A stretch of DNA of 62,431 bases, filler included, from Diploschistes diacapsis (Eukaryota): the NCBI GenBank assembly GCA_023645945.1. It is 5 parts of 5 records of this genome, joined end to end, with 100 filler letters (N's around TTAATTAATTAA, not from the genome) between each part and the next. Parts side by side here need not be neighbours in the genome. Positions count along the whole stretch, not along the records: positions 25,041 to 37,454 come from JALAIB010000746.1; 4 more parts are not named here. One strand, given 5' to 3'. Positions 1 through 62,431 of the stretch are shown here, piece by piece; the first letter of the stretch is position 1, and every line of letters begins with the position of its first letter. The translations under genes were made by a program, and so were the position numbers. Under the pieces are notes generated by a model that searched no databases, was not told the origin of the DNA, and worked only from the letters and a program-made list of their open reading frames with translations.

Positions 1-452
1 GGAGAAGGGATGATTGGCTGCAGCCAGTTGGAGGGGAGGCGTTGCAGAGTAATAAGAGCGGGGGAAGGATAGGGTTGGGCTTGTAGAGAAGCGGGATGGG
101 CGCTGGGAGGTAGGATTAAGTGGAGTCATTGACGAAAGGAGGGGGATAGAAGGAGGGAAATGAAACGAATGAGCACGGATAGCGAGGGAGAAAGAGCAGA
201 GGATGGGATAGAAGAGTGATCTGTGGACTGAAGCTCGCGGTCTTCGGGCTATAGTGTCTGGGCAAGATTCGAGGACAGCCGCTCAAAAAGCGAACAACGA
301 GGTATCGTCTCCTCAATGGAAAAGTATGGAAGCGGATATTAAAAAGCGCACGTCGCTTCTCGCAGAGAGAGGATTGTATCCAACAAGATTCGGAACCAAT
401 GATAGCACCGGTGCCTACAGCCCTCGCTCCTGACCGGGCCTTCCTTACGATA

Positions 453-2391
453 TTATTCCAACTCGGTGAAGACTCCTTCCAAGCTTCTCTTCCCTTCACT
501 CCCAATTTCCACTTCCCGCCCCTGTACTACGCCCTTCTCCCGCCCCTGTGTGGGAGCCTGATCCCCCGTCTCTTCGCTGCTTGTACCCTTCAACTCCTGA
601 CCCCTCTCGCTTCGCCTTCGATACTGTTGCCTGCCTCTTGTTCCCCAGTCCAGCCCCATAATCAGAACCAATATCCCGTAAACGACGCACACATAGTTAA
701 TGTTCGCCGCCCCAACTGGTAATAAAGACGGAAAGGAATACATCACCAGCGTGAAGAGCGTCCACGCAAGCAGAACGTAATTACACACACGACCAAAGGA
801 GCCTGTCCAAAAGGGCCCTCTCTTGTGTGGGGGAAGCAGGGTGTTTCTTCCGCGCAAAAGGAGGCAGAGGATGGGGATCGAGTAGGAGACGTAGAGTAGG
901 ACTACCGAGGCTGTGACCATACTATTCAAAGTCAAGGGAATGGAGGTTAGCCCGTGAAGACTGTATACTGGCCAAGAATATAGACGCAGGCAGAGTACCG
1001 GTAGATGGGGAAAGAAGAAAATAGCGGCTTACCTGTTGAATGCTGTACTCGATCCAAGGTAGAGGAGGCCAAGCAAGGCAACGATAACGCAGCTGACCGC
1101 ATGCGCCCTGAGCGGCACGTCCAGCTGAGGTTGCACGTGCGCCAGAAATTTGGAGCACGGCAGCCCTCCGTCGCGCGCGAAGCTCCAGCACAGTCTCGAC
1201 TGCCATGTGTGTGAAGCAACCAGACATCCAACTGCAGTAGCAACGACAAAGCTCTCCAGTACAATCGCCCCGCCCCAACTCCCCAGGGCCTGGTGGAAGA
1301 GCTCTAAGATAGGGACAAGAGTTGGCGTATTCACCACCGCTTCAAGATCCCGCATGCTGAAGAACATTGCGATGCTATAGAACCAACTCGTCACGAACCC
1401 GACGGCAATCGTGCCCATGATGGCAAAAGGAACGACTCTCTCGGGTCGAGGTACCTCTTCGGCCATGTGCGTCGCGCAATCGAGGCAGGCGAAAGCCCAG
1501 TTGGTGTTGACGAGACCGACAACAAAGGCCATGCCATCAGAAGACCAGCCGGTGTTGTTTGTGAAGGTGGCGAATATGAAGCTGGGGGGTTGGTGGCTGG
1601 GCGCTTTGGAGGGAACAACAGTAAGAATAATAAGGAAGGATAGGAGGGAGATGTAGAGGGCGCAGTTGGCGATGGAAGGGAGGAGCTTGCCGGATGTGTT
1701 GAAGATGAAGGCGAAGGCGTTGACCGCTTGGAAGGCAAGGACTACGTGCCATGCTTGGATCGTGCTGAAGAGGTTAGGCAGAGGTACGATACGTGGAAAT
1801 GACGATTAGGGAGGATAACATACAGATCTGGATGGGAGAGCTGGTAGACGCCTATCAGGCCGCTAGCTGCTGCCAGGGCGACGCTCGCGGATGTGAAAAC
1901 TTATGATTGGGAAGTAAAGTAAGCCAAGACGAAATAGAGACAACACGGCGGCGGACGACGGAAGGCTAATGCTCACCAGCACCGGCCCACGCGAACCACC
2001 CTGTAGTATATGACGCCAGATCCGCATACCTCCTACCGGCCAGCTCGTTTGCCCAAAAGTATTGCCCTCCAGCGTTCGGAAACGCGCTGGCAAGCTCAGA
2101 CAAAGATATGCCCACACAGATAGAAACGAGTGCCATGAAAATCAACCCATATATGCACAGCAGCGGACCCCCTGAGTTGATACCGGTGACCAGAGCAGCT
2201 GAGATTGCGAACCACGAGTTTGTCAGCGAGAACCCAACACCCAGGACCGACCACATGGAAAAGTTTCGCCGCATGTCCTGCGAGTAGCCCATCCGCGCCA
2301 GCTTTACAGCGTCCGAGTCTACCAAGTTCATTACCTTCCCTGCTGCTGGAGCCATGTTTTCAGAGGAGCGGTGGGCGGTTGAGGCCATCAT
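453..2391 (-). CDS. HNM1: APC-superfamily amino-acid/choline permease (HNM1-like); exons about 2391-1977, 1900-1824, 1764-1033, 921-453
   Basis: Spliced translation gives RNFSMWSVLGVGFSLTNSW, SELASAFPNAGGQYFW, DCATHMAEEVPRPE and SRLCWSFARDGGLP. The three GT..AG introns keep the frame. Confidence 0.85.
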
Positions 2392-3839
2392 GCAAATGTA
2401 TGGACCCGGTGGGATTTGGCGATGTTTCCAAGGGGCTGTGGAATGCGAGGTAACGAGGGATCTAATGTAGGCCGCTGAGGGTTACTGAATAGCCATGCAG
2501 GGCCCTGTAAGCATAATGTTCTTATCTATGGGGAATACAACAGTCAACAGTCGCGGAACCATTGGCCGAGCTGCATCATTCTCTGCCGGTCGATCACTTT
2601 AGAGATATATGGGATAAGAATATTAAATAGTGTATCAAAGGCGATGCAGAAGTAGCGGAAAGAAAAAAGTATTGGATAGTAGACATGAGGGAGCGAAAAC
2701 GAGATTTTGAGCACATGTGATTAGAAATCTGACGAAAAGGGAGGAAACCAAGGCAAACTGGAGTGAGATAGCGACGCAGCGTGAAACCCCAGCATCAACG
2801 AAAATGGAATAACGGGAATTGTGTTGAGAGCAGGGTACAGGAAGATCACTATATTTTGATAACCTTCAATGCCATTGGAGTCTTCGAGCAGGGAGCGGCC
2901 TGGTGTCCGAGAGCGTCCAATGCGCCACGTCCTGCAAGTGCTGCATGCCGTACATGTACTCGACGTTCCCAGCAGTATGGATGCTGGTGATGCAGAAGCA
3001 GGCCCAGTGTAATCGTATTACTGAGAATGGTATCGACTTCCCGTCTGATCACCGATGACAGGTCGGGCTGTGTGCTGTGGATGCAGGAGACTCCCTCGAG
3101 CATGGCATTGCATACTACTAGGTACTTACTGCAAGGTGGGGGTGCGGCCGAGGGTGCGAAAGGTCCGAGGGGCGTCTTACTTTCCCCAGTACGTATGCCT
3201 TCATAGCATGTATGTAGATACATAGGTACAATAGGTACAATGCAATTGTCCGAAGAGAATGACTGGCGGCTAGGGCGAATCACGCCAGAAAAAGTCTGAA
3301 GAGGATGAAGGTCGGCCCCCGGAAAGTCTAGAGAGATCGCTGCTGTGCAACCAAAAACCCCCGACTCGTGGCTTGTGTAACCTACATCAGACGAAGGTTG
3401 GGAAGGGCAATTCAACCCAACATCTTGCGACGTCGGCTGTGAGTGTCAACTATTCTCTCACGGCATCACCGCAGTCAAGCTAGGGTCAAGTATCTCACTA
3501 TAGCCATGACAACAAGAGAGCTTTTACTGCCTGATAGGATAAAGGGAGACCCAAATACTTGCACGTCAGAGCCGAAAGGAGGTCAAGGCACAAGATGCAG
3601 GCACATGGAATGTTGCGTTTTCAAAACAATGCTCCTGTATTGATACTCTGATCCTCTATTCCTAACTCCACCTTTCCCACCGACGTCCGTGTCGGCGTCA
3701 GCGGGCAGCCGACAGTATCAAAGGAGCGACAAGAACTTTTCCTAGTAAACCAAGTCCACCCACAAGCGTCTCCAAACAAGAGCCTCTTGCGCCCAGCGTC
3801 ATGCATTGCTTCATCGATAGAGCGTCTCTGTGACGTGGC

Positions 3840-4654
3840 TTAAGCGCCCGTCTTTGCTGGAGCCTGCACCTGGCCGTCCGAGATCTGGCTGGCCATAGGG
3901 ATGTTGGCTGATGCAGTTGAGGCGGCCGGAGCGCTCGACGTGTATGGCTTAGGAGGAGTAGCAGGCTGGGAAGCGGAGCCAGTGGATTGAGGAGAAGTAG
4001 CAGGCTGGGAAGCAGAACCAGTAGATTGAGCACTGCTGCTGCCTGCGTAGGAGCTAGGCCCCTGGGAGCTGACAACTTGGGATGAGCTACCGACTGGGAC
4101 GGAAGCAGTTGCACACTGAGTGGTCACAGAATAAGAGCTAGGAGCCTGTGAGCTCGATGCCCGGTAGCTGGGAGCCTGAGGTGGGCCAGACTGAGATGGA
4201 CTACCAGCAGGAGCAGAACCGGTTGCACATTGAGAGACAATGGTGGTAACCATCACAGTGCTTACAGATGGAACCGGAGCCGAGCTTGAAGGGGCTGGCG
4301 CTGAGCTGGATGGGGCCGGCGCTGAGCTTGATGGAGCCGGTGCAGAGTTGCTAGAAGGAGCCGGTGCAGAGCTCGACGAAGCAGGAGCAGAGCTGTGGGG
4401 TTTTTTCGCAGTGCTTGTATGAACTACAATAGGGGTGCCGACAGATGTGACAACTGCTGAACTTGAGGGGGCTGAAGCTTGTGGTCCGGGTGCTTGAGGT
4501 TGACCGTCAGAGATCTGCGAGACAGGCTGGTTGTCTCTCAACTCGGTTAGCTTAACATCGAAGCGTGAGCCAATAGCTAACCTCTGTCGCCCAAGAACCT
4601 AGCACTGGAGAGCGCTGCCAGGCCACCAGCAAAGAGGGTGATGGAAAACTTCAT
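3840..4654 (-). CDS. Secreted Ser/Ala/Pro-rich cell-wall protein with PIR repeats
   Basis: Signal peptide MKFSITLFAGGLAALSSA, an intron at about 4581-4535 (GTTAGC donor, GCTAAC branch, acceptor uncertain), two PIR motifs (SQISDGQPQA, SQISDGQVQA) and APAPSSS repeats. Confidence 0.8.
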
Positions 4655-5777
4655 TGTGCCTTGGGCTTTGGACGATAATGGGTGGACCGTATTTTATACT
4701 GGCGTAAAGGGTTGCAAAGTATGCAATAAGCAAGGGCAGCAAAGCGTGCGGAGCTGATGAAGAATAGTGGATGGAAAGGAAGAAAAGAAAAGAGAAGATG
4801 AACAGAAGAGAGTTGAGACTTATATAACAGGTGTTTCGCCCATTAGACCGTGCTTGCAGTCGTGCGGTCGAGCCTCTGTGTTGACATGCTGCTCTTTCCA
4901 AGCCGAGTAACCATAGCAAACAGTGAAGGGAGCACGAGCTGGTAGCTGGTAGGACTGGGGATCCAAACTCTATCAGTGCAAACTTTGTGCAATTGACAGC
5001 TTTCCGAGTCCTAGCCACGGCATTTTCAGGGAAGCCGTCTTCAGAGGTTGACGCTGGTGGTGTGTGAGAGTATTTCATGCCCGAAACCATGGGAGCGCCT
5101 TCCCCAAGAGAACGTTCTCCTGCCACATAATGGAGCAGGCCTCTCGAAGATGTTCGTATTTTGAGCATGGAAAGGGTTTGTCTCTATTCGAAGACTGGCT
5201 CACCCAGATGTCAACTCGCAGCTGCCCAAAGTAGAGGCAAAGACAGAAGCAGTACAGGCCACCCATTGCGTATAGCACTTATCTTGTATGGCTTGTGCAT
5301 TGCAATTGCCCCATAATGATGAGATTAGGATCCTCCAATGTGCAGCATGCCATCACAATTGCACAATTAGCGGAGAATAGCTAAGGTACCTACCTACCTG
5401 TATCTTGTTTCTTCAGGAACAAAGGTTGGCTCCACTGTCAACAGAACCACTATCCAGACATTAAGAAATATCCGAAGTCGTTGCTCAGCTTGGCATCAAT
5501 CAATTGCCGCCCAGGTCTCTCATCTCGGCGGAAGGTAAATATGAGACCCATGACAATCATAACAGTTAGCAACTTTGAGTTTGACAGCTGCCGCAAAGTC
5601 TAATGCAAGAGTAGAAGGGAACATCCGGCTCCTTGAAGCATCGTGCAAATGCCAAGTCGATGATGGTAAATGAATGACTAAGCACCAACCACCTGAAGCC
5701 TCTGGTCCTTGTGCGCTAACTCGAAAGCTCCAGCTGTTCAAATTTCAAATTCCCTGCCCTTATCGACAATCTATACA

Positions 5778-6740
5778 ATGGCTCTCCTACGCTTCTCTGC
5801 TCTGTTCATTGCGCTTCTACGAGTGCTCGCTGTGTTTGCTGCGGAGTCTGAGGTGCGATACTCGTCTTTCGCGTCTCAATGTTGGCTAGCTAACCTTGCA
5901 AAAGCCTCTCACAGACGCAGATGCCTCGAAAGAAAAGGCTCAGCTTCCAGATGCATCAAGCTTAGGCGTGAAGGTCAGAACGTCCTTCCCACAGTCTGAG
6001 ATATTCGGTGTGAAGCTCGTCAATGGGCAGCCTACGCAGGCCATTCTTCAATTCTCCAATCCGGATACAACTCCAATCAACGTTGCGTTCATTGGAGGCT
6101 CACTCTGGGCGCCCGACCCGAAAACGAAGGGCGAGACCTCTATGATCGTGCGCAACATTACGAGTACCCGCTACAATGTTCAAATTCCCGCTGAAGGAGA
6201 GGAGAGCATCAACTACAGTTTTGCGACGGAGTTGCACCCTCAAGAACTTCGCCTGAATCTTGTCACAGTTTTGACAACTGATAAGGGTGCTATCTACACC
6301 CTGAACGCTTATAACGAAACTGTCAGCATTGTGGAGCCAGATGCCAGTTTCTTTGACCTCCAGCTGTGAGTCATTGAGGGTTTTTCCGGAGAGGATACTG
6401 TTACATACTTACTCTTCGCAGCATCTTCCTCTACCTACTCCTACTCGTCATGTTCGCTGGGTCGTGTCTCTTTATCTATAACACCTGGATTACTACCTTG
6501 TTCCCCCAGAAGCGCAAGGGTGGTAAGGGTGGAGAACGGGCAAAGCGATCCAGTGGAGGCTCCAAGAAGGTAGACCCAAGCGACCAGGTGGCCGTTGTGG
6601 GTGCCGACGGTCCGGCCGTTACATCTGGTGCAAAGGCATATGATGAGAGCTGGATTCCTGAGCACCACATCAACCGCCCAGAAGCCAAGCGCCTCAAGTC
6701 CGGTGGTGGACGGCCTAAGAGTCGTGGAAAGCCTGAGTAG
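5778..6740 (+). CDS. Translocon-associated protein subunit alpha (TRAP-alpha / Irc22-like); exons 5778-5852, 5905-6365, 6422-6740
   Basis: Signal peptide, lumenal domain with FPQSEIFGVKLVNG, YSFATELHPQELRL and FFDLQLIFLY, one TM helix, basic tail with YDESWIPEHH. Introns are canonical. Confidence 0.88.
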
Positions 6741-7430
6741 TACGTCTATAGGGCCATGTCACGGTCTAAGGGCTTGCTCCAGATCGTAATAAGATGTCTA
6801 TCTAGGGTGCACGGCAGTCTCTGCATCAGCTGTGACGATGTTTAAAGTGTAGTCTCTAGATCTAGGGCAAGCACTAGACGATTTCTACCACATTCAGTGG
6901 TACAGTACGCAAAAGGTGGAAGTTTCACACATGCGTTATACCTCTCAGTAAAGAAGCAAATCCAAGCACTTCTGTACAATAATCTCAAGTATCTGCATGA
7001 ACCAAGTTTAAAGTATTTCCTTCTGTGGCTTGCAGGCTTGCCCATAATCACACAGGCTCCATGCTGAACCGGGTGGTGTCGTCAGCCTAGGGGATGGATT
7101 TGGTTGATCGGTACTTTTGTGCACGAGCTTATTCTTATTTTTGGATTTGCTGTCCATACCTTACTTCCATCCTCCTCTACTCGCACCTACACCACCATCC
7201 CCTTTGACTCACCCGAGACAACTGCACACTCATTTCGTTCCTGTGCTACCCACGCACTCGTTCATTCCTTGATCACTGCGACTTTCCTACTTCAATATTG
7301 GTCCAAGGTTGCACCTGCACTCCTTTTTAGCAATGAGGTAGAGCGAAGGCGGCCCTTGTTTAATCGCTCTTCACCGTGCTTGCAGATTTTCTCAACAGTA
7401 TTCTATCCAAACTCTGGGCAACTCCGCACG

Positions 7431-9077
7431 ATGTCAGCACAAGATTACTACGACCCGCCTGAGCAACATAAAACAAACTATTCACGAAATGAACCGCCGA
7501 AATTACCTCCGCTTCCCAACACAAATCTTTCATGGATGCGGCAAGACGCTCATGCCGACTCCCCCGTCTCGCCAATCTTCGATACCACTCCCTTGCACGA
7601 GCCCGGTAAACCTGATAGCGACGATACGAGCGACTTCTTCGGAGGTAGCAGAACAAGCGGACCTTATCGAAATTCTCGACAACATTCAGACGAAATTCCG
7701 CTGCGGGATAACCTTCGATCCGGGACAGGATACAGACCTGATGTATTAGAATCTCAAATTCCCCTACGGCCGACAAAGTCTCCTGAGCAAGCACAAAATG
7801 ACTCGCGAAGGAGGCGGAAAAAGGCAGAGAAGGAGGGGTGGTTCTCAGGGAGGGTCCCATGGGTTGTTTATTTTTTGACCACCGTTCAGTTAGCTGTGTT
7901 CATTGCAGAACTGGCAAAAAATGGTAATGATTACTCTCTGATTGAGTATTAAAAGGAATCTCTGACATCTTTCTTTAGGCGTCGAGACAGGCAGTCCCAT
8001 TCAGATTCACCCCCAGATCAATCCCATGATCGGTCCATCGTACTATGTCCTTATCAATATGGGCGGTCGATACATCCCTTGTATGAAAGACATTTCGTAT
8101 CTGGGATTGCCCGCAAACATCAACTGGCCGTGTCCAAACTCGACAACTGCGGACCCCAACAGTCCATCAATGCGTTGCAGCCTGCAAGATCTCTGCGGAT
8201 TCCCTCCTTTAGGCAATCCGCCAAATCAGTGGTTCCGATTCATTGTGCCTATGTTCCTGCATGCAGGAATAATCCATATAGGCTTCAACCTGTTGCTTCA
8301 ACTTACGCTTGGGAGGGAGATGGAAAAAACTATTGGGTCCCTGCGCTTTCTTCTTGTCTATCTGTCGAGCGGTATTTTCGGGTTTGTCTTGGGCGGCAAC
8401 TACGCCGCGAGTGGGATCGTTTCTCTTGGATGTTCCGGATCGCTTTTCGGCATTGTTGCAATCAACTTATTGCATCTCCTTTACACATGGAAGGAAAGAG
8501 TTTCGCCTTGGAAGGAACTCATTTTCATTGCGCTCGACATTCTTATCTCCTTCGCTTTGGGCCTTCTACCGGGTCTAGATAATTTTTCTCACCTGGGAGG
8601 CTTTCTGATGGGTCTGGTCTTGGGTCTCTGCATATTGCATTCGCCAAATTCTCTCCGCGAATCGAACGTCGCGACCCTAGAAAGTCCTGTAATAAGCAAG
8701 TCTCGGCGGAAACGGCGACCTGGATACAAGGATTTTAGGAAAGATCCTCTCGGCTTTTTTAAAGATCGCAAACCGGGATGGTGGGCATGGTGGCTAGTCA
8801 GAGCTGGCGCATTGCTGGGAGTCTTGGTCTGCTTTATTATACTGATTGACAACTTCTACAAGTACGCGAACACTTGCTCGTGGTGCAAGTACCTGAGCTG
8901 CATTGTAAGTCGCCATTGCACCAAAGGGGTCGGACTCGCTAACTTCTTATAAAGAATGTTAATAACTGGTGCAATGTTGGTAACTTGCAAGAACAGATCA
9001 CCCAGTCCAACTCGTCTTCGTCCAGTAAACGAGATTTTCTCGGGATGATGCCATTCGGTTACCCTGATCTACTATAG
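7431..9077 (+). CDS. Rhomboid-family intramembrane serine protease; exons 7431-7923, 7979-8904, 8955-9077
   Basis: NPMIGPS, QWFRFIVPMFLHAGIIH, catalytic GxSG (GCSGSLFG) and His (DNFSHLGG), and a Cys-rich C-terminus CSWCKYLSC..NWC. Confidence 0.92.
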
Positions 9078-10681
9078 CGCGAGTTCATCTGCACAGAGGG
9101 TTGACTGGTGATAAGCAAGTAATTTATGAAGGAATGCTTGTGCATAGCGAAGGCGTTCGGTAGCACATCTAGCGAAATTAACTGCATTGGTCGAATACTC
9201 AGAAGATGGTATGCGTGGACCGGTGGTGATATGGATAAGGTTTTGGTGTATGGCTATATATGCATGGGACAAGGACGGACTCCTAGGATATTATATTAAG
9301 TGGCCAGGCCTTAAACAAGCTCGTTGAGGAACCATACAAACATCACGATTAGAACATCCTGAAATAGAACAAGATTATCGATGCACTACTTTGGTCGCAC
9401 ACTGTTCAGATAGCAGTTACTTGACACTGCACAGGTGGGGATCTCGTGCATTGGAAGCCATGATTACACTGAATTATGTACCGCCGAGATTCCAGTTATC
9501 TAGCTCGATCCATTCTTTCTCTTCTATCGCAGTCCTATTGTTCTGACCGAGACCTCCCTAGAGGACTTACTGCGAGTCACGGTTTTCCAAGGTGCCAAAT
9601 ATCTAACCGAACAGCCAGCGAAGTTCGTGAAGCATAGAAGGTAGCACTGGTCGCGCTGCTCTCTGAAGCTAGATCCAGGACTCACATCTGCCATTGGGTC
9701 TTCGTGCCAGAAATAAGGACTCACGATCACTGCTGCTGGCTCATGTAGCTCTCGGCCGGATGATGCAGTCAACCTCCGTCAAGAAACTCCCGACTAAGAA
9801 GCCATTCAGCCTAGCAATTGACTTGATCTTCGTCACTGTTGCAGGTCGCCTTACGGTATAAATTACTCATCCTATTAGTACCTAACATCAGGGGCTTTTT
9901 GCTTGTGCTAAAAGCCGAAAGACTTCGGTGCAGATTCATCGCTGCAACCAAAAGCTATAAGAAGCTCTCGAACACCCAAATACGTTGTAATGTGTGAACT
10001 CATCCAGAGGAAAAGGGCTGACCCTTTGGGACAGCAATAACCTCCTAGAGCTGAGCCTTTATCGACATCAACGAACCCCAAATTTAGTAGCCTGGACACC
10101 CTTGATAAGTACAGAGGTTTTTCGTTTGGGAAGAGAGGATCCTGATGCGAGGTTTCCGAGAGGCTATCGATATGACCCTTGCTATATTTGATTCTTTCCA
10201 GTAGCATTTCATAATATACGCATGGTACAACCAGGGCTAGATTGATAGTAGAAACTCCAAAGTTTATTTCTAGAGACATTATAGATTCGACCAATAGAAA
10301 AGATGATGAAGTAGGATACAGTAGACTACAATAGTTCGAGAGCTTCCATTAAATGTGAAAAAGGGATCGCATAAGAAGTTCAGGAGTAGTTGGAATAATC
10401 CGGACAAATGCTGTTTGCACGATTGTAAAAACTAAACAAATCGATACCTGATATGATTGCTCTTGAGGCCAAGCATGCTGCTTGTACTCCTTTATCAATT
10501 CCGAGAAGAAGAGAAGATAGCGGCGGCCTTCTGCAGGAAAATAGTGACATCCCCTTTACACAGATCATGATTGGCTGGTTAGTACATTGGCCGAGATCCC
10601 CTGCCTTGAAGATCATGTCAAAAATATTCGAGTACTTCCTCACAAACTCTCAATTTTAGTACACAAATTGAGGAAAACGAA

Positions 10682-12424
10682 ATGAGGTCCCTCTCCAGTG
10701 GAAGCGCCCCCTCGTCTTCACTGCTAAGATTCCTGAGATCGCAGACCGACAATCTCTGCTTCTTCACCTCCAACACCGCTCCCGGCTGCGCGACTGCCCT
10801 TTGGCCTCGACAGAGCCACGAAATGGCTCCAAGAAGCCTACTAACCTGCAAGGCGAACTCCAGATCCCTCAGCACCACTGCACGATGCAATGCTACCCTC
10901 GAAGCCTCCCTGCTCAACCTTGACTTCCTCCCCAGACCGGAAACGCTTAATTTTCCTACACTATCGCGCAACACTCGCCCAGGGATCGTGATACGGCACT
11001 CTTCGCAGGAAGGCCGCACTTTGCTCCGACGATGGGCTTCCACAGAAGAGGACTCATGGCGGCGATGGTTCGACCTGCGGAAAAAGGCAAAAGAGAAATC
11101 TCTGCCGTTGAGGCCTGGCGATCTGCCACCTCTGCCGTTCCTTAGCGATGCCAGCGGTGCGACCCTGGGCCGCATGAAGGCTACGAATGAGCTTAAGTTA
11201 CGGTGTACGGAGTTTGACGAAAATGGGAACGTGGTGGTAGTTGATGGGGAGTTTAAGAAGTCGGAGCTTATAGCAATGGTATTGCCCTTTTCCAAAACTC
11301 CCAGCCTACATTCCAACATGCATTCGGCAAGGCAAGAATATCCTAACACCCAACGCAGTACGGTCTACTCCCACGCGATCTCCGCAAGATCGACTCTTCC
11401 ATGCTCCCCTCCATCATCGTCCGACCCTCCGTCATCCTGATCAACCTCCTCCACCTCAAGCTACTGATCAAGCACAACCGCGTCCTTGTCCTCGATGCCT
11501 ACGGCTCCACAGACTCCTACACCCAGTCCCTATTCATGTACGACCTTGAAGGCAAGCTCTGCCAAAAAGACGTCTCCCGGGCCGCAGGAGGCCTGCCGTA
11601 CGAATTCCGCGCCCTCGAGGCCGTGCTTATCAGCGTCACTTCCGGCCTAGAACAGGAATTTGAGGGCGTAAGGGACCCCGTGGTGTCGGTGCTGAGAGAG
11701 TTGGAGGAGGATATTGACAGAGAGAAGCTGAGGCATCTGCTGATCTATTCGAAGAAGCTGGGAACATTCGAGCAGAAGGCGAGGCTAGTCCGGGATGCAA
11801 TTGACAATCTGCTGGAGGACGACGGGGATCTGTCGACAATGTACTTGACGGAGCAGGCGCAGGGGATCGAGCGCGACGACGAGGACCACAGCGAGATCGA
11901 GATGCTGCTGGAGAGCTACCACAAGGTCACCGACGAGATCGTGCAGGTGAGCGCGAGCTTGGTGAACAACATCCGGAACACGGAGGAGATGTAAGCCCCC
12001 CCCTCTCCACCTAACGCAATACTGCTCACGCACCAATCCCTTTCCCCTCCTCATCTGTCCACCACACCCACTGATCCACTTCCCCCTTTTTCAGCGTAAA
12101 AGCCATCCTCGACGCCAACCGCAACTCCCTCATGCTCCTCGATCTCAAATTCTCCATCGGCACGCTAGGCATCGGCTCCGGCGCCTTCATCGCCGCGCTG
12201 TACGGCATGAACCTGAAGAACTTCATCGAGGAGTCCGACCTCGGCTTCTTGGGCGTATCCGGCGTGTCCGGCATCTTCGCCGCCGTCGTCTGCGTGTACG
12301 GCCTGCAGAAGCTCAGGCGCGTGCAGCGCGTCAGCATGTGGGGCGAGGCCGGGCGCCGGAATAGGGGGACCAGTTGGCGGGAGGTCGATGTTGTTAGTGG
12401 GGCAGGAGGGCTGGGGCCCGGGAC
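10682..12424 (+). CDS. LPE10: Mitochondrial CorA-family Mg2+ transporter (LPE10/MRS2), 3' end truncated by the gap; introns 11279-11358 and 11991-12094
   Basis: Presequence-like N-terminus, [38 protein letters not shown] and the CorA signature YGMN. Confidence 0.9.
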
Positions 12425-12524
12425 NNNNNNNNNNNNNNNNNNNNNNNNNNNNNNNNNNNNNNNNNNNNTTAATTAATTAANNNNNNNNNNNNNNNNNNNN
12501 NNNNNNNNNNNNNNNNNNNNNNNN
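12425..12524. other. Artificial contig-joining spacer
   Basis: 44 N + TTAATTAATTAA (stop codons in all six frames) + 44 N. Confidence 0.98.
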
Positions 12525-14219
12525 ATCGAAGATGGCGTGGATAAGACCGATCTGTTCTCATCAAGGTACCTATCGAAATCACGAGCCACAGAATTGAATA
12601 TTTATAGGGACTTGCAAGCGTCCCGTTAATGAGAAGCTCTAGGGAACTTCGCGCACCGGAGAAGAATATATAACAAGCAGCTATCTTCTTTCATTAGGTA
12701 GTAAACATCCTCTCAAGGCTAGCCGATGTCACCCTCTACTGACGATGGTGCAGTAGCGAGTTCGAACCTGCTCCAATCATAGAACGCTAGGAAAGCGGAT
12801 GTACATGGAGAGATTAAGCGCTTGTTTGGAGTCAGTAAAGTCTTCAATGTCCCCGATTTGCATCTGTGTGGCTATGGACTATACCTGCGTTGATGATTTG
12901 TGCATCTTGATAGTACCGCACTGCAGTCGAGACCAGAAGCAGTCTATCTGATGTGATGATACTTTAGCACGCAACTCGTCTCGGTGGAATGCTCTCAATT
13001 TTTCTTGCTACCTTTTTGCATTCCTTGCCACTCATCAAACATAACGCCAGTGCTCGTCAGCTTCCTAGTGAGGAGAGTATCGCGAATGGGCGTCCTATAG
13101 AGGAGTTGATGAGCTTCCTAATGCTGGCCCATTCGTGGGACCCGGCTAGGGCACCTTCATGATCGCAGAGGAGGACGCGACACAGTAACAACAAGCAAAT
13201 TTTCCGCCTTACTCCTTTTGTATTCGTCCTGCTAACATACCAAGCTGCTCGTAAAGTTTGCGCCCTCCTACGCCCTCTCCCACGGTCAGGACGCAAAGAA
13301 ATGCTGCGGAATCCGGCAAGCGATTACTTCTGTGTCCCCTCAGCATACGAAGGCGGTTGCTAATAGCGCAACTCCATCGAGAAAGATGAAGCTTCTCTCC
13401 TTACTCGTCGGGCAACCCTAATGCGCATTCTACATTGGTCCAAATAGCCCACATATCCTGGCTGTCTTGCGTCCCAAGCCATCATTTAACTATAAGACCC
13501 GGCCGGTCACTCGTCGCCGCGAATTGTTTCTCAAGCTCCTGGACAACGCAATGGGCTCACGGAAGTGAAAGAGATGACTAGTTTACAAGCAGCAAGTGCT
13601 ACTCCAGCTGGATGCTGGACAAAAAAGTAGGGCAATCCTGGGGCAGTGGTAATATCGTGTGACCAGCACAGCACTGCTCCTCTACGGTAAAATCCGCAAG
13701 ATACTGCTTTCTGCCGATTAAAGGAAAACTTTGTGCACTACTAGTCGCTGCCTCACCAGAGAGCCCTCCTATTAAGTCTGGCTTGCAAGTATTTCTCAAT
13801 TATGCACTGCCTCAGACTTGAAGTCAAGCCTTTCATATCGCATGCCCGTCATTTTCTTACATATATTTGTGTCCCCATCTCGACGTGGGTTCTGAAAAGG
13901 GAGATATTTCTAGATTATCCTCTCCCTCTCTGAAACAGTTCTTTGTTTGAAGCGCAGAGATTAACTTGTTTACCATTCACTGCTTACATTGAGACATACA
14001 ATTTGATAGCGGCCTGTTCCAATTATCTCTTTTGAACGGTCTACCTACTTGAGAATTCTGCTATTGCTCTCGGTACGTCAAAGAACCAGAACCCGACCTC
14101 CATTTGTTTTGGGAACTGACGTCTCGTTAGGGTCTCGAGAGGAGGTCATTATATCGCACTCATCCGAACCTTCGGTGAAGCCAACTTGAACCCTCTTAGC
14201 AGGGGAATTAACCGAGGAT

Positions 14220-14900
14220 ATGAGTTATCAATACCGCCAGACCTCACGAGGTCACAGCAGCGACGCAAAGTATACTCGCAACGCTCGGGACACAGAATAT
14301 CCATACAATCACGTTGGAGCAGGGCACCTTCAGCAAAGATCCTCTGTTAATTCGCAACCCACCCCAAGCAGCGAAGGATACTCGGCATTAGAGTACAGCA
14401 ATCAAGGCATGGGGCCTGCTTATGGGCCTCAAACCAATACTTATCAAGCGTCGATTGCCTCACGAGGGGACCACGACCACCTGAACTATCCCTATTCCTT
14501 CGACGGAACACCATGTTTTTCAGCGGTGCCGCCACCCCCAGTTTCCAGCATCTACCCGGCTTTGCATTCTTACCCGGTTGTGGACTTTGTTCCACAGGAT
14601 TCGGCAAGTGCTGCTAGTCCTGCGTCGAATTCACTCAACATACAGACCCACGTCCGTTCACACTTTGCCGTTGATGAGGACGTTAAGGATGGAAAATACA
14701 GATGTGTCTGTGGAAAAGAATTTGGGGGTGCAGCTAAGGACGCAAAACACAACAGGAAACGCCACATCGACTCGTCCAATAATGGAAAGATATTTGAATG
14801 CCGTTTCAAGGAGCAAGGGTGCGATCGGACTGCAAACAGAAGAGATAACTTGGTGCCTCACATGAGGAACTGCCAATACCGCCAAAGAAAGGCCGCTTGA
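14220..14900 (+). CDS. Putative zinc-finger protein with degenerate C2H2/C2HC fingers
   Basis: 226-aa ORF with a low-complexity S/P/Y/Q N-terminus and C-terminal YRCVCGKEF...RKRH and FECRFKEQGCDRTANRRDNLVPHMRNC. Confidence 0.65.
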   Translation: MSYQYRQTSRGHSSDAKYTRNARDTEYPYNHVGAGHLQQRSSVNSQPTPSSEGYSALEYSNQGMGPAYGPQTNTYQASIASRGDHDHLNYPYSFDGTPCFSAVPPPPVSSIYPALHSYPVVDFVPQDSASAASPASNSLNIQTHVRSHFAVDEDVKDGKYRCVCGKEFGGAAKDAKHNRKRHIDSSNNGKIFECRFKEQGCDRTANRRDNLVPHMRNCQYRQRKAA

Positions 14901-15694
14901 CATGCAAAATCAAGTGGAGATTGAATCGTGAAGAAAGCTTCTGCCTCGCTTCTTCGCCTAGGGCCAAATACAATACTATCAGGTAATTGTGAATGTCGAA
15001 GAGCGGCAGTCTTCGTCTTCGGGGCTCTTCGGTGTGACATCTATCTATTTCTGCTCTTCCAGTCTACATTTACGGCCTTTTTGCTTGGCCGGCAACGACT
15101 TCATCGAAGCTTTGGCCTCGCCATGATCAATAACAGACTATATCTTGCTCGACAGACGTCCTGTGTTTCAGCAACCACGACTACTATTACGAATTTCCTT
15201 CCATTCATCCACGTTAACTAGATTGCGCTGATGTTTCCCCCTTTCCTTTTATTCTCCCGGTAGGGTCAAGTATGGTTTTTCAAAGCATCTCCGAAAGAGA
15301 AGCTGGCTTTCAGACGCACTAGGAACGACCAGGAGCTGTGAACGACCCAATTGGGCGGAGTTTGAGATATTTGGAATAGCACTGCCCCTTTATAGAATGT
15401 CATGCAGCAACAGGAATCAACGATACTAGACTCGGCTAATCCGTACCTTTGATTGAGTGGAGAAGCAATCTTGTCGTCCCAATGAGTGACGGCATTGGTC
15501 TAGAATTTAGGGTTCAATCCCTTTGCCTTGGTCGAGCATCTTTGGCCACCCCTCAACGTTCGGTTCCGAAGCCCTTGGCCGGACCAAAGATCTGGATTAC
15601 TGGTACCAGCTAGGTTTGACCCTCGGTCCCGCCCACCGACTCTTGCCTTTGTACACCAAGCCCAACGCAGTACTCAAGCACCATCAATAATGCC

Positions 15695-16591
15695 TCATGA
15701 CCTGAAATCCGCGATTTTCCCCTCAAGCCTCACTCTCGTCAGTCCCGCGCACACCCTTGCCATCCTTCCTGGATCTCGGCCAACTCCCTCCCACAGCTCC
15801 TCCGCGCTCTTCCCGACCCCCACCTTCCCCGCCGTATCCAGGCTCCTCGGATCCACGAACGGCGCCAGGCAAGGCCACAACCCCTGCGCCGTGTCGAAGA
15901 AGATGTTCACCCCCACGTCCCCAATCCCTTTCACCTCCTTGATAGCCTCGCGGATCTTCTTCGGGTCGCTGCCGGCTCGGTCCCGCAGCCGGTTCAGGTC
16001 GCCATCGTATCTTCCTCGTAGAAGCCCCACAAGCTCTCCGAGCTGCGTAGACGTCTTTTCGCGGTAGCGCGTGTAGCCGCCGTCCGTCAGCACCTTGCAG
16101 CGTTCTTCCCAGGTGGACTTTTCGAGGGTCGGGAGGTCGTGGTAAGAAGCCTCGATGCAGCAATGGAGCGTCCTGATGGCAATGTTGTGCGAGATCCGCG
16201 CGGACGTGAGGAGGGCGTGGAGGAGGTGTGCCAGGAGGGTCGAAGGTTCCGGCGAGCGGACGGAGGCGAGGGAGAGGCCGTCCACGGGCGAGCTGCCGTA
16301 TTCGGTTATCAGCTTCTCGAGCTCCGGGGTCAGGGTGTAGGCCGGACCGGGCTCCGAGACGTCCGAGGCGGAGCCTTGGACGGGCTTGGATTTCTTGGGC
16401 GACGGCGGAGCGGCGGAGGAGGCGCCCGGAGGTCCTTCCGGCTTCCGCTTTCTGGAATCCGGTGCTGGCGTCCGCTTCTTGTCCGTGGCTTGAGGCTTGG
16501 TGGCTTCTTCGCTGGCTTTGGCGGGTTCCTTGCTCTTGACGCTTCCTTGGCTGCGGCGCTTGTCGCGGCCTTGAGCGCGGGTTTGCGCCAT
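15695..16591 (-). CDS. HhH-GPD (endonuclease III-like) domain protein with a basic disordered N-terminus
   Basis: Intronless, GC-rich 298-aa ORF. Motifs LLTSARISH, WEERCKVLTDGGYTRYRE, YDGDL, helix-hairpin-helix EVKGIGDVGVNIF and downstream APFVD. Confidence 0.75.
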   Translation of the reverse strand: MAQTRAQGRDKRRSQGSVKSKEPAKASEEATKPQATDKKRTPAPDSRKRKPEGPPGASSAAPPSPKKSKPVQGSASDVSEPGPAYTLTPELEKLITEYGSSPVDGLSLASVRSPEPSTLLAHLLHALLTSARISHNIAIRTLHCCIEASYHDLPTLEKSTWEERCKVLTDGGYTRYREKTSTQLGELVGLLRGRYDGDLNRLRDRAGSDPKKIREAIKEVKGIGDVGVNIFFDTAQGLWPCLAPFVDPRSLDTAGKVGVGKSAEELWEGVGRDPGRMARVCAGLTRVRLEGKIADFRS

Positions 16592-16783
16592 TGCGGAGCA
16601 AGCAGAGCGGGGCCCGCCACAACTAGTTTGTAAACTGATATGCCGTCGCTACTTGGGATGCCCTGGACATGTAGGGTTTTGTGGTGAGGACAAAAGCTCC
16701 TGAAGCGAGAGGCTGTGTATAGCTCTTCGTAGTAGTAGAATAGCTGGAGTTTTCATTTCTATCGTCATTTCTCGGTCATTCTA

Positions 16784-17589
16784 ACGTACTTCCATGACCC
16801 AGTAACGCACCCGCGCGAAATGCTACACTAATGCCAAGCTTTCTATATGATTGATCACCTTTCTCCCTACGACATTTCTTCAAAGAAAAGAATAGAGGAG
16901 GAAACTTGCCCGGCCCTAACGCACGATTTCGGGTAAAGAATAAAATCGGTTATTTTAATTTAACACGTGATGTAAGATGCTTTTTATTTTGGAAATCGAG
17001 AATGGACCACTACAATCGAAGCAATCAACGCCGAAGGACAGGCTATTCCGCCAATGATTATCTTCAAAGGGAAAATGCACCAAGCGGCCTGGTATGAGCC
17101 GGATCGACTCGACTCGATTCAACGTAGAGCATGAGGTCTTAGCGACAGCGGATGGACGAATGATCAGCTCGGCTTGGAATGGCTCAGAAATGTCTTCGAA
17201 CCGCATACAACTAGCTCAAAGTGTGCAGTTTTCGGCCCCTTACGGACCGTAACCGCTGAAAGCGAGCTGCAACAGATCAGCACTCATACTTCACCATGGG
17301 ATCCTAAAACACCGCAAGCTACAAGGGGAACTACAACGCTAGACAAAGGCTTTGGCTGACAGAACTTCGAACCAGATCGCGTAGCCTGTCCAGTCCGACT
17401 AGAATCATCGTAGATCAGGCGACCCGCAAGGAAGTGTAGCATGTGTGGCTCTATACTGCATAATGCCAGAACATGCCCTTTGCGATTTTAATAGTAATTA
17501 ATCATAATAAGAATGTGGTGTTGCAGCAATCCACGTGTAAATCAGGTTGACCTTGTGATTGATTTGACTAACTAGGCCATAATTTACGT
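16784..17589 (+). mobile_element. Internally deleted Fot1/pogo (Tc1-mariner superfamily) DNA transposon
   Basis: Transposase fragments GNREWTTTIEAINAEGQAIPPMIIFKGKMHQAAWYE (16991-17098), GWTNDQLGLEWLRNVFEPHT and the C-terminal knuckle RKCSMCGSILHNARTCP. Degenerate TIRs start ACGTA, each flanked by TA (16782-16783, 17590-17591). Confidence 0.85.
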
Positions 17590-19380
17590 TATAGTGCTAG
17601 GATTACAAATAGAAGTCGATCTCACAGAATTCATGTCCAAGGGTTTCAATTCAGATTACATTTTGCTTGACAACAGAATATTGGGGAAAAAAACTTATAT
17701 ATTGATCATTCCTAAGCGAAACCAAGGGACTATAGTAGCATGTTAGATATAGGTCAAGAAAGAGATTTCTCTGAGCTAGTTTTCGAACTATAAAAAGCTA
17801 TTGTTGCGTTAGCAGCTAAAGCCAAATCTAGTGTAGATGCCAGCTTGTCAACGCTCATCATGGTAGAAGGGCTGGCCCCTTAACACCTTTTCTCTCCCCT
17901 CCACCCGTCATCGCGTCCTCTAGCACCGATGCTAAGTTACTCATACTGATCAGCGTGTCTGGATGTCCTTGTTCGTAGCTATCTTTTCTCGTTTCCAGCA
18001 CCTGCACCTCCAACTTCTCCACCTAGCCCTTTCAATTGATTTAGGGCCCTAAGAGTCTTCCTATATTCAGGGCCTACCTTCGTAGTATTTTTGTGCAGCC
18101 AGGTACAACATATAATGATCAAATTATATCCCACATTTTAGGGTTCTTTATGCTATATCTCAAGACTTTTCGTGTATTACTAGTACTGGTAGATATATCT
18201 TTTTGGCTTCTCTCATTTCGCCTCAATCAGAGTACAGATTTCCCCGGATAATGAGCAGCACTCAGAATTTAGCCGCGTCTGTCTAAATGACAAAAGAAAC
18301 CATTATAAACAGATTCTACTCTTGGCTTGCATGTGGAAGGAGTCGTCATTGTATATACAGCACATCTAACCCCACGCATTTGAATGCTAACCACGGTCAT
18401 CCGATCACCTCTTTGAGAATTTAGCACATGTATAGTCCAACCATGAACATGGTTATGTGAGATTCACCTAGGCGTGATCACACAGCGATGTTATAGCATG
18501 ATTGAAGCTTAGGTCCCTGTCACTCGATGCTGGTCCAGCAACTGATTATTAGCTAGAACAAGAACCCAGATGGCTTCAGCAACGCAATTCTCGGTGTATG
18601 ACTACATGAGTGGCTCACTTCCTCCATACACTTCTAAGCTCATTTTCGAAGCTTACTGCCTCCCTTTCCAGGCCATCCAGATGATCAATATCCAGATATG
18701 AGCCAAACGGCTTGGCAGACACAGTACATGCGGAGAAGGAGGAGCGCAGGTAGTGCTCCTGAAATAAACCGGGCATTGACCAGTCGGCAGCGCTTATCCT
18801 CCCCATACTTTTCACTTTCGCTGATATTTTCTGTTTTCGCATTACAATGTTGGTTGAATTGGTACGTAGGGGGGGGGAGGGGGGACGCCACTGCCTAGTG
18901 GATCTAGACGGTGGCAGAAATGGTGATTAGTATACGGGATAAGCGCTAGCATTTTATCTAAGGAGCTCTCTGTCTCTCTAACCTAGCCATACTCGCCGTC
19001 TTCCATGCTCATGATGGAGAGAGCCGATCCGGAAAGCTATTAAGAACCGGTGACGCAAGCCGTATGACTTCAGCTAGGCGGCTCTTATAAAGTGTTCAAA
19101 GGACGGCCGAAAAATCGAGACAACAAGATGTTCACTCTTCGCCTAGGCTGTAAAAGCAGATGCAACCAAGCTTTTCCACGACTGGGGCCGATGAAGTACG
19201 CTTACTGACGTTGGCCAGAATGGCCTTCTCGCCAATAACCAGCTTCAATGGAAAAGGGAAACATGGCATTTGGTCCGTACCCAAAAAGGCTACTCCCAAA
19301 AGATTCCACGGCCTGTTGCTCTGATGACTGACTAATTGTGTTGCCTTGCCTCAGGATGATTTAACCTTCGCTTACGCTAA

Positions 19381-19414
19381 TTTATCCTATTTTATCCTAT
19401 TTTATCCTATTTTA
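19381..19414 (+). repeat. Tandem repeat (TTTATCCTAT)x3
   Basis: Directly visible. It is followed by degenerate GAAGCAGCTTTTCGA-like repeats to about 19556. Confidence 0.85.
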
Positions 19415-19988
19415 TGCGTCATGGGCACCTTCTGCTGCCAACCCTTTTTAAACCAATAATATAAGGAAGCAGCTTTTCGAGCACCTTTTTCAAGCACATT
19501 TTCGAAGCATATGAAGCAGCTTTTTCGAACACCTTTTCGAAGCTTTTGAAGCAGCGCATTCGGTGCAGACGCCGCTGCCGACGCTACCGCTACCGCTCCT
19601 ATCACCTTTATCTACGATTTTCTGTAGTAGCTACTAGCTGGCACTGGACTGGCTGGCTCCTGCCCTTGCCGACCTCGCCGCATGACGACAGCGCCGGATG
19701 TGATACCGCTAGACATCCATCCAGCACGAGAGCTTTCGCTCCCCACTAGACTAGCATGTGGCATCTTTCTTCCCACCAATAAATTTCTCCACATTATGCA
19801 TTCTTTAGCGCGTTTTCGACACCCTACGGAGCTTTCTTAGGGCTTTATTATACCCCATACAGAATATCTCCGATATGAGATGTTTCAAAAAAGCTACACG
19901 ATAATCAAAGTTTACATTAAAATCGAGTCGCATTCAACGGACGCGAAAAAACAAATTTTATTTACTTATAACAGAATTTAACACAATA

Positions 19989-22760
19989 TATTATCAGCCG
20001 CTGACCCGAAGGGGCTTAGCGCTTAAGACTAACCCAAAGAGGTTTAATCTCAAGCCGGCGTCAGGGTCATAGTCACAGCGGTATTGAGGCAAAGTATTGT
20101 TTGTGGAGTTATGGACGACACTTGCATTACAGATACATAACATCTCTGTAGATGTTACATCTTTCTTCCTTTCCATTCATACCGTTATTACATAGAGCAC
20201 CTACCTGGGTAAGTGTATCCAGTCAATAATCAAGCCTCTATTTCAATTGCCTACTTCGAGATTGTTACTACGTGTGCCCAACAAACCCAAATATCGACAG
20301 TTATGAGCCCGGTATGCGCACACCCTGTCGCTAGCTCTACCAATCTATCTCGAAGCAGTCAACAAGCACCACGTTCAAAAGCCTACCTGGCGTAGACCAG
20401 GAAGGTGCATCGCGAGACTCTCAGGCCCAGCCATACTCGACATCTCCGTGAAGGCTCTGATTGCCACGAGCAGACACACTATCAGTATCAGGTAGATACT
20501 TTGATCAAGCGCGAAGCATACAGCATGCCGTTGCCTACACAAAACCAGTTCATGTTGAGCAAACCTGCCGGTTGGGAGACATGGATCTCCAGTATTCGGC
20601 ATCAAGCCACGTCTCTAGACGTCTGGCATATCATCAAAACCAAGCATAACAGAAAATCCTGCATGCCTTGTGGAACCAATTCAACGAAATATGAATGTTA
20701 TTCTTGCCATCGCAGACGTAGTTGCAAAGACCGCCGAATTCGAGATCTACGAGATTCGAAAAGAAAGCTATGAATCGACTATCGGAACCATGAGAGGCAG
20801 CATAAAAGCCTCGGCGAAATAACGTCCTTTATACTCAACAGGATAGATGCCGACATCAACATTTATATCAGGAAGACGGAGTCTCACCCATAGGATATCC
20901 TCCGAGCACTCAAGCAGCGCCTCGCTCCAAGCTCTGAAGCCCAAAGATCGAGCGTCGAGCAAGACTATCACCGACTGCGCAAAGGTTCCACCAACCAGGA
21001 TATCCTCAAGTGAGTAGGTGACTGGACACTTACCATTGCTCGAGCAGAAGACGTGGACCTCGCTGAAGCCCAAGGAACCGCCCAGTACCAGACTTCCTAC
21101 CTGCAATCGACACTAAATACCCTCCATTTTCAGTCTCATACATGATGGACCCCGAAAGGGCAACACAGCTGAGATGCACCCAGTCATTGACCATTTCCGC
21201 AGACAGTTTGGGCTCCGAGCATCCCAAAATGGCAAGAGCAGGAGCCACTCTGCCCTTCAGTCTGCAACCACGGCAAATACTACACCCGCGCCAAACACCG
21301 CTTTGTTCAAAGGAAGGCCTACAGCCCCCCAATGCCTATGTGGTATCAAGCACTGGTACAGCGAGCGCTACTACCTCAACCCAAGCGCTGGGCCAGTGAG
21401 CTGGAAACCGACACCAGAAGCTCAAGCAAAGGTTAAAGAAGCCTTGAAAGATATTACAGTTAAGGCACGCATTGAAAGGAACCCCAAAAAGAACCAAGAT
21501 AGTACGGCAGCGGGTAACTTCACAAAGCCAAGGACATCAGCCACCTCCAGGGTCGTTTGATCAAAACGACAGCAAGCCACTAGGAACCTTTACGACCATG
21601 TCCAATCACGTCTTTACTGTAGAGCATCCACTACGAAAGTCTTGGCTTTGGGACTCAGGCACAGACGCTCATATCAGCAATATCGCTATGAAAGAACGCT
21701 TTAAGGACTTCCGCCGAGAATCTCCAAACGAGTACGTGATCTCGGGCAGACGCATGTCGATCAAAGGCTACAGAGAGGTCACAATCAACGTCACCAAGAA
21801 CGGTACACCGCAATTAATTGATGTCCCTCAATGTCGCCTATACCCCTGACTACCTTAGGAGCCTTGTCTCGCTACACAAAGCAGAGAGTAAGGGGGTGTA
21901 TCGAGATCACCTAAACATGAGGCTCACAAAGGGGAGCCAATTGTTCTGCAACGTAAAAACTTACGGTGGACATTATCTTCTCAGACAACACCACTGTTCA
22001 GCCTAACTAAAATTCGGTGATAGCAAACCATGCAATAAACTCAGCAACTGCTACGGACTGGCGTGCAATACTTGGACACGGATAAGTAGAAGCCATAAAG
22101 CATCTAAAGGCATCTGTTGAGGGGGTGAAAATGCTACATCCCAGGAAACAGCTCCGGAAACCAGCAATGTGAGCCATATGCTATATCAAAATCTCAGCAA
22201 ATTGTCTCACGGAGTACGTCGAAGTCAGAGCCTTCAGCTAGATCGTCTGAACGCATATCATTCGAGATAAAATTCAGTTCAATCCAGCATACAACTCGGA
22301 CCAATGGGTATCACACGTTGCCTGCGACTATTCAGATTTTATTTAGTCTATACTCACTAGCTGAATACATCAGCACCACAGATTCTTCTTGAGCCATTGA
22401 TTTAATTAAAGGAGATGTCAAGGCGAAGTTATTTCATCCGTACTGATGGTGAAACGGCTCTCGGCATCGCTTTTGAGGATCAATTATCTACCAAAAGTAT
22501 CACATTCGAGGCGTCGAGGCGTCCGCACCCAATACACCTGAGCAAAACGGCCAGGCCGAACGCAAAGGGGACATGCTGGCCACGAAAGCTCGCACTATGC
22601 GCATTGCCGCCAACATCTCTCACAACATGTGTGGCCAGAAGCAATGCAGGCCGCAGGGTATATTGCCGACCGCACGCCTATGATGAAACATGGCTGGAGA
22701 ACACCATTCGAGATAGTGAAGCAACGTGCTCCTAATCTCTCACACCTCAAAGCTGCGCCT
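19989..22760 (+). mobile_element. Degenerate Ty1/Copia LTR retrotransposon (5' LTR, PBS, gag, protease, integrase; RT/RNase H not recognisable)
   Basis: LTR-like segment ending ...ATCGACA (20299), then PBS GTTATGAGCCC. Gag-like WETWISSIRHQA and CLCGIKHW; protease WLWDSGTDAHISN; LNVAYTPD; integrase IRTDGE and TPEQNGQAER...WPEA...TPFE. Many frameshifts and stops. The LTR start is approximate. Confidence 0.85.
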
Positions 22761-23354
22761 AACCACGCTCGGGACAGCTTTTGAATCCGTAAAGATAAAC
22801 GCCGGCGCCAAACCTATTTGGAACGGCAATGCTGCCTTGCATCACGTAGGAAAGCCAGAAAGCTATCGCAGATCATATTCTTAGATGGTTTGTAAAGAGC
22901 TCGTTCTGATTTCTCCCTAGATTATGAAGGTCGAAAGCGAATGCAGAAACAAAGTCATAAAGGTTGTTATAAAAATGCAAATACTCGGGTCCTCGTTTGA
23001 TGACGCAGGAAAGTGATGAGACAGACGAACTTAGCCGAACAGTACAGTATTGCTGCAATATGTTTAACTCAAGCAAGAATGATGCGAGGGCAGCACCCAA
23101 AAGTCGGGCAAAGATCAGGCGAGGGCTCTCGGCCATCACCCCTAGTCTGTAAGAGGGGTGCTGCCGACGCAGATTTTCGGGGCATTATTGTAGCCATTTC
23201 ACGTGGTGATGGAGTACGTTAACTAACCCCTTAAGAGTATTAATTGTGAATATGACTGTAGTTGACTATGAACTTGACTCCTTGAGGGGACTCAATTCTG
23301 GCTGTAAAAGGGGATTCCATTGGAGGAAGAAATACGGATGGTATATACCGACGG

Positions 23355-23575
23355 TGTTGTTCGTGCGGTGGGTATGAGATGCTAATCCTACGTTTGGAAG
23401 CATTCTAGACGAGGAGGTACTGACTACTTCGACGAGGATTGATTGCCCCTTGCCTGTCTTAAAGGTTTGGGTTAGTGGATCCGCCCCGAAGCCTGGCTAC
23501 TTAAAGGGACGCCGACAACTTGCGGGGAGTGATTATATGCTTGCTTGAGTAATGATCTCGAACAGTGCTATAACA
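23355..23575 (-). mobile_element. Possible solo LTR
   Basis: TGTT...AACA termini about 220 bp apart. It shares ACTAACCCAAA with the upstream LTR in the opposite orientation. No target-site duplication found. Confidence 0.3.
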
Positions 23576-23686
23576 GTGATCGATACATGTGTCCCTGCGC
23601 TCTATTCTAAACATTCCCAATCGCCATAGCATGCTGTCCCAACTCCAAACCAGGAATATATACACACACGTTTCAATTCCCGCCTC

Positions 23687-24269
23687 CTAGCGCCTGGAAT
23701 CGTGCCACAAGTTTTCCGGCAGATTCGTCCACCGTATTGCCCCATAGTCCGCTGTACCCTTCAGCGTCCCATCGCCCAGCTTCACAACCCCGAACTTGAG
23801 CATGCGCGGATCGACGCCCAACATCTTCTTGACAGCCTCCTGGGTGGTGGGCGCGCAGTCGAAACGTACGACGAAGTGGTGGCCCTGTATGTAGCGCACC
23901 TGGTGCTTCGAGATGGGTTTGGTGAGCAGATACGTGCCCCAGTTTGCGATGCTGCGCACGATACCCCGCTGGGAGAGTACGATCTGGCCCGTGGCGCGGA
24001 CGAGTCTGTGGAGGAGAAGGCAAGGTCAGCAGTAATACGGAGGCAGAAGGCTCGATGGGATTCGGCCCGGCGGAAGGGGCGACTCTATACAAGAGCCTAG
24101 AAACGGGGCGTAGGGGAGGGATGCGGCGTACTCTTTCACCTCCGAAAGCCGCCCTGGACGGACCTGCAAGGGCTCGCGTTAGCAGGTGGTCTTCTCGAGA
24201 GCTTGCGCACCCCATAGTGATGGATGCAGCGCAGCCGATACGCACCACACCAATGAGCTCGTACAGCAT
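23687..24269 (-). CDS. MRP17: Mitochondrial ribosomal protein bS6m (37S Mrp17), 3 exons
   Basis: Spliced product MLYELIGV|VRPGRLSEVKE|LVRATGQIVLSQRGIVRSIANWG...GHHFVVRFD...LGVDPRMLKF. Introns are GTGCGT..CAG and GTACGC..CAG. Confidence 0.9.
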
Positions 24270-24584
24270 CTTCGGCCCATCAAGCTTTCGCCACCAAAAG
24301 AAGGAAGTTTTTTTTCTCGACGCAACAAACCAAGAACGCAGGTAGAGTAACGGCACGCTCTTGAGTTCTTCAGGGCGCGGTCCCCTCGAAAATGTTCGCT
24401 GACTTATTGGGGCACGGCACGCTAAGCCTTTATTCCGACGCTTGCCGCTTTTATGGTCTAATCTAATACTACAGCTCCATGATGTACCACCCATCCCGCA
24501 ACAGCTGCGGTACGTGTTAGAAAGAGCTACGTTCGGAACAAGTCAAGCTCAGAAGTGCGATTAAAAGCATCCAGAATTATCGAC

Positions 24585-24940
24585 ATGGCTTCGGCGTCCA
24601 CCGCACGAAGCTTCGCTCGCCTACGATGCTTCAATCACCCAAGTCTCTGCTCTCACAATGCCTCACGGCAAGCACCAGTGTCACGGTTACACAACCCTGT
24701 GCGGAGCTTCTCCTCCGCTCGAAGCTGTAAGTAACTACCGATCGAACCCCGCGGGGGGCGGGGGGGGGGACTCCATGTACCTTTCCTGTATTACCCCGTC
24801 ACGCAAACGCCCGACCTGCTTAGGCCTCAGCTTGTCGGAGGCTAACGCGCCGACGACAGTCCGAGAGAAATACTACAACGAGTCCCACGAATGGGTCGAA
24901 ATCTCCCCGGACAAGAAGACCGGTACCCAACCCCCCCAAC
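24585..24940 (+). CDS. GCV3: Glycine cleavage system H protein, 5' part (truncated by the gap)
   Basis: Mitochondrial presequence MASASTARSFARLR..., a GTAAGT..CAG intron, then KYYNESHEWVEISPDKKTG. Confidence 0.85.
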
Positions 24941-25040
24941 NNNNNNNNNNNNNNNNNNNNNNNNNNNNNNNNNNNNNNNNNNNNTTAATTAATTAANNNN
25001 NNNNNNNNNNNNNNNNNNNNNNNNNNNNNNNNNNNNNNNN
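24941..25040. other. Artificial contig-joining spacer
   Basis: 44N-TTAATTAATTAA-44N. Confidence 0.98.
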
Positions 25041-25999
25041 GAGCAGGGAGGGCATGCTTGGTTGCTGCGCTTGTGGTTGTGGTTTTTGATGGGTTGTGTA
25101 CGGTGGAGATGGGGATGGGGCGCGCAAGGCGCGGGTGGTTCGAAGGCTCGGCGGCGGCGCCGGGCGACTGCGGTGCGTCGAGGGTCAGGGGACGGGGAAA
25201 TGAGACGGTCGAGCAGGGTGTCGTGAGATTGGAGGCTTTGTGCTGGTGTTGGCGATATGTTTCTTGTTGCTGGCGGGACCGAAGGTGAAACTTTCATAAG
25301 TTTGGCTTGCATCTTTCTTTGCTACAGCAGATCTCCCGTGCCAAGATGCGGGCTTGGCATCGCTTCGAGGTTACTAATCTCTTCTTCTCTGCACCCCGGT
25401 CTACGTATTACCTTACGACCGAAAGTGTTCCACTCTGGATAGGTACCTATTAGAGCGACTTGGGTGCTTCAGCTCAGAAGCTCATGATACTGGCATACTG
25501 TCTCGTCATTGTCGACTCGACACACTGGACTGTTCCTTGACAGACCCTGATCGCCTTTTGCAGCGACACCGCTATTGCGACGAGGTCACATCGGCAGGCA
25601 GAATCTCATATAGTTCGAGAGCAGTACGGCGTCGGTATCTACCTATAATATCTTGGAGACTGGCTCTGGATGGAATGGAAAGCTACGTTATCCCAACTCA
25701 GGTGCCACGAAGTAGAACAAAACTAGCTACTCGACCCTAGAATGTGCGCTGTAACAGTCTACAGCTTACTCACTTCGGCCTCGGGAGAGATCAACACTGC
25801 GTTCATAATCTTGTTTAGAAGTAAAAGTTAGATCCTTGGTTAGCAGCAGCAACGGCATTGAATGTCGAAGAAAGCATAAACTTTTCACAGTGATCGTTAT
25901 GAATTCGATACAACCGCATCAGCCCTAAGCAACCAGATAGTTAATAACAATGATTCATGATAGGTTATATAATTTGGATATGAGAACATCATCAAACAT

Positions 26000-26121
26000 G
26001 TCGCTTTAGCTCACTTGGGAGAGCGCCGTATGTTAAACTCTCTAAACCTTCTGATGAAAGACTAATTATTCATCAGAGACTGAAGATCTGGAGGTACTGT
26101 GTTCGATCCACAGAAGCGACA
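26000..26121 (+). tRNA. tRNA-Phe(GAA): tRNA-Phe (anticodon GAA at 26082-26084), exons 26000-26027 and 26077-26121, with a 49-nt non-canonical intron between positions 28 and 29
   Basis: Joined exons read GTCGCTTTAGCTCACTTGGGAGAGCGCC|AGACTGAAGATCTGGAGGTACTGTGTTCGATCCACAGAAGCGACA. Acceptor stem 7/7, D stem 4/4, anticodon stem 5/5, T stem 5/5; core nearly identical to yeast tRNA-Phe. TATA-like element near 25967 and T5 terminator at 26126-26130. Confidence 0.93.
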
Positions 26122-26961
26122 AATATTTTTGCAATATAATCCCTTTTAGTGCTTAGCAAATACGTTTGTTAATTTTATGTAGCCTGTCTTGCAAAACAGC
26201 CTTGTTTAATCTCTACTATAAAGCCGCGGATACCACAGAGCCTAGTGTTTGTGTGAAGCGAGGTAATGTACTGGTTGTTGTCGCCGAGGCGGTACAAGGA
26301 CCGCCTCAGCAGTACTTGGAACACTAGAACTAGATCTTCTACGCATATCTAAATGTTCTCTCACGCCAGGCGGTCAAGTCGTTTAGTATGCTTTGAACCG
26401 CTGGGACTCGAGCTTCTTTGTGGTTTACTTTGATAACATTGTGGCCTAGAGAATCAAGCGAATGGTTGAAATCTTAGGATCTTCGCTACTACGTTTTACT
26501 CTCACTCCCAAGAGCTGAGAGGACTAGCTCTTTCCCTCGGCAGGCACAAAAAGCCTTCGAAAAGATTGAATTGACAGACGGGATTTAGGCTTCTGGAAAG
26601 CATTGTGGCATATTCTCGTCACTTCAAAGGTATTCAAGCGATAGAGTTCAATTCGTTGAGAGCGCAAATCAATTTCTCCAGCTTGGAACGAACGACCTTG
26701 GCGGATTGTGTCTACTCAGACGGACTCCAAGTTCGCATGTCATGCAGAAGAAAAAGCCAGTTCCACGCGACTATGAACTGAGCCAATCGTTTCGCTTAAA
26801 TACAATAGCAGATACCGACAAGCACATGGAAGCCCGAAATGGCAGAGGACGTCGAGGCCAATGATTGCACCGTTCCAAACACTGGGACTAAACTGCTCAC
26901 GTCCCCGTCCCAAGACTCTCAATCTATTGTGGTATCTCCCTCCAGAATCGCTTCGAGATTT

Positions 26962-27421
26962 CTACCAGATTGTTATCACGTCTTCACTGATATCCGGCGT
27001 CCCGCAATAGCCGTTGATGAAGCACCATTCTTGTGCCCTGGACAAAGTCAGCATCAACAACACCCCCTTCCCAACCTTCCCTCCGTCAAGCGTGGCCGAC
27101 TAAAGGAAGACAGGGCAAAACAAGTGCGCCGGCAACTGTATTTACTGACGCATAGTGGTTGATCTTATCAACGTTCCCCTTCTCCGTCATGCATTCCACG
27201 CATGAGAGATTCTGGCACTCTGTTAGCGGAGTTACTTCTCCTAGCGAAGGGTGGCGAGGCGGTCGCTGAAGGTTGCAAGCAATAGATCAGAAAATCGAAA
27301 CGTGCCGAGAACTCACCCATCTTGGCTCCAAAACCGCCGTCTTCAAAGGGGCTGGCGTGCAATGGGCCAGTGTGGCGAAGATTGCGAAGATTATGGTTTT
27401 GAGGAGGACGAGGGATTTCAT
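26962..27421 (-). CDS. Small secreted cysteine-rich protein, 80 aa; exons 27421-27317, 27211-27150, 27037-26962
   Basis: MKSLVLLKTIIFAIFATLAHCTPAPLKTAVLEPRW|NLSCVECMTEKGNVDKINHYA|AQEWCFINGYCGTPDISEDVITIW*. Introns are GTGAGT..GCTAAC..CAG and GTCAGT..GCTGAC..CAG, and the frame is kept. TATAAAA lies about 115 nt upstream. Confidence 0.8.
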
Positions 27422-27834
27422 GTTGCTGGAAAGTAGTGGCTAAGCAGCGGCGCGCCGTGTTGGCGTTGAGGAGAGAACAGTCGAGGCCAAAGACCAGGCA
27501 GTGTGTATAGAAAGTAGTGTGGGTCGCTCCCTTTTATACTACCATTGTTGAGTGGACGTCCGAACTTCAAAATGTGCGCACTGATGCTATCATAAACCTG
27601 GAGCGTGCACGACGAACTACGGATGGCAATTTTTTTTTTCTATGTTTGTCCTATTTTTAGTCGTTGATATCCACCGTTCACTGCTCTATGGGCGGGCTTC
27701 GGATTCTAATAAGACCAGAGAGGAATTGGAGGAACGTTCAGTGTCAAGGATACGCTACAGAAACCCTCAACCGGAGCCCATTTTCGGCCGAGCCACCACT
27801 CCTGAGTATATAATCTCAAAGCCTACAAAATCCA

Positions 27835-29496
27835 CTATTCCAACTCTTTCTTGATCCCCCCATCTCGCGCAGCCTCCCACACGCACCTCTCACAAACGCA
27901 ATCCCCTCCCAGCGGGCCCTGCATCCACTCCCTCCTCTCCCGTACGGGCAACTCCACATCGCAATAATGATTCAGAATCTCCTCTCCAGCGCGAACAGCC
28001 CACTCCTCCTTCCCACCAGCACCACCTGCAGCCGCAGTCCTCTCCCCCCACCCAACAACCTCCTCCCTCCTCCTAGCCCACATTTTCATGCTCCCCTCCC
28101 ACTCCCACCGCACGTTCGGCGCGCAGCTATGGTTCACAAGACACCACAGCGGATGCACCGCGCAGCCCTCCGGCTTGCCCGTGCGCGGGTTCGGCCGCAC
28201 GGACGCGACGCTCCGGAACTTGGCGTAGAGGGTGTTGAAGACCCAGAAGTCGTGGCGGTCGATGGCCGCGTAGATGTCGACGCCCATGCTCTCGAGCGCG
28301 TGCAGGGGCCGCTGGATGTTGTATTTGAAGGAGAAGGGGAGGGAGGTTTTGCCGGGTTGCTCGAGGGAGGCGGGGGACTTGGGTGGCGCGGACAGGGGCG
28401 CGGGATCGAACTCGCCCCAGATGGAGGCCGTTTCGGAGAGGGCGAGGGGGTGCGTGTTTTGGGTCGAGGCCATGGCGAGGGCGCGGGCCAGGAGGAGGAA
28501 GTAGAGAGCGTCGGCGGTCTCGTGGGGCGGGGTGGTTGCGGTGAGGTCGTGGACGGAGGCGTCGCATATCGCAAGGTGGTAGGATAGGTTGGCTTGTTCC
28601 ATGCAGTTTTGGTCGCAGTACACGGCATTGCAGCCATCGCAGGCGTAGTAGTAGTCAGTGTTATGTGTCGGGTGCGGCGCTGCAGCAGAACAGGCGTCGC
28701 AGCGATACTCGTCTGGCACGATACACGCGGTTAGGAAACTCTTCTCCTTGAGGATTGCTGCTCCAGGTGGTATGTCCTCCTTTGCAAACATGCCCAGCTG
28801 CCGGACAATGCCGGATCGCCCGTCAAGGGCTGGCAACTCCACGGCCCGGATACAGCATGAAGGAGCCACTTGGGCGAGCCGTTTATTAAGTGAGCGAACA
28901 TAACCTTCATTGTATCGGCTGGGTTCGTAGCTATTCCACGGATAAATCTCCCTGCGAACAAAACCGCGGCTGGGGAGGTCGGAGTGTTTCAAGGTGGTCA
29001 GATCAACAATTTGGCCCTCTTTGGCCATGATTCCCCGGTAGCACTCAAAGACATAGTTATTCGCCGCTGGATATCGTGAATCATTACTATCATACCTTCG
29101 CGGCAGCTCCTTAGCAAATACATTCGCCGCCTGCAGATCATTGCACTTGATCAGGCAGCGTATCAGCCTCTTGTATACTGTTACCACAAGCTTGTTCTTC
29201 TGGGATCGGAACTCGCCCGGCGTCTGATGGGGAAATGCAAGGAGAAGGGCAGTGAAAGCTTTCTCGTGGTATTCCCCATCTGGGTCCTCGGCCTCGTCTA
29301 TAAGACTTAGTGCTTTGTAGGCATCGCCGGCGCTCAGGTCAGGGTAGCCCAGCGATTCGTATGCTTCGGCGCGCTCAGAAAGAACGGGCGCGTTGTATGG
29401 GTCATGTAGAAGCCTGGCTGTCAAGACCTTGAGACGTTCCAGAAGTCCAATATGTGATTCTACGGTGAGTGCTTCATTTACCTTTTCAGGCTCCAT
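27835..29496 (-). CDS. SET and MYND domain protein-lysine methyltransferase (SMYD-like)
   Basis: GMFAKEDIPPG (SET-N), MYND CDAC...CDGC...YCDQNC...H...C, LVNHSCAPN, GEEILNHY and post-SET CVCERC. Intronless, 553 aa. Confidence 0.9.
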   Translation of the reverse strand: MEPEKVNEALTVESHIGLLERLKVLTARLLHDPYNAPVLSERAEAYESLGYPDLSAGDAYKALSLIDEAEDPDGEYHEKAFTALLLAFPHQTPGEFRSQKNKLVVTVYKRLIRCLIKCNDLQAANVFAKELPRRYDSNDSRYPAANNYVFECYRGIMAKEGQIVDLTTLKHSDLPSRGFVRREIYPWNSYEPSRYNEGYVRSLNKRLAQVAPSCCIRAVELPALDGRSGIVRQLGMFAKEDIPPGAAILKEKSFLTACIVPDEYRCDACSAAAPHPTHNTDYYYACDGCNAVYCDQNCMEQANLSYHLAICDASVHDLTATTPPHETADALYFLLLARALAMASTQNTHPLALSETASIWGEFDPAPLSAPPKSPASLEQPGKTSLPFSFKYNIQRPLHALESMGVDIYAAIDRHDFWVFNTLYAKFRSVASVRPNPRTGKPEGCAVHPLWCLVNHSCAPNVRWEWEGSMKMWARRREEVVGWGERTAAAGGAGGKEEWAVRAGEEILNHYCDVELPVRERREWMQGPLGGDCVCERCVWEAARDGGIKKELE

Positions 29497-30064
29497 TCTG
29501 TAGTATCATACACGAGCGAACGCGAAATATTATATCGAATGAGAGGACATAGAAAAGACGATATGGACTTGGATTGTTAGATCTCGGGTTTGAGAGAATT
29601 TTCACCTACCAGCCAAGTTGACCCACTTGCAACATGAACAGACCGGATAGAGATGCTCGGCCCACGCAAGGCTCATTTAACATGTTGTTGATGAGGATCA
29701 TTTCTTTTTATATATTTATTCACCTGATGTCGAAGACGTCGCGCTTACTTTTCGCTTCAGCGTGAACAGGTCGTTGACATGATAGCACGAAAGGTCAGAG
29801 AGCACGCTCTTCGTACACATCTTGCTCTACGTAGTTACTCCACCTCGCCAACCTTGACTTCACTCTTCAAATTCTACTGCCATGCACTCTTAAAGCCCGC
29901 CACAGCCATATTCTCATCAAGCAATAGCAATATAAGAACAGCCCCTGATGTCACCCCCTATAATGCTGAATTAGGCAAGTTTGAGGTCAGCAGCCGCGTG
30001 GCGTGAAGCTCCCCTGGAGCGGTGCTTTTTACAACCTCCATCCATAAGTTCTCAACCTACAACG

Positions 30065-31598
30065 ATGAGCACTTCCTTCTCAACTCCACATCCTGAACGA
30101 ACAGCGACCCAGCCTCGCCAGTCTAGCCTTCACAATGCCACGATTGCATACATCAAACCTGCAAACTCCCGGATTAGATTGATACGGCTCGCTCTTCCGT
30201 ATGCCATTAGTGTAGGTGCAAACTCTATCTGTTGGTATTACTATACCATTCGTCTTGGACATATGCTCCGTTCTCCTGCTGCATCTGTCTCTTCCTATAT
30301 CTGCTACTTCCCATTTTACTTAGAATCAGCAACTTATGCACCTTTCCCCACCGTACGTGTTACCTCCGAAATAGAGGGTCCCAGTAGACGGGTTTCCCAC
30401 CAACACAAGCCCCTTGCCCAGCTGCTACCAAACACGCCCTGACAAACCCAGTTCCTCCCCGGCCAATGGATCGACCTCCACATTCCCTCTCTTCCGCGTC
30501 ACACGGGAGGCTTCACTATAACGTCCTCTCCGTCTCTCGCCTCCCCTGGTTTTATCTCCACCTCTCCCAAGTCACCCGCCTCCACCACCAACTCCACTCC
30601 CTCCCGCTCCTCTCCCCATCCTTCCCAACACCCCTCGCCAAAGCCGCCTTACCTCGAACTAGCAATCCAATCATCTCCCTCCAACCCACCAGCCGCTTGG
30701 CTATGGAAGCCAGAGTCCGAGATCCTAGGCGAGGCTGTCAAGGTAAGGGTAGGCGGCAGCTTCGTATGGCCTCCCTGGAAAGCGAAGGGCGGGGAAGGGA
30801 TACGCGAGGGGCGCGTTCGAAGGGCGGTGTTTGTGGCGGGGGGAGTGGGGATAAAGTAAGTTCGGCGCTCTCTTTTCCGCCCCACAACTTACTTCACTTC
30901 GTTGTACTTGGGGCATTGGCAAGATTGCGCGTGGCAGTCCTGGACATAATCAACGGAGCGCCACGAAAATTCCTCCCTTTCCACATCAGCCCCCCCCTTT
31001 TTTTTTTTGCAGAGGAGAGTCTCAGCTAAGCATCACGCCACTAATTTAAAAAAAAAAACAATCTAGCCCCCTACTCTCCATACTCTCCCACCTGTCTCTC
31101 CCCGCGCAGAAGTCGTCGCTGCCAGAAACCATCCGCCTGCTCTACTCCACGCGCCTGCCTCCTCCCGGCGAGGAGGCGCTGGAGAGCATCCTCTTCCTTC
31201 CGCGTTTGCGCCGGATCTTCGGAGCCTGGAACGCGCCTAGCCCTCCTTCTTCGTCGACGCCGGAAACAGGCCCGCAGGCAGAAGGGCGCCATCGGCTCGA
31301 TCTGCATGTTACTTCCGGGGCTCCAGCCTCTTGCTCTGCGGAGGCCGTTGCGTCCGACCTCGCGGCTCTGTCCGCGGCCGGTGCTGCTGCGCACCCAAAC
31401 ATCGGTCCGGGCGTGACTGTCAGCAATGGCCGCCGCTTTACCCAAGACGACCTGAGAGAGGCGCTGGGGCCGTGGGACGCGAGGGAGACGGCGGTGGTGT
31501 ATGTTTGTGGGCCGGCGGGGATGACGGACGAGGTGGTTGCGTTCTTGGAGGTCGAGGAGGGGATGCGGGGAAGGGTGCTCTGTGAGAAATGGTGGTGA
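30065..31598 (+). CDS. FNR-family FAD/NAD-binding oxidoreductase (OXNAD1-like); introns 30212-30451 and 30856-31066
   Basis: FLPGQWIDL, GGFTITSSP, LELAIQ, VRVGGSF, FVAGGVGIN|PLLSIL, VYVCGPAGMTD and terminal EKWW. Confidence 0.88.
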
Positions 31599-31830
31599 GA
31601 GAGAGGGTCGTTCCGGCGTTGGGGAGGAGAGGGGGATGAATGGGGCGCGCGCGGTGATGTACACGACAGAGCATAGATTCGACGTGAAAGGCAAAAAGAA
31701 AGTCGCGAGGAAGCAGACGACGGAAAGTAAAGCACTTGGGGCTTTTTGTTGGAGATACATGTCGTTGCTTTGCCCCCATCGGCCCATATAAGAATACAGA
31801 GCGCCGCCTTCTCGGAACGGTCCAGACATG

Positions 31831-32843
31831 CTACAGCAAGTATTTCGCCGCATGCTCGATGTGATCGTCCATGAACGTCGCTATCGTAAAGTAACTGTGG
31901 TCGTGCCCATCCTGATACCGTATCTTCACCCCCTTATCGAGCCCTGCTTCTTTCGCAGCAGCAGCAAAGTTCTCCGGCAGGAGCTGGCCCTGCTTGTAGA
32001 AGTTGTCGTTTGTGCCCTATGGCTATATCAGCTAAATGCAAAAGAGGCGGTGGCAGAGAGGAACAGCGTCGATTGGACGGAGGAAAAAAGGAAGTCGACG
32101 CACCACGTCAATCAACACATCCAGCGGCCCCTCATACGACTTAACCAGCTCCGTCGCGTCATGCTCCTCCCACAGCTTTCGGTCATCGCCGAGATAGCCC
32201 CTGAACGCCTTCTCGCCCCACGGACACCGGCTCGGGTTCGCGATCGGCGCAAACGCCGACACGGACTTGTACTTTCCCGGATTCTTCAGGAACTGCCGCG
32301 CCATCGCATCAGCACACTTTATCCCCGGCTCGCGTCAAGCCAGCTGGGCATTCCCGACCCTACCAAAGTCAAAGCGCCATGGCCCCCCATGCTGTGCCCA
32401 AAGACCCCCAGCCGCGCGCCGTCCAGCTCGGCGAACTCGGCAAGCAGCGCCTCGGGCAGCTCCTCGGCGATGTAGCTGTACATCCTGTACCCGCGGCTCC
32501 ACGGCGCGCGCGTCGCATCCACGTAGAACCCGGCCCCCGTCCCGAAGTCGTAGCTGTCCTCCTCGCCCTCGAGCCCGAGCCCGCGCGGCGACGTGTCCGG
32601 GTACACGACCGCGATGCCCTTCTCCGAGGCCTTGTGCTGCGCGAAGCCCTTCTCCGCGCAGTTGTCGCCGGTGCAGGTCAGGCCCGACAGGAAGAAGAGG
32701 ACGGGCACCTTGTGGGAGGGGGAGGCTTGCCGCGGGAGGAAGAGGTTCAGGGCCATGTCGGTGCAGGTGCTGGTCGAGGGGTGGCTGAGTTTGAGGAGCT
32801 GCCCGCCGAAGGAGGCGATTCTGGCGCTGGTTTTGAAGGGCAT
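31831..32843 (-). CDS. S-formylglutathione hydrolase (esterase D), 3 exons
   Basis: [31 protein letters not shown], nucleophile [22 protein letters not shown] and HDHSYF. Confidence 0.95.
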
Positions 32844-33555
32844 TGCGCTGGGCTTGTGTGCACCTATTTGGGGACTTTCTGGGGGTAAGATTTTGGGTTG
32901 AGGGCGCTGTAGTCGAGCGGATGCATTCATGAAAAGAATACCTACCTACCTACCTACCCCCCAAAAAAGATAGGCACGGTATGACGTCTCGTTTTCATTC
33001 TGGATGCCCCGCATTAAATAGTTGCGTACAGTATGCCAGCTAGCCAGCAGATGCCCCCCGCGTGTCTCAGTAGAGAGAGATGAAAGGTACTTGAGTCGAT
33101 GAAGAGAGAGAGGTGGGCTTGGTTTCGGTGGAAACGGGGTAGGTACTTGGTATGTTGGAGAAGACTTCTGGCACCACTTCTAGAAAAAGGAAGAAAGTGC
33201 CTTCAGGCCCATTATTCAATCATTCAACCCGAGAACCTGCTGGTATTCTGATTGAATGTCGGACCCTGAAGTCAAACTATGTGTTTCCTTTTACACTCGA
33301 CGTAGTAGCTTGCGAAACACAAGACGGTGTTTACTTATGGCCAAGAGGTCCATTGCAACCCAAGCAGTTCAAGCATCCTGTCGCAATCATTGAGAGCGTC
33401 AATCAACAAGGCAAATCCTATTTACGGGTTAGGAAAGAACATTCCCAAGCTACTCTATATTACACAAGCTATGAGGCTTCACTAAGAGCTGGTGATCAAC
33501 TGGTTATCAACGGAGGGGTGTCCTGAACTGGAGAACCCTAGTTCCAGCCGGCCAG

Positions 33556-34469
33556 CTAGGAGTCAGGGGGTCTGACAGATAGACAACCGTCGCTGCGCCC
33601 AGCATCTCCTGCGCGTTCACCACACCTCCGTGCCTCCGTCCTCGAGTCCCGAAAGCGCGAAAGAATTCCACATGACCTTTGCGAGATCAGAGTCTGTGAC
33701 GCTGGGCGTCGGTGACGGCGGTACAAGGGTACAAGGGGCAATAGCGTTGAGTGTGCAGAGAGAGGCGGCTGTTAGGGTGGCGGTTGTGCTGTTGGTTACG
33801 AGGGCAAGGAAGGAGTTTCCGGACATGATAAGGCTGGTGAGGGCGAGAGGGCCGGCGGCGGGAAGGGGGCTCGAGTGGATTGGTGTGGACGTCGAATGAG
33901 AAGGGCATGAGACGGGAAAAGGAGGCTGGGCTGGTCGGACCTTTACTTCTGCTGGCCATTGGGAAAGTCAGGTTTAGGTGTTGCAGTGAACAGCAAAAGA
34001 GGAGGGAATCTGAGAACCTTGTCGTGAGTACGGTGGTGAGCTTTTCTAGCTGACGACTTAATAACAGAGATCCTCGGAGATGTCTTGCCTATTTAGATTT
34101 GTTGTCCAGCACAAGGCGGTAGGGTTACCTGGCGCGCAGATCGAGACCGAGAAAATCGAGCAAGTTGGTCTCCGGGTCTGCGTTATTGATCTCTGTCTTG
34201 GTTGAGTTGTATATAGTCGAGAATGGACGGGAGCCACTGCAGGTTGACGGGAGCGCAAAGGCAACGATATTAGCGCGTGGCGCTGTGGAAAGGGTTCTTA
34301 AAGTGCTCTGCTGCAGCACTCCACTCGTCTTGCCATTAGGTACTGTCGCAATCCAAGTCTCTGGCGAACTCTCCAAACCGTTGGAGAAGCCGTAGTAAAG
34401 GCCATAGTATCGAAATAGGCTCTGCTCTAGATCGCCATTCTGATCGCCTGAGCGGTTCTTCGCTAACAT
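33556..34469 (-). pseudogene. Frameshifted remnant of an uncharacterised fungal membrane-protein gene
   Basis: Protein-like pieces in different frames (PNGKTSGVLQQ..PSTCSGSRPF; ICAPGN..W...RQDISEDL; PGPLALTSLIMSGNSF) separated by stops and frameshifts. The family match is from memory only. Confidence 0.4.
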
Positions 34470-36910
34470 CCTTGACTCACGGTGCAGTTTTAGCGCAGCA
34501 GTGGTGGAAGGCTATCAATTTGAATCTCCATAGGATGGACTTTGACTTTGACGCGCCGCGAAATTGCCTCGGCGCTCTTGCTCAAGCGGCCGCAGCTCTA
34601 CCGCTGCATCATCGCCTTGCGAGATCATGCTCAGCGCAGGCGGTGTAGTCATCAGCGAACACAACGAGTAAACCTCCTTGACACGTAAGAACGATGCAAG
34701 ATCAACATCTCCACAAAAGATGTGTCGAGGCTCGAGAAACGAATGGCGAATATTCTAAACCCAAGTCAGGCGGGTAAGGCATGGAGCCGCAAACTTGTTT
34801 AACTCCAATCCCCATTCTGCGAGTATCGTTCTATTCCCAACAGTCAAGCTACGTCAGCTCAAGGTTTCGCGACGAAGCTCTTGTCGCCCGGTTGTGGAGC
34901 GGAAACAAGTAAGACGACTCAGGTACATAGCAGGCAGGGTGCATGAGGCTCGTAACGAGCCTATCGACAGTACGATATTGATCGAGCAGCCCTTGCAGCA
35001 AGATGGCGAAGCTTTAAGTAACCGCAAAGAGCTTTAGCTGAGAGTCCCTTAAACCGCGAGCGGGTGGGATTTAGCACAGTAGCTCACCCTTGGCCTTTGC
35101 AACCATATGAACCAGTCTGTCTTTTTGGTAAGAGGTTGTGCTCGCTATGTCTTTGAAAGGGTATCTTGGTTTTTGGTCCAGTTTGCGGATTCGGCACGCA
35201 TCAAGTCGAAGGGCAGGAGCCAAAGACTAGAGAGTGTGATAGTAAAGACCAGCTCGTTGACAAGCGAGGCTAAATAGAAACACAGCAGAAAAAAATCCAA
35301 AGTTGGGTAGGCATGTAGGAGCTGAACTTTTGTTGTTAGCTTCACGGTTAAGGGAAGGATGGATGCCTCGACACGGTATGACCGCCAGACGTATTGACAC
35401 TGCGAAGAGGTCCAGCTGTTAGAGGTTCGGTCACATATAAATAGTATCAAATGTGACCTCAAGTTGTAGGAGCACTTGGATTGTCATACTCATGGTTTCA
35501 ACATCTGCAGGATGCGTTTCTCAAACACATCACTGTCCCTTTTGGCTTTTGCCAAGGCCTAACCCGTTCTTTCCGCTCCGTCCTAAGATGTTGGATAGAC
35601 TTAGCAAGAAGGGCCAGCCGCCCCGATACAGAATTCGACAACCTCTATGCCCGAGGCGTCGACGATCTGTACAATGGTGATCTTGAGGAGCTGTACGCTC
35701 GAAACCGGAGCTATACAAGGATGAGCTCTGAATGGCAGCATACAGACGGTTTGTACAACCTTCTCCTTTAATATGTTGTCGGACTGATAGCCTCGCAGCT
35801 CACTTCTCCAAGCCCGTCTGAGTCCCACAGTCAATTGCCAGAAGCCAATCTGCGTCTCTCGCACACGGAGTTTCACAGCGTCGTTTCTGCCGGCAACACT
35901 TTCGACAATTGTCCGACTTACGACGAGCTCACCCGGATGGACGAGAGCCACTACCATGTTTGCAAGAATCCGAATTGCCCAACCCACGGTCGCCCGCAGC
36001 GGTGATAGCACGGACAATAGTTCCGGTGAGATACGAGAAGAATGAATCTGCTGTAGTGGAGGGAAGCTTTCATAATCTTGATTAATTGGTCAGTCATATA
36101 GCAAAGAATTGGACGGTAGTGTAGGCAAGCTAGGAACGTAGGTTGCTCATGTATATTATAAGAAACAATGCCAATGCTTCCCGTATGGTGGTCTGTTCAT
36201 GCCCCTTCACTTTCATTCTGCGATAGGCCTGTTTATAGAATCGACTGTAGGTCCTGAAATTCCGTGAATCGAGAACGTTGGAACTGAACAGCAAGTACGA
36301 GGAATACTTGAGCGCCTTCCCATCTGAGACATGCTTGAGGCCAGTCGTGAAGGCCACAAAAGATCGATGCAAGGTCCTCTTGGTATCTGATGTTTATTGT
36401 GAACAGCAGATATTCCGATCGGCAGGACTTCATGAGCGTAATGATAATAAAGATGCGTGGAACAAGTATGGAGTATAAATAAATTTATAGCGAACGTAAC
36501 CAGTGAAAACACCCAATACAAAATCGCGCGTAACTCGCCTAAATTTCATAAATTGTATGAAGAGACCAAACGCGATATAAAACATCAGGTGATAAAGTGA
36601 TAAACAACATGTTCGAAGTACTGCATTGCGTTTTAATGTAGCTGCATTCAATGTACTATATAGATAATACATTTCCGACAGCACCCACCCGCCATCATCC
36701 AGCGGTCACCCAGCGTCTGAGAGACGAGTAGCCAGCAGCCGTAAGCAGCAAGCAGCAGCCGTAAAGCCATGGGCCCATAAGCCGCCATGCATCTCCTCTC
36801 TTCCTTCCTGCCTTCCTTACTGGCATGCTGGGCACATGACAATCATATCCGCCTCCGCGGCGTCGGCCCTTTGTATGCAGGTCTGCCCGCCCGCGTATGT
36901 TTGCGTATCC

Positions 36911-36948
<38 letters not shown>
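36911..36948 (+). repeat. (GCGT)n microsatellite
   Basis: About 9.5 perfect units. Confidence 0.95.
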
Positions 36949-36950
<2 letters not shown>

Positions 36951-37454
36951 AGCCAGCATATCTTGCATCGCGCATCCTACCGACCCTGCCCCCGCCTTAC
37001 CTACCGATCCGGCCGTATTCCATCCCAGCTTCCAGCTGTCAGCTTCTTCCGGCCCGCAGACATCAGACATGCCCATGCCCATGTCCATACTGGCAGCTCG
37101 ACTTCCCAACCGCCCAACCGCCCAACCGCCCGACTCCCCGAGGATGCATGACGCACGGTGCAGCTCATCCCCCCACACATCTCATGTCACGAATTTCTCT
37201 CGGTTCGGAATAAATGGATGGCTGGTGACCACCTCGGCCCAGACCCCGCAACTCCCTCGCTCCCAACCCTGTAACTCCGCTCCGCCCAACTCCGCGAAAC
37301 CCAAACCCCTCCCCTCCCCCGGTCCTGTAAGCCCCTGGACTCCGCTGGGCTTGCGCTCCACGTGTCAAGTATGTATTTGCCTGGCTGTTTGAACTAGCCA
37401 GGTACGACAGGAAGTATGCAAGTAGGAGCGGACGGTTATGGCTCTCTCAACCCC

Positions 37455-37554
37455 NNNNNNNNNNNNNNNNNNNNNNNNNNNNNNNNNNNNNNNNNNNNTT
37501 AATTAATTAANNNNNNNNNNNNNNNNNNNNNNNNNNNNNNNNNNNNNNNNNNNN
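37455..37554. other. Artificial contig-joining spacer
   Basis: 44N-TTAATTAATTAA-44N. Confidence 0.98.
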
Positions 37555-38202
37555 GTTCGAGGGGTGGGATTTGGTGGTGGCGACGTTGGGGCGGGGCTGC
37601 GCTTGGCCGGGCCTGGTGAAGGCCGACGGGTTGGGGCGGTAGGCGAGGTCGGAGGGTGCTTCTTCTTCGTCGTCTTGGATCTCCGAGGAGGATGAGGAGG
37701 AGGGGTTGGAGCTGGCGTCTGAATCGGAACTGTTGGACGAGGCGGACGGCTTGGACTTCTTCGCTGTGGGTTGCGTCTTTGTGGGGTTTGTCCCACTGGG
37801 CGGCTTCGTGGATTTTGCGGCCGCCTCGTCGGCGGTGCGCACGACCTTGTCGATTTGGTACCGTAAGCGGCCTTCTAGGGGCTTGACTCCTCGTTCGAGG
37901 TAGACTCGTAGCTTGACGAGCCTTTTGACGGTTGTTGAAAAGGCATCTCCGTCGTCTTCGGGCTTTTCCTTCTTAGTCGCCGTATTGTCAGACCAGGTTT
38001 CTTTGGCTTCGCGGAGCTTGATTATGATCAGGAAGACGAGGTTGTGTAGGTATGAGAGGAAGAGCTCGTTTTTGGTGTCGAGTAGGGAGATGCCGTCGGA
38101 TGGAGGCATGAGCGTGTCGGTGGCGGGGAGGACATCGGATGCGGACTTGAGGGAGTTAGTCAAGGCCGTGAGGAGTGGAGGAAGCGTCGAGGCTGCGGTC
38201 AT
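37555..38202 (-). CDS. LCP5: U3 snoRNP/SSU processome protein of the Sas10/Utp3/C1D family (Lcp5/neuroguidin), 3' truncated
   Basis: GISLLDTKNELFLSYLHNL, LVKLRVYLERGVKPLEGRLRYQIDKV and LAYRPNP. Confidence 0.88.
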
Positions 38203-38939
38203 GGTGAGCTTTCCTCAAGATTGCTTATAGAACCTGTAAGACAATATTTTGACTTTGTACAAGGTAAATCCGTTCTCTGTGGAGAATGGGAGGGGAGATT
38301 TTACCTTCTCTGATTGGCTAGCGGCTTGTTCTACACTTCGCCTCCTTTGGGCACTGTCTTTTTACTGTCTCTACCGAGGATTCCCCAACGATGAGATACC
38401 GGGATAATTTTATTGAAAATACTCCAGGGCTTTATGAAACCCCGGAAGTGATGTTTAAAACAAGTGGCATACAACAACTCTTTTGTCCTTCCAGCCCTTT
38501 GGTGGCGAAGAAGTGGTAGTGTGCCAGTTATTCGCCCGCCAGAAAGGCAATTTCTATTGCGATAGAACTGCATCTTGTCCTCTGCCCTAGCATAGCAGAA
38601 CGAATCCGGACGTCTCCCGGTATACAAGGCGAGGAAGAGTCTGATTCAAGACCAGCTCCATGCCATGAAAGGGCTGAGACATTATCATTATATATCCGAC
38701 CTTGTTATTGACCACTTCGATAACATTTCTAACTGTCCTAGTCTTCTTCATGCAGCCGTGCTCTTTCCCTACTCTTTCAAAGTAAAGATACTGTCAAGGA
38801 AACATACTGATTGAACTGTCCGCTTACAATTTTTCTAATTACATCGGCTAGCACTGGCCTCACGAAATTCCAGCTCCTCGTCCTTGTCCCCCAATACCCT
38901 CATATCGGTCGAAGGATAGACCGGTAGCTTACGAGTCGT

Positions 38940-39130
38940 CGGGACTATCGCGGGTGGGAGTCTGAGATGCTCCAATTCTTACTCAAGACGTCTGCACAAA
39001 CAACGGTTCCGTGGCTGGCGAGCTTTAGCACGGCAAAAGGCACGACTTAATCGGGACCGACAAGCTCCAAGATCACATTCAACCCCTTTGGGTAAGGCCT
39101 GGGAATCTCCTTCTCGAGGTCCTTCTCATG
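38940..39130 (-). pseudogene. Fragment resembling an MDR/zinc-binding quinone oxidoreductase
   Basis: Translates as GLNVILELVGPD*VVPFAVLKLASHGTVVCADVLSKNWSISDSHP, with an in-frame stop. Confidence 0.3.
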
Positions 39131-39260
39131 GAATAGTGCGAGGTGGCAGGGCAATTCAGCAGCTCACTATAGAGTCGCATATCTAAAAATCCCGAATTTA
39201 CATATATCATGCTTCATGCTTCACGCCCATGCTTCTGTAAACTAAAACAAAGTCTCCACG

Positions 39261-41716
39261 CTACACCATCAACCCCTCGATCTCCCTAGTCACAGCCTTG
39301 ATCCTCGGCTCCTTGTTCGTCGTACCGACCTTGCTCAACACCTTTGGAACTTCATAGACTTCTCGGGCCGCAGTTGCCGCCTCTTCTCCAAGCGTAATAA
39401 ACGTCCCTAGCGCTACTAGCGCGCGATACACGGCCTCAGAGTCTTTCTCTGCACCGAGCAAGCTTGACAGATCTTCCAGGAGTGCAAACGCGCGATCAAG
39501 CGAGGATGGGAGGTTCTTATGCGTCTCCGACGTACACAGCACCGCATAGTTGATGTAGAGCGTCGAAACGGCGATTGTGAGGTTCCTATTACTGTTGCCT
39601 TTGCATAACGGCTGCACGAGCTTGTGGATCTCGGTGAACTTCTCGTCGGCAAGCTGTTGCCCCTTCCCGGTCTCGAAAAGGTTCGCAAGAGCGCGAACGG
39701 CAAGCATGACGTTGTTGGGGCGCTGCATGTCCGAAACGACGCCGCTTTCTGTAAAGATCTCCACCAGCGAAGCGGAAGAGGATGTGCGGAACGAAGCGGC
39801 GGCAGGAGAAGCGGCGGCCAGGACGCGGAAGAGGTCCAGAACAGGGAGGCAGTTGGCGGGCGGCCATAATGTCAGAAGATGAGCGAGAATCTCGACGCCC
39901 TCTTCCGCGGAAGGGTCTGATGAAGCTAATTTAAGACTGGTCTTCTCGAGAGCAGTGGTGAGGCTGCGAAGGATCGAGATCTGGCCTTGGCTCAAAGTTC
40001 CTTCTTTAGCGCCAGAGTTCAGGAGCTGTTCGTTGAGCTCCTCGATTTTCTTCTGAATCGTTTTGAGGTTTCCAGTTTTGATAGAAAGATACTGTGATTG
40101 GGGTAGCAATTTTGGGCGTTCTGTTGGAAGCGCCGGTTCGCTCGATGTCTGCATAGCATTGCCAGGTCGGTACCTGGATTCAGAGCCCCACGGGTCTGCG
40201 CCTGGAGGTGCTTGCTTCGAAGGCTGTGATGACTGGCCCAACGTAGCTCCCTGAGTATTCGTGGTGATAAAATTTGCAACCTCATCGAGGTAGGTCAGTG
40301 GTAAGTCGTTGTCCTCAAGGAATTTCGTGGCTGCTTCGTAAGGATTTTGCGAAAGGTTGTAAGGAAGTTTGAGCGGAGGCTTCCCTTCCGCGATGTCAAC
40401 ATCAAAGACATAGTCGTACTCTTTCCCCAGATAGTCTATCTTCTTCCCACTACTTCCAACCGCATCTACAACCGTGCCTACGTTAACCCACTGGCTGCTA
40501 GCCATAGACCATGTGTGTGCCGTGATGCTGCCATTAGCTTCGCGAATCATAACCACCTGTCCCTCTTTCGTTCCAGACTTTTGAGTCAGAAATTCCGGGC
40601 CAGGCAGCTTCTCCTTGTTGATCTCACCTACCTGCTGTTGGGGTATTGAGGAACCTTTGACAGCCTCTTCGAACATCTGGATAGTCTGTTGATCAGCTTG
40701 CCGCGCGGCCTCTCTTGTAAAGACTCTCAGTATTCGGTCACTCGCACCACTGACGATATCGCCGTTTTCCGGGCAGACTGCCACAGTCCAAACAGAGATT
40801 GCCGGATGGGTTATGGTCTGGACGCATTGATTTCCCCTCCAGACCCTGACTGTACGATCTTCGCTCGAGCTGACCAGCTCTCCGTTAGGTAGGCTTGCTA
40901 TGGAATAAATGAAGTTCTCGTGGCCATGTAATTGTGCGACTTGACGGCCGTCAATGTCCCATAGTCGTATGATCCCATCGTTTCCAGCGGATGCAAAATC
41001 AGCCTCGGACGGATGGTTTTTTGGTAGTTTGCACAGTGCTCTTACTATATCGGTATTGCCCTTGATCCTTCGCAAGAGCTTGCCTGCTGGCGAGAATACC
41101 CGGATAAGCTTATCAGCGCATGCTATCTCGGGTTAACGATTATATGCAGAAAGCGCCATAGTATTTTACCTGTTATAATAGTATCCTTATCGTAAGCAAG
41201 AACAGACCACACACTAGCTTCGTGGCTTTCAAGCACCGCGACACTTTCCCACTTCTCCACGCTCCATACTCTAGCTGTTGCATCCCAGCTGCCACTGACA
41301 ATCCATGTCCAGTCAGGGCTCACGTCGAGAGAGCAAACATTATGGGCATGACCGACAAGTAGTCTCTCGGCGTTAGTAGCCGGCGGTTTGCCAGGCTCGC
41401 GGACCTCTATTACTGTGTCCTTGCCTCCGGCTAGAATAAGACCATCTTGGTAATTTGAGAAAGGCGGGAGGAAAGCAATCGAATTGACAAAGGCTTGGCC
41501 ATGGGATGCTATTGTGTCGTCGAATTTGGGGGGGTGTTCCGAAACCCGAGTCCACACTCGAACCGTAGCATCCCTAGATGCTGAAAGGATGCGTTTTGGT
41601 TCCGGAAACAACACGCCACGAACCTGATAAAATTTAGCACAGATCTGGTTGAGCAGTAATTCCCATACGTCGTCTCCGTGCCCCTCTAGAGAAGCAGAAA
41701 GTTTGAACTCACACAT
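39261..41716 (-). CDS. DOA1: Ubiquitin homeostasis protein Doa1/Ufd3/Lub1 (WD40-PFU-PUL); introns 41668-41624 and 41169-41123
   Basis: WD40 repeats (LEGHGDDVR, VSGSWDATARVW), PFU domain (GKEYDYVFDVD..LKLPYN..NPYEAA..FL) and a helical PUL domain. Confidence 0.95.
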
Positions 41717-42795
41717 GGTACAAAACAGCTTGCAAAATGGGGTTGGGGCTCAAGATGCAGCGAGTCGTGTGGTTTGTTTTGAAAAGTGTGCTCTGTAGCG
41801 GTGTTAAGAGGGTTACGGAAGGTCGTAGAACACTCCAACTTCAACCTTCTAATCAGATTGAGATTGATAGGACCATCTGGAGGTATTCAGTGGTTTTTCC
41901 AATTAAGGAGGACTTGCATATATGATTCGAATTACCTTTAGTTCACTGTTTTGTACGGTATGGGAGCTACAACAGCACCTGTCCAGCTTCTACTATGCTG
42001 TATTCACTTTGACAGTTCCACATCCTTTAACTGACAGAGGATGATGGCTTCATCATAATAGTGCTATCATGGGAGCTCTTCAATAATACTACAAGTGGGG
42101 TGGGATGAGCCATCAGCCACAATGCTGAGTCGGGGAGTGCCTCAGCCTCAGCTCCCCCACAAGCGATGCGCCACAGCTTGCACTTTCCACACAGGACGAT
42201 TCGGAGGTACTTCAGGGCTATATTATAGGCTGCTTCAACTTGTAGATAGTATCAAAAACCAAATTCAAACTGGTCAAACATATTCCAGAATATTATCGTT
42301 TTGACTTTCTTCAATCCCTTCTATGTTTCGTATATGATATCTCTTCCCATCGTATATTTAGCAGCATTGTGGTAGAAGTGCGTAGCGTGCAGTAAGCCAT
42401 CTATACCAACTATTTTTAATACCGTCTGGGAACTCAACGGAGGTTGCCTTGCACTCTGGCTTGGGATTTCTTTTCTATCATCAGCCTCTATTCTTAATCA
42501 CTCTTGCTTGGTTTTCCTCATTTCACTGATTGTATCATCTATTCTATTTTTCCCTTTTCGCTCCTTTCCACATTGCCCAGCTGGTATCCTTCAGACCGTA
42601 TTACAACTTCAGGGTACAATACTAACGGACCCTCGACCTTTCTAGTACCCTATATTTACCGCAGACTCTTTCAACTCTTAACGCTAATTTTCTGCTTCTC
42701 AACTATTCAGAGCATTCCTCGTGCGTGTGAAATTTCTCCCACGAGTTGCTGAGTTCTTTTCGCTGAGTCTAGCGGTCGCACTATCAAAATCAACC

Positions 42796-43922
42796 ATGAC
42801 ATCTTGTATAGTCTTACAGCTGCGACAGAGAAGGGTTGCTGCTGATATCACGTATAGCAAGGGTTCTTCCACTAACCTGTCACGGTCACTCACGTCCCAT
42901 CACACATCTGAGCTTTTCCCCTCTCCTTGAGGACGATGTATTCTACCTTATATCCGCCTGCAAAGATAATAATCCCATGCTGAGAGATGGCGTGACTGGA
43001 GATTGGATAGGGACTTTTGTTGGTCATAAAGGTGCAGCTTGGCAGAGCCGGATCTCTGACACAGGCTTGCTTGCCGCGACAGGATCCGCCGACTTTACAG
43101 CGTACGATCATTACCCGTTGAAGGGCGACGTATGGCTAATGGGCGCTGAGCAGAAAGATCTGGGATCCACAAACCGGCGAGTGTCTTCATACACTTCAAC
43201 ATAATCATATTGTTCGAGCTGTTGCGTTTGCTCCTGGGTCCAGCACTTCGTTTGTCGCTACAGGAGGCTTTGAGAAAAAGCTCCGCATCTACGACCTTCG
43301 CCACAGTCCTACCGAACATAACAGCTCGTCACCTACCACAAATTCAAATAATGCGTCGCTGGAGTCGAGGGATGCTTCCAGCTGGGAGATTGGGCCCGGT
43401 TTGCATGAAGGGCCCATCAAGTCCATTATTTGGGGACCGGACCAAAACCTGATCGTAACAGCAGCCGAAGATAAGAAGCTACGGTGGTGGGATATACGTC
43501 AGAGCAACCCGATCTCTACTTTCGCTTTGGACGGGGTATTGGGAGGATGCGAATTGAGTTTTTCTTCTAACGGCCGGAAGACTGATAGCTCCATTCTTTC
43601 TGTAGGAGCTGGAAAGACAGCCTACTTCTTTTCAGGAAAATATCCCGGCCAGCTTCTTTCCAGTCACAAGGCCACCGGCGAGATCACATCTGTAGCAGTC
43701 AATCTCACCGAGAACCGATTTGTCTTTGGCAGCAGCAACGACACCTTCGTACACGTCCACGACTTCAGCGATGGCTCAGAACAAAACGTTTACAAGGGGC
43801 ACCATGGGCCGGTCTGGAGTGTTAGTTTCTCGCCTGATGGCAAGTTATACGCCACAGGAAGCGAGGACGGAACAATCAAGCTTTGGAAATTTTGCAACGA
43901 AGCTTATGGCTTGTGGAAATAG
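42796..43922 (+). CDS. STRAP/UNRIP-like WD40 protein; introns about 42806-42857 and 43101-43153
   Basis: PLTCHGHSRPITHLSFS, LISACKDNNPMLRDGVTGDWIGTFVGHKGA and GHHGPVWSVSFSPDGKLYATGSEDGTIKLW. The first exon is inferred. Confidence 0.9.
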
Positions 43923-44987
43923 TTCGAGTTGCACGCGATTTGGATGAAGCCGAGGTCTTCATTTTGGTTTCTATGATACCCCCGTGTTTGCAGATAGAAT
44001 TAGTCATACCCTATCATCTTTACACCCATATCTTATTTGACAATACCAAAAAAAATTCAAAGAAAAATGTTCGCAGCACGAAAATCCAGCATATGGAGAG
44101 ATCGAGATGGCTACCTCATACAATAAGAGCCAGAAAGAACTGGTGTAAAATAATGCGTCAGTTAGACGTGGCCCCGATATCCGGACCGATGACCCTAGCT
44201 TTTTACCAATTAGGCCATAGTACTTTAATTTGGGGGTCGACTCTAATCGTCAACGTCAAAAGATGGGCACACCCTGACACCTAGGGACTCGACGAACATT
44301 GCAGGTTTCTGAGAGTTATGCTTGAGAACTAGAACTGACACTCATTTACAAGTACCCAAGCAAAGTTGGCCTCGTACTTTGCTTGTCCAAACGGATATTC
44401 AGAGAACCGAAAGGTGGAATTTCAGTGATTGGTAAGCTTCTAGGTAGCCACCTGTACTCGACACCGGCTTCTCGCCCCTGAAATACGAGCAGAAGCACTG
44501 GATATTTACATCAAAACCCGTCTCTTAGATGGTGTTGACATGAAGCTCGCTAATATGACTCGGTGCTTTGTAGCAATCTTGCAGAAATATCTTTCTGGAT
44601 AGTGGAGTGCATCGACAACACCGGAGGTCGACAGAGACTGGCAGAAGAGTCAGAGTGTGGAGCAAACTTTGGGCTGACCTTTTGTTGAGTGTTGAAATAT
44701 GTCCGCTACAGTGATGGGTATGATTCTTTCCTTTCCATTACGCTCCGTCTTTCCTTCCGGTATCCTGAGCATGTTGATCTGGGTTGCCCTGGGGAAAAAA
44801 CCCCTATTACAAGGCCCTCATGGAATTGGAACAGGCGGATGCTCAAGCACATATTCGAGAAGACGATAGCTCCATCTGCACTTGTCTATCTGAAAGTATG
44901 CTTCACTGGCTAACCTTTCTTTTTGGGGCCCGAACAGGAACACCTTACTCTCCGTCTTCTCCTCCCGATACCAGCTCCTCCGCTACT

Positions 44988-46783
44988 ATGTCCCCAGCCC
45001 ATCCTGACCGACCTATTCGACCACTACCCAAACGTACCCTGAGGGCTCGTCTCTCCCCCGAGATCGCTGGCACCATTGAGTACCCTCCAGCGCCAACTGC
45101 GTCCAACAATATGTTCTACGTGCCATACGCTGAAGCTATGGCGCAGAAAAATGGAGCCGCGATTAAGAACGCCTTGAGGGAGATTGACAATGCTATGTAT
45201 CGGCCAGCGGCAGAGACTGAGAACAAGGACAAGCACGGTTATCGTTTCAAAGGCAATGAGTTGGATAGCGAAGAGGAGGAAGAGTTGAGTCTCACACATC
45301 GGTACGAGGAGTATGCGTATCGTCCAGGTATAATGCCTGCTGTTTCGCGCGCCACCGCCAATGGCTTATCCCGGAACGCAGAAACCATATCTCAGGGGGT
45401 CGCATCCTCAAACGGTTCAGTGGATGGCTATGATTCTTTCGAGAACACCAACAACAAAAAGAAGCGAAAGATTCCCATGTCAGGAACTCCAGGACACCAT
45501 CCCTCATTTTCGATGTCTCTGTCTCAAGATCTCGCGAACATGGGGCTTTCAAATGGAGATGGCATAGATCCACGAGACAGTTCAGACGGAGGACTGGGAC
45601 ACTATTATGGGACCGGAAGTGCTGCAATATCGGCATCGGCCCCTGGTACCGGAATATCCGGTGCTGGAAGAGGTCGATTTGGACGCCCTGGACGCCGGGA
45701 AATTTCTGGTAGGGGCCCATTGACGTCGTCAATGAATAGTTCCAATGCATGGCAAAATGGTCGCTTGATGGGTCCTCGGCGAGACTATGGTTCAATGAGT
45801 AGTCTGGGAAGCAAGGGTAAGATGATGAGCAGAAGCATTTTTCTATGGCTGATGAAAAATCAGTTTCAGACACTCTGAGCGACCACAGAATCATCTCACA
45901 AGCCATTGCAGAGGCAGCTGCTCTGCCAGCAATGCCAAGCAACGGTCAAGAAAATATCAGTCTACTTGAGCAACAGTCCCTCAAGAAGCCTTCATCCGCC
46001 AACACTCAGTTCACCTTCACTTGCGAATCTGATGCGTCTAAAAGTGTGGTCTGGCCCGGTGACAGCTCTGTGGGACGTTCAGCATACTCCCACACCGCGT
46101 CACCTACCAACCCTACTTCGGCCGCCAATCAGTCATCCATGCACCATTCTCGAAAGGATTTCAACACACAGGGCACGCAGACCAGTCCGTCCATGGCGAA
46201 TCAACAAGGTCAGAGCGCTGCAGGTGGCCAGGCAGCCGGTCAAACGCAGAGAAAGCCGCGTCGGTCAGCAGCGAAGCGTTACGCAATGGCTGCGCGTGAG
46301 CGTCGTACTCAGCAGCAATACAACAACTACCATCATCCGCCAAAGGAAGACGAAATTTGGATCTGTGGATTTTGTGAGTACGAAAGCATCTTCGGCCGAC
46401 CACCGGAAGCTCTCATCAGAGACTACGAGATCAAAGATCGGAAGGAGCGTAAGCGCCTCGCGGAGAAGCGTCGTCTGCTTGAGAAGGCTAAGATGAAAGG
46501 TCGCAAGGGTAAGAAGGGGAACAAGAACAACGGCAAAGGTATCAGTGGCTCGGCTCAGCAACAAGCTACTCAGCCGGACTGCAACGCGGCCCATGATCAA
46601 CCGCCAACCCAGAATCATGGAACGCAGAGCGATGAGTATTTTGGAGACGAGTACGACAACGAGTCCGGTATCCCAATGGCAGCTCCACCCGAAATTCCCA
46701 CGCGCATACCCCAGCCTGTCGTTCAGCAGCCTGGACAAAGTACCCGAGTTGCTCATGGAAGCGGAGTGAATCGCCCGGGTTGA
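44988..46783 (+). CDS. Conserved hypothetical fungal protein (possibly Ibd2-like C-terminal motif); intron about 45817-45863
   Basis: Two long overlapping ORFs joined by GTAAGA..CAG. Motifs RPIRPLPKR, YDSFENTNNKKKRKIP, QFTFTC and WICGFCEYESIFGRPPEALIR. The start may extend upstream. Confidence 0.8.
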
Positions 46784-47706
46784 CCAGACTCCATGAACCG
46801 TCTATCAAGATTTGCTCATCCCTTACCTTCTCCGGCAGCACTCGTCATAACCCTAGCCTTGCTACTCCTGCCATCCAACCAAGGTGGCTGCGGCTATGAC
46901 TACGGTTCTGAATTTCCTAGGGTTTCCCCGCCTGCAACTGTGTCAAGTCGGACCCTTTTCACCTCGAACAGCTTTTACTTCTTTTTTAGTCTTCCGCTTT
47001 TTATCTGCGGCCTCTAGTTTCATTTGTCCTTGGCATCGTCAAAGGATTTCGCATAGCGGTGGAGCAATGCATCCGCGTTCAGCATCATGGCCTCGAGGTC
47101 ATCCTTTCATGGAAGCATTCTATCGTGTATTAAAACTCCTCTCCGGTCACGGAACTCATGTGTGGGGTCCTGTGACTCCTGCCGTTGTATTTAGGAATCT
47201 TATCCAATCCGATAGCCCAAATTCAAGCGTCCCGGATTAAGATGGGTGACTTGAGTGGTGTTGTACTTTACCCCGAGCACAACTAGCATCCGTGTATAAT
47301 GTACACATAAATCCTCCTCACCATTGATGGACTTAATCCGTAGATCCCTGACTTACGTGGTTCTTTAAGTGAAAGGTAAAACAGTCCTGCTTCGCATCGC
47401 ATCACGGCCTCCAACTTCCGAGTCAGTCCTAGGGCTGCTCTAAGCCTTACGTTAGGCTTTATGGAGACTAGCTCCAGTACCTTGGGGCGGAGCCGCGCCT
47501 TCAACTTGAAATTGTCCTGTTCCATTGCGCTTCATGTTTTAAGAGCTATATAAACCGAATCACTATCTCAAGCATAGCGCCACAAATCCTGCTCGAAATA
47601 GGGGCTACTATTCTCGTACCCGTTACCTTTTTCTATATCTCGCTATATTGCCAAGAGTATCCCAGTAATTAAGACTGTTCTGCTATTACTTGAGAATATT
47701 TGAAGT

Positions 47707-49372
47707 ATGGATCGTGCACTGGATGAGGTAATAGGCGAGCGGCAGGTCAGTCTTTTTAAGGGAGAAGTTAATAATCTATGGTGGAACGTGGTGACTAACA
47801 CGAATTGAAACAGAAAGCCAAGCAGGGTGGTCAGAATCGTCGTCGTAACGAGTGGCCTCACGGTAGCTCAAGAAAGGTAGGCGCTGTCCATGTCTTACCC
47901 CAGAGATCGAGGCCTACTAATGCCAGAACTGCCAGGTTATTCCGCCTCATTTTCTGCCCACCGTAGGCTATCGCCTTCCGCTGTGTCGCGTGGTACACTT
48001 GACGCAATGCCGATGGAAGGGATCGATGGAAAACGGCTTTTCGAATAATATATGACGCTTGAACCGAAGCTGACCTGTGCCATTTCATGGCTGTGTAGAA
48101 CGAAAGAGACGATAGGGGCCGACTTGATGAGTATGCTTGCATTTACCGGACTCATGAGCAGGTTATGGCTAACTGGCTGGCTAAGGGACTGGATCCACGA
48201 CAGATACGATGACGAAGATGACTACGGCTGTAGGTAGCAGTCGCTGGTGAGCAGCTGACTCCACATACTAAACACAACGCCAGCCCAACCGATGCCTCGC
48301 TATGCACGCAATCGCCGCCGTGACCGCGGCTCTACGGAACCCGACCTGTACGCCTTATCCCTTGGCCCGCCTACAGGCGCCTCCTAACAGCCAACAACAG
48401 CTTCGACAAGTCCGTCAAACTTCGCGTCGAGAACGTCCACTACGACCTGACTGAAGACGACCTCCGAGTAAGGTCTTCCTCGCACCTCCAGCCAGAACCT
48501 CACTAACCGCAACTTTCCCAACAGGATCTCTTCAACCGCATTGCCCCCATAACCTCACTCCACCTCTCCTACGACCGCGCCGGCCGCTCGCTGGGCACCG
48601 CATACGTGACCTATCGCAGTATGGCTCCCGCCCGCGAAGCAATCCGCGAGTTCGACGGCGCCAACGCCAACGGCCAGCCCATTCGCCTCACGCTGCTGCC
48701 CACGGGCCCCGCTGCCGACCGAGCTGGTGGCCGCGCCAGTGCGCCGCGCAATCCATTCGATACAGCGGTCAGGCCTGGCAGAAGTTTATTCGAGAGAATC
48801 GAGAGGAAAGATGAAAGCGGAAGTAGGAACAAGGATACCAGAAGGGATGGAAAGGATAGAAGGGATAGGAGTAGGAGCCCGGGGGCAAGGAGGACGAACA
48901 CGAGGAAGCCTCCACCGGAGGGGGTGGATCGGTACGTGCCGGGTGAGGAGGGAGGGGAGAGATCGAGATCGCCTCCACGGCGAAGAGGGAATGGAGGCAG
49001 AGGCGCAGGGGCCAGAAGAGGTGAAGCTAGAAGAGGAGGCGTGGGCGGAGGTGCCGCAAAGGGCGCCGGCAGGGACGAGCCCGGAAGACCGATAGTGCAG
49101 GGCAGGCCGCGCTTCACTGCGGAGGAATTGGATAAAGACATGTAGGTGAAGCGGTGCAAGACTGGGGGAATCTTGGGGTGGCTTATGCTGATGCGTGCAT
49201 GTACAGGGACGACTACTGGGGGGCTAAGAACGATGCGAACGGTGACACGACCGGTACGACCGCCACCACGAACGAGACGGCGGCGCCGAACCTGAACCAG
49301 GCGGCGACGGGCGCACCAATGGAGCCGGTGCTGCAGCGTGGTGATGACGGGGATATTGACATGGCAGAGTGA
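47707..49372 (+). CDS. Yra1/Yra2-ALYREF-like RRM mRNA export adaptor, multi-exon
   Basis: N-terminal MDRALDEVI, DWIHDRY, RRM (LRVENVHYDLTEDDLRDLF..YDRAGRSLGTAYVTY..AIREFDGANANGQPI), an RG-rich region, C-terminal TAEELDKDMDDYW and seven GT-AG introns. Confidence 0.85.
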
Positions 49373-49946
49373 ATTGGACTGAACTGGGCTCCTGCTTCCA
49401 AACGCAATTCTCCCTGTATAGGTAATATGTTTGTTACTGGGGTGCGTTGCAAGTCTGAAACTTCACACGTGGTAGTACGGTTGAAGCTCCTTTGAGATTG
49501 AATGGAAAGGGCGAAGATTTGTCGTCTCTTTACTTGGCGTAATTGGCGCCGCGAACTTGTACGAGATGGTTAGACAACTTGCGAAAAAAAGCGGGATCAT
49601 GGCGTCATATGAAGGCCTCTTGCATCTGATTCTGTTCCGTCGACTTTCCCTCCACTTGACGGTATCGTGGCCCAAACGGTACAGAATCGAAAAAGAAAAA
49701 CAGATCTGATGGTATCAACCCCTTCCTTCCTCTAATCTCCCAGCTCCTCTACACCTCCGCCCAGGACGAAGAAGATTTCTCCACAATAAGCTCAATAAGG
49801 AGCTTCCAATCCTCCAAGCACTTGAAGCAAATCCCACCCTTCTCTTCCTTTTTTCAGCACAACCAAAAGCAATGCCACCACAGGCTCCCAACCAAAAAAA
49901 AAAAAAAAACGCCCAAACTCCCCACAAACCACTACCGCCCGATCCC

Positions 49947-50046
49947 NNNNNNNNNNNNNNNNNNNNNNNNNNNNNNNNNNNNNNNNNNNNTTAATTAATT
50001 AANNNNNNNNNNNNNNNNNNNNNNNNNNNNNNNNNNNNNNNNNNNN
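49947..50046. other. Artificial contig-joining spacer
   Basis: 44N-TTAATTAATTAA-44N. Confidence 0.98.
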
Positions 50047-53000
50047 CCCACCCTTTGATCCCCCTCCTATATCTCGCGTGAAGGACCTTGGTCACAAATT
50101 TAGCGAACCTCGCCCGCCTCTCCCAGCTCGTACTACTGTACGGTCAACAGCCGCAAACCTTGGTTTCCGAGCGTTGCGAAGCAAGTCCTGAACCCGGCCG
50201 AGTACAGCAACGGGGGTGTCCGTAAGCATCTGCACTTGCCAAGTTCTGGGGGCAGATGATGGGGGATAAGTTTAGCCTCCTTTAGTTTCATCGGCCGTGC
50301 AGAATGCAGAAAAGTCACTGAGACAGATAGCGTGGAGTCAAGGCAGCGTCGGTGCTTGGTCGGAAAGTGCTATTCGAGTAAGTAAGGGGTCCCCCCTCTT
50401 TTGGGGTTGTCAGACGTTGTTGGTCTCGCAAGCTGCACGTCAAATTGAGTTCGGATCTGTCCATGGGTGGTGGTGGCGGTGGTGGTGGTGGTGATGGTGG
50501 TGTGAAGCACAAGTGGATGGATCTTCTGAGCGTAGCCGTTGCGTTTGCATGGACGAGAGCCAATGCTAGAGCTTGCGTAGCCATGACTTGCTGTGGATAG
50601 GATGGAGGTGGTTGGTTTACGAGGTTTGAGGTCTGGTGTCGACCTGAAATGAAAGGAAAGGACGGTAGGTACAAGTTAGTAGATCATCCGCACAGGGTCT
50701 TGTCTCAATGGGGGATCACAACACCACGACACCTTTTACTTCTACCCCACTAAGCCCTTTTCACTTTGCTGTATCTCCGATGTTCGTGATCTGGTACCTA
50801 CTGGATAGATTACAATCGAGGATAGTAGTTCCCCCCTCTCTTCGTGGCGCAGCTAGTCTGCGTACGTATACAGTATCTAGTATAGTATAGTACAGTATAG
50901 CAGCAGGTACGTTGATGCCCCCCAGCCCCAGTAGACTAACAGCAACCTCGATAAGCATGAGAAGATAGCAGTAGGAGATCCTAGTCGATTACTTTTGTAC
51001 AACCCGAAGAAAGCAAGATTTCTGCTCTTGGCGACCAAATAGAATCTGGTCGATCATCGCCGACGTCGCAGTCGCAGATGGTGTGTGCAACGGCTGCAGG
51101 CAGTTCAAGGAAAACCTTTCACCATCCTTCATTCCTCTTGCGATGGTGGAGGATCCCCCCGTACTTCTATGCCAACCACTGTTGCTTCTGCTTCTGCTTC
51201 TGCTTCTGCTTGCAGGGACTGGCTTTCGTTTCCTTTCCGTCGTGTGGTAGCTCAGGGTCCGTTAACTTTTTTGTTTATCCCACTGTTAGTGGCCAACTTC
51301 ATCCGTGATCCTCTGCAGCTCTAGACAAGACAAGAATAGTATAGTTATTGCGAGGCACAGCATGTCAGTCAACCGCAACACAACACAACAAGTAGGTACT
51401 CGATAGTCAGCCCAATTTGCGAGTGGCCCAGCGCCACCCCATCCCGAATCCTGCCCGACCGAAAGGAAACTTTGCTGACCGACCGCGCCGTTGCCGGCGA
51501 GCCATCCCCATCCCCGTCCCCATCCTCCATAGCCTAAAACCCGGTTGAGGGGAACAGCGTCGCAGTGGCTCTCGTTTAACAGCCCGTGTTCCTAAGTCTC
51601 GGCTCCGAGCCTGTTTGTACTTGTCGTACCTGTGGCTGGCTGGCGCGGCTAGGCAGATATTGTGCGACAAGTCTACAAGAGGCAAAGAAATGTAACGATA
51701 CTGGTGACGACTAAGTGTGGGGCTGCTCGTGGTGGCTGCATAACTCGGCCAGTTACGGTGAGCAGCGCTCGTGCCCTTGTCTCATAGCCAGTAGGAGCGG
51801 GGCGCTGCGGTCTGAGATGGAAAGCGCTGGGTCGTCTCATCTTCTTTTTTTTTAGTTGCGGGGAGATATGCTGCGTTACCCGACCATCTAAAACGTGGGA
51901 AGGGGAGGAATTGTATGGCAGCGATGAGAAACCGCTGCGGGATGAGATCAAACTGCAGTTGCCATAGGACCGGGGCGGCCATTGAGTGCTCATTCAGCCT
52001 AACACAGCAATAACGCTGCTGCATCCATCGCGCGCGAGAGGATTGGGTCTCGGCCTTCATGAGCCTGTACCACGGATTCCCAGCAGATGCTGCACAGTCT
52101 ATGCTTTGAAGATGGTCATGGAACTTTCCGTACTTATGCGGTTCCGCAGAAGAAACTCGTTTAAAGCTGCCTCAGAGAGCTTACACCCATTCATTCTCTC
52201 AAGACATTTATAAGTGGGCGAATTGGCGGATCATGGGGCGGGGGGCGGGGGGGCCATTGACCAAACAATCCGCCCCCTTTCCCCATGCTCTCGCTATCGC
52301 TCCGACTTTCGAGACCAACTTTGTAGCATGGTGTAAGGTCCGCGATGGCTGCGTGCGGAAGGAACCGGTAGAAAGCAATTCTTCCGCTTCGGCTTCAGGA
52401 TTGAGAGTGTTTGGTTGGTGGAGAAGGTGAGCGCTGGTCTAGCGGCGAGTTGTGCTCGAAGCGGCTTGGCGGGGATGGATGGTAAGCATGGGCCTTAAAT
52501 TGTACGTTGTAAATTTGTAATTCACAGGTAGGCGGGTAGAGAGTGTGTGCCACTTGTGATCGAGATTTAGTAGCAGACCACCTTCAGCAAGCGAAGTGGC
52601 GAAACAAAAGAATCCTTCTCATTCCAACCTTGCCCAGCATCTTGGATTCCTAACATTCCTAACCACATTGAAAAAAAAAAGTCAGCTTCGGGTTGCAGCC
52701 TTGCAGGCCAATGTCCCGGCAACCCCCCCGCCACGCCATTGACTTTTTGACGTTTTACTGCGAAGTTTGCTGCGATACTGGCGACTGGCTGCAGCTGCAG
52801 CCTGCTCCCTCCGTAGCTTCTCCCAAAAATCTGGCATGGCATCCGAGGCCACTCGAAGGGTAGCCCAAGCCAGCCCGTTCGAGCCTTATCAACACGCGGG
52901 GCCCCCCCTTGAAACAATGCGCTTGTCTGCTCAGTGACACAAGGGCTTGGCTGCATGGCTGCATGGCTGCATGGCTGTTGTTTGGTTCGAACCGTCAGAC

Positions 53001-54999
53001 CACGGCTGCTCGCATATCGGATGCAAGTCAATGGATACCGTATGCAAGTGGTTTGCTTTCGGGCAGCTGCAATGCTTTTTCCTGGACGTACAATATCCTC
53101 CTCCGCCACATATGTGGTTAGCAGACCGAATGTGAGCTGCGACGGACCGCTGCGCCCTCCTCTCCACTCACTCTCTCGTTTCCAAGGCCAGTCAGACGAA
53201 GCGTGCCTTGACTTCGGGCAAATGGGCCGAGATGACGCCTCCCTTCTCCCTCCAATCTCCCCGAATGCTGCGGCCCATGCTGTTCAAAGTCCGGTGCTGG
53301 CCGTCAGAATGGCTGCTGGCTTGCGTGTTGCTTTGTCCCTTGAACCGATATGACCGAACGCGCGTTCGAGGAGATTATTGAAAAACCGCTGGAACATCCC
53401 ATATAAATAGCGTCAGGAGGGGTTTGTCCATGTCCTTGCGTGATTCGAGCGCAGTCCATAGATTGGGGTCGCCTGAAGTTGGGTATGATGAAACACTCTC
53501 AGATAAGAATCTCTAACTTGTCCAAGCAAACTTTAAAGTCAGTCGTAGTGTGAGTACAACGAGGAACAAGGCCAACACAAACCGCCAGGCGTTTTATTCG
53601 TTATTCGAGCCTTGCGTCGTGTTTCACCTTTCCTCATGGGCTCCACGAGCAACACCAAGTGAAGCCGTGTATGTTCTTGTTATCCAGAACGAAAAGCTCG
53701 CCCACACCGACTTCCACACCGCTTAAGACGTATATTTGCTCTTCGGGTTGCTCACAATGCCTATTCGTCCGCTTTGATTACACTCGGAGGGTGCAGCATC
53801 AGCCGTAGCTGATATTTTCCCTTGTCGGTTTTGAGCATTACCTGCCCTAACTTGACCGACCAGCACCAGCGACCGGGGGACGCGACGGCCACCGACGGCC
53901 ACAGTTCACCAGAGCGACTCAGGCTCGAGATAGAAGACTGGCGTAGGAAGGTTTGCGGTCCCTCTGTACACCAGTCCTTCTGGCGCACATGTGAAAAGTC
54001 TGGCCTTCACATTCTAGCCTACCGAACAGCATCGATGCGCAAGCCTTCGAGAGAGCAAGAAGCAGGGAGAGTGAAAGTGCGCATTGTTGCACCATCCTGC
54101 AAGCTCAAGCGGCTGCAAAACACTATTCACGCCATGCCTTTCCTTACGTAGTGGTCAACGACATACACGGCTTCGGGTTCAACTTGGAAGAAATAGGAAC
54201 ACGAGCGTTTCAAGCAAACCAGCCAGAGATGACAAACGGGATCGATGCACTCACGCTGCAGACGCACAACCGTTTACGCCGTGTGTGCAATGAACCGCTA
54301 GTTTCGGTATCCTCTATGGGTATCGGTAACCTTAACGATCACATGCTGCAGCGGTCACCCCTCGATTTAGAAATTGACAAATGTTTTGCGCGTGCTCCTC
54401 CTGGCTTTTCGCAAGATTTCATATACGCATAAATTCCCAAAAGGGAAGCAATTCAGGGTAATCGAGCAGGCATGGGCCTTCAATCACACGCTGCTCGTTC
54501 CAGGGTCTGGATGAGCTGCCGGAGAAGTGTGTACAGAGTACGAGGGTAGACAGCGACCGGTGTAGATATCCGTAATTGCTATTGTATCCGACATACTTGA
54601 GCTGGATCGATGAGAGTTGGTCAGACCGGGCCTTGGTATAGAAACGCAATGGAGGAGAAAAAGCATGGCTGAAGGGTGGATGAGATGCGGTAGGTCAATC
54701 AACCGGATGTCGCAGTGACCGTGAGGGCTGCAGGCTCAATAGCTTTGCTCTTTTTTCGTGCTGATTTTGTGGCTGCTATGATTCAATGAGAGCTTTCAGG
54801 CGAGCTAAAATTGGGACGCGTACACAACAAGTAGGGACACAAGAAGCAGACCTTTCCCATCCAGGTATGTCAGTTGATTGGAAATGACGCTTCGATTGTT
54901 GTCGGAGACAAAGGTAGACAAGGTCTGTGCGGAAAGAAAAGCTCCTCCGCGCTCGAGATAAGCGAGAAGTTAGCTAGTTCTTAGCAGTTGTTGCCGGCA

Positions 55000-55072
55000 A
55001 TGAGTCAATAAGTCGATGAGTCGATGAGTCGATGAGTCAACGAGTCGATGAGTCAACGAGCGATGAGTCAAT
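55000..55072 (+). repeat. 8-bp tandem array (GATGAGTC-like) containing four TGAGTCA motifs
   Basis: TGAGTCA at 55001, 55033, 55049 and 55064, plus TGAGTCG variants. Confidence 0.85.
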
Positions 55073-57398
55073 GACCAATGGCTGCGTGCATGTTGATCTC
55101 AGGAACTATTTTACAAAAATAGGTCACAGTCACGGTGTGTTTGTACAACCGGACAGTGTTCCGGCGGATCTACCCAACAATAACTCCCGAAGAACTGTTG
55201 ATATTTGTCCGTGTGATGAGGTGGGCATTGGTGGCCTGTACCTGTACCTGTACGAACCCATCCCCGTCATTAGTCATTACGAACGAGTAAGTAAGTGACC
55301 ATGTTCTGACTCTCACTTCTGTGCCCTTCCTTACATGGCCCCAATTTGAGATGCACCAGGCGATTCGGACGGAGGCCGACGGGGGTGAGACCCACAACGC
55401 ACTTGTGGCTTATGGCTTATGGCTTACGGCCTAGGATCTCATCGGACACATCTCCTTGAGCATCTCCTTGAGCGGGAATCGGCATCTGAAACACATCTCG
55501 AAAGAGCTGCTAGTGCAGATCTTCCGCCGAAAGTGGGCTTTGCCATTATTGGCAGCTTGAATGAAATGTTTACTTGGTAGGACGACGAAAGGAGGATGCA
55601 ATTAGTTTAGCCTCGATCGTACCTCGGCCGCTGGGGGGGGTAGTTGGGGCACTGGGACTGGGCTTCAAAGCTTTAACCAAAAGCAGGCGATGCTGAACCC
55701 GTATCCTTATCCTCGTCCTCGTCGCTCGTAAGACGTAGCTTGGTCGTAAATGGCACTGCAAGTCCTGCTCGAAGGTCAAAGACCCGTTTTGCCTGCATAG
55801 TTAGTGCCAGTTCGTATGTGGAGAAAGCAGTGGCGGGAGAACAGAGTAATATGGGAAACAAGAAATTATATTGCCGCCGAGTGCGTGTTAGTGCCGGTAG
55901 CAGTAGCAGTTCGTTACACGCAGATGCTGCAGTCTGTGTGTGACAGAGATGAACGGGGGCTCAATAGCACCAGGAGTGGGCAGACTTTGCAGGCAACTGT
56001 CGAAGGAAGACGAGCAGACTGCGGTGATCTGATTTTTCCCGAAATGCCTCCCTCTCATTCAGGCAGCTGGCTGCAGGGTATGGAAATAACAAGGCGAGGA
56101 GGGTGGTGGGTCTTTCGGATGTATATTTATCGATGATGCATGTTGGAAGATATCCCATCCATCCGTTGGTGAAGATCTTGCTGCACGGTAGTTTTGACAG
56201 GCGCCGTGAATATCATCTCTTCATCTAGTGTATTTTTTGACCTTCATGTTGCATCGAGCAAAAGAAAAGAAAAAGCATGCACACACACACGGGTACCAGT
56301 CGGAACCTAACGTAAAGGTCAAAGCTTAGAAACGCTCCCGCAGCACCCGCGGGCCGTACTCTGTCCTTGTTGTCATTGACATTGACGGGCTAGCAAGACC
56401 TTTCTATGCGAGTGTACTCTGTAGTAATCTACTACTACTGTTGCTACAATGGTCTAGTATAGTTTTTCCCTAGTGCTGCCTTGTGGTCATTTACAATAGG
56501 AGCGCGACGATCCTCTCCCGGCCAAAAACTGGTTGGCCATTTGGATACCACTCGGCCTTGTCCGTAGATAGCAGCTGCACGACGAGGATCCATCATCTTG
56601 CCTGCCACTGGCCAAGATTTAGGTTTTCTTTTCCGGCTACTCCATACAACTACTGCGAACAATGCCCATGCTATCATGCAACAACCGTCTCGTTTATTTA
56701 TTAGGACGAGGGTCTGCTGTCGGTTGCCGATACCTGCTTAGCTCCCGGTCGACGATCATCATGCCAGGACGATATGATACAGGAAGGCATTGTACACTGC
56801 ATAAGCAAGATGCGTTCAGGTGGGACTACTGGCGCGTTTCTGAAGAATTATTCTGTCGCTCCACCCATCTTTTGACTACGCTTTCCCTGTTTCAACTTTC
56901 CAACGAGATCTGCAAGCTAACGCCGGGCTAAAGCTTAAGGACGTAGGAGGTATAGCATCGCTGCAATGCTGTGATGGAGAATATTGTCGTGCCTGCAATT
57001 GTAACAACTAATGCTGTACAACGTAAAAGGCGAGTTTAGACCTGTAATAAAATAAGCTACTTCCTTCAAACCTGGGCCGGACCGGGGACAATGGCAAGTC
57101 TGAGACAAGCAAGGCTAAATGTTGAAATTTTCTTCATTCATGGCGCCGAGAAAGCGAAACCGAAGCGCCCGTTGTTGCCTTGCAGTCCAGTCGGGCTTTA
57201 CAACATACGCCCCAAGCCAAGCAAGTACATCAGGTAAGGTAACATACAAACCAGTGTGGGTGGCGCCTTTCACCGAGCGAAACTATCTGACTCTATCACG
57301 ATCCTTCCCGCCTGGCACAATGCCAAACTCGGTCATTACTACGCTGTAAGGATTCAATTGTTGGAGTTGAGGCTGACAATACCGTGACGTCCGTAGGG

Positions 57399-57439
57399 AG
57401 TAGTAGTAATATAGTAGTAGTAATATAGTAGTAGTAATA

Positions 57440-57497
<58 letters not shown>

Positions 57498-57564
57498 CGT
57501 GGTGGTAGTAGTCGTGGTGGTAGTAGTCGTGGTGGTAGTAGTTCGTGGTGGTGGTGGTGGTGGT
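57399..57564 (+). repeat. Compound (TAG)n/(TGG)n microsatellite
   Basis: Long (GTA)n run, GTCGTGGTGGTAGTA units and (GTG)n. Confidence 0.95.
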
Positions 57565-60095
57565 GAAAGCCACACTTCGAGTCCGCAAAAGGCGGAATAC
57601 CCCTCACGGCCGCTAAGATTCTTAAAGACGACGATGGACGTTCGTATTGAGCCCTCAAAGCTCTTGTCGCTTCCGCGTACCAAACAAAGCACATGCTTCA
57701 GTCACCTGGCTCATGGTCTGAAGCTTATGAGGTGAGTGGGAGGGCAAGAGAGCCAGCATGACTGCGATGCTTAACAAACAAAGAGAATTTGACCCTTGAA
57801 AGGAGTTCTTGCGACAGGTGATCTAGTTAAAAAATTTTAACTATTCAAGTGTATACGCTCAGACTGTCTCATACGGGCAGGTCACCCTACTGAGGTCTAG
57901 GCTTTTCACTGATCTTGGATGATTTTGTTTTACCACCTCAATCGGACCTGTTACTCAATAACCATTCCCAGCGCCTGCATTGGTCTCGTAACTTTCGGGC
58001 TTTTCAGACGTCGCAGAGGCGCAAGCCCACAACGGCCGTCTTTAGGTGTCAAGCACAACCCCTGTCTGGGCCTCATCTCCTCTCTTGCACACTGGAGTGG
58101 GAGTCCTCGCTTGGCTTGCATCTAAGCTATGTGCAACTTTCGCGGCTCAAACCAAAGGCTTCAGTTGTGAGGCAGCCGGTTCGACTACTACTGCTATGAA
58201 GCACCTGTGCACTCGCATTACCAATCAAAAGGCAAAACATGCGCGAGCGACGTTTTCTGTACAGTTTACAAACGGGCTATGCGAATCCAGAGGACGCACG
58301 CTGGCGATGGGCCTTTTCGTGGTCCCCGGGGCGTTGGAAATACTTTCCCAGGACTACAGTATTATTATAAATTCTGCATATAGTTTTGAAGCATGCACGG
58401 GGCAATTTGTTAGGGTTGATTTGAAGCGTCAGTAAAAATAAAATATAAGCCCAGGTTCTCCGCCATTTCACTAGTACACTACACTAGGTAGTTATCTAGC
58501 GGCCGCAGTGACGCGCGGGCAAGTTACGAATGATGCTAAACATTGAGCTGCAGCAGCAGCAGCTTTGGGATGTGGGGAAACGGAAAAACAAGTTTCTTGG
58601 ATTTATGCTCGTTACCGCGCTTGCCTAAGGACTTACGTTCTGCTCTTGCTTGCTTTCTTCAATTTACTGTCAGTATGTGTGCTGCTGCCTACTGGATGCC
58701 TACTAACTGCTCCTATTTCCTGCTTCATCACCCGTCTTCTACGGTATCAGTAATCGCCAGCAATCACCAGTAGTCACCGTACTACCAAAATTGTTAGTCG
58801 CTCTGACCTTTACCATACCCTCGGATTCCACGGGGCCTGTTGTCAATGCCAGTCCGACCCTCCCATCAGCCGCATGCCCGCACAAAGCTTCCTGACTCAC
58901 TTTCCGTGTCCCAAACGGCTTTGAGCAGCAGTTCGATAAGCGCTGCTGGCGACCAATAACCGTGCCTGCTTGTCTCTTGCCGGAAGAGGGACGCCCGAGT
59001 ACATTCGTCTACCTCAGTTACGAGGCGAATTCATGTGAGCTGACTGTAACCGTATGTCTCAAATGCCGTACAAGGACTTGGACGATTACAAGTAGAATAC
59101 TCATCATATGCACGCCACGCCACACGGGGCTGGGCTGGGTTGGGTTTCTGATAGAGGGCAATTTTTGTCTGTGACTGTCCAATTCAATTTCTCGCAATGC
59201 CTGCCTGCTCCCAGGGCGTCGGTTGACTGCTGGCTCGTCGAATCTTCCGTTCCTGGTAGGCTCCGGGGCAGTTTAAAGTCATAGTCGTTTGAACAACAAT
59301 GCGTTTCGGTCCCACCCTTGATGACTCTGCCCCCGGGGGGTTGGGTGTCCAGGGTTTTCACTCTCCTAAAAGTCTTTTCCCCCCCCTCCTGCCAAGCCTT
59401 GCTCTCTCCTTTCTCCCCTTTTTTCCTTTTTCCTTTTTCTCGCTTTTTCCTGTCTTTCCCTAGTTCCCCCCTGGTCCCCTACTAGTTGTCCCGAGTGCCA
59501 AGACCAACCAAGCAAAATGCACTTGATACACGCACCCCTCTCTTCCACTATTCACACTCCCCTCCCCCTCTTGGTGCCTGGAGCACTAACAACTTTAACC
59601 TCCAACGCTAGCAATACTGCTAGGTCAAAGTCCCTTTGGCCTTCTGTTCTGCCCTTGTGCATGAGTTAGCAGCAGCAGACTAGACTAGACAATACAATCC
59701 GAGGATAGAAAGATATACAAGACTGCCACTCCCCCCCTCCCCCACTCCTGTCCCGCTTCTTTTTTGCTAACCCTCAGTCGAAAAGCTGTCACCATGCAAC
59801 TACTCGTTGTTTGACTTTCCAAACCACTTCTACAAGACCTTCAAGACATGAAGAAAAGAACATCCACCATCTGAAAGCCTCCTCTCCAGCGTCCGCCTCC
59901 TGCCCACTTGACGCTTAGGCAGACCCCTTCCGTGACTTCGACTTGGTCACCTTCTGATATCCTTCGGGCACATGTTGTTTCTGCCTATTCATTCGACCAT
60001 ATACTTATTTCCCACCTTCTCCCCATCCTGTCCAACCGTCCTCTCCACCGCCCACACGATATCCGCTTGCTTTCACACACGCCGGATTCGAAACC

Positions 60096-60548
60096 ATGGA
60101 AGACTGCTTTCTCGATTACTGCCTTCGTTGCGACAGGCAAACGTCAGGTGAAGCCTACTGCTGTCAGGCATGCCGGTTGGCAGACCTTGAGGCCTCGTCC
60201 AACGGCTCTGAGCCTTCATCACCGGTCGGCAACAAAACCTTTGCTGCTCCAGCACCTACTGCTCGCAGTCCCAACAACTGCTTCTTCCTCCCACCCGCCT
60301 TCGACTTCTCCCCCTACCGCCGTTCTCCGCCTCCTTCGTCCACTTCGTCCAGACCCACCTCGTGGTTCTCAAGAGCCTCCACTCCGCCCGAAGACGTTCC
60401 TGCATCCCCTCGTGTCCTCTCTCCTTCCACCTCGAGGAACTCGCTCAAGGCCGAGGCAATCTCATCACAGGCCAAGACCGAACTCAGGAGCTATACCAAT
60501 TCCTTCGACCAAGTCAGGGACTGGAGAAGGAAGATGACCACGACCTAG
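60096..60548 (+). CDS. Ecl1-family (extender of chronological lifespan) protein
   Basis: N-terminal FLDYCLRCDRQ...AYCCQACRLAD Cys4 motif, an S/P-rich middle with LSPSTSRNSL, and C-terminal ELRSYTNSFDQVR. Confidence 0.82.
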   Translation: MEDCFLDYCLRCDRQTSGEAYCCQACRLADLEASSNGSEPSSPVGNKTFAAPAPTARSPNNCFFLPPAFDFSPYRRSPPPSSTSSRPTSWFSRASTPPEDVPASPRVLSPSTSRNSLKAEAISSQAKTELRSYTNSFDQVRDWRRKMTTT

Positions 60549-61505
60549 ATTCAGGGTCGTGCACATGCGTTTTTCAATTCTCAGCACAAGATGTTAACCC
60601 GAGCGCATGGTAGCAGAGGGCAAATACGGGAAGACACCGCACCAGGGCGAACCTCAGGAAGGGCCACCCTCCGGCGTTTTAACCCGTCACCAAAAACACC
60701 CTCACGACCACCATGCCCATTGTACCAAATTATCTCTCCACTTTGTCACAAGTTACACCTTTTGCATTCTCGAGCATAGCACCCAACCCGGCGGAGGGTT
60801 CTACTGTTGAGCATAGCAATTCCGGGTCTTTCCGAGTTTTATTGCGCGCGGCGGATGATTCTCTGCAACGGAATGGGGGCCCAGGGCAGGAATATGGTGT
60901 TGGCACATGTTTTATTGGAAGGGATAAGAAGATTTTTGTATTTCTTTATGTACCTGGGTACGGAATACCCCTTTTGCACGTGATCTTGGCTGGCGCAGGA
61001 CGGGTTTCTACGAGTGCTGGGAAAGGATATACGAATCGTCACTCGCAGAGGCTACAGAGTTGTGAGCACATGGGGAATGAGCAGATGGTAGGGACATGGC
61101 GGCAACAACGGGAAGGGGGAGCCCAGGCAGGCGGTGCGGAGCTGGGGGGGAGTAAACGCTTCGCATGCCTTCGTGCGGGTGCTTGTTCGCTCCTTTGCTC
61201 GGCACGCAGTCGACACGAGAGACGAATAATCCGGATTTTAGCTGTGACCTAGCATAACAATACATACTAGATGTTTTGCCGCATATTGAAGAAGTCTTAG
61301 TTCCATCGCACCATGCAATACTACATTGGCGAAAAACAAATTGCGGGGGAATATTTTTGAAAGCCACAATTTCCTACAACGGCTACGACACCCAAGACAA
61401 CCAACTTTGCTTTGTTCTCAACACACTACAATTTTGGGCAGAGGTTCCCCCCCCCCCCCCAAAAGAAAAAGAGTCCCGTTCAATAAGCACCCCGTGAATC
61501 ACCCA

Positions 61506-61543
<38 letters not shown>
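61506..61543 (+). repeat. (CAT)n microsatellite
   Basis: About 12 perfect units. Confidence 0.95.
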
Positions 61544-62431
61544 GCAGGCACGGAATGGTGGAACCTCCCTGGATCCGGATCCGAATTTGTGCAAACAATG
61601 GAATGTACCTAGTACTTTTTTCTTTCGTTATCGAGACCTGTCGGCATCACGGCAGTAAGCAAAACAGGAGGAAGCGTACGGTTGGGGGGGGCACGGTCGC
61701 AACGAGAAAAAGCTTTTCCCACGGTTGACGTTGACGACTTCTTGTCCCGAGTTGTGTCATCGGTGGGTGCGTGCAGCTGGACCGGAAACCCTTTTTTCAC
61801 GGAGGGGGTGGGGATGCTATTATTTCGAACACGACATGTCGGATGTTGGTTAGAGAGCTGCGGCATACTGTGTGATTTGTGATCCGGCTCGAGGAGGACG
61901 GCGAGGATGCGCACAGAGCAGTACGGTACGTACGTACATACATGTGTCCGGATGGTCTGTCAAGTTCGCGATCATCGCCGACAGCTGTTGCTTTGTTTGT
62001 CCGTGGTTGGAATAGGGGTAAGGGGTCAAGAGAGATAGATCGTTATACCCCCCCAATCTATGGCCTGCATCTTAACGCCATAGAGAAAGCAACTTCAAAG
62101 TTTATCCGGGCTCCTCCGCTGACTCGGACCTCGGACATTTCACTTCTGCTCTCTGCCGCTCGAAAATCTGCTTTGCCTTCGCTTTTTGCTTTTTGCCTGT
62201 ACGACACCAGCCCTGCACGATCACTCTGTTAGCAATGCAAAACCAACCTGCATGGCCGATCAATAATAATCCCTGCAGCACATCATGACGATCGTCCAGC
62301 CACGGCCACCTTTGCTCACTGCACACTGCACGCTGCACACTGCAACTGCCGGCAAGCCACCACACACCGAGGGCCACCTACTCAAGTCTTCGCTGCAACC
62401 TTTTTTGCTTTGCTCCAACCTTCCCACGCTC

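Follow-up and report, generated by a model that had tools for sequence, protein, structure and literature searches.

An ascomycete sampled in a lichen metagenome carries a nuclear tRNA-Phe(GAA) gene that is probably functional and interrupted between nucleotides 28 and 29 by a true spliceosomal (U2-type GT-AG) intron, and removal of the insert by the spliceosome appears to be the best reading of the sequence. The gene lies in the window, as the whole 62,431-nucleotide stretch of DNA that was analysed is called here. Its anatomy, its splice signals, the absence of a bulge-helix-bulge (BHB) motif, the retention of the insert in relatives together with a conserved second exon and the occurrence of analogous genes in other fungi were all established directly, and it is from these that we infer its expression, its splicing, the polymerase and the machinery involved. 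Each test that was run spoke for the reading offered in a preliminary description of the locus, in which the gene may yield a Pol III tRNA matured by the spliceosome.

Anatomy of the interrupted tRNA-Phe gene

The split gene occupies positions 26000-26121 of the window (+ strand, as for all features of the locus), and a complete 73-nt tRNA-Phe(GAA) is obtained only after excision of 26028-26076. Reading of the sequence bore out the coordinates and motifs given for it in the preliminary description. As placed by the ARAGORN cloverleaf and a stem-pair table, exon 1 (nt 1-28; 26000-26027) holds the 5' strand of the acceptor stem, the D arm, G26, C27 and C28, while exon 2 (nt 29-73; 26077-26121) holds the remaining anticodon arm with the GAA anticodon (26082-26084), the variable loop, the T arm, the 3' strand of the acceptor stem and the discriminator A. 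Between them, in the 5' strand of the anticodon stem, lies the 49-nt insert of spliceosomal type (26028-26076). Its removal had been said to restore the cloverleaf, and once the insert was taken out by script ARAGORN indeed called a tRNA-Phe(gaa). The spliced form shows stems of 7, 4, 5 and 5 bp with 21/21 standard stem pairs, together with U33, G37, G18 G19, the T54-C56 run, A58 and the discriminator A. The canonical 37/38 site was likewise correctly described as free of an intron: the anticodon loop CTGAAGA is uninterrupted and the insert stands at 28/29.

The nucleotides conserved in tRNA-Phe for tertiary structure and identity are U8, A14, G18 G19, G20, A21, U33, G37, G53 to C56, A58, C61, A73 and the R15:Y48 pair. 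The window gene has every one of them except the 15:48 pair. This Levitt pair is unusual, being C15:A48 compared with G15:C48 in the two distinct split genes of other fungi described below (L001 and L002), and it could be a defect.

Signals of the type used by RNA polymerase III (Pol III) accompany the gene, namely an A-box-like sequence in exon 1 (TAGCTCACTTGG, 26007-26018), a B-box-like sequence in exon 2 (GTTCGATCC, 26101-26109), a downstream T5 run and an intron in which the longest T run is 2; the two boxes are assigned by resemblance to the A- and B-box consensus sequences. The T5 run (26126-26130) is found 5-9 nt past the discriminator and is a likely Pol III terminator. A TATA-like element, TATATAA (25966-25972), was also read in the sequence 28-34 nt upstream of the tRNA 5' end and is presumably functional.

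Detection by gene finders and removal scan

The expectation that standard finders would miss the gene held, since ARAGORN returned 0 tRNAs on the untouched window and Rfam gave nothing at gathering score; in the untouched window the Rfam tRNA match was absent even at E<=10. ARAGORN was then run on the window with each GT..AG segment of 20-150 nt taken out in turn, on either strand (n=60,774). The scan produced 8 calls, all at the tRNA-Phe locus, with a regular Phe cloverleaf arising only from the removal of 26028-26076. When the same scan was applied to the three fungal contigs L001-L003 (23,869 GT..AG removals), ARAGORN tRNA calls were again confined to the tRNA-Phe loci. In unspliced form, the genes of the window and of L001-L003 were missed by ARAGORN in 4/4 cases and by Rfam in 3/4, Rfam catching only the one with the shortest insert. 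Annotation may therefore report a tRNA as missing from fungal genomes that do possess it.

Other candidates at or near the locus were discarded. In its intron mode, ARAGORN proposed at the locus a 'tRNA-Leu(taa)' of 95 nt, 29-nt intron included. Its anticodon stem has 4 bp and contains a U.U mismatch, and one long arm is left unpaired; the call was rejected as spurious. A cmscan search for a snoRNA encoded in the intron, run at E<=10, yielded no more than weak box C/D and sRNA hits, which scored 13.6-19.6 bits where the gathering scores are 43-229 (E 2.6-9.9) and were treated as noise. A stretch of open reading frame at 24700-24960, resembling glycine-cleavage H protein by eye, had no Pfam match.

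Splice signals of the insert

The insert opens with the 5' splice site GTATGT (26028-26033), carries the branch-site motif GACTAAT (26060-26066), whose presumed branch A at 26065 lies 11 nt before the intron end, and closes with the 3' splice site CAG (26074-26076), all as read from the sequence. In a 49-mer drawn at random with the base composition of the window, GTAYGT, CTRAY and YAG would all stand in their places with a probability of about 1.3e-6. The full signal set occurs within 35-65 nt at 4 places in the 62-kb window, of which the insert is one.

The insert had been said to match the mRNA introns of the window in signals and size, and it does fall within the range of a putative set of 47-148 nt, a set defined by an ORF-joining heuristic with GTRNGY, CTRAY and YAG and not verified by transcripts. 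Putative members include 24164-24210 (47 nt), 53101-53147 (47 nt) and 61817-61868 (52 nt), as well as a 59-nt candidate on the minus strand (1765-1823) that opens with GTATGTTA, as the insert does.

The minimum-free-energy fold predicts a 10-bp hairpin (26049-26058 paired with 26069-26078; span 26049-26078) whose loop would contain the branch motif and whose stem would include the 3' splice site. The hairpin is not common to L001 or L002, and a 26051 C>G change in one relative (X3) disrupts one of its pairs.

Bulge-helix-bulge test and removal by an endonuclease

The insert of a working tRNA gene could also be removed without the spliceosome, either by the tRNA splicing endonuclease with the ligase, working at a non-canonical position as in red algae, nucleomorphs and archaea, or by another endonuclease. 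Ectopic tRNA introns within stems are known, many of those in the Guillardia nucleomorph being described as devoid of a defined BHB (PMC3978253), and dedicated factors have been proposed in lichen fungi for the removal of degenerate group I introns from rRNA (PMC8527467). The folding analyses speak against such a route, which we regard as quite improbable. Neither a BHB motif, with both junctions in 3-nt bulges and a 4-bp helix between them, nor its relaxed HBh' form was found in a scan of 16 offset combinations per gene (window, L001, L002), run without an archaeal positive control; the best combinations formed 2-3 of the 4 central pairs and no flanking helix longer than 3 bp. The minimum-free-energy folds contained no BHB motif, and in folding the anticodon arm plus intron had no advantage over shuffled sequence (z 0.1 to 1.0). 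Neither a BHB motif nor a conserved intron structure was found among the three distinct genes, and no fold was shared among the inserts or exceeded the shuffles. The three independent splice signals, on the other hand, are present in the window insert and kept in its relatives, and the three inserts share signals and not structure or interior, as recognition by signals predicts.

Retention of the insert in relatives

Contigs of three separate runs (X1, X2 and X3) span the insert, which is therefore not an assembly artefact. Those of X2 and X3 are about 5-9% diverged from the window and both retain the insert. According to the preliminary description, orthologues should keep the splice signals while the intron interior diverges; this is what X3 displays, and for X2 a part of the differences is listed. 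The X3 insert carries 7 changes in 49 nt, one in the 5' site, one in the branch motif and 5 elsewhere in the interior, none of which destroys GT, G5, T6, the branch A or CAG. The 5' splice site is changed from GTATGT to GTACGT (26031 T>C) in X3 and the branch motif from GACTAAT to GACTAAC (26066 T>C) in both X2 and X3, while no change at 26074-26076 CAG is found among the differences listed for either. By their sequence, the X3 changes keep or improve the splice signals.

Among the differences listed for X3, the intron has 7/49, exon 2 has 0/46 and the downstream flank 23/253. Comparison of exon 2 with the intron gives a Fisher p of 0.013, and with intron and flank taken together 0.021. The contrast between exon and flank is modest, with p about 0.02, and exon conservation rests on one relative, X3. 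Exon 1 of X3 falls in the 30-nt zone at the contig ends for which no differences are listed, and counted from the listed rows it has at most 2 differences. The X2 spanning contig has 24 differences, 15 of them outside those listed. In X1, X2 and X3 exon 2 was covered by no further contig and no joint was seen that crosses the insert; contigs and filters are no proof of absence, and this observation is given no weight.

These data bear on whether the gene is a dead copy, one of several tRNA-Phe genes that was inactivated when an intron-like sequence entered it, either by reverse splicing or as an introner-like element, and whose exons look intact because the event is recent or through gene conversion by working paralogues. 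Gene conversion from intact paralogues could indeed be an alternative way of keeping the exons clean, the C15:A48 pair is unusual, and a divergence of just 5-9% in X2 and X3 makes for a weak conservation test. The listed changes of X3 nonetheless spare exon 2 while affecting intron and flank, its splice signals are kept or improved, and in X1, X2 and X3 the contigs continue through exon 2 without branching, which may argue against an identical paralogue as donor as far as contigs can tell. An introner or transposon-derived intron would be expected to have many near-identical copies in the genome and terminal repeats or a target-site duplication. The 49-mer has no second copy at <=3 mismatches in the 62-kb window, to which this check was confined, and by eye the ends of the insert show neither a duplication nor an inverted repeat. 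Death of the gene is accordingly considered unlikely, and the reading as a working gene with a spliceosomal intron is preferred.

Split tRNA-Phe genes in other fungi

Similar split tRNAs had been proposed as worth searching for elsewhere. Metagenomes were scanned with a neutral pattern that does not require GT or AG and that finds only genes with intact D and anticodon arms, and 3 further fungal contigs (L001-L003) representing 2 distinct genes were recovered. At each of the three loci a tRNA-Phe is cut at nt 30/31 by a GT..AG insert of 35 or 51 nt, in the same strand of the anticodon stem as the window insert. The contigs were recognised as fungal by Pfam Zn_clus and an Aspergillus-type snoRNA family, and the same pattern gave 0 matches in prokaryote genome contigs and 0 in viral contigs. 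The 35-nt insert of L001 has GTACGG at its 5' end and CAG at its 3' end, without a clear CTRAY; that of L002 begins with GTACAT after an exon ending in CAG, contains the branch motif TGACTAAC and ends in TAG. The insertion site in both is (C/T)AG|A.

In each of the three distinct genes (window, L001 and L002) 21/21 stem pairs hold. Across them, 9 stem pairs vary on both sides in a compensatory manner and 0 vary on one side, while 29/31 unpaired positions are invariant, the sole variable two being 15 and 48. The flawless cloverleaves of the two other fungal genes, despite their GT..AG inserts, are a further point against a dead copy. The compensatory changes may be older than the insertions. 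Intron interiors of the three genes are no more alike than shuffles, the observed score being reached by 431, 498 and 1064 of 2000 shuffles in the comparisons made, so that a single old origin is not established; common descent of the inserts was set aside for this reason, and interiors that are not demonstrably homologous across lineages would also suit a dead copy. Either a 2-nt slide between 30/31 and 28/29 or independent gains would fit the data.

A T5 or longer run occurs within 25 nt downstream in all three distinct genes and a T4 run in 0/3 introns. L001 and L002 also have AT-rich upstream stretches. This arrangement bears on a further possibility, that the tRNA comes from a longer RNA polymerase II (Pol II) transcript spliced co-transcriptionally and is then released by RNase P and RNase Z, in which case the spliceosome would still act. 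The TATA-like element 28-34 nt upstream would suit this route, and spliceosomes mainly act on Pol II transcripts (PMC8527467). Against it stand the A- and B-box-like sequences, the typical Pol III pattern of downstream T5+ in 3/3 genes with intronic T4 in none, and the U6 gene, from which it is reported that Pol III transcripts can be spliced (PMC5855946). Transcription by Pol II is thus judged very improbable.

More broadly, and on a footing that we would put somewhat below an even chance, some ascomycetes, including lichen-associated ones, may possess a fourth class of tRNA intron that is spliceosomal and lies in the 5' strand of the tRNA-Phe anticodon stem at 28/29 or 30/31. The interrupted gene would then be the main or only source of tRNA-Phe, and protein synthesis would require the spliceosome to process a Pol III transcript.

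Proposed maturation pathway

For the window gene, the preferred reading of a spliceosomal intron would imply the following pathway. The split gene, which has A- and B-box-like sequences within it, would be transcribed, most likely by Pol III. As the intron lacks a T4 run, Pol III would not be halted there, and a T5 run lies beyond the gene. U1 would pair with GUAUGU, the branch-site factors and U2 would bind GACUAAU, and the CAG 11 nt downstream would serve as acceptor. Two transesterifications would then join 26027 to 26077 by an ordinary phosphodiester bond with release of a lariat, making the tRNA endonuclease and ligase unnecessary for this joining. Only the spliced RNA would be able to close the 5-bp anticodon stem and form the cloverleaf, after which RNase P, RNase Z and CCA addition would finish the tRNA. 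As to the origin of the intron, reverse splicing into an abundant RNA and insertion at a protosplice-like site are both possibilities.

Implications and comparison with known systems

In the textbook view, eukaryotic nuclear intron types are separate and each has its own machinery (PMC12530127). No description of a tRNA gene with a spliceosomal intron came up in a full-text literature search that had subscription journals and supplements outside its scope. If the present reading is true, a spliceosome-dependent tRNA would cross the boundary between intron types, and tRNA would join the non-mRNA hosts of spliceosomal introns (U6, U1, U2, U5, U3 and lichen rRNA). It would also be a natural instance of the spliceosome processing what is probably a Pol III transcript, one that is not among the RNAs of the spliceosome itself. 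The gene bears on intron gain as well, where reverse splicing into abundant RNAs and insertion at protosplice sites are the alternatives. On the broader reading of a fourth class of tRNA intron, a coupling of spliceosome and translation could limit growth, an effect also suggested for the spliceosomal introns of lichen rDNA, and fungal tRNA annotations would lack these genes systematically. The GT..AG-removal scan offers a simple way of searching for more of them.

Canonical eukaryotic tRNA introns, removed by the SEN/TSEN endonuclease plus ligase, resemble the insert in that their removal precedes a complete anticodon arm; they sit at 37/38, whereas the present inserts lie at 28/29 (30/31 in L001 and L002) and have mRNA-intron signals. 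Ectopic BHB introns of archaea, Cyanidioschyzon merolae and nucleomorphs are closer in position, being located away from 37/38 and in some cases within stems (PMC3978253; tRNAscan-SE 2.0, PMC8450103), and there too the gene is missed by standard eukaryote-mode finders. They are recognised by their bulge-helix-bulge fold and cut by the tRNA endonuclease, while the tRNA-Phe insert has no BHB and instead has GT, a branch motif and AG.

Among spliceosomal introns in non-coding RNA, lichen-fungus rDNA provides one parallel, and yeast has been reported to excise one of these introns from Pol I transcripts (PMC8527467). The rDNA introns of lichen ascomycetes (Bhattacharya et al. 2000; Cladonia grayi, PMC8527467) are likewise short (57 bp cited), carry mRNA-type signals and, as here, are found in a lichen-associated ascomycete within an abundant structural RNA that is not made by Pol II. 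Their host is a Pol I rRNA in the nucleolus, whereas the present host is a 73-nt tRNA cut within a helix that would form only after splicing. Fungal U3, a capped Pol II transcript and not a tRNA, differs from the tRNA-Phe gene in this respect. Its genes carry normal spliceosomal introns in a small non-coding RNA, and these cluster in the 5' half of the gene at lineage-characteristic positions (PMC5832005), in which they are like the tRNA-Phe insert.

A further parallel is offered by U6. Spliceosomal introns are described in U6, a Pol III gene, as well as in U1, U2, U5 and rRNA genes, and the list of non-coding RNA hosts in that account (U6, U2, U5, U1, rRNA) omits tRNA (PMC5855946). The mRNA-type introns of U6 in fission yeast and other fungi (Tani and Ohshima 1989, 1991; Canzler et al. 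2016, as cited in PMC5855946) reside in a small structured Pol III-type host, as here, and are reported, like the tRNA-Phe insert, to have canonical 5', branch and 3' sites with the rest unconserved and to occur in a lineage-specific manner. Unlike a tRNA, which has no such link, U6 lies within the spliceosome's active site, and this explains its insertions by reverse splicing.

Anatomy and setting of a split tRNA-Phe gene

The sequence at 26000-26130 agrees in coordinates and motifs with the preliminary description. On the plus strand, nt 1-28 of a tRNA-Phe(GAA) are read at 26000-26027 (exon 1) and nt 29-73 at 26077-26121 (exon 2), separated by a 49-nt insert at 26028-26076 that starts with GTATGT, contains GACTAAT, whose presumed branch A (26065) lies 11 nt before the end, and terminates with CAG. 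Following scripted excision of this insert, ARAGORN called a tRNA-Phe(GAA) with all stems paired, bearing out the cloverleaf proposed earlier. In the intact window, ARAGORN found no tRNA and Rfam reported nothing at gathering score and, relaxed to E<=10, still no match to a tRNA, consistent with the expectation that standard tRNA finders could miss the gene. A 95-nt 'tRNA-Leu(taa)' returned by the intron mode of ARAGORN was rejected as spurious because of a mismatch in its 4-bp anticodon stem and its long unpaired arm.

The window, an ascomycete contig rich in introns, encodes a SET-domain protein whose nearest Atlas clusters are ascomycete (27835-29496, minus strand) and a ribosomal-protein-S6 domain (23687-24025, minus strand). 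Overlapping open frames at about 22400-22800 resemble retrotransposon integrase fragments when their translations are read by eye. The window holds 352 N in total, one run of which shows up as X in the translated frames around 24990-25040, roughly 1 kb 5' of the tRNA; it is therefore a draft scaffold. The best-matching sequencing run is labelled as a lichen metagenome and may be where this DNA came from; relatives occur in a rock metagenome and in a run coded 'organism A'.

Comparison with chance and with mRNA introns

All 60,774 GT..AG segments of 20-150 nt, from either strand, were excised one at a time from the window and the products were submitted to ARAGORN. All eight resulting calls lie at the tRNA-Phe locus, and only excision of 26028-26076 yielded a regular Phe cloverleaf. 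The combination of a GTAYGT start, a suitably placed CTRAY and a YAG end has a probability of about 1.3e-6 per random 49-mer of window composition and, within 35-65 nt, is found at just four places in the window, the insert among them. Another of these, 1765-1823 (minus strand), has GTATGTTA at its start, as does the insert, and looks like an mRNA intron, since two open frames are joined by it. Putative mRNA introns of the window, obtained with an ORF-joining heuristic, span 47-148 nt and carry GTRNGY, CTRAY and YAG; the likeness to mRNA introns in signals and size claimed beforehand thus holds relative to this heuristic-derived set, with the insert at the short end of its range.

Retention of the insert in relatives

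Contigs of three sequencing runs (X1, X2 and X3, the last coded 'organism A') were compared with the window at 80% likeness. X1 is identical, and in all three runs alike the tRNA and its insert are spanned by contigs, with no contig in X1, X2 or X3 joining the exons directly. All seven differences listed within the gene in X3 sit in the insert: 26031 T>C, 26039, 26040, 26046, 26051, 26066 T>C and 26067 T>C, the last two of which X2 shares. For X3, the 46 positions of exon 2 carry no listed substitution, whereas 23 are found in the 253 nt of the downstream flank; by Fisher's test, exon 2 differs from the intron at p = 0.013 and from intron and flank combined at p = 0.021. As the difference table leaves out contig ends, exon 1 of X3 is covered indirectly, 30 of the 32 mismatches of its spanning contig being listed elsewhere and at most two possible in exon 1; for the X2 spanning contig, differences are known for 9 of 24 mismatches, and the exon comparison rests on X3. 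Kept splice signals around a diverging interior, the pattern anticipated for orthologs of a spliceosomal intron, are found in X3, in which GTATGT has become GTACGT through 26031 T>C and GACTAAT has become GACTAAC through 26066 T>C, both among the seven changes of the insert. A dead copy of a tRNA-Phe gene appears rather unlikely beside this contrast between exon 2 and insert.

Just 5' of the gene, X3 has two alternative contigs at 25859-26024, with depths of 73.7 and 28 and with 19 gapped positions in one of them, which may represent alleles or strains differing upstream. X4, a further lichen metagenome from the same study, contains a 55-nt contig with an uninterrupted tRNA-Phe, which matches 35 nt of exon 2 (26077-26111) and has D-arm sequence directly 5' of the match; the contig is presumably that of another organism, as X4 shares almost no words with the stretch.

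Split tRNA-Phe genes in other fungi

Metagenomes were scanned for the D arm and the anticodon arm of tRNA-Phe at a spacing of 32-62 nt; neither GT nor AG was demanded. Three loci were recovered, and the pattern had no match in prokaryote genomes or viral contigs. L001 (662-769) carries a 35-nt insert, GTACGG...CAG, in a different gene from that of L002 (9986-10109), whose 51-nt insert, GTACAT...TGACTAAC...TAG, follows an exon ending in CAG; L003 (1266-1389), also with a 51-nt insert, equals L002 in tRNA and insert sequence. Each of the three interruptions allows a GT..AG phasing that puts it between nt 30 and 31 of a tRNA-Phe(GAA), and excision yields tRNA-Phe in each case. Among 23,869 GT..AG excisions over the three contigs, ARAGORN called tRNAs at the split tRNA-Phe genes only; uncut, all three were missed by ARAGORN, and the Rfam tRNA model finds only L001 (48.3 bits). 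The contigs are fungal, as judged from a Zn(2)-Cys(6) domain encoded in L001 and from a snoRNA family of the Aspergillus type together with genes typical of fungi in L002. The snoRNA match (Rfam; 3564-3653, minus strand; 50.1 bits, gathering score 40) is to Afu_264, a box C/D family from Aspergillus fumigatus, and supports a filamentous-ascomycete origin of L002.

Across the three distinct genes (window, L001 and L002), 21/21 standard stem pairs are formed, nine of them varying with both sides changed and none with one side only. Unpaired positions are invariant at 29 of 31, the sole varying ones being nt 15 and 48 of the tertiary pair (window 26014 and 26096), where the window gene has C:A and both L001 and L002 have G:C, so that both partners differ. 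A run of T5 or longer lies within 25 nt downstream of all three genes (5-9 nt 3' in the window gene, which also has TATATAA 28-34 nt 5'), and none contains a T4 run inside its intron. The window gene is probably transcribed by Pol III; production of the tRNA from a Pol II precursor seems most improbable.

Structure of the insert and proposed maturation

The bulge-helix-bulge (BHB) geometry cut by the tRNA splicing endonuclease fits neither junction in any of the three distinct genes, and folding of the anticodon arm together with the insert does not surpass that of shuffled sequences, with no structure common to the three. A 10-bp hairpin is predicted at 26049-26078; its stem buries the 3' splice site, while its loop contains the branch motif. 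L001 and L002 lack this hairpin, and in X3 one of its pairs is lost through the change at 26051. Excision by a non-spliceosomal route is considered quite improbable. No second copy of the insert exists within the window. The interiors of the three inserts resemble each other no more than shuffles do, and hence neither a shared origin of the L001 and L002 introns at 30/31 nor a 2-nt slide from 30/31 to 28/29 can be inferred.

Taken together, the anatomy, the splice signals, the absence of any other recognition motif, a relative with conserved exon 2 and retained insert, and analogous genes elsewhere make it fairly probable that the tRNA-Phe gene is functional and, probably transcribed by Pol III, yields a precursor that is spliced by the spliceosome. 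The latter would use GUAUGU, branch A 26065 and CAG to join 26027 to 26077; the anticodon stem would close only after splicing, and the usual end-processing would follow. The spliceosomal reading of the preliminary description thereby gains comparative support, at sequence level, from the contrast between exon 2 and insert in X3 and from the analogous fungal genes.

Comparison with known systems

Full-text searches of journals open without subscription turned up no description of a tRNA gene with a spliceosomal intron, and the non-canonical introns sought by tRNAscan-SE are those of archaeal BHB models only (PMC8450103). Spliceosomal introns are described in the Pol III U6 gene and in U1, U2, U5 and rRNA genes (PMC5855946), in the fungal U3 gene (PMC5832005) and in lichen-fungus rDNA, one of the latter being removed by yeast from Pol I transcripts (PMC8527467). 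Ectopic tRNA introns of archaea, red algae and nucleomorphs are described through the BHB motif, many nucleomorph ones having no defined BHB (PMC3978253). Unlike these BHB-described introns, the insert of the window gene fits no BHB geometry; like the introns of U6, U1, U2, U5, U3 and rRNA genes, it would be an ectopic intron of spliceosomal type in a structural RNA gene, and tRNA is accordingly rated as a candidate new host for such introns.
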